Shown piece after piece: positions 1 through 64,000 of a DNA stretch of 64,000 nt (its first letter is position 1; each line of letters opens with the position of its first letter). Under the pieces are notes generated by a model. That model was not told the DNA's origin. It ran no database searches and saw nothing but the letters and a program-made list of their open reading frames with translations. Both the position numbers and the translations under genes were made by a program. Source of the stretch: Pseudogymnoascus verrucosus (Eukaryota); NCBI GenBank assembly GCA_001662655.1, contig KV460244.1, one strand, 5' to 3'.

Positions 1-58
1 TACTACTCGAGTAATTACTCGAGTAGTACTCGCAACGAGTAGTACTCGGGCAACACTG
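1..58. mobile_element. Probable right end of a hAT-type non-autonomous element (MITE), cut by the window edge
   Basis: Ends in GGGCAACACTG (reverse complement CAGTGTTGCCC, resembling hAT terminal repeats), preceded by TACTCGAGTA-type subterminal repeats including a perfect 28-bp palindrome at 1-28. Confidence 0.45.
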
Positions 59-269
59 ATAAAACTAGTGCCCTCTTAACAAATGACTTTCTAAACAAAT
101 GGCATTTTTAGTACCTACGTTCTAGGTTATAAGAGAAAGTTGGGCACATAATGAGATTTAGTTTAAGGATACTACTACTATTCTCTTTTATATGTTCTTC
201 CTATTTTAAACTACATGTGTGATCACCCACACGCTAGTCGCATCTTCTGCTGCTTATATATAGGGATGT

Positions 270-1445
270 TTAATAGGGAACCTCAATGACACCGTTTGCA
301 ACAGAGTTGCAGCTTGGGTCACCCATGTTACCTCCGTTGCCAAACATCAACTTCTTCTTGCCCTTCACAGTAATGATTCTCAAGCTACGCGAGTAAGCTG
401 ACCACTGGCCCACATCGACAACCTTCCATCCTTGTGGGTCAGCATTATCACTGTTAATGAAAACCGGTTCCTGAGAGCCACCGCTGGCAATAATCACGCC
501 TGAACCGTCGCTCTTTCCTGGGTTGGCAGTCCAGATGACATAAGGGGAGCCGTAGGGAACGCTGTGGTTGGTATTGTTCCCGACAAGAGCAATGCCTGTC
601 GCCGAGTTGAAGTTGAGGGGATTTGCAGCGGTCTTGTAATACACTGCACACTTTCCTGAACCACAGTACTCGTATGTCATGATGTATTGGTTTGTAGACT
701 CGATGTGCGCGACGGTGGTCATGCCGGGTCGATCATTATATGCAGAATAGGCAACGTCGTTGACTAGGGCAGACCAGGTGTGGAGATCATTGGTGGTAAC
801 GTGTACCAATTTTTGGGAATGTGCTGAGTCACGTTGATCAGAGAAGTAGCACACCAGTTGGCCGTTGTACATCATGAGGAAGGGCTCCCAGATCGCTGCA
901 TGGCCGCTGGTGATATCCTCGGGGCCATTCCCGAAGGCGATGTGACTGACAAAGTTCCAGGTTTGCGCATTGTCTTGACTGACGTAAAGGTCAATATAGA
1001 CTCCGCCTGTCAGACTAAATGGGGTGGAAACGCCTGCAGCAAGTATTGTACCAGCGGCATATCCGCCGAACGCTTGAGGCAGAGTGTATAAGAACGGTTG
1101 GAAGCGCATACCCCAGCCGTTGACCTTGTCTGTGATAGCCGAGAAGTTGGACCAGGTTGCGCCTCCATCCACTGATTTGTAGATGGGATGGGTGACCAAG
1201 GGAGGTTCTGCTGGGTAGTTCTCCCATGTCATGAGGAGAGATTCATCTGGAAGCTGGAGAGAGCGTGCATAGAGAGTCTTCCATTGCACGGCGGTGGCAG
1301 CTGGAAAGAACAGGATGTTATCGTTAAAGTCTGTAAATGCAGATGGAGTTGGGTTTGGAGTGACACAGGCCGATGTCGAGAGGATGGATGGCAGTAAAAA
1401 CAGGCCGCTGATGAGCTGGGTGTAATGCATAGTGTTTGATAGCAT
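270..1445 (-). CDS. Secreted GH93 family exo-arabinanase-like beta-propeller (BNR/Asp-box) protein
   Basis: Intronless 391-aa ORF with hydrophobic signal peptide, Asp-boxes (SVDGGATW, SQDNAQTW) and WEPF, RPGM and TYEY motifs typical of GH93. Confidence 0.85.
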   Translation of the reverse strand: MLSNTMHYTQLISGLFLLPSILSTSACVTPNPTPSAFTDFNDNILFFPAATAVQWKTLYARSLQLPDESLLMTWENYPAEPPLVTHPIYKSVDGGATWSNFSAITDKVNGWGMRFQPFLYTLPQAFGGYAAGTILAAGVSTPFSLTGGVYIDLYVSQDNAQTWNFVSHIAFGNGPEDITSGHAAIWEPFLMMYNGQLVCYFSDQRDSAHSQKLVHVTTNDLHTWSALVNDVAYSAYNDRPGMTTVAHIESTNQYIMTYEYCGSGKCAVYYKTAANPLNFNSATGIALVGNNTNHSVPYGSPYVIWTANPGKSDGSGVIIASGGSQEPVFINSDNADPQGWKVVDVGQWSAYSRSLRIITVKGKKKLMFGNGGNMGDPSCNSVANGVIEVPY

Positions 1446-2181
1446 ATAGATAGAGATGGTCGATTTTGCTTGTGGAAATGAGACTGTAGGATGCGATGAT
1501 AATAGGAAGAGCTGTCCTAAGAGAGTAGATTGTTGGACTTTAAATACTTATTCCGATGTCGAACGCTTAGTCTGAGGTCGAATTTGAGAAGGTTCGTCAA
1601 AAATAAGCAAACACTAGTCTATCCTTCCCCACGGGGAAGCTGATTGAGGGGCGGTGGTTCTGCATGCATAGTGCACGAAATGTTATTCTTGGGGAGTGTC
1701 GGTATCTCGTAACTTTGTACCCCGCAAACTAAAGAAAACCCGGGGAATTGTGGGTTTACCAGGTTAGATGTATTGGTCTTGTGGTTGTCTGTTCCTTTCC
1801 ATGGGGAAGCCGACTTAGGGGCTGCTCCGCATGCACAGTGCACAAAGGGTCCTTCTTGGGGAGCGTTGGATTTGTGGAGTAAATACTCCGCAAATCTGGA
1901 GAGATTGGGGAGGTGTGGAGAAACTCGTGTGGCTAAAACATGTAGGGGGGACTAGCCCGTACCCCGAGGTCAGCCACAAGGCATTGTGGGGGGCTTGCGG
2001 AATATCGGCAGCGAAGACATCCAATAGCATTTTGCGATAATTCCCAAGCAAGAAACCCTACGGCAAGGTGAGGCGCATTGCGGGGTAGGTGGTACACTGT
2101 GGATACGGTATATGTATGGCCGCTGTATATATGGCCCGATAATCCGCACTTCGAATTTGCGTCCTTTCGCCAAGGGTCACT

Positions 2182-3930
2182 ATGCAGCAGGAACTACCGC
2201 CCCCACAGGGTCAGATACGCTCTTCAACCAAGAGATCTGTCTCAGTTAGCAGGGCAAGTGCGGCCTATCCGAGAAAAAGAGCAGTGACAGCATGTCAAGT
2301 TTGCCGTGCTCGGCGAACCAAGTGCGATCAGAAAAAGCCCTCCTGCTCGTTTTGTACCAGCATCGGAGCGGAGTGCAACTCGGATCCTGGGTCCCTATCC
2401 GCCTTTGACCCGGCAAGCATTGAGATCATTGAGCGACTAGATAGTCTGCAACGAAAGCTCGATTCCTTTTCCCAAGTCCCACTTTTGGACTCTGTTGTGC
2501 AATTCAACGACGGAAATGGCGGAGATAAAAACGCACACCATAATAACAAACCCCTCGGAAACTTCTTACCCGGAACCCTGGATGCAGTTCTGAAATGGCC
2601 AGTTTTCGAGCACTTTACTCTGCCTGTCGTACAAACTCCTAGCCAATGCAGCCCAGCCTCACCATGTTCCTCCACACAAGCACCTTCCATTAGCGATGAG
2701 CTCCATCCAGCAGCATGCAATCAGTGGCTAGATGCCTTCTTCCGTCATGATCATTGCAAGAATCCGGTCTTGAATGAGCAGGATACTCGACGCTTAGTTC
2801 GCAAAGTCTGCCAGGAAGGCGTGGGCTGGGATGCCGAATCATGTTTGGTACTTCTTGTCTGTGCGAATGGTGCTCTGGCTCGTCCTTTGTCCAGCCCTTC
2901 CATCTCTACCGATGAAGTTGCTTCGTCGATTTCTAATGCCTTATTCACGGCATCATTAAAGCGACTTGGAACCGCGATGGGGTCTACGGGTGTTGTGCAG
3001 GCGCAATGTCTCTTTTTCGCCGGTGTTTTTCTGATGTCCACTCTACGGCCCTTCGACGCATGGCGCATGTTTCTGCAGTCACTCGCTATCTGTCAGAGTT
3101 TCACGCACTGTAATCAACCTGACTCTATTAGTGACGACAGGTCCAGGTCCACTGTAGAGGCTGAGGAAAGCATTTACTGGTCATCATGGAAGTCAGAGCG
3201 GGAGTTGAGGTGGGAATTAGGCCTCCCCGACTTTGATGAAATGGGTCTTAACACTCCACCATCCTTCCCGAGCTGTTCTGAAAGTTGCGAAGCCGACCAT
3301 CTTCGAGCCTGGTGCTTCTATTTATCTGAGATTTCACTTTGGCGATTGGAGACAGCAGCAAAGAACGAAATAAAAAGACTCGTCCTCGAGACACCAGCTC
3401 AGGTCTTTGAGGCTCTAGCTGAAAAGGCTGAAGAAAATGTTCAGCAAGTCATTGCCTGGCAAGATTCATTGCCAGGCAGTGTGAGCATTGCGGAACACGA
3501 GTTACCAACGGGAGATGACGGTGATATTCTTAGATTCATTCTCAGAGGGCGTACCACATACTTCCATGAGCTGATTTCATGGCCTTTCATCTACGCTGTG
3601 GTAAACGATGGAGAAGAGACACTACATATCAGACAATGGGCAGCAAGAGGCTTTGATTTTCATCTCAAAAGACTAAGTATCAACCGTCCAGGATTTTACC
3701 ACAGACATCATGGTACTTGGCTAATGATACGGTCTTCTGCTCGGAGTGCATGTATCTTGCTTGCGGGCGCCCAGGCTTCATCCACGTCTCAATTATTACC
3801 ACCCAACTGGCAGGAGGCTGTCGAAGCCACTATTTCGATGCTACAGTTCTGGTGCAACGATAGCGCAGGACTTTCTGTTACTGTTGATCTTTTGAACCGC
3901 CTTCTTTTAAACGTTTACGATAAACAATAA
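2182..3930 (+). CDS. Zn(II)2Cys6 fungal transcription factor
   Basis: YPRKRAVTACQVCRARRTKCDQKKPSCSFC...C zinc cluster followed by a fungal TF middle region. Confidence 0.93.
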   Translation: MQQELPPPQGQIRSSTKRSVSVSRASAAYPRKRAVTACQVCRARRTKCDQKKPSCSFCTSIGAECNSDPGSLSAFDPASIEIIERLDSLQRKLDSFSQVPLLDSVVQFNDGNGGDKNAHHNNKPLGNFLPGTLDAVLKWPVFEHFTLPVVQTPSQCSPASPCSSTQAPSISDELHPAACNQWLDAFFRHDHCKNPVLNEQDTRRLVRKVCQEGVGWDAESCLVLLVCANGALARPLSSPSISTDEVASSISNALFTASLKRLGTAMGSTGVVQAQCLFFAGVFLMSTLRPFDAWRMFLQSLAICQSFTHCNQPDSISDDRSRSTVEAEESIYWSSWKSERELRWELGLPDFDEMGLNTPPSFPSCSESCEADHLRAWCFYLSEISLWRLETAAKNEIKRLVLETPAQVFEALAEKAEENVQQVIAWQDSLPGSVSIAEHELPTGDDGDILRFILRGRTTYFHELISWPFIYAVVNDGEETLHIRQWAARGFDFHLKRLSINRPGFYHRHHGTWLMIRSSARSACILLAGAQASSTSQLLPPNWQEAVEATISMLQFWCNDSAGLSVTVDLLNRLLLNVYDKQ

Positions 3931-4373
3931 AGCCGCGCAGAAGTTTTCTTTAGGAAGATGATCTACGTACATCAAATAAGAAACAATAGTTCTCGACAAG
4001 CGGCGACCGAGTTCTTACTATTCTCCTACTGCTACTTGAGCCACATACAGCACGCTCTTTCTACGCCGAACGTGTGACTCAAACCTTCTACTGCAATTAT
4101 AATGACAGCGGACACGCGGGTCACTAGACACAATACACTCGATGGATCTAAAAAGGCGCTGGAGATCTCTCTTGGAGAGATGAAACCTAAAAGAAGTCTA
4201 TGGACACTATGTATAAGAGGGCTTGCTTAATGCGAGTGCTTGGGGCCGTATGGGTGTTGTAATAATAATCTTGTGCCTGTTATGTGCAGGTTTTCCTTCT
4301 CTGTTCTAAAACAATACCAATGTCACAACCTTATTATTCGTGTATCAACCAACGTTGCTCACCAGTTGAGTCT

Positions 4374-6626
4374 TTACAACATAGTAATCGCTCGTAGTGC
4401 CTTTGAATCGCCTGCAAAAGCCGCAACCTCGATTGTGACTTCCTTACCTGGCAATACGAATTCACCAGCCACCCACCTCTGAAGAGGTCTCACTGACACG
4501 TCCATTGTGACGTCTTTAAATTGCCCTGCATCCAAGTCTATCGGAAGAAATCCCAAGAGCACTCGAGACGGGAAGTCAGGCATCTCTGCAAGTCCATAGA
4601 CTTGAATAACATGCCTTCCGTCGCGCGGTCCGTTATTTGCGACGTTGACATGAATCTGTATTGTATCCATAATGTCGCTAGAGCCCAAAGTGCCTATGCG
4701 AAGATCGGTGATGGAGAAGGAGGTGTATGACAGTCCAAAACCCAGAGGAAATCTAGCTTCTACACCGAGCCTGTCGAGCAGGCTCTGTCCATGCCAACGG
4801 TCGTATTTGATCTCTGTCGCTTCAATGTCGAAATATGGGAGATGGCTCTCATCCTTGGGAATAGAGAAAGGCAACCTCCCACTAGCATCGGTGTGGCCAA
4901 TCAAAACATCAGCCAAACCGTGGCCACCTTCTGAACCCGCATACCAACTCATAACAGATGCAGGGACTTGGTCTATCCATTCCTCCATAATAACAGCACC
5001 CGCAGCTATTATGGACACAACCGTATATGGATTCACGGCTGTGACAGCCGTGATCAATTCAACATCGTCAGGTCGCAAACGGAGCGACCTGCGATCCCCA
5101 CCAGCCCCAACTTCAAGTGCAGAGTCCAGCTTGCCACCGCTTGTATCACCCTTTACAATCGCAAGTGTTTCTTTCTCTTCATCTGTTTCTGCCAGAGGAA
5201 ACAGGTCCAACAGGCAAATATCAGACTGTAGAGAAGGAACAACGTATTCACCCTCATCGGTCGCATTATACCCTACCACACAAATAACAAGATCGACCTT
5301 CTCAGCAAGTTCCCTTGCCCGTTCCACCGAATCTGATTCCTCGAGGATAATATCAGCGTGAGGAAATGCGGCCCTTAATCCCTCGACTGGCGTCACTACA
5401 TGAGGAGCAAAGACTTGAGAAGAACCCTTATCACCGGTATTTGGAACATTTGCTAGTCGGCCGACCACAGCGATTCTCGATATCTTCGTCGCATCGAGTG
5501 GCAGCAGAGGCTTACCATCAGCTGTAACTGGTTCATTCTTCAATAGAACGATGGATCGACCTGCTACCTCCCGAGCCAATGCCCTGTGCTCCTCGCAGAA
5601 CACGATGGAGGATTCTGGCTGACTTGCACTAGTGTTCACTGCAAACTCAAGCTGCTTCCGTAGTATTCTTGAACAGGCCACGTCTACAACCGACCAGTCA
5701 AGCTCTCCGGATTCCAGTGCTTCCGTAAGGCCCACGGCCCTCTGTTGTGTGAAAGGGGCCTCAATATCCAGACCATTTTTCAAAGAAAGTGGAGCATCTC
5801 GAAGACCGAAAATAAAGTCTGACAGAACGAACCCATCGAATTTATACTCGTGTCGTAGAATATCCGTGAGCAGAAGTCGACTTTGACCAGCCCATTCGCC
5901 ATTAACTGCGTTGTAGGAGGACATCACAGATGCCGCACCGCCCTCGATGATGCGTTTAAAATGGGGGAGATAGACTTCGTGTAGAATGTCCTCTTCGACT
6001 CTCACATCTACTCGAAAGCGAGCATTCTCCATCGAGTTTAGCGCAAAGTGCTTCACACAAGCCATGATATGTTTCTGCACACCTTGTGTAAGGGCAAGAC
6101 CGAACTCTCCTAACAGTATAGGGTCCTCGCTGTACGTCTCTTGAATTCGACCCCATGCAGGATGCCGCGGCAAATTGACACACACACCTGCAAAATAATT
6201 TGCACCCTGTGCTTTTGCTTCTAGTCCGATTGCATCGCCGATACGTCGCTCTAGATTGATGTCCCAAGTTGCACCGCGAGCCATGGGCACTGGGAAGGCG
6301 GTCGAAGCGCCCATGACAACTCCACGAGGGCCGTCTGTGAACCGGATGCCGGGGATTTCCAAGCGTGGGATTGCACCCATAACAAAAGGTACCCGGTTGT
6401 AACGGTCACGAAGGATTCCTCGTAGACCTTCGTAGAATGGCGCATCACCGTCGAGGAGATGGAGACGCTCGGTTTTGCTCAATTCCGAGAGCAGTCTTTG
6501 CGTTGTTTGAGACAAAGGCTCCCCGTTTCTATGGGCTTGAACTGCATGCTGAAATGTGTACGTCGGTGCTGCCGTTTGTCCCAAATGGGCGTCTCTGGGC
6601 AAAGTAGAGATTGTAGTTGTCAACAT
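4374..6626 (-). CDS. GH3 beta-glycosidase, intracellular, intronless
   Basis: TDGPRGV, GRIQETYSEDP, ACVKHF, SVMSSYN, LSDF, VLLKN and FPLGFGLSYT motifs plus Fn3-like C-terminus. First ATG is at 6626 (the ORF-track start is TTG). No signal peptide. Confidence 0.93.
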   Translation of the reverse strand: MLTTTISTLPRDAHLGQTAAPTYTFQHAVQAHRNGEPLSQTTQRLLSELSKTERLHLLDGDAPFYEGLRGILRDRYNRVPFVMGAIPRLEIPGIRFTDGPRGVVMGASTAFPVPMARGATWDINLERRIGDAIGLEAKAQGANYFAGVCVNLPRHPAWGRIQETYSEDPILLGEFGLALTQGVQKHIMACVKHFALNSMENARFRVDVRVEEDILHEVYLPHFKRIIEGGAASVMSSYNAVNGEWAGQSRLLLTDILRHEYKFDGFVLSDFIFGLRDAPLSLKNGLDIEAPFTQQRAVGLTEALESGELDWSVVDVACSRILRKQLEFAVNTSASQPESSIVFCEEHRALAREVAGRSIVLLKNEPVTADGKPLLPLDATKISRIAVVGRLANVPNTGDKGSSQVFAPHVVTPVEGLRAAFPHADIILEESDSVERARELAEKVDLVICVVGYNATDEGEYVVPSLQSDICLLDLFPLAETDEEKETLAIVKGDTSGGKLDSALEVGAGGDRRSLRLRPDDVELITAVTAVNPYTVVSIIAAGAVIMEEWIDQVPASVMSWYAGSEGGHGLADVLIGHTDASGRLPFSIPKDESHLPYFDIEATEIKYDRWHGQSLLDRLGVEARFPLGFGLSYTSFSITDLRIGTLGSSDIMDTIQIHVNVANNGPRDGRHVIQVYGLAEMPDFPSRVLLGFLPIDLDAGQFKDVTMDVSVRPLQRWVAGEFVLPGKEVTIEVAAFAGDSKALRAITML

Positions 6627-6916
6627 CTTGTTGTCGTCTAAGGGATGCGATCTCAATGGGCTAGGGGAATTGGTTCACGGTGAAGAACGATGGAGCAAGC
6701 TGCAAAGCAATGGTAGTAGACAAAGTCAGGATGTAAATCATATTTCAGTCTACTTTCTCAAGTGCAAGGACCATATGATGCCCACAAAAAAAGTACACTT
6801 ATAGGCAGATGCTAAACACCGAAGTCATTTTTTGAGCATCATATCGCAAAAGTACTTTGATCGGAAGGAAGAGCATTCCTTACATTTCTCCCGACATTCC
6901 CCTTGACAGTCTTGAT

Positions 6917-7005
6917 CAGCTGGGGAATATCGGCAGGGGAAGGTCAGCAAGGGAAGGCCAGCACGGGAAGGTTGGTAGGGGAAGGTCGGTAGGGGAAGGT
7001 CGGCA
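6917..7005. repeat. 14-bp tandem repeat, about 6 copies, consensus CRGYAGGGGAAGGT, in the GH3/MFS divergent promoter
   Basis: Units: cagctggggaatat / cggcaggggaaggt / cagcaagggaaggc / cagcacgggaaggt / tggtaggggaaggt / cggtaggggaaggt / cggca. Confidence 0.9.
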
Positions 7006-7527
7006 ACAGAAGACTAATAGTTCTAGAGAGACTGTTAGATCTTGCGTGTGCGCTAAATGAACACCATTTGCTACCAAACTTCGTACATCATTATTGTCCA
7101 CTTATTACGGCTCCACTAACTTAGAGAGTACGCTAGCCGCGAAGTATCGGCAACAACAGACAAAAAATACGAGATAGTCCTGCTAGCGCAGCACTTCTAC
7201 AACTTAGCATCCGTCTTGGTGTTGGTCCATGCTTATTTCAAGAACGCCCACCTAATAATGCACCACTATGTAATTCAGCTTGTCGTTATCCTTGCCATAT
7301 AAGTGCTAGAAAATTGCACTACCGTATTAGACTGGATCCATTATTCTGCCAAGCTAAGGAACGCGAGCCGTTGTGGGGACTGGGGACCCCACAAGATGCT
7401 GTGCTGTACTGAAGGTCTCCAGGCGACTAACTCGCCCTCCTGGCATGCTATATAACTCACGGCATCGTCTCGAGACTTTTGTACTCAGTTTCCTCAACAT
7501 ACGCAGGTTGCCAACACGTCTCGTAAC

Positions 7528-9250
7528 ATGGCCATCAATCCTAGGACTTACCAAGTAGGCTGTCCTGTGCATCTTACCTTTGCATATGCTAACACTACTA
7601 AACAGTTTCTGGTTGGAGTTTTTGCCTCATTCGGCTCGTTCCTCTTTGGGTACACATCTCCATACAAATTTTCAAAATTCGACTTCTAAGCTCGTGCAGA
7701 TATGATCTCGGTGTCATCGGTGGCGTCGTCGCTGCTAAATCTTTTGAGTCTACCTTTAAAAGTCCAAGCCCAAATGAGACGTACGTCCACATCATATCTA
7801 GTTCGTGATGGTAGCTAATTCTATTCAGTGGCGCTATAGTCTCCGTTTTTACCGGCGGTGCCTTCGTTGGTGCTGCTGTTGCCGGACCTTTGGGTGATTG
7901 GTTTGGTCGCAGACTCACCATCATGACGGGTGCTATTGTCTTTTGCCTAGGTGGCGGCCTTCAGACGGCTGCTCAGAACCTTGGGTTTTTATACTCTGGA
8001 AGACTTATTGCGGGAGTAGGCGTTGGGGTCATGGTTATGATCATTCCACTGTACCAAGCCGAGATTGCTCACCCTTCTATTCGTGGACGTATCACCGGTC
8101 TCCAACAGTTTATGTTAGCCATCGGAGCCACTGTCGCTGGTAAGTATCTTTATTCTTAGAATAACTTAACGATGCTGACCTTTCCATAGCTTGGACTACG
8201 TATGGCACCAATCTCCACCTTGGCCCTACTGACAACAACCAATGGCGCATTCCTCTTGGAATCCAGATTGTTCCTGCTGGAGTACTGGCCATCCTTATTC
8301 TGCTCTTCCCTGAATCTCCTAGATGGCTCATCGATCACGGCAAGTCGGACCAAGGCTTGAAAACTCTAGCTCAGCTGCACGCTAGTGGCAACGTCCAGGA
8401 CGCCTGGGTCCGATCCGAATACGAGCAGATTGAAGTCGCTATTGCTCACGAGCATGAAAACTCTGCTAAGGGGTATCGTGATTTGTTTACAAACAAGTCG
8501 AGCTTCCGACGTCTCGTTCTCGTCACCGCACTCCAAGCATCTGTACAGATGACAGGTGTTTCAGCAATTCAGTACTTCTCTCCTCAAATTTACGCCACCT
8601 TGAAAATCCCCACGCAAGATGCCTTGAAGTACCAAGGTGTTAGTAATATTCTATCTACTCTTGCAATTCTTTGCACTATTCTCTTCATAGACCGACTTGG
8701 CCGCCGCTGGCCCTTGATCATTGGCAACCTAATTAATTGCCTCTGTTTCATCATCGTCACAGCTGCAATTGCATCTTTTCCAAACGCATCGCCATCGGCT
8801 CAACATTCTTTGGGCTGGGCTTTCATTGCGACAAACTGGATGTACCAGATATCGTTCTCGTTTACATGTGGTTCTCTATCGTGGATTATTCCTGCAGAGA
8901 TCTTCGACACTAAGACCAGGTCTAAGGGTGTCTCCATCGGCGCGATGGTCTCATTCGCCTTCAACACGATGATTGGACAAGTTACCAGCCCGGCTATTGA
9001 CAGCATTAACTGGCGCTACTTTTTAGTGTTTGTTGTATGCAACTTTACCAATGCCGTCTTCTTCTGGGCGTTTATGCCCGAGACCGCGAAACGCCCACTC
9101 GAGGAGATGAATACCCTGTTTAGTGGCTCGTCATGGTTTGTTCCGACAATGCGGAGGGAGGACTTCGAGACCCATGATCTAGAACATAGGCTGGCAGAGA
9201 TAAAAGAGAAGGAGAAGGCAGTAACTGTTGAGGATTCCGCGGATTTCTAA
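7528..9250 (+). CDS. MFS sugar porter (multi-exon)
   Basis: Spliced reading MAINPRTYQ|FLVGVFASFGSFLFG|YDLGVIGG...DWFGRR...YQAEIAHPSIRGR...PESPRWL...IDRLGRR...PET, with canonical GT-AG introns and branch points. Confidence 0.92.
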
Positions 9251-9717
9251 AGCACTATGATGAATTTAACAACGTATAACTTAGTTATAACATCCGTATT
9301 TTATAACACATCAAACTAGCACTACTAATAGTTTAATGTATACCGGTCTATATTCACTAGCTTTAATAATCTAGGCTTTAGTAGGCCTACTCACGCCTAA
9401 TAAAAGACTACATATGCTCTCATTCCTACCTATCTAGACTAAATAACCTTTAGTTAGAAGGGGAGTCTGCGATGTCGTTTGCTTAGTATTCGGACACTAG
9501 TGTTAGGACTCTAAATGAGGGTGTGACAACGGACGCTAAACACTATGTCGTATTCACCTGGACCACCCAATGGAAGGGCGATCCGTGCCGAGTACGCGAT
9601 TCTTGATTGAGCATGGTCAATAACGTCTCGACGACTTCCAATACGCCTCTTCTTTCGACATGGTTTAATCACAGTTAGCTCCCCAAATCAACTGCAGACA
9701 CAGATAGGTTATATAGC

Positions 9718-10690
9718 ATGTTGGTCGTCCCTACCTATGTACCTCCTCCCATCTTTGAATTTCCCACCAGGGTTTCACTACTAGAAGTCCGCGCCTCGAA
9801 TTCCCTCGCTGCGTCTACCTTGCCTCCAGGGCTCGTGGCCATCTTCGCTGGTGCAACCAGCGGCATTGCTGAGGCAACGCTAAAGCAATTTGCAAAGCAC
9901 ATTGTGAGACCGCGCATCTACTATATCGGCGAGTTCGAGGAAGCCAGTGACCGTGTAGCCAAAGATCTGAAGAAGATTAATCCGGAGGATGAGTACATCT
10001 TCGTCAAGGCGGACCTCATTACAGTCAAAACGGTGGATGAAGCCTGTAAAAATATTAAGGCTAAGGGGGAGACTCTCAATCTCCTCTTTTTGACTATGGG
10101 AGTGGGAGACTCATATCAAGAATATACAACAGCAATAACTCCTCACACCCGCGCCTGCTTTTTTCTGCACCTCCTCCCTCTTCTCCAAAAAACACAATCC
10201 TTCCGTCGCGTCGTCACCGTTTTCTATGACACCGAAAAGGACAACATCGCCGTCTCTGATATCCGGGGCCGCAACAACCCCCTCCGCCGCCATGCAGCCA
10301 CATTCATGACGCTCCCTCTTGCCACAGCTATGGTCCCAGGCGTTTATTCGTCAACTGTTTTTCGGATCGTCTGAGGAGGAAAACCAAACCCAAAGCTACG
10401 GGGCTTTTGAGAGTTAAGAGGGTTATTGATCTTTTGCTCTATAAGCCAACGGGCAGCCAGGCGCATGCTATTTGTTTACTGCTACAAGCGCGAGGTATCT
10501 TGCTGGCGTGAAGGACGAGATGGCAGGCGTGCCAGTAAGTTCAGATGAAGCGGAGACTGATAGGGATGTGGCAACCGGGGTGTATTCTATCCAATTAAAT
10601 GCAGAAGCCGAGAGGGCCAAGATGAGAAGGGCTTAGTTGTGGGCAAGGTATAAGAAAGGTGTGTTTCGAAATCAACCGCGACATGGGGGA
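9718..10690 (+). pseudogene. Degenerate short-chain dehydrogenase/reductase
   Basis: VAIFAGATSGIA Rossmann motif. The family-typical start MVSLxEVRASN reads AGG instead of ATG at 9769. The ORF stops at 10374 while the C-terminal family-like segment YLFTATSARY...GVYSI lies in another frame from 10469. Confidence 0.7.
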
Positions 10691-11059
10691 GTACGATTTC
10701 GGTATTCTCCTCCGACAGATCTGGGAGTCTAAGATCTCGCCTACAAACCACATTTTCTACTATATACATTCATGTAGACAATCCAACCTCATTCGTAGTT
10801 TAATAGACTGGGTATTCATTCTACAATTCGCATCACTTATAGTCCATGTAATCGAAAAAAAAGTAGTAGGTCTGGGTGAATAATAATTTTTTGCATAATC
10901 ACTGTGTCAGTATCTAACTTTCCACATTCCGCCAGCTCCACTGTGCTCCATAGACGGCAATCGCAGGTGGATTATCGGAGGCACATTCACGAGAACGATG
11001 TTCATATGTAGCTTCTGTGCCAAATAGAAGATCACGTTATTGCCCTGTTCTCTACAGAT

Positions 11060-13414
11060 CTATTCCAAGCTACTAAGCTGGACGTGAAAGTAAATCAGAG
11101 TCCCTCCGAGCCCCCAAACGCTTTCAAAAGTAGCATCCTCGCCGACTACCATCCTGTACACGGTTCTGGCATACTCGCCTGCTTTCTTCGAATTTTCCAC
11201 AGCCTTGTTCATCAAAAATATATTTCGAAGAAGAACAAAAGCTTCCACAAGATAATCCTGGAGCATCCCCCATCGCTCGATTGAAAATGGCGTCTGTGGA
11301 GAGTCGGTGCCACTTATGAGAAACCCTAGCCCAGTAAGAATTTTACCGGCAGCTACGATGCAATTTCTCGACTGGTTTTGAGATGCATAAGCTTGTGCCA
11401 AAGCCAACTGAGGGTCCCAGACGAGACGACGAGGGACTTTGTCTGCCGGCTGAGAATATGTCTGGTTCAATTCACCAACCAATCGCTCGATCCGTTTCAA
11501 TGCGCCACTTCCCAATGAAGTTACCTTAAATGCCGTCTCTATGCTCTTTCTCAGCATTTCTCGCTTCCGCAAAACAGGAGGAGCTGTAGATTTGTTATCA
11601 GAGCATATGGAGCATGCACATTCAAATTCCCAATTCTCGAATTTTTTTTGGGCGTCTGTCGCATCGCCTTTGATGGGGCAGCGGTACCAGAATGAGAGCT
11701 CGGTGTCTTTTTTGATGTCGCAGGTTGCACGGATAATCATCATGTCGCCGATAAATGATCGACGGGTGTTGCTGGTGCAGCTGTGGTTGATGTATGACGA
11801 TTGGGTCCAAATGCCGGTGGAATGAAAGGCACTATCTGGCTCTTCCTTATGGTCGCGAACTTTTTGTTGCGAGTTGATGCTGGAGAGTGGACAGCCAAAA
11901 GAGTTGAAGGCGATGGTTCGCTCCACCTGAAAACTATCAAAGCATGTTAGTAGAGCAAGTTGATTTTAGAGGGGTACTAACGTATCAACTATTGGTGTCT
12001 GGTCGACGACTGTCATGTCAACTCCTTTGTAATCCCCATGGTACAGATCCATGAAAGCTGAAGAAACCGAAGGATTATGGTACATCTTCTGAGCAATACT
12101 CGTAAGAAGATCAGCTTGTGTTCCCATAAAAGCTGTATTGGTTTCTGTGTTCATCAGGATGCTAATCGTCGATTCGCCTGCTTTTTTGGCATCCGATTCC
12201 TCGGGGGCGTAACAGTGAGCAAAGGCTTTCTCGCATAAAAGCAAGTCACCCGCTTTCACATCTTTTGTGACAAATAGTCCTCGGCCCTTGGATGCGGTCT
12301 GCCTGACTTCGATAGGCCCAATGTAGGTAGCATGATCCAGGTGAGGAGGCCTGAGCTTTTTGGCCTCTGCCTGAAGAAGTTTGAAGTCGAATTCTCCTGT
12401 CTTCTGCTCCTTCAGCCGGCTTTTGGCACGGTCCAGCGACGCACGAGCAAGAACATTGAGTGGATAAAGGCGGCAAAGCATCGCAAGTACGTTGTAGCAT
12501 TCATCGAAGCGCCCGAGATGGTACAGGGCCTCTCCCGCCCTGAACATCGCTTTCTCAGAAGCATTCTCGCCAAAGTTGGAAAATCCTGTATCGGATAGGG
12601 CGGCGTCAAATTGTTTCGTCCGGAGAAAGGCGAGAGATCTGTTGCGCTTGATAGTGTCTGCCTCGTCGGCCGAAGTTGGTTGTGCAAGTGCATCAGAGTA
12701 ACTACGGGGCCATCAGTATGAAATATGCTTGCTTGATGAATATACTCACATAGCAATAGATTCCCAGAATTTGCCTTCTTTCATTGCCAAGTTCCCCTTC
12801 AGCTTCAATTCCTCGGCCGACACCTCAACTTCGATGACACGCGGTTGCCAATCTGATGGGATCCTATCATCGCTGCTCTTGAGCTGAACAATATCAGAGA
12901 GATGGTCTGCACGCAACCCATACTCTCCATCGCTCATCATCTTGTAGTAGGGTTCCTTCACAAGAAGTATAATCCCCGTATCCGCGATGTCAGTTGCAGG
13001 CCGTGTTTCCTCATTTTCCTGCTGGTACATCTGTAACGACACAACATCCTTGTTTTTGTCTTCGGCCAGCACCATTATGGCCGTCATCCGGTTGGGGGGT
13101 GTAATGCATCGTAGCAGTATATACCTGCCTCGGTGATGCGTCTCGAGTAGAAGCTCATCAATCGTGATATGTTTGAGATCGGCCACTGGAGTGGTGCATG
13201 GAGGATATGCTGGTGCAATGAATGATGTATGAATAAAATAGCCGGGTTTGTTTTGACCCACGGGCCTCATGGACATCATGAACCTCATGTACGCATATTC
13301 GGGGGGCTTTCGATCGTTGGGTCGCTCACCTTGACGTTTTTTGGCTTCCTCCAAAGTCTTCTTGAACTTGTTCAAGAGATCCACATGCTGTGAGCTAACA
13401 TCATGAGCATCCAT
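11060..13414 (-). CDS. TPR + SET domain protein (putative lysine methyltransferase), 3 exons
   Basis: TPR helices (KLKGNLAMKEGKFWESI, KAMFRAGEAL), split SET (KGRGLFVTKDVKAGDLLLCEKAF ... SYINHSC ... ELSFWY) and post-SET FECACSIC. Introns near 12700-12748 and 11929-11982. Confidence 0.88.
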
Positions 13415-14030
13415 CTGAAGCAATAGCTATTGTTTTGCTCTGGTTGTGTGGTGGTTTTGTGTTGACTGATGCTGCGAGTAAGACAGCCAGTTTCCAAAAA
13501 TGTTGTTGTAATATTTCACCCTGTCATCACGAACGAAACTAGGCTGTCAACCCTTTTTAGGACCTATAATCCTCCTTATTCAAACAGTAGTCCAACAGTT
13601 TTCTTTGTTTGTTTGCTAGTGCAATTACTACATTACTACTCTTGCACGTACTAGATGATTCCTCGGTCCCGCCGGGAGCCTACTGCTGATACAGTAGCAG
13701 CACATATCACACATATCACCAAACGAGGCTCGCAATCAAATAATCAGGTAATCACAGAACGCTCTCAAAGGAGTCTAAGTACGTTCTTAAAGGCGGCTAA
13801 GTGCGTTCTTTGGGACTCATGGAATTAGTTGACCCCAACTGCATACATAGGCCAGAATTTCTACATAAGTTGATCGCCACCCAGCACCATAAGGAACAAC
13901 ACGGTCTACAGACGATCCACCGCCCACTCAACCACACAAAGGTAAATACTTCCAGTTTTTCACGTATCAAGTCATAATTGCTCACCTACATACAGCTTTT
14001 CATTCTCACGGTTGCCACCTACAAGTCAAG

Positions 14031-14487
14031 ATGCCTATCTCCGAAGAGAAACAGAAGGTCATCTCAAAAGCCATCGAAGACTGTGGCTTATCGCCCGATC
14101 TATTCGAAACATTCAAGAAGATCGCTGAGGATGATGATGGATTCGGCAATGACGCTTTATACCGTTGCATCGTCCAAGCTGGCAAGACTATCAAAGTTTT
14201 GAAGGAGACATTCAATGAGACTATCCTGCTATCCTTAGCCAAATTATGCCCATGTTTCGTCAACTCCAGGCCGACAATGACCCCCGCAAGGGCAAGATTG
14301 AATCCGATCGTAAGTTTCATGCAAAGCTCTCGATAGAACCTTGTTAACTCAGGTTTGTTCTAGCTTCCACCGTACGATTGTACCTTTCCGCTCCCGTCGC
14401 CCTCAGCAAGCCACCAACCATGCCCGCCAACAAGGAACCAGAGCAGGAGAAGTGACAAAGGCCGGTTTGAGAAATGGCTTTCGATGA
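14031..14487 (+). CDS. Hypothetical small two-exon protein
   Basis: ATG at 14031, GTAAGT donor at 14310, TTAAC branch and TAG acceptor at 14363; the second exon stays open to TGA at 14485-14487. No recognised family. Confidence 0.4.
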
Positions 14488-16016
14488 AGGGGGCTACTAT
14501 GGACGCAAGGTGGAATGAGATAACAGTAATTGAATGTCAAACTTGATCCTGTGCCCACTTGTGTAATGCTCCATATGCTATTGAAACTCATAAATTGTGA
14601 TGTTATATTTGGGTACGATCACGGAAAGGCTTCTCATTCAGCCTTCTATCTACCAACGGCCTTCAGCCAACAATTCCCATTTGCCTCCGCTCACTCTCGA
14701 GCAACGTCGCATCGAGAATGCACTTTCAGGACGGTTTTTGTTTATACCAAACGGATTCACGGGTGCTAGAGTGATGTACGCGGCAAATCACAGATAGATC
14801 CCCCCCTAAAAGCGAACACATTGCGCGGAAGTAGCTGGCAAGCTGTCAGGAAGCGGTGGTGCAGGGAGTTGAAGAGAGGAAAACATGAGGATACAAGTAG
14901 GTACGGGACAAACCCATATTTTAAGCTTCCTGCCTCGCAACCCCTCGCCTTTCCGATGGGACACAGCAACAAACAGACAGCTCAAACCCAACAGAGTAGA
15001 AGAGTAGAAGAGTAGAAGCCAAGAACTTTTCGCACACATAGCACACATCATGCATCAAAATCATGCATCACGCAAACATCATACAAAATTCACATCAAAA
15101 CGTGCACGCAAAAAGCACACTCGCATCCAGCATCGTGATAATCATCATCATGAATTCAAGCAAACAGGTCGCCCACGGAATCTCTAGCTTCCAAAGACAA
15201 GACAAACGCCACATCCAATCCACACATATGCATCACAGCCACAAAGCCCTCTTCCAAGCCCCAAGAGAAGAAGGTAAAAATCGAAGAAGAAATAGAGAGA
15301 AAGAATAGAGAGATCACAACATCACAGAAAACAAAAGCCCGCAGCAAAACGAACACAATAAAGATGAAGACACCGCACAAAGATAATTCGATCGATCCAG
15401 TCAACATGCATTAAATCTCCACATCCAGCCGCCCACCCCTTTCCATCCCCCTTCGTCAAAACATAAGATAGCTAGCGCTCTCCCCTTCTCTGTCTCTCGT
15501 ATCTTGGTTCCTTGTTTCCCGTTTTCCCCAGTTTCGCAAATTTGTGCACTATTAATACAGTTTCCTCCCAACGCACGCGCCGCATATAAACGTATGATAT
15601 CCTCCACCCAACCCCCTATCCTAGTCTGCAGTCTCCTCAAAGTCGTCCACAGCTTCCTCTTGACTGCCCCCTCACACAGGGCTTGTCCTGGTATCATTAC
15701 CCTCCTAGTCGCGACGACCAACTTCCTCTCCGTCCCCTCCCCAAAAAAACGTAATAAATAAGCCAAAAACAGAAGACGTAAAACGGTTTGCGAAAAAGCA
15801 GAAAAATGCACAATCTAACTTCAGGATCCGTTTCAATCATCGGGCTTCGTCCATCAATTCGTCCGTCGTCGCGCGTTTCATTTCAACACTCAACCCAGCT
15901 TCTTGCGTTGCCGAGTTGCGTCATATACCAACCTCCACCATCTTCAAACACACACACCTCATTCTAGGCAACCCCCATCATCCCATCATCCATCATGCGG
16001 TCATAAAAGCATCGTC

Positions 16017-17999
16017 TCATGAGGAAACATCGTATCGTAAAAGCGACACCCCACCACCACCACCACCGCCATCAAGCTGCTGCTGCTGCTGTCTTGTCTC
16101 CGCCTCCACCTCCCCCAGATCCAACTCCCCACTCCCCCGGCTCGCATGTCCATTCGTGCGCGCCCTCGCAAATCCAGCTCCCCACTCCGACCCCGGCCCG
16201 CGCGGCTGCCGCTCCACAGCCCCGCCTCCCGCAGCCCCACCACGCTGCACATCCTCATACGTTGACAGCCCGTGCGACGAGCGCTGCGACCCGATCGCGC
16301 CGGCGGTGGGGATACGTGGTGCCGTGCCGCCGCGCTCATAGCCGAGCGCTAGGTTGGAGAAAGCGGCAGGCAGGTAGTCGTCGCGCGGGGGAAGCTGCGC
16401 GTTTTGGTAATCGGCGTAGCGCGCTGCGTTGTGGGAGAGGTTGGCGGGGAACGAGGAGCTCGAGAGAGCAGGCGACGAGGTGCGCGCTTGTAGGTCGCCG
16501 AAGGATTTGGCTTCGCGCAGCGAGCGTGGGGCGCCGGTCAGGGTGCCGGGAGAGCTTGGCACATCGAGGAGGGCCGAGGTGGCGTTGCGCAGGGTGTGGT
16601 AAAGCGGGTCACGCGACTCGTTGAAGTCCATTGTGGCGGCGCGGGCGAGGCCGCGGCGCGAGGTGTCGTTGTAGAGCAGGCCAGACCCCATGGATAGCGG
16701 GTTGCTGCGCTTGTCTTTGAAGATCTGCACGTGGCGCATGTCGCCGGTTCCGGCTGACTCGTGCTCAAGGCCTAGCTTGTGGGCCAGTTCGTGCAGGACG
16801 CGGCGGTAGGTCGCGGGCACGGGAGGCTCGACGACGAACATGCGTCTGGTCTCGTCGTCTTTGAAGACAACGAGGCGGCCGTAGTAGTCAAGAGTCGTGG
16901 CATCGTTCATGTCGATTTCTGTTGGTGTTAGTAGTGCAATCATAGTAAAGTGGCTTGAGGTTTGCTTACTCGTCTCTTGCTGGCCGCGCATGGACACAGG
17001 CGACGGCGAAGTGGCAGGCAGGGCAGAGGACAAAGAGGAGATGGAAGCCGAGTTGTGCACACCCATCTGCATAGGTCGGTGCTGCTCCTCAAGCTGTCCC
17101 CTCCTCTCACGCTTCTCGCGCTCGATGCGCTCCCGTTCCTGCAGCGGCAGCATCTTCTTGTACTCGACGCGGAGCTTGCGACCCTGTAGCTCCATGTGGT
17201 TCATAGCATCGATGACGGCTGCCGTCTCCTCTGGGCTCGAGAAATTCGCAAATGCAAGTCCGCGGAAAACGCCGTTGTCAAAGTGATAGTTGAAGGCGTA
17301 CGGCAGGGGCAGGTGCATTTCGGACATCACATCCGTGAGCTGCTCACGCTTGATAGCAAACGGGATATTCTTTATGACAATAGCCGTCGGAATCAGCTCC
17401 TCGGAGGCGCTGTCCTCGGTCGATGAACCCTGGCGGTCCTGTCGCTGTGGCTGCGCCAACTGGGATGCGTGGTACATCGACGGCTGGTGTCCGTTCGGCA
17501 TGCCCTGCATTGGTTGCTGGGTCTGCAAGCTGGGGTACGGCGCATTCTGCTGTTGTGGCTGGTCTAACCAGGTCTTCTGGATGTCAGCGGCGTGCCACGA
17601 GCGGCGGTCTCTCGGTGTACTCACTGCTGGCAGGGCTCCCCTCCGCGCCTGTGCCCGGTTCCGCGAGGGCGGGCCCATGGTCGAGCTGAAGGCCGCGGAA
17701 GGGTTGTTACTCCAGGTCTGCGCACCATCGTAGGCGTTGAAGGCCGGTGCCTGGTAGAGCGTCTGGGGTTGAGGGAGGCGATCGGGGCGTTGGGCATCGT
17801 AGCGCATGGCGGCGTACTCGTTTTGCAGGTATCCCTGGCCCTGCTGCTGTTGTGCGTAGGGGTCAAAGTTGCTCGAGACGGCGCGCTGTCCACCTCCGCC
17901 TCCACCGATATTTGGGTATGGGCGGTTCGAGTTTCCTGCGGGAGTCGAGCGGTTTGTTGGGTCGTGATACATTTCGTCGTAATTCAGTTGAGAGGTCAT
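16017..17999 (-). CDS. PIN4: RRM + R3H RNA-binding protein, Pin4/Cip1/Cip2 family
   Basis: PTAIVIKNIPF...LPLPYAFNYHFDNGVFRGLAFANF RRM and R3H motif RRVLHELAHKLGLEHES. ATG at 17999; two in-frame introns. Confidence 0.85.
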   Translation of the reverse strand: MTSQLNYDEMYHDPTNRSTPAGNSNRPYPNIGGGGGGQRAVSSNFDPYAQQQQGQGYLQNEYAAMRYDAQRPDRLPQPQTLYQAPAFNAYDGAQTWSNNPSAAFSSTMGPPSRNRAQARRGALPAVSTPRDRRSWHAADIQKTWLDQPQQQNAPYPSLQTQQPMQGMPNGHQPSMYHASQLAQPQRQDRQGSSTEDSASEELIPTAIVIKNIPFAIKREQLTDVMSEMHLPLPYAFNYHFDNGVFRGLAFANFSSPEETAAVIDAMNHMELQGRKLRVEYKKMLPLQERERIEREKRERRGQLEEQHRPMQMGVHNSASISSLSSALPATSPSPVSMRGQQETSKQTSSHFTMIALLTPTEIDMNDATTLDYYGRLVVFKDDETRRMFVVEPPVPATYRRVLHELAHKLGLEHESAGTGDMRHVQIFKDKRSNPLSMGSGLLYNDTSRRGLARAATMDFNESRDPLYHTLRNATSALLDVPSSPGTLTGAPRSLREAKSFGDLQARTSSPALSSSSFPANLSHNAARYADYQNAQLPPRDDYLPAAFSNLALGYERGGTAPRIPTAGAIGSQRSSHGLSTYEDVQRGGAAGGGAVERQPRGPGSEWGAGFARARTNGHASRGSGELDLGEVEAETRQQQQQLDGGGGGGGVSLLRYDVSS

Positions 18000-19741
18000 G
18001 GCGGGCAACGGCGGCGGATAGATGCAGTTCGCTCGCTCGTCGGTTTCGTTTGTTTGTGCGTCGTGAAAACCTGAACAGAAGAAGAACAAGGAGAAGAAGA
18101 AGAGAAGATCGCTGGAGAAGAGAGTCGTGAGCAGGGGATTATATGATTTTCGTGATGCTGGTTCAACAGGGCACGCTTGGCAGCTAGCTCTCTGTAGCTT
18201 CGACCCCCACGACAAAACCTTTCCTATTGGCGTCGGTCGTAGTCAGGGCGACACGACGCAGGAGAGAAGTACGGGCGGGTTGGTTGGGTATATAATAAAG
18301 ACTCTCGAGCGGCAGATGTAGCAAGAGAGAGTCGTCTAATGAGGCCAGCGAGTCGGCGTGGCGGCCGAAAGAAATGGGATGAGGGCGGGGGGGAGAGATT
18401 TGAAGCGGCGAGAAAGGGGAGGGAGAGAAGAAGGGGAGAGAGAAGCTCGTGAGGATCTTTTGTCGTGCTAAAGGACTAGCTCTCTGGGCGGGTTGTGGTG
18501 TCGGTCAAAAGTTGTTCCGCTCCGGAGTTGACCCTTTTTATTTTTCACCTAGCAACGGAAGGGCGTTAGGGAGGGAAAGTAGGGAAAATAGGGAAAATAG
18601 GGTAAATAGCGATGGGATGAAGAAAGACTGTGTAAAAATGTTAATACAATACAAATAAAATGGGATAAATGCAGGTACAGGTAAAGGATGAAACAAAGAA
18701 GTGGGAATATACAAGTTTTATTAAGTAATAGTTGGTAGTTGTAAGTAGTTTTAATAGGCAGCAGGGGGAAATTATGTTGCTCGTTCTGTTAGTAATGTTA
18801 GTAAGACCTCCCTGGTTGTGCTTGTTAGGGCGTTGCTACTAGTAACACCGAACGACACAGGACGCACGAGGCACCAAATAGAAATGAGAAGGGGCGTCTG
18901 TGAGGCTCTAGCTGTGACATATAAAGCGCGACTTGATGCACGGTAGGACGGTAGGACGTATATGAGCTTACGATATAGCATATAGTAGCTAACATTCTGA
19001 CATATAGTACTTGCATCTGCATCTGCGGAGTAATGCCGCACCGCACACTTATACACTTATACTAGCTAACATAGTTATCGCATAGTTTCGCCCGTAGGTT
19101 TATATACTAATTAGTTACTATAGTTATTACTTATCGCCCGTGAATTTATCGTAAGACCTACCTAACTTATATATACAGGAACACCAATCCCATCCTATCC
19201 CACACCACCCAACTAATAGACGACCCCGTCCGTTACGCCGCCAGTCTAAAAGTACCAATCCAGTCCAAGTCCCCTAACTAATACACCAACTTTAGCATAA
19301 CCACGCCCGGTCCCGGGACACCAACACCATAAATCTAGTGCCCGCGAGCTACGGGACATGGCGCAATGGTCTCGGCCCAGCATGATGATGTACTCTCGTA
19401 CCCCTATCCAGTACAGACCAGACGGACAAAAGCTCATTATATGTAGGAAACACACGCACGCATCAGCATCTCAGTATAATTAATAGGTAAAGCTACTACT
19501 AATTCAAGCTACTAATGCTATTTCATTTGTGTTTATTCATTACTCTCTATGCCTGCAATTGCATCGACAACTCCAATTCGTTACCCCCCATGTAAACCCG
19601 CGCATTCCCATCCATCCCTATTTTCGCTTCCAACGGTATCACTACCTCCTATAAATGACCCCCCCTTATTCGCGCCTGATCCTCTAATTTTTCCATTCCC
19701 CCCCAAAATTCCTGCCAAAAAAGTGCACACACACACACACA

Positions 19742-21851
19742 CTACTGCTTCCGTCTCCTCTTCGGACTCCCCTCATTCGCATCCCCAGTCCCCTCGTCCT
19801 TAACCTCCGTCTCCGTCCCCGTCCCCGCCCCTATCCCCGTCGTATCCCCAAAATCCAAACCCCCATCCGCAAACGCATCCCCATATCCCCCCCCAAACAC
19901 CCCACCACCCACATCCCCCGTCGCCGGATCCCCATAGTACGCCCCGGGATCAAGATACATATCGAGATCCAGATTGCTCCCCTGCGTCGCATCACCAAAA
20001 TACCCATCCGCCCCCGGCCCGGGGCCACCCCCAAGCCGCGGCGTCAACGGACTAAGCATATTCTCCACCTCCTCAATCCGCCCGTCCTGCTCGCGCTGCA
20101 TGCGCGCCAGCTCCTCGAGTTCAGAGTCCGTGTAGCCCATCTGCGCGAGGCTCTGTGGTGGTGCGGGAGGCGGCGCGAGAGCATCCATGCCAGGCGCGCT
20201 ATTACTCGCCATAGCGCGGAGGACGTCCGCACGCTGGGCAGGGGAGAGTGGCGAGGCGCCGTTGGAGTTCTCGTAGTGGTGGAGTGCGTCTGGAAAGGCC
20301 ATATCGCGGTTCTGTGGTGCGTTGGCGTTGGTGGAGTTGATTAGCTCGATGATGTTGTTTGTAGCGGGGCTAGAGGATTCGGGTTTAAGAGGGGGAGAGT
20401 TGGTGGTTGACGACTCGAAGAGTTCTTCGATTGCGCCGGGTCGGGGGGTTGGGCGGTAGTTCCCGGTGGATGCGGTTGATGGGGCGGTGGAGGTACCGTC
20501 TGCAGACGGCGGAGGCATGATGAGGCGTTGTTGGCGGCGGATAGGACTCGCGTTGGGCTGACCAGAATTCACATTCCCCAGATCAACGACGGAGCCTTGG
20601 TGGTGCTGGTCTTGCGAGTTGGCGAACATCTGCGCGATATTCGGTCCACCCTGGCCATCGAGGCTGCGGTTGTAGACTGTGGCGAGGAAGGTGAGGATGG
20701 CATTTATCGACGACTCGTGGCGGTCGTGTAGGGTCTGGAAGGCGACGGCTTGCGAGTATAGATCGTTGTGCTCCTTCCGCAGCCGCGCTATCATGCTCGA
20801 GATGTTGCCCTGCTGTTGCTGGATGTCGCGCAGCTGCTTCTGAACGACCGTGAGCGCGACAGTACCGGACTGTCCGTTGTCGGGCGCGGCAGACAGGGCG
20901 CGGACAGCGCTGGGGTGTTCGTATCCGCCGCTGAATGTCTCCTCCACGCCGTCGCGGTTATCTTCGTCACTCTCCTCTGCGCCGCCTTCCTCCTGCTTCG
21001 TGAGGCCACCCTTGCCCTTCTTCTGCGGGGTCTTGGGCTTATTGATGAGCCAGAGGAGGTTCGGATGGCCGCGCTTGAAGTATGGGTTGTAGTATTCGCT
21101 CGGACTCTTGTTCTTTCGCTCGCTCGCCTTCATCGAGTTGTCTGACAGGCCGACGCGCTTGTGGAATCCGTACATGTTCAGTTGTCTCACAAACGATGCG
21201 TAGTTGTTATGCTTAAATAGCTCCGGGATCAGGTTCTTCGCAAACTCATCTTCGTCCAACACGACGAATGAGTCGCCCCGCTCCGACCAGCGAATGAGTT
21301 CATCGTTCTTGGCATCGTCGACAAAGCTAGAATACCGTCAGCTGTGTACATCTGTGTGGCGTGGAAACTGCTTACCTATTCAACTTCTGCACAAACGGCG
21401 GGATCTGTTTCCGCTTCGCTTGTGCCTCCCTCTTCGCCACCTGCGCTCTCTCCTCGAGCCGTTCAATACTATCATTCTCGGCGTGTCCTCCAATCTGCGC
21501 ATTCGGATCAAACAACTCCTCCGTCAATCCCCATTCATTCGGGTTATCAAACTGTGTCCGCGACGCCGTCGGTACCAACTGCTGGTTCACCGGCCGCCTC
21601 GCAAGCTGCGTCGACTGTGCCGGCACAGCCTGCTGAAATGGCGCATTCGAAACCCCATTCGCACCATACTGCGCCATTCCAAAGTTCATATCCGGGAACA
21701 CCGCGTTGTCAGCCGCGCCTTGGTTCCACCTCATGTACTGCTCGTTCGTAGCCTGCTGCGGCGGCGGGAAGGGTTGGTTCTGCATGGCGAGGTTCGGGAC
21801 GGGGGACGCACCGGGCGCTGCTCTTTTTCGTGAGTTTGCAGGCGGAGGCAT
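19742..21851 (-). CDS. HSF1: Heat shock transcription factor
   Basis: HSF DNA-binding domain IPPFVQKLN|SFVDD...LFKHNNYASFVRQLNMYGFHK across intron 21327-21375, followed by a coiled coil; no receiver domain, so not Skn7. Alternative in-frame ATG at 21863. Confidence 0.9.
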
Positions 21852-23000
21852 CCACGCGGTCATCCAGGTGGGGGAAGCGGACCGGCGGCAGCGAGGGGGG
21901 GCGTCTGTGGCACGGCGTTATCGTGGCGGGGTGAAGTTTGTGTTGGTCCCCGAGGATATATGCAGGATGCCTAGCGAGGGCGACAATGAGTGTGATGTAG
22001 CCGGCGGACGGATCGGTTTGCGTTCCAAGGGTATGTGTCCAAAAAGTTGTATCGTCAACCGGTGGGTTGTTCTGGCGGATCGTGGAGGAGCGTGGAGGGT
22101 TGCTTTTATCTTTCTGGGTCGTCACCGCTTAAATGTCCACCTGAAATCGGCAGAGTGAAAGGGAATGTCTTCGTCAATGCCAGGCGGTTCAGACGGCGTC
22201 TATTGTCCGTATGAGATTTTTTAAGGTAGGCTGTGCGTCATCTGTGTCTCAGTTATTCGTGTCAATGAGACTTGTTCGTGCTGTTCGGGGAGCTGCAGCT
22301 GTGTTGCAGGATCGACTTTGTTGGGCGGGCGCAAGGAGATGCGTGGGACAGTGTCTGAAGGCTGGTTATTGAGGCTTTGAGGCGAAAGTCTCAGGTATGA
22401 TTTTATCTTTCAGGGGATTCCCATTGCCGTTTCGTCTGAGGGATGGGTCGCAATGGTCGTGAACGGTCGTAAGGCTCTGTTGTCGCGCAAATTGGGGTTT
22501 GATGCTGTTGATGTCTTGGTTTTTCAACGGATCACCATTGTCGATGATATCAGCTCACGATAGCGATCTATGTCACGTGATATATCGAGATTTCTCAGAT
22601 ATTTCATTCCCAGCATGTCAGATAAATTAGATTTCTTTATGAAAAATGAAAATAATAAAATAATACGTTCATTGATATGAAAATGTTGCTGCCTATAGAC
22701 AAAGTGTCGTCATTTGTCTGTCCTTTGAAAGGCACCTATTTAAAGAATAAGAGACATTTATTTCATATTTTATTTTTATATTTTTAGCAATATCCATGCA
22801 TCAGGAAACTGGGGGGTTTCAAATATAAACCCGGCGCTGTATCCACCTCAACTCACCTCAACCCCTCTTGATCAACCACCCCTATTTTCCCCTCATCGAG
22901 GAGAGCACAGGCATTGCAGCCTGTGGCCTGTTTCGGTTTATCATTGCATGAGAACTTTGACTTCTGAATTATAGTATTATTTTAAGTCGGCGCGGCGCGT

Positions 23001-23800
23001 CTAACCTGCCAGCTTTAGGTCCTCCTCTACTTCTTGAAGTATCTCCATCATCTGAGAATTGGGTGACTCTAGGTCATCAAAGATACTAGAGATAGACCCT
23101 AGGTAGTCAAAGATACTAGGGCTAGCTAACGGGTTAAAGATAATCTGTATTGCAGAAGGTTAGGTAAAATTTGTAAACTTAGCCCCAGAATTTCCACCTG
23201 AGCTAGATTCGCATTTAACTTACATATACAGTATCTTCTCCACCTGACGAGACTTTGATGCTGTAATCAGAACATGTGGATCCAGATCCACATATATGTG
23301 TAGTGCTTTTCTGACCGTATAGGTCAATATGATCGCTGCCAAATATTGGTGCACTCCAGGTGCTGTACGTTGTGCCAGACTTTGGGCCTGCGACGTAGCT
23401 CATTCCCCAACGACTATCATCAGTTGCACATAGGTCTCCTCCTGACGATGAGGACTTCCCAGACACATGACCTACTGAAGCACACGTTACTCCATAGCCT
23501 GTTACTTGGGCAGTTGCATTGCTGCCCTTGTCGTACTACCCATGAATGAATGATTAGCCTCAACCATTGAAAAATTCCAACAGAACTCACCATGCAGTGG
23601 ACTACTGATGTGGGAACGTCGAATGTCACTTTGAAAGGCTGGAAAGGTGTTGAATCATAATATACACATCCCTTTACATTGGCACCTATGTGGCAGCTCT
23701 TAGTTATTGGAAGAGCGGCATAGATCTTCAGCTGTTACTTACCTGCTCCGGCACTTGAGCCAAGGATGAGACATCCTAAAACAAGTGCATATAGCAACAT
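23001..23800 (-). CDS. Small secreted cysteine-containing protein, 202 aa, 4 exons
   Basis: Exons 23800-23743, 23685-23591, 23535-23224 and 23144-23001 join in frame through canonical GT-AG introns. Signal peptide MLLYALVLGCLILGSSAGA; 6 Cys in the mature part. Confidence 0.8.
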
Positions 23801-24168
23801 AGTAAAAAGTTGGACGGGTGATCTAAGCGTCCTAACGTTAGCAACAACTATATTGGACCCTTGTTCTACTTGCACTTACAGCGTGTTATAACTTTTTATA
23901 TCACTCTGAGTTGCACTTTTTCGGAAAGCTTTCAGATTTACAAAGTCGAAAGAAACGAAATTCTTCATCATATATAACTTCAAGCACAGTCCTAAAGTAT
24001 ATCATTTCGACATCATTATGATGTCAACATAATTTCGCGATGTCAGTAAGTTTTTGGGACTTTGGTCGAGAATCGCGTCGTGATAGTGGCCTTACACGTG
24101 ACCGCCATCCCAATTGCCCTAGCAATACCACGACCAGTCGCGATCACTTAAGACACGGCCAACCCCCC

Positions 24169-25990
24169 CTACGGTAAAACAGGAATATTCGTAGCCAAAT
24201 ACTCCCTATACATCGGCCTCGGCCTATTCTCCACCCCCAGTAAATCCTCCACCGCACTCGCCCACCTAATCAACCTCCCCTCACTCCACGCCGTATGCTG
24301 AAAGCTCAACCCAAACGGCCTCCCCCCCATCTCATCACTATCAACACCAACCGGAATAGTAACTATCGGATACCCCGCCTGCGCAGCAAGCTGCTGCCCC
24401 GGACCCGCCCGATCAGCAAGCAGCAGCGCGTCGAGCTGGATCGCGGGTGTGGAGGGGTCAGGTTGGTAGGTCAGCGCGGCGTCTATGCCGTTCTCGCGGG
24501 TCTGTGAGCGGATGTACCGCAGGGCGGCTTGGTAGGTTTCATCTTTGACGTCTTTTTTGTCGATGAGTTTTTCGAGAAGGTCTTGCCCGCTTGGGAAGCC
24601 GGGGTCGTCGCCGGGAGATGCGCCGTCGTGGTGCGCGATGTTGTAGGCGACTACGTCTTCGAGGCTGCGGATGGTGGTGTTTGTGAGTTCTGCGAGGTAT
24701 GCGCGAAGGCCGTGGTAGAATTCTACGCCGCAGACGAGGTATTCAGACTGGTCATCTGGTCCGGAGTTCCTGAGAAGTAGTTAGTACTCGCCGTCGTATT
24801 GTAGTTGATAGGCAAGACTAACCAATTCCATCCTTTCTCATCAATCATCGCTTCCCTAGTTATTCGTGAGCAAATCCAACACCATAGAACCGCGGCCTAC
24901 TAACCAACAAGGAAAGTCGACTTCAACAATCGTAGCCCCTGCATCTCTGATCATCTGAAATACTTCCTCAAAACGTGGCCGGATAGCCTCATCAACATTC
25001 TCCCAAACCCTCTTCATAGGAAGCCCAAACACAGCTCCCTTCAACGACTCCTTCGACGCAAGACATTTCTCATAATCGACGACATGATCCGCCGCCTCAG
25101 CCGTATACCGATCCCTCTCATCCACCCCAACAATCGCCTGCAACCCCACCACAGCATCCCTAACACACCTCCCAAACGGCCCCACCGAATCCAAACTCTC
25201 ACTACACGGAATCACACCCGCGCGCGACGTCAACCCAACCGTCGGCTTGATCCCCACAAGCCCCGCATAGTTCGCCGGCGAGATAATCGACGTGTCCGTC
25301 TCCGTTCCATACGCTAGCACCACAATCCCCGCCGCGACAGCGACAGCTGATCCGCTCGAACTGCCCCATGCGCTCATGGAGAGGTTGTAGGGGTTACGGA
25401 CCTGGCCGCCGCGCGCGGAGTAGCCCATGGACTCCTCGCTGCCGCGGATGGAGGCCCACTCGGACATGCCGGCGTGGCCGAGGATGATGGCACCGGAAGC
25501 GCGGAGGAGGTGCACAATGTGTGCGTCGCGGGGGACGATGGAGCCGATGAGGGCGCGGCAGCCGGCGGTGGTTTGCATTTTGTCTGCGGTCGCCATGTTC
25601 TAGGTGCTGTTAGTGGGGAAGAGGGAAAGGGAGGGCGGGGGAGGCGGACATCTTTGACAAGGACGGGAATTCCATGGAGGGGACCACGGAGGCTGCCCTG
25701 CTTGCTCTCAGCGTCAAGAGCGGTGGCTATAGCGGCGGCATCTGGGTTCACCTCGATGACGGAGCCGAGGTAGGAGTTTGTCTGCGAGGATAGTTAGATA
25801 AGTTACTGAGAGTGGGATTTTGTTTCTGAAAAGCTTTGACCTGTTTAATCCGGCTTAGAGTCCATTCTGTCAGTTCCAAGGAAGAGAAACTGCCAGAGCT
25901 GAGATGGCGTTGGATATCCGCGACGGTGATCTCCTCCATGTCAACGCCATTGAGGGGCTTCAACGCGAATATAGTTTTGGCGTCTTCCAT
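24169..25990 (-). CDS. Amidase signature family protein (multi-exon)
   Basis: GPLHGIPVLVKD, GSSSGSAVAVAAG, GTETDTSI, GLVGIKPTVGLTSR and AAQAGYP motifs; C-terminus ...NIPVLP with TAG at 24169-24171. Confidence 0.88.
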
Positions 25991-27132
25991 GGTGCAGGAT
26001 TCAGAGATGGATCAGGTATTAGTTGGACGAGGCGAGCAGTGAGTTCATAATAAGTAATAAGTAATAAAAGTTACTTTCTATATGGAAGTTGAATATAGGT
26101 AGTGATCTATGAACGTGACAAGAGGAAGGGAATATCTCTCTCGGCGCCTGGCTGTATTACACCCACAGTACTGCATGGCCTATAATGTCTTGCACAGCAT
26201 GAAAATAGTCGCTGTTGCCTAGTATAATAATGCAGTAGGTTTCACGGAGGAAGGAGAGACACAAGAGTGAGTTCCGGTGTCGGGCATCGCATTTCTCTAT
26301 CAGGTGATGGGGGGAAGGAGGGGGGAAAGTAGGGGAAAGTAGGGAAAGTAGGGAAAGTTCGAGTACGAGCACTGTAAGTCAGTCGGGTAAACAAACGGAC
26401 CGCACAATCCCACCCATATCACGTGACCATGGGGAAACACCGGTCCATGGCCAGGGCAACAACAACGACAACTCATCGTCTTCCAACTGCCCAGCGGCGA
26501 CAGAAGTCAACATCTGTCAACTCATAATGTTCATACCGACATACATGAGATCAAGGGCTTCAAGAGCATCAATCTCTGACGGTGATAAGCCTATGGCGCC
26601 AATTACTATGGCTCTGGCTGTCTTCCCCATGTGTGCGCTGAGGTGAGTCCCCGCAAGCCAAGCAGTCAGCCGCGAGGAGATGATGCTCTCCCTTCTCCCA
26701 TTTTCCTGTTTCTGATCTACTAGAGAGAAGAAGAATAGAGAGCGAAATATATAATGTCTCCTCCTATCTCTTATATCTTTGATAGTATCTCATCCTCTTC
26801 CCCTTTTCTTTCCCCACGTCATTCTTTTCTCCTACATCATCCCCTCATCCAAAACTGCGCGAAATGTTTTACTCGCCTACCGTATCACCTTCCTCTCTCC
26901 TTCCGCAAGCAACAAGCAAAGAAACGCGCTTGAGCAACTTCCCTTTCCCTTCCCCCAATCACCAAAACAACAAAGTTCCCATCAACAATCCACCGACCCA
27001 ACATCAACCAACCTTCACCAACAATCAACTTTCGTCGTCATCAACAAACCATCGACAACAACAACGTCGCCATCAACAACGGATCAATACCGCTTTATTT
27101 GCACTTCGTTTTTTCAACCACAATAAACTACA

Positions 27133-27991
27133 ATGGCTGGCGGCAAGGGAAAATCTGGTGGCAAGTCCTCGGGAGGCAAGACCGGTGTCGATGGATCCAA
27201 GAAGCAGCAGAGCCACTCTAGCAAGGCTGGTCTTCAGGTTAGTACATGATTTTATGGGTGGTCGCGTTGTTTTATTTCGTTTTCCTGCTCTGGATCGGCC
27301 GAGAGAGCTGTTGTCGCATACCCCGCCAGTCGCGTCATGACTACCTCGACACTCGATCTCGAGCTCACGACAACACAACCATCGTTAGAGTCGCCAAAGC
27401 CGAAGACACATGCACACAGCTATATCAAAGGCAACCGTGGCGCGTCAGAATCGAACTGTGATGTTGGACATACATGCGGATACGTTACATTGCACAACTA
27501 GGCAGCACCGCGCAGCTCACACGCCGTACCCATGAATCAGAACAACATCGCATCTGCGCCACTTCATCGATTTTGTTTTGCGCACCTGGCGGATCCCCAT
27601 GCTGACACCTTTCCAGTTCCCCTGCGGTCGTGTCAAGCGTTTCCTCAAGAACAACACCCAGAACAAGATGCGCGTCGGCGCCAAGGCCGCCGTCTACGTG
27701 ACCGCCGTTCTCGAGTACCTCACAGCCGAAGTCCTCGAGCTGGCAGGAGTAAGTCACACATTCACCCATTTTACCCTATCCAATGACTAACACCTCTCAC
27801 AGAACGCCGCCAAGGATCTCAAGGTCAAGCGCATCACACCCCGCCACCTGCAACTCGCCATCCGTGGTGATGAGGAGCTCGACACCCTGATCCGCGCGAC
27901 CATCGCCTTCGGAGGTGTACTGCCACACATCAACCGCGCGCTGCTGCTCAAGGTCGAGCAGAAGAAGAAGAACAAGGCCATCGAGGCCTAG
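27133..27991 (+). CDS. HTZ1: Histone H2A.Z
   Basis: [11 protein letters not shown]...[20 protein letters not shown]...[61 protein letters not shown]. Introns 27238-27616 and about 27749-27802. Confidence 0.97.
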
Positions 27992-28860
27992 ACGCGCCCC
28001 AACTGCGCGTCTCGTTTTTTTCTCTTCTCACTCACGCCCTGAGGGTTATTACGGTTTTTGATGGTGTACGGGGATATTATCGCGCTTTTTCTTGTGTTTT
28101 TGAGTCTTTTATGGTCGCTTTTTTTTGTGACTTCTTCGTGTGCGCGAGGATGGGATAAGGGGGGTATTGGACCGAGAGGATATTGGAGAGTTGGCTGTTG
28201 CGCCGTAGAGGGGATGATGCGGGGGGGTTGCTCATTGCTCGATGCTATGGCTTGCGTGGCTGGATGGATGGAAATCGTGGGTTAGGGATGGATGGATGGA
28301 TGGGGCTATGGCTCTTGTAACGGTAGTCAGTACGAATGAATAGCAAAATTTCTATGATGCGGGTATGCACTACGAACCTGTGTGAGGCTATAATCTGCGG
28401 AATATAGTTCTATTGCCTCGAGAAGAGCCTTACTACCTCTACTACTACGGAACACATCTGCGCCATTATATATTATCATGCACCACGCATCTATCACCTC
28501 ACTACGAGTGCTCTCCTTCGTCCGCAATGTAGATATCGGAAAAGTCAGCAGGGTCTAAGACCGCCTCCCCCTTGCCAAAGGAATACACCGCCCACCGTTG
28601 AAGGGGGGGGGTTGCGAATTATCACCTACGTTTTTGGTACCAGCCTAATTCTAGCTCCTCTTGATTGAGTGCTGTTTTCCACTTAATATCACCCTTTTTA
28701 TCTGAGTCAACCGCTGCTTCACTGGCTTTCGGCATTGTGTCTAGAGTGTGAGGAGGAGCGGTTACGTGGATGTGCCACCCGCTTACAACCAAGAGAACAC
28801 AAACTGCATAGTATATAGCCTACGGCCCCTAGCAAAGTTAATATGTATCTCATCTACCGC

Positions 28861-29163
28861 ATGAAGGTAGAACGATTACCCCCTATATATGGCAAGAACG
28901 ATTACCAAGCAAGCCTCCATAGCAACTTCCTTGGATTGCCCAAGTTATAGATATGGAAGGAACGATTGCCAAGCAAGCCTCCATCGCAGCTTCCTTGGGA
29001 TTTTCAGGTTATAGATCTGGAAAGAACGATTGCCAAGCAATCCTCAGTCGCAGCTTCCTCGGGGCTTTCAGGCCTTATTATATATGGAAAGAACGACTAC
29101 CAAGCAAGCCTCAGTCGCAGCTTCCTCGGAATGTCCACGTTATGGAAGGAACGACTACCAAGC
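28861..29163. repeat. Minisatellite, unit about 64 bp, 4 full and 2 partial copies
   Basis: Units start at 28887, 28951, 29015, 29082 and 29140; core ATATGGAARGAACGAYTRCCAAGCAAGCCTC..TCGCAGCTTCCTYGG. Confidence 0.92.
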
Positions 29164-29508
29164 GAAGAAATAGACAAATCACATTTGTTGAAGAGATCCA
29201 GCGATCCATTGATATATCAGTTGGTTGACGGCTTTGGTCAAGCTTTGGTGAATCATATGCTAAATGCCCAACTGCGAATTTGAGAGGCCCAAAGTTGCAT
29301 CTTGGCGATTGAACGCTAGCCTTGTCGGGCAAGGCGCGTCTATGTGACTCGCCCCGCATAACAAGCTTTCACGAAGGAACGAACTCACCTCCTCCTTTGC
29401 TGGTGGTCACTTATCCTCTTCTTTTGTCCTCTGTATTCTCGATTATTTTGTTGTCGAAAACTATGAATTGCAACCAACTAAGTTTATCGCATTGCGAGTG
29501 AGTTAGAC

Positions 29509-31461
29509 ATGGTAGGACAAGAATTAAATGCTGTTGTAGAGGAAAAGGTGAAGAGAGCGAGAAAGGGAGTGAGTAAAAGCAAGACCGGGTGCTTTACTTG
29601 TAGGTAAGTTTGAACAGGGGTTCTTGTTTCTTTCAATTAGTGGGTGCGTGCGATGCTTAGTTAAATGGAGGCTGTTTGAAAAGGGGCAATTCGCGAGGCT
29701 TCATCTAAATATATATGGAGGGGGATACTAATCTTAGGTAGCCCCTTTATGTCTTCTGCATGAGCTCTAGATTTGGGATTTGTATTACAGCGTTTCAATC
29801 AAGATTTTTTTTTGTCATCTTCCATTCTCATGACCTCGGATATGCTCATATCTCCCTTTCTTCACTTCTTGCTTGGTGTACCTTGATCTGATACTAACAA
29901 TTATAGGGTACGACATATAAAATGCGATGAAACCAGACCTAGTTGCATCCGTTGTACGGAAACTGGCAGACAATGTGACTATCTAAACCCGGCTTTGGCT
30001 GTTCCCCCGCCACCTAAGCCAGCCAAGAAGCTTTTGAGTCTTTCCAATCAACAAACATCACCAAGCACTTCATCAAATTCAGATTCAGCTAAGACGGTTG
30101 TAATGCCGCCACGGCTCCGGTTATATCCTCGAATTCTTCCTCAACTCCATCCGGAGGAAATTCAAAACTTTGACTATTTCCAAAACGTTTGTGCAAAAGA
30201 CTTTGCGGGGTATTTTCAAGGCTCCCTTTGGGAAAAGTTGGTTCTTAGGACTGCTTATGAAGAACCTTGTATAAGGCATGCGGTTGTTGCTTTGGGATCT
30301 CTACATCGAGCGCAGATGTACCCAGCTGACATTCGGAACAACATCTCTGCGCCTGACTCCTCCATGAGGTATTACCGCAAAGCCATTTTGACGCTTAATC
30401 AAAGACTCGAAAGTTGCAGTATGAGCTGGGAATTGGCAATTCTTTCAAGCCTGATTTTCCTAGCCCATGAGCTTTTACTCGGCCATGATGTCGTGGCCTT
30501 TATGCATCTCAAAAGCGGATTCAGGATGCTTAAAGCAATCCGAGATCGCTTCACTCAATATTCAGCTGATGGAAAGATTGTAGCGACCAATCCATCTGCT
30601 TGCGCCCTTTCCGGAAATCTACATGATCTTGTCAACGCCTTCGCAAGACTTGACGTTCAAGCAGCTACGTTCGAGAGAGCATACAAACCCAATAATTTCA
30701 GGACAGCAACCTTGCCAGACCGATTTACGAGCGTACTCCAGGCCAGAGATGCGCTGAATTCAATACTTGCAGCGATGTATTCCCTTCTTCAACAGAACCG
30801 CGAATTAATCAAAAAGACACTCCCATATATACCCTTGCCGGCTAAGACTGCGATCGAAGTGGAGCAAATTAAAATGCCCTTGAACCGCTGGTCTGACCTG
30901 TTTTCTCTCTTTAGCAAGCAGAATCAAGTCTCACCAAAACAACAAATGTCCATTGACATCCTTGTCATACAGCATATGGCAGCCTGGATCCATATTTCGA
31001 CGTTTTTCAATCACGACCAACTGTCATACGATTTTTATTACTCTAGCTTTGAGCAGATCGTAGATCTTGCACAGAAAGTTAGTAGCATAGATGATGATAA
31101 CAAAATTTCTAGGTCACGTTTCAGTCTTGACGTCGGTTTGATCCAGCCACTTTTATACGTCGCAACACACTGTCGTGATCCCTCTTTGCGGCGCCAAGCA
31201 ATTAAAATCATGGACGGACTAGGCAGAGAGGGCTTATATGAAGGGCCGTCTAGCGCAGCGGTTGCAAAGTGGGTGGTCAAGATGGAAGAGGACGGTATGG
31301 AGCATGGGTTTGTAAGGGAGGGGAAGAGATTCCATGGTGAGCTTGCGACCGTTTTTGACAACATCAAGAGGACATTTCAAGTCACGGGAACTAGAAGAAA
31401 CTGTGATGGCGTTTGGGAACACGTTAATGGACATGCTACGTGGGAGGTTCATAGTATATGA
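29509..31461 (+). CDS. Zn(II)2Cys6 transcription factor (Moc3/Upc2-like, Fungal_trans_2-type C-terminus)
   Basis: Exon 1 ...KSKTGCFTCR, intron 29604-29906, then VRHIKCDETRPSCIRCTETGRQCDY continuing into the 488-aa ORF (EPCIRHAVVALGSLH, HCRDPSLRRQAI). Confidence 0.9.
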
Positions 31462-31572
31462 CTTTGTGATAAATTTAGGCAGCAGCTGGATGGGATTTTA
31501 AACGCCCATTTATGTTCTATAAAAAACATGCCGTCGCCCCTTGCATCTGTGACAAAGCATCAGCATGAGATA

Positions 31573-32351
31573 TCAGACATCCCAGACCTCAGACAACTGA
31601 TGTCTCGCATTGCCACCTTGAATATCCGTGGAAGGAGACTTAGCATCTAATACCACACACAGGATGCGCACCCACTCGTCGGTTCGGTTTGCCCAGCTAA
31701 ATTTTTTATTAGCGGATGCATCGGTTTGTAAAACCCGAGACACTTACCCATGCAGTGTCGCACGCTGAATGAGAATATCGCCTGCTTTACATAGAGTCTC
31801 CACAAACCTTCCCTTTCCTGTCTCTGGGTTAAAAGCCTCGTCTGGTGTCAAATACACCACCTCACCCGTCTGAAAGACCATATAGTCTACTGAAGTCGTC
31901 CGGTGCTAACACATATTAGCGAGCTGAGCAGTGGCTTGCATTGAAGATCGGGAAGAATCGTCATATACATACTATTGAGGTAGAATATCCAGGCGCAATA
32001 TCTAGATAATAGATGTTTGCCCCACCAGGCAATACAATCCCGGCCCCAGGCACCTCTTCCAGTTCAAGTTTCCCGCTGCGAAAAAGTTTAGCTTAAATCG
32101 ACGGGAGAAACTGGCTAGGTGTGCTGATAGTGTGAGACTTACTGTCCAACGGTTGAGGCGGGAATGGATTTGTGATTGAAGATGCTGATTTTGGCATAAT
32201 TTCCATCTAGAATTGGAGCGCTTGATAAATCATCTGCTGTTACTTCAACAGCTGGCTCGGATTTAGTGACAGTCGAGAGCGTGGTGGGAAGTGGTAAATT
32301 CGAAGCTAGAATTCTACGGACGACAGGAAGACGATTTTCGGGTATCGACAT
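31573..32351 (-). CDS. Cupin-2 barrel domain protein, 4 exons
   Basis: Spliced reading MSIPENRLPVVRRILAS...GANIYYLDIAPGYSTSI|HRTTSVDYMVFQTGEV...KAGDILIQRATLHG|WANRTDEWVRILCVVLDA with three canonical introns; TGA at 31573-31575. Confidence 0.85.
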
Positions 32352-32625
32352 GTTGGATAAGATATTAAACGTTTTGTGAGGCTTAAGTTTTATTGGTGTA
32401 ACAATGGATAAACTGGAACGACTGAAAGGACACTTAAATGAGTTGGCACCCATAACTTTATATGCTATCCAGTACCGTCGCCATACTATCGCTTCGTCCC
32501 CCTCTTCAGGCTGGTTGATTATCAAGCCTCGACGCAGCAGACTCTCCACGTAGATATGCAATTGAATTCCCATAAGCGGTACCATCGGATTTCTAAGCAA
32601 TTATAAGCAATAGTCCTTGCTGAAA

Positions 32626-32838
32626 TACACGAAGGAGCCAATTGCGATTGCTCTCCTAATTACCCTAGTGTTTGTTTGTGGGACACTTGCGAGACTATGG
32701 CGTCTGATAATTGAAGGCGTAGGAGACATCCCTGTCAAGTGAGACGCCCTGTAATAATGGGCTCCACCATGTTTGTAGGCTGTAGCTTACAAATGCTAGG
32801 CCAGTCAGGGGAGCAACTGTAATTGGCTCCTTCGTGTA
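32626..32838. mobile_element. MITE-like element with TA ends (Tc1/mariner-type)
   Basis: Perfect inverted repeat TACACGAAGGAGCCAATT (32626-32643 and 32821-32838) extending to about 50 bp imperfectly. No ORF inside; an extra degenerate end copy lies at about 32872-32920. Confidence 0.7.
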
Positions 32839-33799
32839 AGATCAATGTACTTCGGTTATTAGATTAATGCTTAAATAATACGCTAGTCAAAGGGGCAATC
32901 ATTATTGGCTCCATCGTGTTCTTGACATTCTGAGGAAGCTAACTCTCACACGGAAGCAAGTTTGTCAAGTCTCGCATAGCTCCTCGTAAATCAATTACAT
33001 ATTGCTCCAAGCAGGAAATATCAAGATCACAGCTAAGTGTCTGTAACAAGTTCAACACTGTTGTCATTACCTTTGTCGCCCTCGCCCTCGCCGCCGCCAC
33101 AACCCCACTTGCCCGTCGCCGCTGCATTAGCAGCCTGTCGAACCAAAGCTGCCTGCTGAATAAGAACTAGCCGCCGAACCGTTTGCTGTGTGAGAACCCA
33201 CCTGCCGAGGCAGAATTTCCTGATGAGCTCGAACCTACGAGAAACCTGACGCAAAAGCCTGGCGCAACTTTCGGAGTCGACCAACCATTCTGTTTTTTTA
33301 AGCGCTCTTGGGCCGGTTCGTCGCAGATCTGCCCAGTACCTGCACAGGTTAAGCAAGTACGAGTAAAAATTTATATACCCTGTATTATCCCAGTAGAGAT
33401 CTATGTACCCTGCTATTTATTAAAGAGGTTATTCTACCGTCCTCCACCTTCCCATGTGACTGTACCTCGCTGCCGTTACCATCGCCGGGCCCCTCACCAT
33501 AGCCCCATTGCTACTCATGAGAAGAAGTAATAGTCCAAGAGCCGGAATATGGAAGCTGGAGGGTGACATGGTATCTTGACATGGAAGCTACTGGGCTTCC
33601 CCTCTGTGGACCAGGTGTTGGAGGCGCAGCACCCAGAAACGCTGAGTAGCAAGGTCGATCTAGCGTTGACGCAGAAGGAAGTCGAAACATTAAAACCTAT
33701 TTTGCCCAGGTTTTGAGATGGCGGGCTGACAAGAATGTTGCTCTCACAATCTTACTATGGCGGCTAGGGAAGGTAAAACCTCCGATTACTATCCTTACC

Positions 33800-34068
33800 A
33801 TTTTAGGACGATATCTCAGCGTGCTTGCCCAGCTGCCTGCCCCCGGCTCAACAGTACGCAATTCCATCCGGCTACATCGAGTTAATGCGTGAACAATCAG
33901 ACCCTAGTCTATCAGGTCGGTCGATAAATATATGACGCACCCGGGGAAGAATTCGAAGGTTGATGTACTGGGGAAATATGTTGTTGAGCCCTTGGTATGT
34001 ACCACGGCGACAGTTGGGACCGGATTGAATCCGGGGATTATGAGGCTTTGGAACGTCGTGGATGCCAT
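33800..34068 (-). pseudogene. GH43 beta-xylosidase/arabinofuranosidase 5' remnant
   Basis: MASTTFQSLIIPGFNPVPT...STSTFEFFPGCVIYLSTDLID*GLIVHAL...GAGSWASTLRYR. The PDP catalytic-base motif reads PVP, the conserved Trp codon is TAG (33904-33906) and similarity ends after about 90 codons. Confidence 0.85.
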
Positions 34069-35408
34069 TACTGCCGGATACTCGATTGCGATATAAGTTA
34101 GAACAGAGGCAAGGTTCGTAACAGGAAGGATACTGTGAAGAGTTCATCTATTTATAATCACAATTTTATTTTGTGCCACAGACCCCAAGAATATATTAAT
34201 GAATGCAATAGCCATTGTTAGTGACCAATCTATGAAGACCAGCAGCTTCATCTGTGCATACCAGATGCTCGCTCTCTCCCCATGAAATTTTTCCGGTGGC
34301 ACAATGCACTGACTGTAAGTGATAATTATGTCCTTGGCTATTATTTACAAACCAGTTAGCACTTCAAGTTCCAAAATGCGGCGTTTCTTGAACTTAGGCT
34401 AATGGGGTTCGGAGGATTGTCGCCGGGATTATATGCCCGCCATCATTAGTCCGATGTATGGCTTAAACCCGTCTGCAACCGACCAAGAGACTGTCATGTT
34501 TAATTATCTAGGAATTATTTGGTATATAACTATCATGTTGGGTATCTCCTTGAATGAACTTGATAGATGATAAGATATAACAGCGTATTTCAACCAGATA
34601 AGCCGGTTAGAATTTAATTACTAGGAGAAAACTACAAAGCAATGAGCCTCAGATTGGAAAACCATTATAGAAATAAACGATGGGTGGATAGGGCATGCGA
34701 CGTTACCTCGAATGAAGATTCCATTGTTAGATTTAATCCCTTGATAGCTAGAAGGCAGAGTCAGATCTCAGCATTCCAGCAGCATATGACACACTTGCTA
34801 GCGATAAAGCATAGATTCCAAGGCTAGATATGCATGGGGAGCATTTTCCACCAACACCGCAATGCCCTACAAGGACGCTAATTGCACGAAAGCGACAGGG
34901 AGATGCGGGACCGATGACAGCCCCTCATTTCCCCGCAATGCTAATAGTATCGGACAGCGGGTCGGTCAACCACGCGCCGAGCCAATGGGCCCAATCCTCA
35001 AATCAAGGTTGACGATTAGAGCTATCAACCCCACACTATATGCACTTCTCAGTATCTAGCTACCGGTTAATTATAATAGCGTGTGGGGTTGATGTACGGC
35101 CTTTAGCCGGAAATAAATGACATCGTCTAGTTCTAAGCTATGCTTTTGAGATGGGATGAGTTGGTACGGAGTGGCGTTATAACTCCAGTATTCAAGAGCT
35201 GATCTCGGTCTGAATTAACACGATCAGACGCTTGAAGCCGAATCAGTGAGTTTAGGCCAGCTTTAAAGTAGAGCTGGAGTTAATCGTTGCCATTGAGCTC
35301 GCTTTCTACGAAGCGTATCCATAGATATAAATAGTAATCATATCCCCCCAATCTTCAAACTCGGGATATTATCATCCTTTCAAAGTTTACCCTGCCATTC
35401 AATTCATC

Positions 35409-37095
35409 ATGTCAAAAGGGACAACAGGAATAGCTAGACATGATCTCAACGTCAACGACGTTGCCGCTACATCCGAGGTGTCTCGTCTGCTCGCTGAAGA
35501 CACAAGACCTTGGTACCAGAAAAAGAATCTAAGAACTCTTTATGCATTCTTGGTTCCGGCCGCATTAGGCGTTGAAATAACAACAGGCATGAGACTGCCT
35601 TCGAACTGGCAGATATTTCCAAAACTGACTCTGTCGTTCTAGGCTTCGATGGAAGTGTCCTTAACGGCCTCCAAGCCGTCGATAAGTGGCAATCGCATTT
35701 TGGTCACCCTACGAGCGCCACCTTGGGTCTCATCTCCGCCTCCATGGCGATCGGCTCTGTTGCTGCTGTGCCTTTTATTCCATACCTTAATGATCGTTGG
35801 GGCAGACGATTCAATGTAATTCTTGGTTCTGCTATTGTTGCCGTCGGAGTGGTCATCCAGAGTGCAGCTATCAACATCGGAATGCTTATTGCTTCACGTA
35901 CCATTATGGGCTTTGGCTTGACTGTTTGTCTATCAGGTGCTGCGCAGCTTCTAACAGAGCTGTGTTACCCCAAAGAACGCGCAAGAATTATCGGCATGTT
36001 CCAAGTATCTTGGTATATTGGCTCTATATTTGCTGCTGGTCTGACCCTAGGCACTTACGCCTGGCCATCAGATTGGAGCTGGCGTCTTCCTACAATCTTC
36101 CAGATTGTGCCATCCCTTCTTCAACTGGTTTTCATCTGGTAGGCATCCAACTTTGGATCTGGGAATCAAGTATATTCTTTACTAACACCCAATATAGGTT
36201 CATTCCGGAATCACCTCATTGGCTCATATCTCGGGACAGACATGACGAAGCATTAGCTATTTTAATCAAATATCACGGCGAGGGTGATGCGAACTCAGCA
36301 TTCGTCGCAGCAGAGTTCCTCCAGATTACAGAAACTCTACGTCTTGAGAAGGAAGCGTCATCTCGACCATGGCGCGAGTTGTTCACCACCAAGGCCAACA
36401 TTCGTCGCGTGTTGGTTGCTTTCTGTGTAGGACTCTTCTCACAATGGGCAGGAAATGGCCTTGTCAGCTACTACTTAGCCAAAGTACTGGCTACCATTGG
36501 AATCACCAACCGTCTTAAGCAACAGCAGATCAACCTTTCGCTGAGTTGTTGGAATTTGTTCACCGGTGCCACAGCTGCCATAGTTGGCACCAACTATTTC
36601 CCTCGCCGTACGCAATTGCTCGTCGGATTTGGCTCCATGTGTGTCCTCTTCTCCTGCTGGACTGCTGCGTCGGCCACATTTGCAAAGGACAACACCAATA
36701 ACTCTGCCGCTACTGGTGTTGTGGCACTGATTTTTATATATTACGCCTTCTACAACTTGATGATGCCTCTGCAGTATCTATACGTATCCGAAGTCTTTCC
36801 GTTTATTCATCGCTCTAAAGGTATTGCTATTATGCAATTGGCGAACAAAGGCGGAACTGGCTTCAATCAGTTTGTGAACCCAATCGGCCTCGACGCACTC
36901 CAGTGGAAGTATTATCTTGTTTATGTCGTCCTTCTCGCCTTTGAAACATTCACGATCTGGCTCATCTACCCTGAAACAAAGGGAGTGTCTTTGGAGGAGG
37001 TTGCTGTGGTAATGGAGGGTGATAAAGCGAATGTCGGGAGGTTTGAGAAGGAAAAGAAGGGCGCATCAGCTTATGATGATGAATATAGGCTATAA
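35409..37095 (+). CDS. MFS sugar porter, lactose permease/cellodextrin transporter-like
   Basis: TG|FDGSVLNGLQ, DRWGRR, WSWRLP, PESP, FSQWAGNGLVSYYL, FVNPIGL and PETKG motifs. Introns 35587-35642 (GC donor) and 36139-36197. Confidence 0.9.
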
Positions 37096-37255
37096 TAGAC
37101 CCTGAAGACTCGTAGCACAATCCGAGTGCTTCATATATTTCAATATATTTCTCTTTATTATTTGGTACTTCAACTTATGCAAGCAATAATGGGTGACTTG
37201 TGTTGAAAATACGAGCGTTTCCAAAGTCAGTTGCAGTCCAACCCCCCATCACGAA

Positions 37256-38235
37256 TCAAGGACCAAGAACGCCAGCTTGGAAACGAAGTCAGCTCAAAGC
37301 AATGCGACAGTCAGGGACACCAGGAAGGATAATAACTTACCAATTACAACAGCCTGCCAACCCCTCATACGATCAATCTCCTTCTTCAACATCACCAACA
37401 CCGTCACCACAACCACCGCCTCGGAGATGCCACTACCGCCTTTGTCCACCCCGTCGCCAGATGACCACTCCCCCTCAAGCGACAACTCCAACCTTCCCCC
37501 GTTCCCAGCATTCGACTTCTTCGTCCCCGGTGTACGTGTCTCTTCGCCCCTCACAAGCCTCGCAACCTGCCTTCGCTCATCCCCCACCACTCGCTCGAGA
37601 ATAAGCAGGTTATCGCATCCCTCTCCCCTTGCCTCCGCAACCCTCTTCCGCTCCTTCCGCCCGCCATACCGCCACTCAAACCTTTGGCCCCCAAACCCAA
37701 ATGCCAGAGTCCGGCTCGTCCACCGTGTCTCCATTGTGAACTCTGACCGCCCCGTCGCGTCGTCTAGGATCTCCACTACCGGATCTGCAGACGGGCCTAG
37801 TCGGTATCGCGTCGTCGCGATGGGGGTGCGCGTCTCATCGTCGGCGCGAACAAGATCGCAGTGCCCCTTTGTGCGCAGGGGGCGGATGGAGATGTAGACT
37901 GGGACTTCGCAGCGACCAGTCGCGCCAACAGTGAAGATGGGTGTCTCAAGCGTCTTTGGGGGGGTGGGAAGGGACACCATGCTGTGACCTGATGTTTGGA
38001 TTTGGAGACATGATGTGGGGGTAAAGGGGCCAGAGGTGTGGGTGATTGTAGTGGAAGAGGCGTGGGAGAGGAGGGAGGCGGAAGTGGAGGCCGCGGTTGA
38101 GGGGGCGAGGGAGGCCGTATCGAAGGGGTTCTTGGATGAGGGGGCAATGGAGGCCGCATCGAATGGATTTTGGGGATCAATGGCGGAGTAAGAGGAAAGG
38201 CGGCGAAGGCCGTTGTTGCTTTTCTTCGCGTCCAT
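37256..38235 (-). CDS. Conserved-looking fungal hypothetical protein
   Basis: 313-aa ORF with two NPFD repeats at the N-terminus and a terminal VLVMLKKEIDR helix. A likely last intron (GTAAGT...CTGAC...AAG) gives the end ...VIAGVLGP*. Confidence 0.65.
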
Positions 38236-38553
38236 TGTGCACAGATTTCTGATAGCTCTATGGGATACGCTTATGATAGAAAAATGTGCCCGGTGATAAT
38301 AGGAAATCAGAGATTGGATAGATTTGCAAATGAGTTATCGAAGAGACGAAAGAAAGCCCCAAGAGGAACCACTCACTCTATATAGACACATCTCAGAACT
38401 CAGCCTCCATCCACACAACGCCGTAAATGGCAAGTTATCCCTCCCTGACTTGAGATCTGCGAAATCCATCCATGATTGCTCTTGGCGCGATTGCCTAATA
38501 TGGAGCTGAATGCGACAACGCGACGCTAGTCTCCATCAAGTAAGTCACCTGAT

Positions 38554-39321
38554 TTATAATTTTTTGTTGCTGTGCCGACAAGTTTGTGGTGAGAGAATTC
38601 CTACTTGCCAGAGCTTCAGGTAGAAATTATGATAATATGTTACGTTCAAGGAGAGCAAAACTTGGTAGAGTAATAACATACTACCGACAAAAACCCCTCC
38701 ATGGCCCTCTATTTCATTTAGCTTCAGTGTTAATGGCCTAGAAGCTGCACAGCTATGCGTGTTGTCTATTCTCGACAATGAACCTATTTGAGAAAAGTCG
38801 CGCTCTGAAAGTTGCAGGAGTATGTCTGCTACTTGGCGGTATACGGTTTCTAGGTCGTTGTCGTCGATGTCGGACCTCAAAATTGCGCCGTGCTCAGGTT
38901 CAGGACGCCCCTCAAGAATCTTCCCGAGGGACTCGCCTTCAATAAACTCCATAATAATGAATGTTCCTAATCCCAGAGGATTATCATCTGACGTTCCCCA
39001 TGCAATGACGAGCGGAATTGGGATGCTAGTCTCTAGCTTGATAAATTGCATAGTTGCAACTTCACGTCGGGTCTTTTCATCTCCATTCATAACCTTCCCA
39101 GGTACAGCAAACCGCACTATCCATTTTACATAATCTTCAAACTGCACTTTGCAGCTCCAATTAAAGGAGCCGCATAGATCGCCGACGACTTCGCAAGGTA
39201 GGCCATTTCGGAAAGTAGACAGCCACGTAGATAGGGAGCCATCTCGAACCTTATTAAATTTTCCCAACCATGCGAGTGAATCAGCACGGTGGGAACTCTC
39301 AGCGCGATCATCCCAATCCAT
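38554..39321 (-). pseudogene. Truncated APH/phosphotransferase (kinase-like) family gene
   Basis: GSFNWSCKVQF, WIVRFAVPG, EVATMQFI, IPIPLVIAWG, FIIMEFIEG and FSQIGSL N-lobe motifs. No HxD catalytic segment found before the next gene. In-frame ATGs at 39390 and 39321. Confidence 0.65.
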
Positions 39322-39408
39322 ATCGGTGATGTCGATGCCGGTGGTTGGGACGGGATGAGTGAGTAGAACTAAACTCGGCGGTGGCGCCATAACAGAGTTC
39401 ACGATCGT

Positions 39409-40115
39409 CTATGCTGTCACCACCTCGTCTCTACCAGGGCTCATCAAACCCGTCTCATCCGTTCGCTGTTGGTCTTCACGGTTGCGCCGAATCCACCGAC
39501 GACGCGCTATAAACCGACCCGTCTCGACAACTCCGCCGAAAATGAAGAAGACGATGCGAAATCCTCTACAGTCGTGTGTATTAGCATTATCCGCTCAAAG
39601 AGGGGAGACCAGGTCTTACGATATTGTAGCTAGCAGCGCAATTGCGGCTTGGCGGTCTACATCTGTTGGGCCTCCGAACTCGGCGACTTTATCTGCGGCC
39701 TTCTGATCGGAGCGGACAATGACGACCACACTACCAACAGAGAACCCGAGGGCTACTGCGTCCATAAAAGCTGTTGACCTGGGCAAAAGGCCGCCGATCT
39801 TGTCCCTCGTGTGCCGTAGCTGGCCGACCTGTTCCCAATCGATGAATGCTGCGATAATAGACTGCGGCGTGTTAGCAAGCGTGGTATTAAATGCCCAAGC
39901 AGGTGCAGACGTACCCCCAAGCTCCCAAGGACACCACCGCCCATGTCGCCATTCTTGTATTGCGCGACACAGTAGCGGATCAGGATGGCAAAAGTCGCTA
40001 AGCTAACCAAGACAGAAATGAGCCGTAGAAACAATATGAGATTGCCGAAGTTGCGGCGGCGGCTGCGGATGAGGGTGGGGGTGGCTGGCTGTGTCTCGGG
40101 GATTAAGGGATCCAT
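39409..40115 (-). CDS. Small four-helix membrane protein (MARVEL-like topology), 3 exons
   Basis: MDPLIPET...ILFLRLISVLVSLATFAILI...GSLG|SIIAAFIDW...AVALGFSVGSVVVIV...IALLATIS|GFRIVFFIFGGVV; both introns canonical and the frame is maintained. Confidence 0.7.
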
Positions 40116-41102
40116 GGCAGCTTGATGTCTAAGGTGAGCAGCCCGCGTGTGAAAGCATAGAGATAGGGGAGTAGGAGGCAACTTTCTAAGCCTAATGTAA
40201 AAGATTGTGAGGCTGATGATGGTCGTTGTACTTGTGAGGAGCGAGGCTGATAGAACAGTCAATGCACCCCATGATCCCTGTCCTCAGCCTCAACACACAT
40301 TGAATCCACAATATCCGTTGTTGTATCTTGTCCAGGACAAGAAAAAAGGCTTGGATCTCTCACCGAAGCGTAAGGCTGGATTATAGCCGCACCTGCTTAC
40401 GGCCAATGAGCGGCTGCAAGACGAGGCCCCTTTATATCCAGATTAGGACCCTCCGCGTTCCGGAGATATTAGCTCAAGAAAGCGGGTCTCGGTGTCGTCG
40501 AGAACTAAGGATGCTTATTGGCCTAAGTGGAGATTAGTGCCACTCCGGAATGGACCGTCCCATTTGACAGCGCCGTGGGAAATCTAAAAATAATACGCTA
40601 ATATTATTGGATAAAAATACCCTGGTACTCTTAATGCGCCCCCCCATGGAGTACTATTGATGTGATAAATGCGACAATTCAGTCCAATTTCCTTTATAGC
40701 TATAATGATAAGAAGTCTTATCATGAAGCCTAGTTCTCAACATGTCTTGACATATACCAGAGTATTAGCTTGTAGATTACTTGCGCGGATCGCAGCCATG
40801 CTCTTCTGTATGCCATCGCAGCAATAGATGGTCTCGGAAACAAGTCGGTAAAGTTGTATGATATCCATGCAATTTCGAACAATTAGTAGCCCTATATCTA
40901 ATAATTTGGAGCAAATCATAAAACCCAGGATATGCAGGCTATCAGGCACTGCTCATAATAATGCAGCTACCCACGCACCCACCTTGGAGTCCATATTCGC
41001 CAGACATAGGTGTCCAGCTCGACATCCATTTCCTTCAAGCACCTCGCACTTATATGCACCATCACCATTCAAACTCCACCTCCAACTGGCCCGTTCTACG
41101 TC

Positions 41103-41735
41103 CTATTCGGTCTCCTGCTTGATATCTTGCTTGACTTCCTGCGTGGTATCCTGCTTGGTATCCTGCTCGACCTCCTTGTTGATCTTCCGCTTGGTATTCT
41201 GCTTCACCTTCCTTCCTACCGGCTCCAAACCGCCCCCCTTCTTTCCATTTGGTTCGTCACCAGGCGGATATCCCACGATCCGCAGCTTATCCACATACAT
41301 CATCTCCACATAAACTCCCGTCCGGAGCTTCACCGTGCAGTCGCGCACAACCCACCACCATTTGTTCTCAAAGTTGCGATAGTACTGGAGTCGGCCCTGT
41401 GTGTACAGAATCAGCATGGATAGCAATAATGTTATTATGTGGAAACATCTTCCACGTGGCTATGCACTTTAGAAAAATAAAAGGGAATTGTACCTTCATG
41501 TTCACAACCTCCCTCACATGCTCCGCAAATGCCTTCTTGACACTCGGCACAAAGTTCTCGAGAATTTTTGCGCCAAGATGTGGCTCAATGCGGCCAGCAC
41601 AGATGAGATCGTCGATGGTGTCGCAGAGGGTTTTGCAGATGCTGGAGTGCGTGTTAGTTTGTGCTTGCGAAAAATCGAGTAGAATCCATACCTGGTGTGA
41701 AAGTAGGCTGATGACTCTACGTCTGAAGAAGCCAT
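41103..41735 (-). CDS. Divergent TFIIA gamma (small subunit, Toa2)-like protein, 161 aa, 3 exons
   Basis: Exons 41735-41692, 41641-41494 and 41396-41103 give SICKTLCDTIDDLICAGRIEPHLGAKILENF...MK|GRLQYYRNFENKWWWVVRD...VDKLRIVG, aligning by eye with the Toa2 pattern SIGxxLxDTLDDLIxxxRIEPQLAMKILxNF...FKGHLDTYRFCDEVWTF...DKVKIV. Confidence 0.8.
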
Positions 41736-41921
41736 TGGGTCTGGTTGATTTGGAAGATGAATGATCTCAGTGAGGGAGGCAATGCGACTTGGTAGACCTG
41801 GAGGTGTGCCTGCCAAACGATGAGATTTGGGTGGCTTGGAAGCAGGTGAGCTCAGTTGAGACGGTAGAGGTTCTGGCTGGGATACGTAAACGCCACTTCC
41901 ATCAGTGATATCGCATAATTG

Positions 41922-42011
41922 GTGAAGTGTTCGTGATATATGAAGAGTTCGCGGAGTGTGGGGAGTTCGTGGTATGCGAAGATTTCTAGGTATGTGAAAA
42001 CTTCGTGACAG
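41922..42011. repeat. Degenerate 18-bp tandem repeat, 5 copies, upstream of the TFIIA-gamma-like gene
   Basis: gtgaagtgttcgtgatat / atgaagagttcgcggagt / gtggggagttcgtggtat / gcgaagatttctaggtat / gtgaaaacttcgtgacag. Confidence 0.75.
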
Positions 42012-42546
42012 AGAATTCTTCCTGAAAAGTGAAAGCTCCGTGATATACGAAGCACCGCGGTTGATGTAGATGGAATGGGCATAATATTGTCGTCCGACGG
42101 ACTGAATGGGGTTGTGGTTGGTAGAGATTGAAGAAGGAATTGTACATCCCACTGTGTATGGATTATAAAGCTTCCATTTGTGGATATTTTCGAATATATT
42201 GTTCTGTTTTGAAGTATAAATGAAGTGGGATGTTGTCATTTGGACTATGTTTCTCGTGGCAGGAGCGATGGGCTCTTTCTGCTCTTGCCATAACTTCATA
42301 TCCGGCTGGATTTAGAGCAGGAACGGTAACAACCCATCGCTCCTGCCGCAACTTGTATGTTCCTTATCTTGTTAAACGTGGTGTATGATGGTGCCTCACA
42401 TTCACTTATGCAATAGTTCGTGGCCGAGAACTATCGAAAGCCCAGCACAGCAATTCACCGCAGCGGCTTGAAATAACACTCGTGGGCGAAAATATATCCA
42501 TTGACAATCTCCGTATTATCATATACGTATATCTATTAAATCCCCA

Positions 42547-44172
42547 TCACTTCGCCCCCCTTCCCGCCAACCCCGCTGCCCTGGACATCTTTTCATTCTT
42601 CGCCACATCCCACGCCCTACTTCCCCCGCCACTCCTCGCATCTCTCTGCGCCTTCTTTTCCTCCTTCAGCGTCCTCGCCTTCTCCCTAGGATCAATCACC
42701 ACCAACTCCTCCTCCGCCTTTTTCCGATAGCTCAGATCCTTCCCTAGCTTATCCGCCTGGAACGACAGAGCATGCGACATCCACGCCCCGTCATCGTCAT
42801 CCTCCGCATCTGCGCCCTCCGTTTGCGCAGCCCACGACTTACAAGACTGGCACTCAGCGATAAAGTGCAAATCGCAGAGCGCAGCCTCCTCGTCTCCATC
42901 GCCCTCGTCTTCTTTGCTCTCCACACCCACCAGGGGCGTAGACGTCTCGACCTCCTTCTCCGGTCCTGCGCTATCAAGCTTCGCCTGAAACGCCTTCAGA
43001 ATATCCAGAGCTTGCTGGTCGGATGCCGCGCCACCTCCGCCGGGCTTGCGCTTCCGCCCTCGGATCGAAGTCGAAGGGATCATAGACTCGAGAGCGGACT
43101 TCTTAGGAGCAGCCACGGGTGCGGCGGTGACGGTACGTTTCATCGAAGCTTTGAGCTCCGCAATCTGCGCGTTGGTGCGATCGAGGAGAGAAGATACCTT
43201 CTGCACTGGCTCTGGGGAGGAGGAGGGCTCGCGGGTGACGGGGTTGGAGGGTCGTGAGGGCAGCGATTTCGGGGCTGGCGATGGCTCGGGTGACGATTCG
43301 ACAGATATGGGCTTCTTGATTATTTTTTGGGCTTTCTTTTCCGCCTTCTTCTCTAGTTTAGGTTCCGAGCTCGTCGAGGCTGCCGTGGGTTCAGCATCCA
43401 TGACGATTCGGGTGTCAAATTTGGTCTTCTTCAGCACGGGCGCCTCGTCTCCTTCCTCTTCGTCGGCACCAAAACTGAGGAGCTGTTTTGTTGGCTTTCT
43501 CTTTTTAGGCTTTGGTGCTGGTTTTTCTGATATTGTTGGGGCAGCTGTGCGTGATCTCGCAACCATGTCCTTGAACGGGTTCTCCAGCACCTCAACGCTT
43601 GTCAGCGTCACAGGGTAAATAGGCCTATTATCCTCCACCTCTGCCTCCCCAATCTTCGCCAAGTTGTATATGGTATCCCCCACAACCCTTCCAAAAAGAG
43701 TGTTCTTTCCCTGCAGCTCGGGGGTGTTCTCCAACGTCAAGAAGAACTGACTCCCATTCGTATCGGGTCCCTCGTTGGCCATCCCCAGTAAACCTCTCCT
43801 GTTATACTTCAGCCGACTGTGAAACTCGTCCTTGAAGCCGGCGCCGTGAGCCCCAGCATTCTTGCCCTTGCGCTCCTCCATCGGCCAGATCCCATTCCCC
43901 TCAGGCGGTCGCGGTTCGCCGAACGCCCCTCCATCGTATATCGATTCCCCGCCCGATCCTGTACCGGTCGGGTCACCACCTTGTAGAATGAACCCCGGCA
44001 CTAGGCGGTGGAAGATTGTGTTGTTGTAGTACCCATCGAGGCAGTGTTGCAGGAAGTTGCGGCATGTGAGGGGGACCTGTTGGGCCCAGAGCTCCAGGGA
44101 GATGTCGCCGTTCGTGGTGTGCAGGATGCATGAGGCCGTGGGTTGCGGCTCGAGGTTATATAGAGAGGACAT
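42547..44172 (-). CDS. CWC27: Spliceosome-associated cyclophilin CWC27
   Basis: MSSLYNLEPQPTA...FHRLVPGFILQGGDPTGTGSGGESIY...DEFHSRLKYNRRGLLGMAN...NGSQFFLTL, plus C-terminal WMSHAL and VIDPR motifs. Confidence 0.95.
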   Translation of the reverse strand: MSSLYNLEPQPTASCILHTTNGDISLELWAQQVPLTCRNFLQHCLDGYYNNTIFHRLVPGFILQGGDPTGTGSGGESIYDGGAFGEPRPPEGNGIWPMEERKGKNAGAHGAGFKDEFHSRLKYNRRGLLGMANEGPDTNGSQFFLTLENTPELQGKNTLFGRVVGDTIYNLAKIGEAEVEDNRPIYPVTLTSVEVLENPFKDMVARSRTAAPTISEKPAPKPKKRKPTKQLLSFGADEEEGDEAPVLKKTKFDTRIVMDAEPTAASTSSEPKLEKKAEKKAQKIIKKPISVESSPEPSPAPKSLPSRPSNPVTREPSSSPEPVQKVSSLLDRTNAQIAELKASMKRTVTAAPVAAPKKSALESMIPSTSIRGRKRKPGGGGAASDQQALDILKAFQAKLDSAGPEKEVETSTPLVGVESKEDEGDGDEEAALCDLHFIAECQSCKSWAAQTEGADAEDDDDGAWMSHALSFQADKLGKDLSYRKKAEEELVVIDPREKARTLKEEKKAQRDARSGGGSRAWDVAKNEKMSRAAGLAGRGAK

Positions 44173-44631
44173 CGCGAACGGCTATCGGCGCTTCGTACTT
44201 GTCGCGCCAGATGGTTGAAGGCTGCAATTGTCCTGTTCTTGCTCGGGGACTGAAGGTTGTCGTCAAAAAACAAGCTTGTAGCCTCATCTGCGAGGCTGTA
44301 TGAATATATCACGTGACATATATATCATAACCACAACCACATCACTTCCTGTTTATCATTTTTTGATAATAACTGAACCGTTTTAAATTTGCTATATTAT
44401 TATTCAGACAACAATTCTGGAGCTCTGATATTTTATGGCAAATCATTTCACTGATCAGACCGGGTTAACTCCTTAGTTCGGTCTGCCTGATGACTCTCAC
44501 CGGCGAGGAGGGGCTGAGCATCACCAAACCGAACCAAGCCTCAACGTTGAGTCAAGGCAAACTATATAAAGAGGCGAATCAAGAATACCTCCCAAATAGA
44601 ATAATAATCTACAAGAGAAATATCATTTTAT

Positions 44632-45264
44632 ATGAGCGCCAATATGCCTGAACAAGTGAAACCAAACGTTCCCTACCGCGAAATCCGCGCACAGTACGAC
44701 GACGATACAATCACAGTCTACCAAGCCTACTCCGCATCAATCGCCAAAGCAGCAGTAAAAGAGCAGAAACTCTCTGCCTCGCCAGACTTCTCCCTCCAGC
44801 GCATGACCTGGATCAAGCCGAGCTGGGCGTGGATGATGTACCGCTCAGGCTACGCAACCAAAGACGCACGACAATCGCACATCCTGGCGCTCAAGATGAA
44901 GCATAAGAATTTCCAGGAACTCTTGAATCTCGCCGTAGTTTGTGGGGGCGGAGCGCTGAGTGAGGAGGATAGGGCGAGGGCGGTGCGCGTGCAGTGGGAT
45001 CCGGAACGGGACCCGGCATTGGGACAACTGCCGTATCGGAGTATTCAGATTGGAATCTCGAGGGATATTAGTAAGAAGTGGTCTGAGGAGTGGATTGAGA
45101 GTATTGAGGATGTGACGGAAATGGCGACTAAGCTGAAGGAGGCGGTTGATGGCGAAAGGGAACTGGACGTTGGAGAACTCGTCAACAGGGGGCTTGTTCC
45201 CATAGAGAGGCCATATACTATTCCACAGGAGCTGAGAGAGATATTGCGGATGGATTGTGACTAG
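44632..45264 (+). CDS. DUF4291 family protein
   Basis: REIRAQYDDDTITVYQAY, RMTWIKPSWAWMMYRSGY, VRVQWDPER and RSIQIGI motifs. Confidence 0.85.
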   Translation: MSANMPEQVKPNVPYREIRAQYDDDTITVYQAYSASIAKAAVKEQKLSASPDFSLQRMTWIKPSWAWMMYRSGYATKDARQSHILALKMKHKNFQELLNLAVVCGGGALSEEDRARAVRVQWDPERDPALGQLPYRSIQIGISRDISKKWSEEWIESIEDVTEMATKLKEAVDGERELDVGELVNRGLVPIERPYTIPQELREILRMDCD

Positions 45265-45696
45265 TTTAGGCTTGAGGATAGAAATAAGGTTTATACTATC
45301 ATATTTTAAGTTTGACTAGGTGCCCCGCGTGCCTGGCCGCGGTGTGGGGTCGACAACTTTGATAAAATATATATCGGATTTCTTTAAGAACCTCGGTTCA
45401 TTTTCACGCTAGTATATACTATCAAAGAGCTAAATTTTGCGTTCCTTGCCAGTCGCTACAAAGCTATAGTTTCTTTAATCTCCGTGGCAAGAGGATCGTT
45501 CCTGCTTTGTAAAATCTGACTCACAGTGTTAGTCTAGAAATACTAAAGAGGCTAAAATAGCACTGGTGTCATAGGTAAGCATGCTAGTATTAACGGAACT
45601 GCCCAAGGTCTCATTTCCTTCCTACAACTCTATTACTTGTTTCTATGATTTTAAGCACTATCATTGACAGGCCCTTCTCTAGCCACAGACGGCGCC

Positions 45697-46816
45697 ATGA
45701 GCGCCTCTCAGAACCCGACAACCAGCTCGAGCCCGTCCACAGCCCAGGACTCTGATAATCCAGGCTTAACAGCTGACGAACTTCCAACCCAACCTAAATC
45801 TCAGAGCCCAACCAAGCGTCCACCGAGGAACTTGGCCGCTTAACTCACTCCAGACAAAGGGTTTCCAGATACCGACTTCTTCAACAGCTTCGCCGAAGAT
45901 GGTTCACGCCGCTCTCAACGGGCTAGGAAGCCGATAGCGAGGATGGACTCCGAACAGGTACCTTCCCCACATCAACCACCGAAGACGAAACTACGAGCGA
46001 GAAAAAACCAGCCCAAACGGCCGCGCATGACGGCACCCAGCCCATCCGCGGCCGAGGCAAGCTACACCGACACTGGCCCTGACAAAGCGCCAAAAGAGGC
46101 CGAAGCCGGATCCTCACCGGCAAGCATATTGGAAACCGACACGGGGAAAGCCGCCGAAGCCTACCTCTCTGACAGTGGGAACATTGACACACCTGGTTTT
46201 CAAACTACACCCTATGACTGCTGCAACGATGTGTGACTCGAATGTGTCAGCCTAACCATGTCGGCCGTCAATTTACTCAAGTCCCCCGACGACCGCAACA
46301 CTTGGTACATTGGCCCCTATGGAATGTTTGAAATTGGACCACTGCGCTTTCCGCGGAGCCGGAAGAGCGTGACGTACGTGCATGGACGGGCGTCCGGGGA
46401 GACGTGGGCTACACGTGCGGATGCTGAGGCGGCGGGGTCGAGTTGGACTCGGAGACGGAAGATGAGGATGGTGAGGCTGTACAGGCGGAGTTCGGCGTAG
46501 AGATGGGACATGGAGATGTTGTGGCGGCAGCATCAGCGTTGTATCTGATGATAGAACCCGAGGATGAAGAGACTGTGATGAGGATGGCGACGAGGACGGA
46601 GAGGAGCTGGAAGACTTGGAGGATTTAATTAAAGAGTGGCGCGATTTTTGTTGGTACGCAAAGAAAAATGGCTGGGTGCCGTGGCTGGACGCCTTTGCAA
46701 GGCCGGCGCATATTGACAGGAAGAAATTGAACGAGCGTTCACGGCGGAGGGCGGCTGCGTTAAATGCCAGACATGAGGCAAGAATTGCTGCTAATCGGGG
46801 GATGAGCCGGTTGTAA
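45697..46816 (+). pseudogene. Frameshifted hypothetical gene
   Basis: A chain of coding-like + strand segments (45697, 45943, 46258, 46443, 46616) changes frame without obvious introns; the acidic tract is readable only by shifting frame. Confidence 0.4.
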
Positions 46817-46887
46817 GCTGTATAATGGAACGGTTCTTGGGGATGGCGAGCTGTATTTTTTTTATTTTTTACTAAACCCTATGGAGT

Positions 46888-48086
46888 TCATATTGTATTT
46901 AATTCTACTTTTTGTGCCGAGTCTTTGCTCCCTGGCTTGGCAAATGTAGCTGCAACGATCATGGGGAAGACAGCTGTGGCTTCACAATATACCTAGTTTT
47001 GGTCAGCATGTAGTCTTTTTAAGCATCGAGCATATCATACCTTTACACTTGCAGCATCCACCTTGATCTTCCCCCAGCTAACTGCCTCATCTGGCCGCGC
47101 TCCCGCATCACTTCCATCAAACTCTTGCGCCGTGTTGATATATACGGCGCTCTCAGCGCCATTGCGCATTAGACATGCATTCGCAATATGGTGCTTTACA
47201 ACACCACCGCCCAAAATCACCATGCCCGCCCTCTTTGCGCGCACTGCAATGGTGTTTATGCGGCGAATATCCTCCACTATATCGATGCGTAGTTGCGCTG
47301 GCGAGGACTTGAAGGTGTGGAAATACAGCATATCACCCAGGCTGCCATCGGTGAGTGCCGGGCAAAACACAGGGATGTTGTTCTTGTAGGCCCAGTAGTA
47401 AACGCTTTCCTCGTTATTGATCTCCTTTCCTAGGCGGTGGATGACCTTCGATGGCGTCCAGTGGAATTCTGCTTCGGTCCCCTTGGCAGCTTCTTGTTCC
47501 GACAACATGGCGTCGAGGATCGGTACGACCCAGTCTTCGAAGGCACAGTAGTTGGCATTGGGAACCAGCAGGTTTCCAATTCTATTCAGGCCCTTGGCTC
47601 GCAGCTCGGCTCCGGGGGTCGAAAATGCACCCATGTAAGTGCTTCCGAGACACTTGATAAAATCCTCCTCGATGCCGCCAGCCGTTGTAACTATTGCCGA
47701 GACATGGTTGTGTTGTACGAGGTATCGGAGTGTGCCTCGGAGGCCGGAGGAGATGAGGTTCGAGGTGTATCCGAGGAATATTGTCGTTTTGTCAGACGTC
47801 TCGGGATCGCGCCATTCTCTCTAGCGGATGATTAGAGAGGTAACGACGAGAGATCAGAATTACTTACCATGTCATTAATAATTTTGACTGCTTCGCCGAT
47901 AGAGCTTGCCTGGAAACCCATGTTGGTCATTCCTGCGATGAGGTCCTCCACAGTAATTTTGCTGTCAGCGAAGGCGTTGAAGTCTAATTCCTCAACCTTC
48001 TTGGAGCCGGCCGGCATCTCCTCAGATTTCACGAGAACTGCCGCGGCCACCGACTCAGGCACTGCCCCTCCTCCATTGGTCGCCAT
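46888..48086 (-). CDS. DYS1: Deoxyhypusine synthase (3 exons)
   Basis: [50 protein letters not shown] and [20 protein letters not shown]; last exon [18 protein letters not shown]. Confidence 0.97.
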
Positions 48087-48916
48087 AGCGTCAGCGACGG
48101 AAGTCTGAATGAATATAGGAATATATAATTCAAATATCTCCTCCCATGCGGCAGGATGCTGAAGATGTAGTAGCGAACGGTATCCTAGAGGCCCAGGGGG
48201 TGAGAAGCTTCGAAATAGTGCCGAATTACCCCACGTTGCCCCTCTAAAAGTGACGAAACTTTAAAATAATAAACGTTGAAGAAAAGGTCTGACAATTCAA
48301 GGAGAAGAGGGCAATATTAGACCTTCGGCAGGTATACATAAATCAGATAATTTCAGATCTAAGGATATCTCTCTGGTATCTGTGCTCCTTCCTCGTTGAC
48401 TAGTAGTGACTGATGTCGAATATCGAATATTGGCCGATATAAATCTTTATCGCGCTTAATCGGCGAACGGAGTCACAACGATACCCGCAGGCGCTAGCGG
48501 CCGCCTGTTGCGGCTACCATGCAACCACCAGCGACCACAACATGCAAGTTCTGCATGGATTCCTTGCGCTAACCAGATACGATCTAGTCTACAGCCGTTC
48601 GAGATCAAACGCTGGACGATGTATACAAGTCCATCTTCAATTGCATTTACTACCATCAACAACGACCTCTGCTCTTGTGACGCCCATCAACAACCATCGC
48701 GGCGCCTCTAATATTCTTTATCGACTTGTCTTATTTGTAACTTCAAGAGCTTCGAGGCGTTTGGCTGTCTATATTACACTTAACACAACCCCCGAGTACC
48801 GTTCAGGTACCGAAAGCCAAGTCACTTCACCCCAGCTTCAACTGCCGCGGTCTGGTTGCCCTGGTCTCAAACACATCCGGGCCATCGCCCCTAAATATGA
48901 ATGTAGGTGCATCACT

Positions 48917-51900
48917 ATGTATGTGTATGCGCCAGACTCTGACGACGTTCGACTTAGGACTCGATATGCGCAGCCTGATTCGGCTGGCGACTCTCGGCGA
49001 TCTCCTCGCGACAGATCACCAGCTCGCCACAGCGACCAGCGCGATGGAGGACAATTCAATGGACCAGCCCGTGGAGTAGAAAACAACTACCGCCCCGGTC
49101 TCGACAGTCGAAGCAATAGCAACTTCTCGCCCCGCGACAACTATCGCGATTCGAGTCGTGGCTCTATGAGAGACTTCCCGAGTCGAGAACCCCCTCGAGG
49201 CCCAAAGGCACTTGGCGACAATATCCCTAGCGGACCACGCGTCAACAGCTTCTCTGGTGACTTCAGAGGCCGTGGACGAGGACGCGGACGTGGGTGGCGA
49301 GACGATAGCCGCGATAGAGGCCCACGCGACATCGATCGCGACTTCCGCGACAGACGAGACGATAGAGGGCCGCCACCGCCATTTCGTGATGAAAGGAGTC
49401 ACGACAGGGAATGGGAGGACCGGGATAGACTTGATCGAGATAGGCGCGACAGCTTCCGAGGCGGTCGCGCTTCGAAGATTCGCCCCAGCTCTCCTCGAGG
49501 GAGACCACGGTCACCTGTCCGGAATGATTCCCGTGATGCGACAAGGGGTCGCGGGCGTGGTCGCGACGACTGGGAACCTCGTGCTGGAAGAGGGCGCGGC
49601 ATGTACTTTGATGGCCGTGGCGAGCCTCGGGGACGTCGCAGCCGTTCACCGGAGCGTGGCGACCGACCTCGCCAGGACCGTCCGGCGGACTCTTGGGACA
49701 AAACATACCCACAGAGGCCCACTTCTTCAGTCTCAGTATCGCAAACACGAGAGAATCCTTCGCCTCCTCCGCAGGCACCCGAGGTGCCGGCTTTTGGATC
49801 AGTTATCAGTGGCACGGGCGGCGGGCAAACGGCGGTGGGATCAGCTCCAGTCGCAATACCAACTGGCCCACGAAGTGAGAGACCCCCTGCCTCGCATGGC
49901 GGGCGCCAAGAATACCCAGGGAGCATACAGTGGACTAACCCAAAATTTGTAGCTGCACCTTCAAAGCCTGATGCAGCGACCACATCGCCCGTTGATAGGA
50001 AGGCGGAGGAGCAGCAAAAGTTTGCATCTTCAGAACCACCAAAGGATGTATCAAATGATGTTGTTGAAAAGCGCGAGCCAGAAGCTCCCACAGGTGACGA
50101 TTCAACTATGATGGAGGCGGGCGAAGTGGACGAATCACCCAAAGTGGAAGAGGTAACAACGCTGACATGGAGACCACCAACAAACTACGTAACTCCAGAA
50201 GACGAGGCATCTGACTCCGATATTGACGATGATTATTTCGAGGACGAGATTTCGAAAGTGAAGAGCCAGCTTAGCCAGGGCGTTGCCAAGAACACCGTCG
50301 AAATCTTCGAATCAGTTTCCATTCCATTCAATAACATGTCACAACTACGGTCACCAGTTCCTCCACCCGCTCCCCCAGAGCCATCGCCATCTATTGAAGC
50401 AAAGGAGAATGTTCCGGTAAAGACGACGGATGCGCCGACCCCTATGGCATTAGACGATGTTCCTGTTATCAGCGCAGATGTTGAGGTGCCCGCCGCTATC
50501 TTGCCGCCAGTCGCGAAAAAGTCTCCCGAGGTTTCCACCCCGTTATTCGAGCTGGAAAACCTTGCTTTGGATGTTAAGCCGGTAACTCAACCAGAAGAAA
50601 TCGAACCAGTCGAAGACAGCATCATGACTGAGCCAATGCTGGAAGTAGTCAGAAAGAGAATGGCGACGCCCCCCATCGCAGATTTACCATTCGCAGTCAC
50701 TACCCCCTGGCAACAAGAAACAGGTTTCTTGAAAGGGATCGAATCGGATCCTGATGTGATGGATTTCCTAGTTGCAAGCCTCACCATGAAAGCCGACATG
50801 CGCGACAGGGAGATCGAAGAGAATTCGCAGATATACAAGCAAAAGTATAAGGATTGGATCGACTTTCACAGATCTGATAATCCGCTTGCAGTTCGGTGCC
50901 GGGAAAGGTGGGAAGCCAACAGAGCTGCAGAAGTAAGCCGTGCTGCCAGCGCTCAGCCGGCTGAAAGCAGAACCGAGGGCCGACGGGCTGTGAGCAGATT
51001 TGCTACGGAACGTGATATCGAGAGGCTGCTGAGACAGTCGGAGATTGAGGCGACTGAGCAACGCAAGCGCCAGGATCGTGCTGCTAAGGCAAAGGCCGCC
51101 AGCGAGAAGGAAGCCGGTATTCCCGATATGCTAAGTATAGAGGAACGAGAAGCCACCCGCTATGGTGACTATACAAATCTGGTCGCTTCTGACCGCGCAT
51201 TGGCTATGTTCGAAGTCCTGCCCCCTATTGCCGATTTCACAGAGTGGGAAAGAGAAACCTTCGAGAAAACCATGTTAGATTACCCAAAACAATGGGGCAA
51301 GATCGCAGAAGCGTTGCCGGGACGGAATTACAAGCATTGCATTCAGTACTATTATCTTGTCAAGCATGAGCTGAAGCTCAAAGAAAAGCTGAAGAAGCAA
51401 ATCAGGGGCAAAGGCAGGAAGCGCAAGCCTAAGACGAGTGTGCACACGGTTGCCCTTGGGCGAGAGGAGGTCGAAGAAGAACCCACTGAGGGGACAACTG
51501 ACCGTCGCCGGCCAAGAAGAGCAGCCGCGCCTATCTTTGGTGGTGCCGAAACTGCCCCAAGCGAGTCCGATACTACTCCAGCACCAACACCTGCGAGGCG
51601 CGGTGCTGCGACTCCAAAAGAGGGCGAGCCTACGACTACTGGAAAACGCAAGGGGAAGGCGTCTGGTACCCGCGAAAAGGCCACGAAGCAGCCAAAGAAT
51701 AACCAACTGCTGGCCGCTGCTCCTAATGCCGCCCCAAAGAACCAGGAGACGAAGGTTCCACATGCTATGCCAATAATTAAGGAGTGGCAGCAGCCAATTG
51801 TTCCGCCTCCCGAGCCCGTCCGATTCACTAGCCAAATTGCTCCGTGGGATGGACCGGCACCAATACTCCCTCCCTATGTCCCGCCAAGTGTCGTGGCCGA

Positions 51901-54699
51901 GAAACCAACAGCACCAATTCCTTCTGGGCACGATGTTGTCCCCCAGGGCTACCCTGTCCCGGAGCACGTTGGAGCGTTACCGCCAGGATCAGCATACAAC
52001 CCAGACCCCCAGAATCAGCGGAATACAGCTGCGCCAACATCAAGTTATTGGAGTGTTCCTGAACAGAACGACTTTCCAATGCTCATTGAATACTATGGGA
52101 CTGATTGGCACGGGATTGCAAAGTGGATGGCTTCCAAGACCCATATTATGGTATGTACCGCAGCCTCTTATAACACCAGTTGATTTGAATTTAAAGGTAG
52201 CATGTTGCTAACAATCGACAATAGGTTAAGAATTATTATCAACGTCAGATTGACTCCGGGAGATCCGATTTGGAGGAGATGGCTCGGGTTGCTGATGACA
52301 AACGAGCTAGAGGAGAAAATCTAGGTCCCCCACCTGCCCAGACTAACCATCCCATCAAAAGAAAATACGATGGCCCTTCTGGATCGCCTCAGCGCCCCCT
52401 TGGCCTCACTTCCATGGATGATATGGACGAGATGTATCTTGGTGGACAGTTACCTCCGCAGACATCTACGGGCATGCTATTCACAGGAGGAATGCCCCCA
52501 AACCGATACGATGGATTTACGAATCCGATTGGCAGGCCAAGCAGTTCCATTAGCACATTTGAACAAGACGAGAAACCCCCAACTTCGCATGCCTTGCCTG
52601 GGCAGCATGCACCGTCGCCACAACCAGGAGGCCCACGATATGCCCCTCTGGCTCAAGCAGGCTCTATTTCTCAGGCGTCAAATGCTCCTTCTCGGTCGGT
52701 CACTGCTCCTAGTAAGCACCTACCACAAGCACAGCAAATTGTGCAGCAAATGCAGCAGCAACGCCCGCCACGAGGACCGACGCTTGGTTATTTCAATAGC
52801 GACACCAATAGACCTATTGTACGAGCATCATCTATTTCAAATCCGTCTCCTCAGCCAATTCCTGCTCCCGACCAAGCTAGAACCACATCGCGATCCCACC
52901 TGGTTGCACAAGAAGCCCAGGCCGAAAGGCAGCAAGCTCTGCGCTTGGAAGAGGAGCAACGCCTGCAGACCCGCCAGCAACAGTACAGGATGAAGCAAGA
53001 AACCGATGTGCCGGGTACGACTCAGTTCGAACAGTACCCCCAACAAATACCACAGCACCAGCAACGTGGCCCTCCGATGCATGCACGCACCGAAGCAATG
53101 TCACCTGTTCGCGCTGAGGATAGTAGACGTGCAAATATTGGCCAATACCCTCCACGAAACTTTCAGCCATCACGAAATGCACTTGGTGATTTGAAAGCTA
53201 GCACAGGACCATCGACTCCAACTTCGTTAGCATCGCCAGGGTCCTCTCGAGGTGCCCCAATTGCACCACCAACCCATCAACATTCCCCCCCAGTTCACCA
53301 GCAGCCTCCATCAGCACCTCCGCCACAGCCACAGCCTGTTGCGGCTATTCGTCAACAAGAGACTGTCCGGAAGACATCCAGCATTATGTCATTACTTAAC
53401 GATGAACCAAGCGAACCAGTAGCTTCAAAACATGCTCCCGAACCGCAGTCGGCAATGAAACCCTCCCCGTCACCTGCTCCGCATCAGCCGATGTATCAAC
53501 CGCGCCAAGCAGCGCCACCACCGACGCAGCACCTTCGACGAGAGTCATCATTGACTGATATTCGCGGAAAGGCACCACCCCAGTCGACACGCCCTCCTAG
53601 CACGGCACAACCACCAGCTATCAGGCACAATGACATGGCATACTCTCCTATCATCTCAAATCAGAATCAGCCACAGTCAAGGCAACATGTTGGCTCTCCG
53701 TTAGATTCAACTGCGCCTGATCGCGGCGAGTATTATGCCCATCAGCAATACATGATGCAACAGCAACAGCAACAGCAGCACCAGCAGCCTCCAACCAGCT
53801 CGCCGCAGACGCCAATTCCCTACCAACCTCAACAATCCCAACAGCCTCCCCAGCAATCTCAACCACCTCAGCACCCAAGCCATCGTCAAATGGCGTTTGG
53901 TACATCTAGCCACCGTTCTGCGTCTCCCAGTGTGGGATACTCTCATACCTCCCATCACGGATCTAGACACGGTAGTTTTGATGCCCGACAGCAACAAGGG
54001 CCTCCTCCGACGTCAACGCAGGGCCCGCAACAACCGGGTTATGGCACTGCCCAACATCCAGGACCAGCTATGTCACCTCCATACCAGCAACAGGCACCCC
54101 AGCAACACTCGCTTCAGCCCCCGCGCTATATCAGCCAACCTCCTTCGTCGTCTCAAGCCCGAGCCTCTCCCCTCGGACAGCACAGCGCGCAAGCCCAGCA
54201 GATGCCGCCACAAGCTGCTCAGCACGCATATGGCCAACTGCCGCCTCATCGTGCTCAACAACCTAGCCCCGCACCAGCTGCGCAAAGGTCGTATACCCCC
54301 GTTTCGTATGACCGACACCCGGGACCGTATGCACCGCCGCCTCCGCAACAGCCACAGCCGGATAGGTTGACTCTCCAACAGCAGAGGCAGGAAGAGGAGG
54401 CGATGCTTAGACGACAGCCGATGAGGGATGGGTATGGTGGGCCTGGTCCTGTGATTGATCGGAGGGCCGAAGAGGCGTACCAGCGGGACTTGGAGGAGAG
54501 GAGGTTGATGGAGGGGAGAAGGGTGATGGAAGAGAGGAGAGAAATGGATGAGAGAAGACATCAGGATGAGAGAAGACAGTTGGGTGACCATAGACAGTTG
54601 GATGAGCGGATGCTAGAAGAGAGGAGGATGATGGACGAGAGGAGACAGATGGAACAACAGAGACGACATATGGATGACCGGGATTTCAGGCGGCAATAA
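48917..54699 (+). CDS. SNT1: SANT-domain Set3C/NCoR-like corepressor scaffold
   Basis: Two SANT domains (FTEWERETFEKTMLDYPKQWGKIA...CIQYYY; TSSYWSVPEQNDFP...YGTDWHGIAKWMASKTHIM|VKNYY), intron 52151-52223, SSIMSLLND motif and Q/P-rich tail. Start uncertain. Confidence 0.85.
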
Positions 54700-54985
54700 T
54701 TGTAAATAGTATCATTAATAAGATAAGTGCACGACTAACGTGTATATGAAAAGCGTATTATGTGCCAACCGCGATCCCACATTTATTTTACTAGATTCCA
54801 TTAATTGTGACCATCTCGTACCTTTCTTAGAACAAGTTGTCATTATGCGCGCGGCTCTTGCCTTTCATACTCGTCTCGGATAAATAGCGGGTCCAGCCGC
54901 CGACAGATGACGACGAGCACACCCCGCCAACCTGGGTCCAACCTCCACCTCGACACTCACGCATGCGCATCAACAAACCACCACG

Positions 54986-55861
54986 ATGCCGGTAAGCAAT
55001 ATCCCATTGAAACTCTTCAATCCCATCACACTACGCATCTCTGCCTTTCCCTCTTTACCCCAATCCCCCAGGTTCCCCCCTCCCCCCATACGCCCGCCCT
55101 GCTGACACCCGCCTCACCACAGGCCTACAACTCCATCTTCAACTCCGAGCCCTCCCCCCGCCTAATCGGCAACTTCCCCCTCCTCCCTCTCCGCACGCGC
55201 ACCCGCGGCCCGGCATTCGCTCTCCCCGCCGATCCATCCCTCGCGGCCTCCGAGTCGCCAGAGCCAGATAGCGAGTCCTACGATGCGCTGGACGAGGTGC
55301 TCGGCCTGTTCCGCGCCAACACGTTCTTTCGAAACTTCGAGATCCAGGGATATGCGGATCGTCTGCTTGTGTATGGGATTTTGTGGGTGAGCGAGTGTTT
55401 GGGGAAGATTAGGCCGGCGATGAGTGCTAGGTATGTTAGTTTCTGTTTGGGGTTGGGTTGGGGAGGGGCGGGAGCGGAGTGTGATCGTGTGCTCGTGGGA
55501 GCCTAGATTGGATCAATTGCTAATTGTTATCGTCGTTTAGGGAAGCACAGAAGGAAGTTCAGAACGTCGCGCTCGATACCAACTTCTCTATCCCAGGCGA
55601 CCCAGGCTTTCCGTTGAACCAGGTATGCTTTCGTCCCTGTCACTTCGCTCTGTTACAATATACCACAGAACTAATAAAACACAGATGTTTGAAGCACCTG
55701 CCTCCCGCCAAGATGCCGAAGTCCTGAAACAATACCTGATGCAAGTCCGCCAGGAGCTGGCACAGAGGCTACTGGCAAGGATCTATGAGGATGGTTCCGA
55801 TAGGCCAAGTAAGTGGTGGCTGAGCTTTACGAAGAGGAAGTTTATGGGGAAGAGCCTGTGA
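54986..55861 (+). CDS. ARC18: Arp2/3 complex 21 kDa subunit (ARPC3)
   Basis: MP|AYNSIF...GNFPLLPLRTRTRGPA...FRANTFFRNFEIQG...FSIPGDPGFPLNQ|...PSKWWLSFTKRKFMGKSL. Confidence 0.96.
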
Positions 55862-56032
55862 GGCGCGATAGGGCGGAGAAAGAACACAGTGCTAGGCGAA
55901 CGACGAAGAGGGCGGGTTAAAGGTGCAACTGGCGGTTGAGACTGATTTGAGGCGTCAAAAGCAAATTAAATTTCGTGACCGGAACACGATTGTGTTGATA
56001 GATCGATGCAATTGTTCTCAGTAGGAGAGCTA

Positions 56033-57851
56033 TTATATATCTACATCCTGTCCCATGACTACATCGTCTATGTTCTGCTCTATAACATCTGGCGTCTGCA
56101 CTGCAGGAGTCGGTACGGAGCTCACGTCTCCCGACTTCCCCCCTTCCGTCTTCCTTCTCTTGTAATTCCCGCGCGCCTCCACTTTGCCCTCTACAGGAAT
56201 TACCCGCGTACCTGTAAATAAATACCCCTCCGCTCCACCTCTACTCGTCATAAGCGGATGCGTCCTCCCCGGAAGAACCTGCCACTCTCTCACTCTCGAA
56301 GTCTGCACACCGACTCCGAGCAGCAACGTCGGGTTGAGCGGGAAATCCTCGTTACCAGCCCAGTTCGTCAAGTCGCCCTCCGCGGGCGGCGCAGCCACGA
56401 AAGCCGCGCGACGGCTCGTGCTATAACAGTCCGCAAGACGGGTCAGCGGCTCGACATTAGGCGAGTATATGGTAACGGGAGCACCGCCGCGAAGGAGCGG
56501 AATGAGGTGCGGGAGGATGGTGAGAGGATCCATGTAAGCTGCGATTGCGAGCCCGTCGAAGGAGCCGGCGCGTGTGGAGTCCACGATGGCGGAGACGCGG
56601 GCGAGGCGCCGGCGCTTCTTGTAGTACTGACCGCGCTTGCCGGATTTGAGGGTGGATAGCTCGGCGGGGGTGAGAGAGGGTAGTGGTGTGCTGTAGGTGG
56701 TGTCGGCGTTGGGATCGAGGAGCTGCAGCCAGGAGATGGTGTGGAGGTGGGTGGTGAGAGGGTGCGAGGCTGATGGGGTGTCAGGGTTGTGGTCAAAGTA
56801 TTTGAGGAGGGACATATTGGGTTGGGCGTTGGCGTGGATGAGGGTTATGGTATTTGAACCAGCGGGTGGACGAGAGAGGTAGTCGTGCGGGGAGGATTCG
56901 TCGTCTTCATCTGCGTCTTTGGAAGTGGTGGCTGTAGCGGGTGCGGGTGGGTCTGCTGACGGCGGTGATGCATGGAGTATCCCCATCCTCTCAGCCATAG
57001 AGGCGACAAGGAGACCGCCTATTTCGTCGACTACGAGCCAGCGGCCCTGGCCAGGAACAGTGGGTGATAGGGCCGGCGTTGGTAGTCCGTATGGGTCGCC
57101 TGAGAAGTGGACATTTGCCCAGCATCCCACTAACGCCAGGACTTCGTTGCGTATCTCCAATATCCTTGCAGCATCCTTTTGGTCCACCAGCCAATGCGTC
57201 AGCATCGGCACGTCGAGCGGGAGTACAGTGAATTGGCGCAAGTATTTCTTGGTCTTCAGAAGCTTGTACTTGGCTAAACTGAAAGCGGTCTTCTCGTCGA
57301 GCGCTGTGTGCGACAGCATGAGTTTCGCAATGAGGTCTTTGCCAGCATCCGTACCGTCGCGCTTGAGGATCTCAATCTCCTCCATGGTCATCGTTTGTCG
57401 CGCTGCGTCGTCAATGGTCTCGCGATTGGAGCGCATGACAACCTCCCCCGTCTCATTGACCAGCTCAAACTGCACGCCATCGCCACCCAGTGTTATAGAG
57501 TCCGACGTGGGGTTTTGTGCTGCCTCCTCTTCAGCGATTGTGTCAGCGTGTATTTCCGATGCTGGGACAACGCGCAGTGACGGCGGCGAGCCTTCTTTGC
57601 GGTCTTGGATTTCGTAGGTTAGGTGGTAAGGACGGCCGAGGATGAGGTTGCTCTGGAAAGCACCGTATTTTCCTAGGGGGATAGTGCTACTTGGAATCAG
57701 CTTCTAGACGGCGACACAGTGAGGTTGGCGTGCGATGCGCTCACTCCTATCGAAGACAAACTCACGTATTTGGGGTCACTTGGACAACTTTGAGGGTATC
57801 GGAGGGCAGCCGTAAGCAAACCCATGCGTCTGGTTGAACATAAGAGTACAT
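56033..57851 (-). CDS. TRM6: tRNA m1A58 methyltransferase non-catalytic subunit
   Basis: MYSYVQPDAWVCLRLPS|...LGKYGAFQSNLILGRPYHLTYEI...KTAFSLAKY...REWQVLPGRTHPLMTSRGGAEGY (Gcd10/Trm6 family). Confidence 0.92.
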
Positions 57852-58607
57852 TTCACATATACTCGGAACTTCAACGAGTATATAAAAATGTCCTAATATG
57901 TGTAGTTGAGCATACAATATTATATGCTTGGTTGGCTTGGAAGGCTGGAAGGCTTGATTTCTTCCCCGCCAAAAAGAAAATTGTCAGCCTCACGTCGTTT
58001 GGGTGCTAGTGTACAGCAAGGCTGGATAACTCTAAATTATGGCCTTTAGATTAAGGCTACGATTCTGTCGACGTTTTATCCGTGCCGCCCAAAAACTATT
58101 TCAAGTGGACGGGCTGTATCGGTTAGTACTAGAAAAAATAATTAAATCAATAGAAATTATTGTTTTTGCTGTATTTTTGCTGTAGTTTTAAGTAATCAGC
58201 TTAGACAATATAGCACTGAGTGACTAAGAGCGTTTATTTTACTTATAATTACTGTAAGCCCTGTTCGTAGCCTTGGGGGGTGAAATATGGCCGTGCGTGA
58301 GGCTGTGGGTTCACCGTTCAGACGACGACATTTCAAGCCACTCCCTCCTCCCCATCATACCAATCCCATTGACTTAGATCGCGACAAGCTCACGTTTTCA
58401 TATTCAAGCATCAACGACTGCTTGTCACGGCCAAGAGTGAGGCCAAGAACAGCTTATATTGATTGATTAAGAGGCCTCTCCTGGTATCGAGTGGTCAGAT
58501 CGAGGGGCTGGCACTAACTGATTGGTTTGTTTACATCAATTTCATCCGCCCGCCAGCCTTGCAGTGCCAATGTTTGTCATGCAAGGGAGCAGCACCCCTA
58601 ATGAGCC

Positions 58608-61600
58608 ATGGACTGCATAGATGCAGCGAACGCATGGTCCGAGGCTGCAAGGAGACCGACGTTTTTAAGAAGGAACTTGGATAAATCCACTCGTGACATG
58701 GGATCACTTGTTTCACGTCAGGACTCGCCCCAGAACCCCAAACGGCAGGCGAGTCAGGAGAACCCAAGAGCGTCGAAGCGGCAGCGAATAGGAATTGATG
58801 GCTTGGACTTGACCAAGATGCTGGAGGAGAGCAAGCTTTCTCGGAAGGATCGCTCTGCTCCCGAAAGTCTTGAAGAGCCACACTCACTCGCCATTACTTT
58901 CAGCGGCATCTCGGACAAGTATGGAGACAAGCATGAATCTCTTATTCCTCGTCGTTTAGATGGTGTCCCGGTAAAGACCCGCTGTTCTGTGCAGATATGC
59001 TATCCCACGAGCGAGTGCCAGAATGGGACTTTGACAGATATCCACGAAGAACTTCTCCGCATCTCTCAAGAAGGCGAGATACGCACGGCCTGGAACCCAG
59101 CAACAGGACACCCAGAAACTGAGATTAACTTACCTCGATCGTTCGTTGTCCCTATTAGGGAGCTCTATGTACCCAAACCCCCCACTGAAAAGCCGAAGGG
59201 GCCCTCAGTCGAGTCGCCGAGCGAGATATCAGATTCGGAAGATGATTCTGATGAGCTTGTCGACCAAGGAGAATATGGCCTGGCGGAGAAGTACTTTTGT
59301 CATGTCAGTTTTTCAACTGTTCGCACAGCACCATGGCCTCCACTGGGACTTGACAGCGAGATTTCTCGAGTTAGCCCTATTGGCAAGCAGCTGAGGCATG
59401 GTCTTTCTAACAAAAGAGATCTCAAAATGGTCACAAAGACGGAGTTGCTACCTTTGGAGCCCCTATCTATGAAACTGCCTCTGGAAATCAAACTCGGACC
59501 TGATCGTCAAACGACACAATACCAGCTCGCGCTTGATGCCAAATGGGAGACGCCAGAGGTTACTCAACCAGAGAACAAGGAACTGCAAGCGGCCTCGAAG
59601 CCAAATTTTGTGTGGAAAATTGAACCTGGTGACGAACCGCCTTTTTATGTGCCCTCGGAGACGAACATGGACGACTATACTTGTGGTATTTGCCTCGCCA
59701 GACTTATTTCAGTCAAAGCTCTCCAGCTCCATCTCCGTGCAAGTCACACCCAATTTAAATTCACACTCACTAAATCAACATGTGACAAGCAAGACTTTGT
59801 CATCACAGTTTCATCAACAATATTGCCGGAGATCGACACTGAGGTCCGCAGTAATTCACCGGTCAGCGTTGGTTCACCAGTTAGTAACGCTACATCAGTT
59901 GACACAGATGCGCAAGTCAACGAGGCACCAACAACATTACCTCAGGTCAATACTCGTATTCACAGCAATTCACCAGTCGGTGTCGGTTCATCGATCAATA
60001 ATGCTCCATCAGTTGACCCAGATGCACAAGTCAACAAAGCACCAGAAGTGGCAATCATGAGGAGTATCTTTGACTTTGAAGACGACCTTTCATCCCCAGA
60101 AAGCATCGAAACAAATCCCCTCCCGACACCAGAGCCGTCTTGCGTGCAAAATCCATCCAAGCCAGAGCAACTACCTGCACGAGACCCATCTACATCAGCT
60201 TCCGTCTCCGAGCCTCAGTCGAAGACAAGTTCACCGAATACAACGCCAGATGCCGTATCTGATTTTGATGAGTCCATTGAGCCTCGAAAACGGACTCGAG
60301 CTCCGAACTCCCGCCGTGTCATTGTTGACGATGATGACGAGGATGGAATGCCCAAGCTTGTTGTCCCAAAAACTGCGAAGCCACTATATGATATCGCAAC
60401 GAAAAGGGTGCTGAAACCTGGAGAACCACTGCCACCCTCGACAGTCTCTCAGGACTGGCGGATCAGAAAACAAGCGGAATTGATTAACAATATCAGTGAC
60501 ATGACCCCTGCAGAGAAGGAGTTCATAAATCGCTGGGACCCTTTCATATTTGGCCAGAAATTAACGTCAAAGATATTCATGCCTACGATTCTCAAGGAGT
60601 TTATCAATGTTAACCGTGAGTGGCTCGACGAGGAACAATGTCGCAAGAAAGAACTACTGAAACATCTTGCTACGCTCAAAATGAGTGGCAGGATCCAAGA
60701 GGAATGTCTATGGGAATGCCTAGAGATGTTTCAGACCGAGTGCATCTCTCCTCGAAAAGCAAGGCAGGCTAGCAAATTATCTGCAATAGCGCGAGAAGAG
60801 CGGACATTGATAGATCTTTGGGATAAGTACGTGAGAGATAGCAAACAAAAATCTCTTGAAAAGTTCGTCAGTGTCTCTGAAACTTTACGAAGCGGCCGCA
60901 GTGCGCACGTATCGGACGGCGAATCCGTCGCTATGCTTCGACTTTTTCTTGGCTACTACGGCCGTACTTCGAGACGAGATATACCAGCCCTAGACAGCGT
61001 TTTCTATAACTCAAATCTCCCACTTCCGACTACTGAGGCCGAGTCCGAATATGTCCGATTTTTCAGCGGCTTTGAAAAGGACTTCAAGGCTTCAGATGAG
61101 ACAAAATCCCTGGAGGAACTAATGTTATCCTTCTTGGGAGATAATACCGCGTGGTTCTTTGAGGAATTTCAGCGCTTCCAGTGGGCCAAGAAACACCTCC
61201 AGGAGCTACAATGGACTAAGAAGATCACCCTGAAGATTCGCGAAAACCTTCTCACCTACCTGGAGACCATGGAGAGCGCCTACATTTCAGATGAGGACAT
61301 GCCAGATGCGGATGTTTCTGATAGCCTGTCGTCAAAAACCCAAACGGATCCTCATAATAATGGGAAGGGAAAAGAAGCCACCGCACCAGGAAGAACCGCA
61401 TCCGCACCATTCGTGATCACTCCCGACCCCCTCAACTCGCCCCGACCACGCAATGTTCGAGCTTTTGGCGAGTGTGAGTGTGGCGGCTACGCAAGGCCCG
61501 GTGAATCGGTGATGTGCTCCGCTGAAGTAAGTACCCAATTTTTTGCTGCCTCCAATTGTTGCCGCCTTACTTCTCATTTGTCCACTACTGACATACCGCC

Positions 61601-61746
61601 AGCACTGTATTGCAAGAGCCTTCCACCGCCGCTGTGTCCCGAACCCGCCACCACGGGGTAAAGTGTGGTACTGCCGTGATTGTGCTGCCGCGGGGTTGGG
61701 ACAGAACGTCGAAACTCAGCTGGATCGAATGGATCTTTCTGCTTGA
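58608..61746 (+). CDS. SUZ12: Polycomb PRC2 subunit SUZ12-like (C2H2 finger, VEFS box, C-terminal PHD-like finger)
   Basis: N-terminal PTFLRRNL, CGIC...LQLHLRASHTQFKF zinc finger and VEFS-like DW...INNISDMTPAEKEFINRWDPFI. Intron 61527-61602 completes CEC...C...C....H..C...WYCRDC. Confidence 0.82.
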
Positions 61747-62356
61747 TTGCAATGACGACGGGTTCGCTTTTTGCTTTTGTATCTTCCATTGGGGGAGCGT
61801 GGCGCTACTCGCATCCGGAAGAGATTTTATGTATTATAGGCGTTTGAGGGGAAGTGATTTTATGATACCAAGGTAGATAGCTATACGAGTCATGAGAAGG
61901 TAATAGGCTGTATTTTTGTTGCTTTCATCTATATGGCTGGGATAGGAAATGACATGGTGTGGTTATTTGCTCACGTAATATTGTCTGCCTAAACGTAATT
62001 GGGAATTGATACCTATATTTGAGGCTAATGGAATCTCTCTCTTTGCTTCATTTTGTTGGTGTCTATCTCGTTGAAAAACTGTAATAGTTTCAGGTTATTA
62101 AGAGTCTGCGTTTTATTTGCTGTTCCTATAAATAACTTATACAGCAATAATGTTCGTAGATTGTTCCAGTCCTCCCAGTAGCTGTCATACACAGTCTCTT
62201 CATTAGCTCTTCATTAGACTTCAAGTGGCACAATGGCCTCAAAGTCCGGATCGCTACCACCCGCAATGCAGCGGCAGCAGAATCAGCACAACTAATGCAC
62301 CAAGCCGAGGCATAACGAAGCACTTCCATAAGTCCTCAATCCCTACCCTTCCCCAT

Positions 62357-64000
62357 CTACTCAATAATCCACTCCTCAACCTCAATCCCCACACTCCTCC
62401 CCACCCCCCTCACAACCTCCCACCCAACATTAACCTTCCACTTACACCCCCCCTCCAACGGATCCGCAACCCTACTCGTCTTCCCCAGCAACCTCAAACT
62501 CGCCAGTCCCGCAACAGCAGCCAAAACATCCGCACCCCCCGCCTCCGCCCTCCCCGCCCCATTCGCCTCCTCCCTCAGCGCCCAGAAAATCGCAAGACAC
62601 CGTTCCATAACGAACGCCTGCGGCCCGAGCAGCTTGCGGTTTAGCTTCCGCCGCGCCGCGGTCCCGGGACGCGGTTTTGTGGCGTTACCGCCGAGGTTCT
62701 TGCGCCGCTTCTTGGTGGGGCCGGAGGACTTGGCGAAGAGGAGGGTGTCGAGGCGCGCGGGGGTGTAGGAGGCGAGGTAGGCGGCTATTAGGAGGATGCG
62801 GGAGGTATATGGGAGGGGGGGTGTGGTGAGGGCGTGTTTGGGTGCGAGGGATGCGGCGGTTGGTTTGCTTATTGTGGGAGTGGGGAGTTGGGGTTGTGAG
62901 GGGGTGGTAGATGGTGGGAGGGCGAGGGATGTGTTGACAATGGAGGGGATGAGGACGGATTCGTCGCGGAAGAGGGGGCGTTGGGATGTGAGAAGGCGCT
63001 GGAACTCTCGCGGGCCGTAGACACCAGCTCGTATTGGAGCGGTGAAGCGCGGCCAGAGGGTGAGCGCAATGCGACGGAAGGAGAGGATGTCGCGTCCAGC
63101 GTACTTGGCGAAGGTATCCCAGACTGCAGAAAGGAAGCGGGAGTAGAGATCTGCTGTCTCTTTGGCCGTAGGACGAGGAATTGCGTTGTCCTCTCCGCCC
63201 TCGATGGCCACATTATCGTCACCGTCGGATGCGGACGTCGCTTCTAAAGGCGAGGAAGGATATATCGACGGCACAGACCGCGAAACGATAGCCACAGCCT
63301 CCGCCTTCGTATAGCTCGGGAAATGCACATGCGGCGCCCCCGGATTATGCAAAAAATGCGGTCTCGGCGACGTAACCACAAAAACCGTCGTCAGATTCGG
63401 AATCTTCTTCACATTAGCTCACAACACCCCCTCAACTCCCCCCGGAAAAGGAAAACTCACAACCTCCCCCAACCTCGCCAGCGCAGGCACCAACGTCGGC
63501 GGCGCATCCCTCTGCTTATCCACCCCATCAAACACCAGCACGAACCGCCCCTCACGACCCTCTAGCATCTTCCCAAGCAACACAGCCAACTGCGCGAGGT
63601 TCTCGCATCGCCCCGCGCCTTCCTCCCAATCCACCGCCGCAGCAACAGCACACACCGTCCGCTCCAGTAAATGTCGTCCAGTGATACACTCCTTACTCCT
63701 CACGATCGCGTACCTCAGCGCGCCCTCCTCCCCCGCCGCATCACCCGTCGACAATGCATCCAGTACACCTGAGATAACGGCACTCTTCCCTGTCGCAGCG
63801 AGGCCGTAGACGACTATATTCCGAGGGGACGCACAGAGTGGCTACATTCATTGATCAGCTCTCGTGCCCGCAGTTATACAACACGAGAAGGAGAGAGGGG
63901 GGGACTCACACCAACCAGCGCCCCCAGCGCAGCGACTTGCTTCGACCTCTCCGGCATCTCCTTCGCTAACCTCCCCAGCGCCTCGCGCGGTAGCGCAAAG
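62357..64000 (-). CDS. ORC5: Origin recognition complex subunit 5, start just beyond the window
   Basis: Walker A IVVYGLAATGKS, FVLVFDGVDKQRD, HFPSYTK and ORC5 C-terminal LLIAAYLASY...F.MER.LAIF. Confidence 0.9.

Follow-up and report, generated by a model that had tools for sequence, protein, structure and literature searches.

TOA2, usually a single and essential copy, encodes the small subunit of TFIIA, a general transcription factor. Here we ask what lies on the minus strand at positions 41,103 to 41,735 of a 64,000-nt stretch of Pseudogymnoascus verrucosus DNA (contig KV460244.1, assembly GCA_001662655.1; the whole stretch is called the window below), where a first-pass annotation had proposed a hidden, intact but heavily diverged second gene for TFIIA-gamma, as this subunit is also called, with a remodelled TBP-contact strand. 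The question is whether the gene is real, whether it stands beside a canonical TOA2, and which role its product might have. As judged from sequence comparison, the locus carries a genuine, genus-wide, syntenic and fast-evolving TFIIA-gamma paralogue.

The locus holds a real and intact gene of three exons. Exon 1 (41692..41735, minus strand, 44 nt) holds the ATG, codons 1-14 and two bases of codon 15 (MASSDVESSAYFHT). It is followed by intron 1 (41642..41691, minus strand), 50 nt of the GT..AG type reading GTATGG...CCAG, with an ACTAAC branch-like site upstream of its acceptor. Exon 2 (41494..41641, minus strand, 148 nt) encodes the helical domain, residues 15-64, which corresponds to TFIIA_gamma_N by Pfam match and structural model. 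Intron 2 (41397..41493, minus strand; 97 nt, GT..AG, GTACAA...ACAG) is inserted in phase 0 after K64. The 294 nt of exon 3 (41103..41396, minus strand) end in a TAG at 41105-41103; by Pfam match and model their first part (41265..41396, minus strand) encodes the beta domain, residues 65-108, corresponding to TFIIA_gamma_C, and the remainder (41103..41264, minus strand), delimited by model confidence (pLDDT) and comparison with orthologues, encodes a tail of residues 109-161 and the stop codon. The joined exons, read on the minus strand from the ATG at 41735, form an in-frame coding sequence of 486 nt for 161 amino acids with no internal stop. The proposed splicing of three open reading frame fragments through two introns into a stop-free 161-aa protein was exact, and the features read from that protein, namely the replacement of YELYR by SAYFH, the strand YRNFENKWWW and a K/Q/D/E tail, are all present.

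Both introns find support in read-through models from elsewhere: P0013, from another species, departs from the protein at the point of intron 1, after FHT, and both P0013 and P0014 read through intron 2 after the same ...MK or ...TK codon. A retrocopy origin was considered and is ruled out because both introns are retained. The window protein equals, letter for letter, the RefSeq XP/UniRef record P0282 of Pseudogymnoascus verrucosus, so that the gene model read from the sequence is also the public one. That record bears the name "Transcription initiation factor IIA small chain / subunit 2", and the gene cannot be called hidden, since RefSeq and UniRef already list an identical protein with a TFIIA name.

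By sequence and by predicted fold, the protein belongs to the TFIIA-gamma family. Against TFIIA_gamma_C (PF02751) the full protein scores 43.8 bits (cut-off 27), with residues 64-107 matching profile positions 1-41 of 43; against TFIIA_gamma_N (PF02268) it scores 32.0 bits (E 1.3e-07), one bit under the cut-off of 33, and the match spans residues 11-51 and profile positions 5-45 of 47. Scored separately with Pfam, exon 3 gives 42.4 bits against TFIIA_gamma_C (E 8e-11) and exon 2 gives 30.3 bits against TFIIA_gamma_N (E 4.3e-07). In phmmer searches the whole paralogue matched human TFIIA-gamma with E 3.6e-11 and yeast Toa2 with E 1.7e-08, and among solved structures only TFIIA small-subunit chains were matched (7 distinct sequences, best E 2.1e-11). 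The gene is not a product of chance, because its exons match Pfam domains and its protein matches the solved TFIIA-gamma and Toa2 chains.

The AlphaFold2 model of the paralogue, built on a 40-row alignment, reaches block-mean pLDDT values of 83-97 over residues 11-110. It places helices at residues 7-13, 15-29 and 35-56 and strands at 61-73, 76-90 and 93-106 (pLDDT 84-94), so that the predicted fold is a helical hairpin domain followed by a three-stranded beta half-barrel, as in the TFIIA gamma family. In a Foldseek search of the PDB the nine best matches were all TFIIA entries (E 1.3e-09 to 4.6e-07), eight of them small-subunit chains of Toa2 or TFIIA-gamma with a target TM of 0.78-0.87 and an rmsd of 1.6-4.0; the single-chain TFIIA 5m4s had a target TM of 0.41, and large-subunit chains were matched weakly (E about 1e-3). 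The 40-sequence alignment has 14 positions with conservation of at least 90%, and the window paralogue matches every one of them, namely D25, which is invariant across the alignment, and Y11, L20, D22, P35, L37, F45, K64, G65, L67, Y70, R71, W77 and I104. With the canonical TFIIA small subunit (yeast Toa2, human TFIIA-gamma/GTF2A2 and the Pseudogymnoascus protein P0222 described below), the paralogue shares the two Pfam domains, of which the N domain scores one bit under its cut-off, their order and the predicted fold, all 14 of these near-invariant residues and 31 of 35 hydrophobic columns. The view of the locus as an intact, strongly diverged TFIIA-gamma homologue is borne out by the agreement of the Pfam C domain, phmmer and Foldseek, with the N domain at 32.0 bits against a cut-off of 33.

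Beyond the two domains, the protein carries an extra 53-aa low-complexity tail that sets it apart from the canonical subunit. The tail consists of a Gly/Lys linker and then a K/Q/E/D/T-rich repeat with a KRK cluster, and its repeats are encoded by a 12-nt tandem repeat of 7.7 copies with 70% matches (41113..41204, Tandem Repeats Finder). In the model the tail is disordered or of low confidence, with pLDDT below 50 for residues 112-155. Its length varies among species, the protein as a whole measuring 137-161 aa. Such a lysine-rich tail might possibly serve in nuclear localisation or in nucleic-acid contact.

Canonical genes were sought in the protein collection with a canonical TFIIA-gamma of a Leotiomycete (Monilinia) as query, itself a match of the profile search described below. 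Among 825 candidates, 820 proteins matched at E <=1e-10, and the best 120 of these were examined. Among the matches listed were the canonical proteins P0237 (VKM F-3808) and P0222 (109 aa, under the name of Pseudogymnoascus destructans), the latter 82% identical to the Monilinia query. P0222 is one identical sequence found on 8 contigs that bear the names of P. destructans and other Pseudogymnoascus species; its Pfam scores are 83.6 and 82.1 bits. P0222 and the paralogue P0004 both have accessions of the P. destructans 20631-21 series, and of the at least four accessions of P0222, two fall in the two P. destructans series that also contain the paralogue (P0004/P0285) and the CWC27 next to it. 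Further canonical TOA2 models, found as cluster members, come from P. australis and VKM F-3775. The proposal of a second copy next to a canonical TOA2 holds for the genus: P. destructans has both P0222 and P0004, because the accessions of the canonical protein and of the paralogue fall in the same series. The paralogue is not the genus's one-to-one TOA2 orthologue, a separate canonical P0222 being present; for P. verrucosus itself, we infer a canonical TOA2 from its congeners. The window holds no TFIIA-gamma match other than the paralogue.

The two proteins differ widely. The paralogue is 36% identical to the canonical protein over 97 aa, and its Pfam scores are about half as high as those of P0222. 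It reads SAYFH for YELYR and FVP for FDR, in addition to the strand changes described below. Some long TFIIA-gamma matches were also inspected for fusion to Toa1: in the seven long proteins Pfam found no TFIIA large-subunit domain. They contain EamA, ALG3, carboxylesterase or glucan-dikinase parts, or, in P0111 and P0156, nothing more.

The paralogue was then traced across genomes. A word-index search with exon 3 yielded 12 matches among 13 candidates, 8 of them named Pseudogymnoascus clusters, and cluster members add P. verrucosus, VKM F-103 and VKM F-4246, which brings the count to 11 named Pseudogymnoascus genomes with the paralogue. A HMMER profile built from eight orthologues was run over 1.84 billion representative proteins. 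It returned 416 proteins at E <=0.001, of which only two reached <=1e-30, a fragment and the protein that represents the clade itself (271.8 bits). Among full-length proteins from outside the clade, a canonical TFIIA-gamma came first at 74.4 bits, and no full-length relative above 75 bits was found there among the 1.84 billion representatives. As far as called proteins go, the clade appears restricted to Pseudogymnoascus-like fungi. The precomputed Pfam annotation of the orthologues in the protein database lists PF02268.

The paralogue adjoins CWC27 in 9 named genomes, 8 by consecutive locus tags and P. destructans by consecutive accessions, and the arrangement in the window is the same. Here CWC27 is a single-exon gene (42547..44172, minus strand) for a cyclophilin-type PPIase of 541 aa (Pfam Pro_isomerase, 148.8 bits) whose protein is identical to P0423. 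The first-pass annotation had placed the gene at the edge of an accessory segment, next to CWC27; the adjacency is correct, and an accessory locus is not supported, because the paralogue occurs in 11 named genomes and adjoins CWC27 in 9 of them. To the right of the paralogue lie CWC27, a DUF4291 gene, a deoxyhypusine synthase gene and a gene for a Myb/SANT protein; to the left are open reading frames with no Pfam match and an MFS sugar transporter gene.

To describe the divergence, a position was called canonical-conserved if at least 80% of 18 canonical sequences agreed, which gave 56 positions. The paralogue keeps 27 of the 56 and replaces 29, and 18 of the 29 replacements are fixed across the clade. 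Canonical hydrophobic columns fared otherwise: 31 of 35 are still hydrophobic, the losses being Y8S, A38G, F72N and V76K. Two of these four sit on the strand of residues 65-81, GRLQYYRNFENKWWWVV (41346..41396, minus strand), which the alignment identifies as the counterpart of the canonical strand GHLDTYRFCDEVWTFLI. Both F72N and V76K are fixed or nearly fixed in the clade. The same strand also carries C73F, T78W and F79W, and it keeps Y70, R71 and W77. The claim of a remodelled TBP-contact strand is right for the five changed positions and does not extend to Y70, R71 and W77, which are unchanged. R12F, G17C, E51K and C107Y are further fixed changes; D46V and R47P, which turn FDR into FVP, occur in most clade members and are not fixed. 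The DK(L/V)(R/K)IV end strand is kept in the alignment. With 29 of the 56 conserved positions replaced, the paralogue may have lost the activity of a canonical TFIIA subunit.

On its own a TFIIA-gamma chain leaves its hydrophobic faces exposed, and it packs on the large subunit, as in 1YTF, 1NH2 and 1NVP; these three entries are among the top Foldseek matches of the paralogue model. The paralogue seems to have kept the two-domain architecture together with almost every hydrophobic position that packs on the large subunit in TFIIA. Most likely it still needs a Toa1-type partner, with which it would form an alternative TFIIA-like heterodimer, and pairing with Toa1 is the most economical reading because the positions that pack on the large subunit appear to be retained. 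Its TBP-facing edge strand would have kept the Tyr-Arg and Trp anchors, lost hydrophobic residues through F72N and V76K and gained two Trp. The altered strand and the variable lysine-rich tail would together change the manner or the strength with which such a dimer docks on TBP-DNA. On balance, an alternative TFIIA-like heterodimer is the most probable outcome, and the paralogue would then be specialised or modulatory and not a redundant second TOA2.

The same substitutions can be read as the marks of a competitor or decoy, a protein that pairs with Toa1, docks poorly on TBP owing to F72N and V76K, titrates Toa1 and dampens TFIIA-dependent initiation when it is expressed. The edge strand aligned with GHLDTYRFCDEVWTFLI, in yeast the region of Y69, F71 and W76, presumably docks on TBP. 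Yeast toa2 alleles at Y69, F71 and W76 are reported to impair TBP association (Ozer and colleagues, 1998), and the F71E allele reportedly has a TBP-binding defect. The strain table of one paper names the toa2 alleles Y68F, F71E, W76F and W76A (PMC3506551), so that, going by strain name, an F71E allele exists at the position homologous to F72N. A decoy would also account for a helical and barrel core kept in 31 of 35 hydrophobic columns, with two of the four losses located on the strand that faces TBP and at or near fixation in the clade. Against it stand the retained Y70, R71 and W77. The eukaryotic TFIIA-gamma homologues P0050, P0065 and P0075, which may not be canonical copies, also read YRN, so that N72 alone is not unprecedented and need not abolish TBP binding. 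We regard the decoy as unlikely, and note that a specialised TFIIA, a weakened TFIIA and a decoy are not told apart by sequence.

How the gene has been changing bears on whether it has a function of its own. In comparisons of the window proteins with those of eight species, the paralogue domain (residues 1-108) is 78-97% identical and its tail 25-96%, whereas CWC27 is 96-99% identical over the whole protein and 94-99% in its disordered part. In the more distant species the corresponding values are 78-80% for the paralogue domain and 96-98% for CWC27. From these alignments, the paralogue is judged to change several times faster than its neighbour; unlike the canonical protein, one identical sequence of which occurs on 8 contigs under several Pseudogymnoascus names, it evolves fast. 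In the two trees that were made, the paralogue clade is monophyletic (support 98/98 and 100/100), with a stem of 1.4-3.0 changes per column against internal branches of 0.03-0.3. Neither tree fixes the point at which the clade attaches. An AU test that made the canonical Pseudogymnoascus copy the sister of the clade gave a borderline p of 0.047, which is uninterpretable with such a long stem. A join with the Sphaerosporella protein P0021 (support 85/0) was flagged as long-branch attraction and discarded. The likely history is a duplication before the radiation of the sampled Pseudogymnoascus species, with the copy adjacent to CWC27 ever since; a long burst of change would have led to a new, partly constrained sequence that still moves several-fold faster than CWC27.

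Such speed could also belong to a relaxed, slowly decaying duplicate that has no distinct function and whose frame is open only because it is short. The three sequences that match positions 40900-42000 are contigs, with no RNA run among them, and they show variation of the DNA type and no splice joints. One close strain differs at 28 positions in 1801 nt. Eight of the differences lie in the coding sequence, with 7 non-synonymous changes over 381 sites and 1 synonymous change over 102. By hand binomial arithmetic this 7:1 split fits neutrality (p about 0.47) and is incompatible with an ω of about 0.1, eight events deciding little; the count argues, within that limit, against strong purifying selection. 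The flanks show 12 differences in 41736-42051 and 4 in 40700-41102, and the introns show 2; the flanking divergence is unsuitable as a neutral baseline because it is too uneven. Decay would also fit a domain divergence several-fold that of CWC27 and a tail whose 12-nt repeat is prone to slippage and varies in length. Changes per column, crudely counted, point the same way, since they show no over-dispersion: 75 changes over 108 columns leave 55 columns invariant, with 53.9 expected under a Poisson distribution.

The distribution of those columns speaks against decay. The 55 of 108 domain columns that are invariant among nine clade sequences are enriched at positions conserved in the family, with 37 of 56 canonical-conserved positions clade-invariant as compared with 15 of 49 others (Fisher p 4e-4). 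The fixation of 18 of the 29 replaced conserved positions across the clade and the shortness of the within-clade branches beside the stem are likewise hard on this reading. Nine named genomes have complete models of 137-161 aa, and in 2 others the protein forms part of a longer model; no stop within the reading frame was seen in any listed model of the 11. The synteny with CWC27, kept in 9 genomes, adds to this, and we hold decay to be quite improbable.

Little credence can likewise be given to a switch of partner, in which the gamma fold would act outside TFIIA, with itself or with a Toa1-like protein, in a role other than TBP support. Nothing supports it directly. It would accommodate the replacement and subsequent fixation of half of the canonical-conserved positions and the added tail, and the weak resemblance of the model to large-subunit chains (E about 1e-3) makes a gamma-gamma pairing geometrically conceivable. 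Y70, R71, W77 and the DK(L/V)(R/K)IV end strand are kept, however, which is hard to explain if there are no TFIIA-like contacts. That the paralogue is merely the fast-evolving sole TOA2 orthologue of this fungus, as a window devoid of any other TFIIA-gamma match could suggest, is scarcely tenable in view of canonical P0222 on 8 contigs under several Pseudogymnoascus names, its accessions in the same P. destructans series as those of the paralogue, and the additional canonical models from P. australis, VKM F-3775 and VKM F-3808.

Returning to the alternative TFIIA-like heterodimer, a bolder version can be formulated. In it the paralogue is a genus-private, fast-evolving TFIIA small subunit that pairs with Toa1 and provides, through a re-cut TBP strand (F72N, V76K, WWW) and a lysine-rich tail, a second, distinct TFIIA whose speed reflects ongoing adaptive change and not decay. 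We put this forward tentatively, as possible but somewhat doubtful. If it were true, the second TFIIA would be a condition-specific initiation factor or a built-in antagonist. The first-pass annotation had likewise suggested neofunctionalisation, with an alternative initiation complex or a role as competitor, which so far is conjecture.

Alternative general transcription factors that tune the universal machinery for special gene sets are exemplified by TRFs, tissue-specific TAFs and ALF. Among duplicated TFIIA-gamma genes, the grass TFIIAγ1 and TFIIAγ5 are probably much more alike than the fungal pair. The grass genes are described as a whole-genome duplication pair with asymmetric rates, in which γ1 expression is reduced and one copy keeps the ancestral role while the other is accelerated under relaxed constraint (PMC2887407, PMC4993585). 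The fungal pair resembles rice and grass TFIIAγ1 and TFIIAγ5 in the strong asymmetry of its rates; it differs in being a single-gene paralogue, found so far in one genus, far more diverged and equipped with a new tail. For insects, Table 1 of PMC4824122 gives 2 TFIIA-S copies in Drosophila and up to 5 in stalk-eyed flies, in which the extra copies of the basal machinery are nearly all highly expressed in testes. These duplicates are likewise lineage-specific extra small-subunit genes; they differ from the fungal one in being animal genes with known tissue-specific expression.

The paralogue adds a fungal case to a class already known, beside rice TFIIAγ1 and the fly TFIIA-S copies. It has already been annotated automatically, yet is apparently undescribed: in the open-access literature we found no description of a fungal or Pseudogymnoascus TFIIA-gamma paralogue or of GMDG_04558, and no paper on an alternative TFIIA in filamentous fungi. 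As a finding made from sequence, it is a modest, well-defined lead rather than a discovery. One genus holds two forms of one small fold, the first a single identical sequence under several species names and the second altered at half of its conserved positions, and the two forms constitute a compact natural experiment on which TFIIA-gamma residues serve Toa1 pairing and which serve TBP docking. Since the fungus of bat white-nose disease belongs to this genus, a lineage-specific transcription component may interest that field.

Other long-branch TFIIA-gamma proteins occur in Pezizomycotina, namely in Sphaerosporella brunnea (P0021), Podospora didyma (P0024), a Dothideales species (P0029/P0291), Trichodelitschia (P0033) and Bombardia (P0038). 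In the tree these divergent proteins form no supported group with the Pseudogymnoascus clade. P0021 resembles the paralogue in its long K/E-rich tail and in its altered strand, which reads RFNNISDVWLW.

The paralogue and the canonical TOA2 of Pseudogymnoascus appear to differ in gene structure. Three canonical models (P0237, P0280, and P0279) end or diverge immediately after the motif ...ADKVKI, which suggests that the canonical gene carries an intron at this position. This predicted intron is absent from the paralogue, whose exon 3 continues unbroken through the corresponding DKLRIVGYPP. Long-branch TFIIA-gamma proteins are also found in other Pezizomycotina, namely Sphaerosporella brunnea (P0021), Podospora didyma (P0024), a Dothideales species (P0029/P0291), Trichodelitschia bisporula (P0033), and Bombardia bombarda (P0038), and the Sphaerosporella protein, too, has a long tail, in this case K/E-rich. 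Possibly, TOA2 has been duplicated repeatedly among filamentous ascomycetes.

Upstream of the paralogue, the frame of exon 1 remains open for approximately 190 codons 5' of the model ATG (41736-42311, minus strand), and two database models of the paralogue gene reach into this region, namely P0283 from strain VKM F-103 (329 aa) and P0285, the RefSeq model from P. destructans (254 aa). The extension of P0285 matches the window in differing frames, and is hence more likely to be an artefact of annotation than a conserved coding region. Comparison with the close strain X1 gave 12 differences in the 316 nt of the upstream stretch 41736-42051, 8 in the 486 nt of the paralogue coding sequence, and only 1 at 42052-42500; the divergence around the gene is strikingly patchy.

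The right side of the paralogue is occupied by housekeeping genes, encoding CWC27, a DUF4291 protein, deoxyhypusine synthase, and a Myb/SANT protein. Directly to its left lie three sizeable minus-strand ORFs (37294-38334, 38554-39408, and 39753-40283), for which a Pfam search returned zero matches at E <=0.001. Elsewhere in the window, the GC content departs from the mean of 0.505, rising to 0.62 at 16001-18000 and 0.60 at 20001-22000, and falling to 0.44 at 22001-24000.
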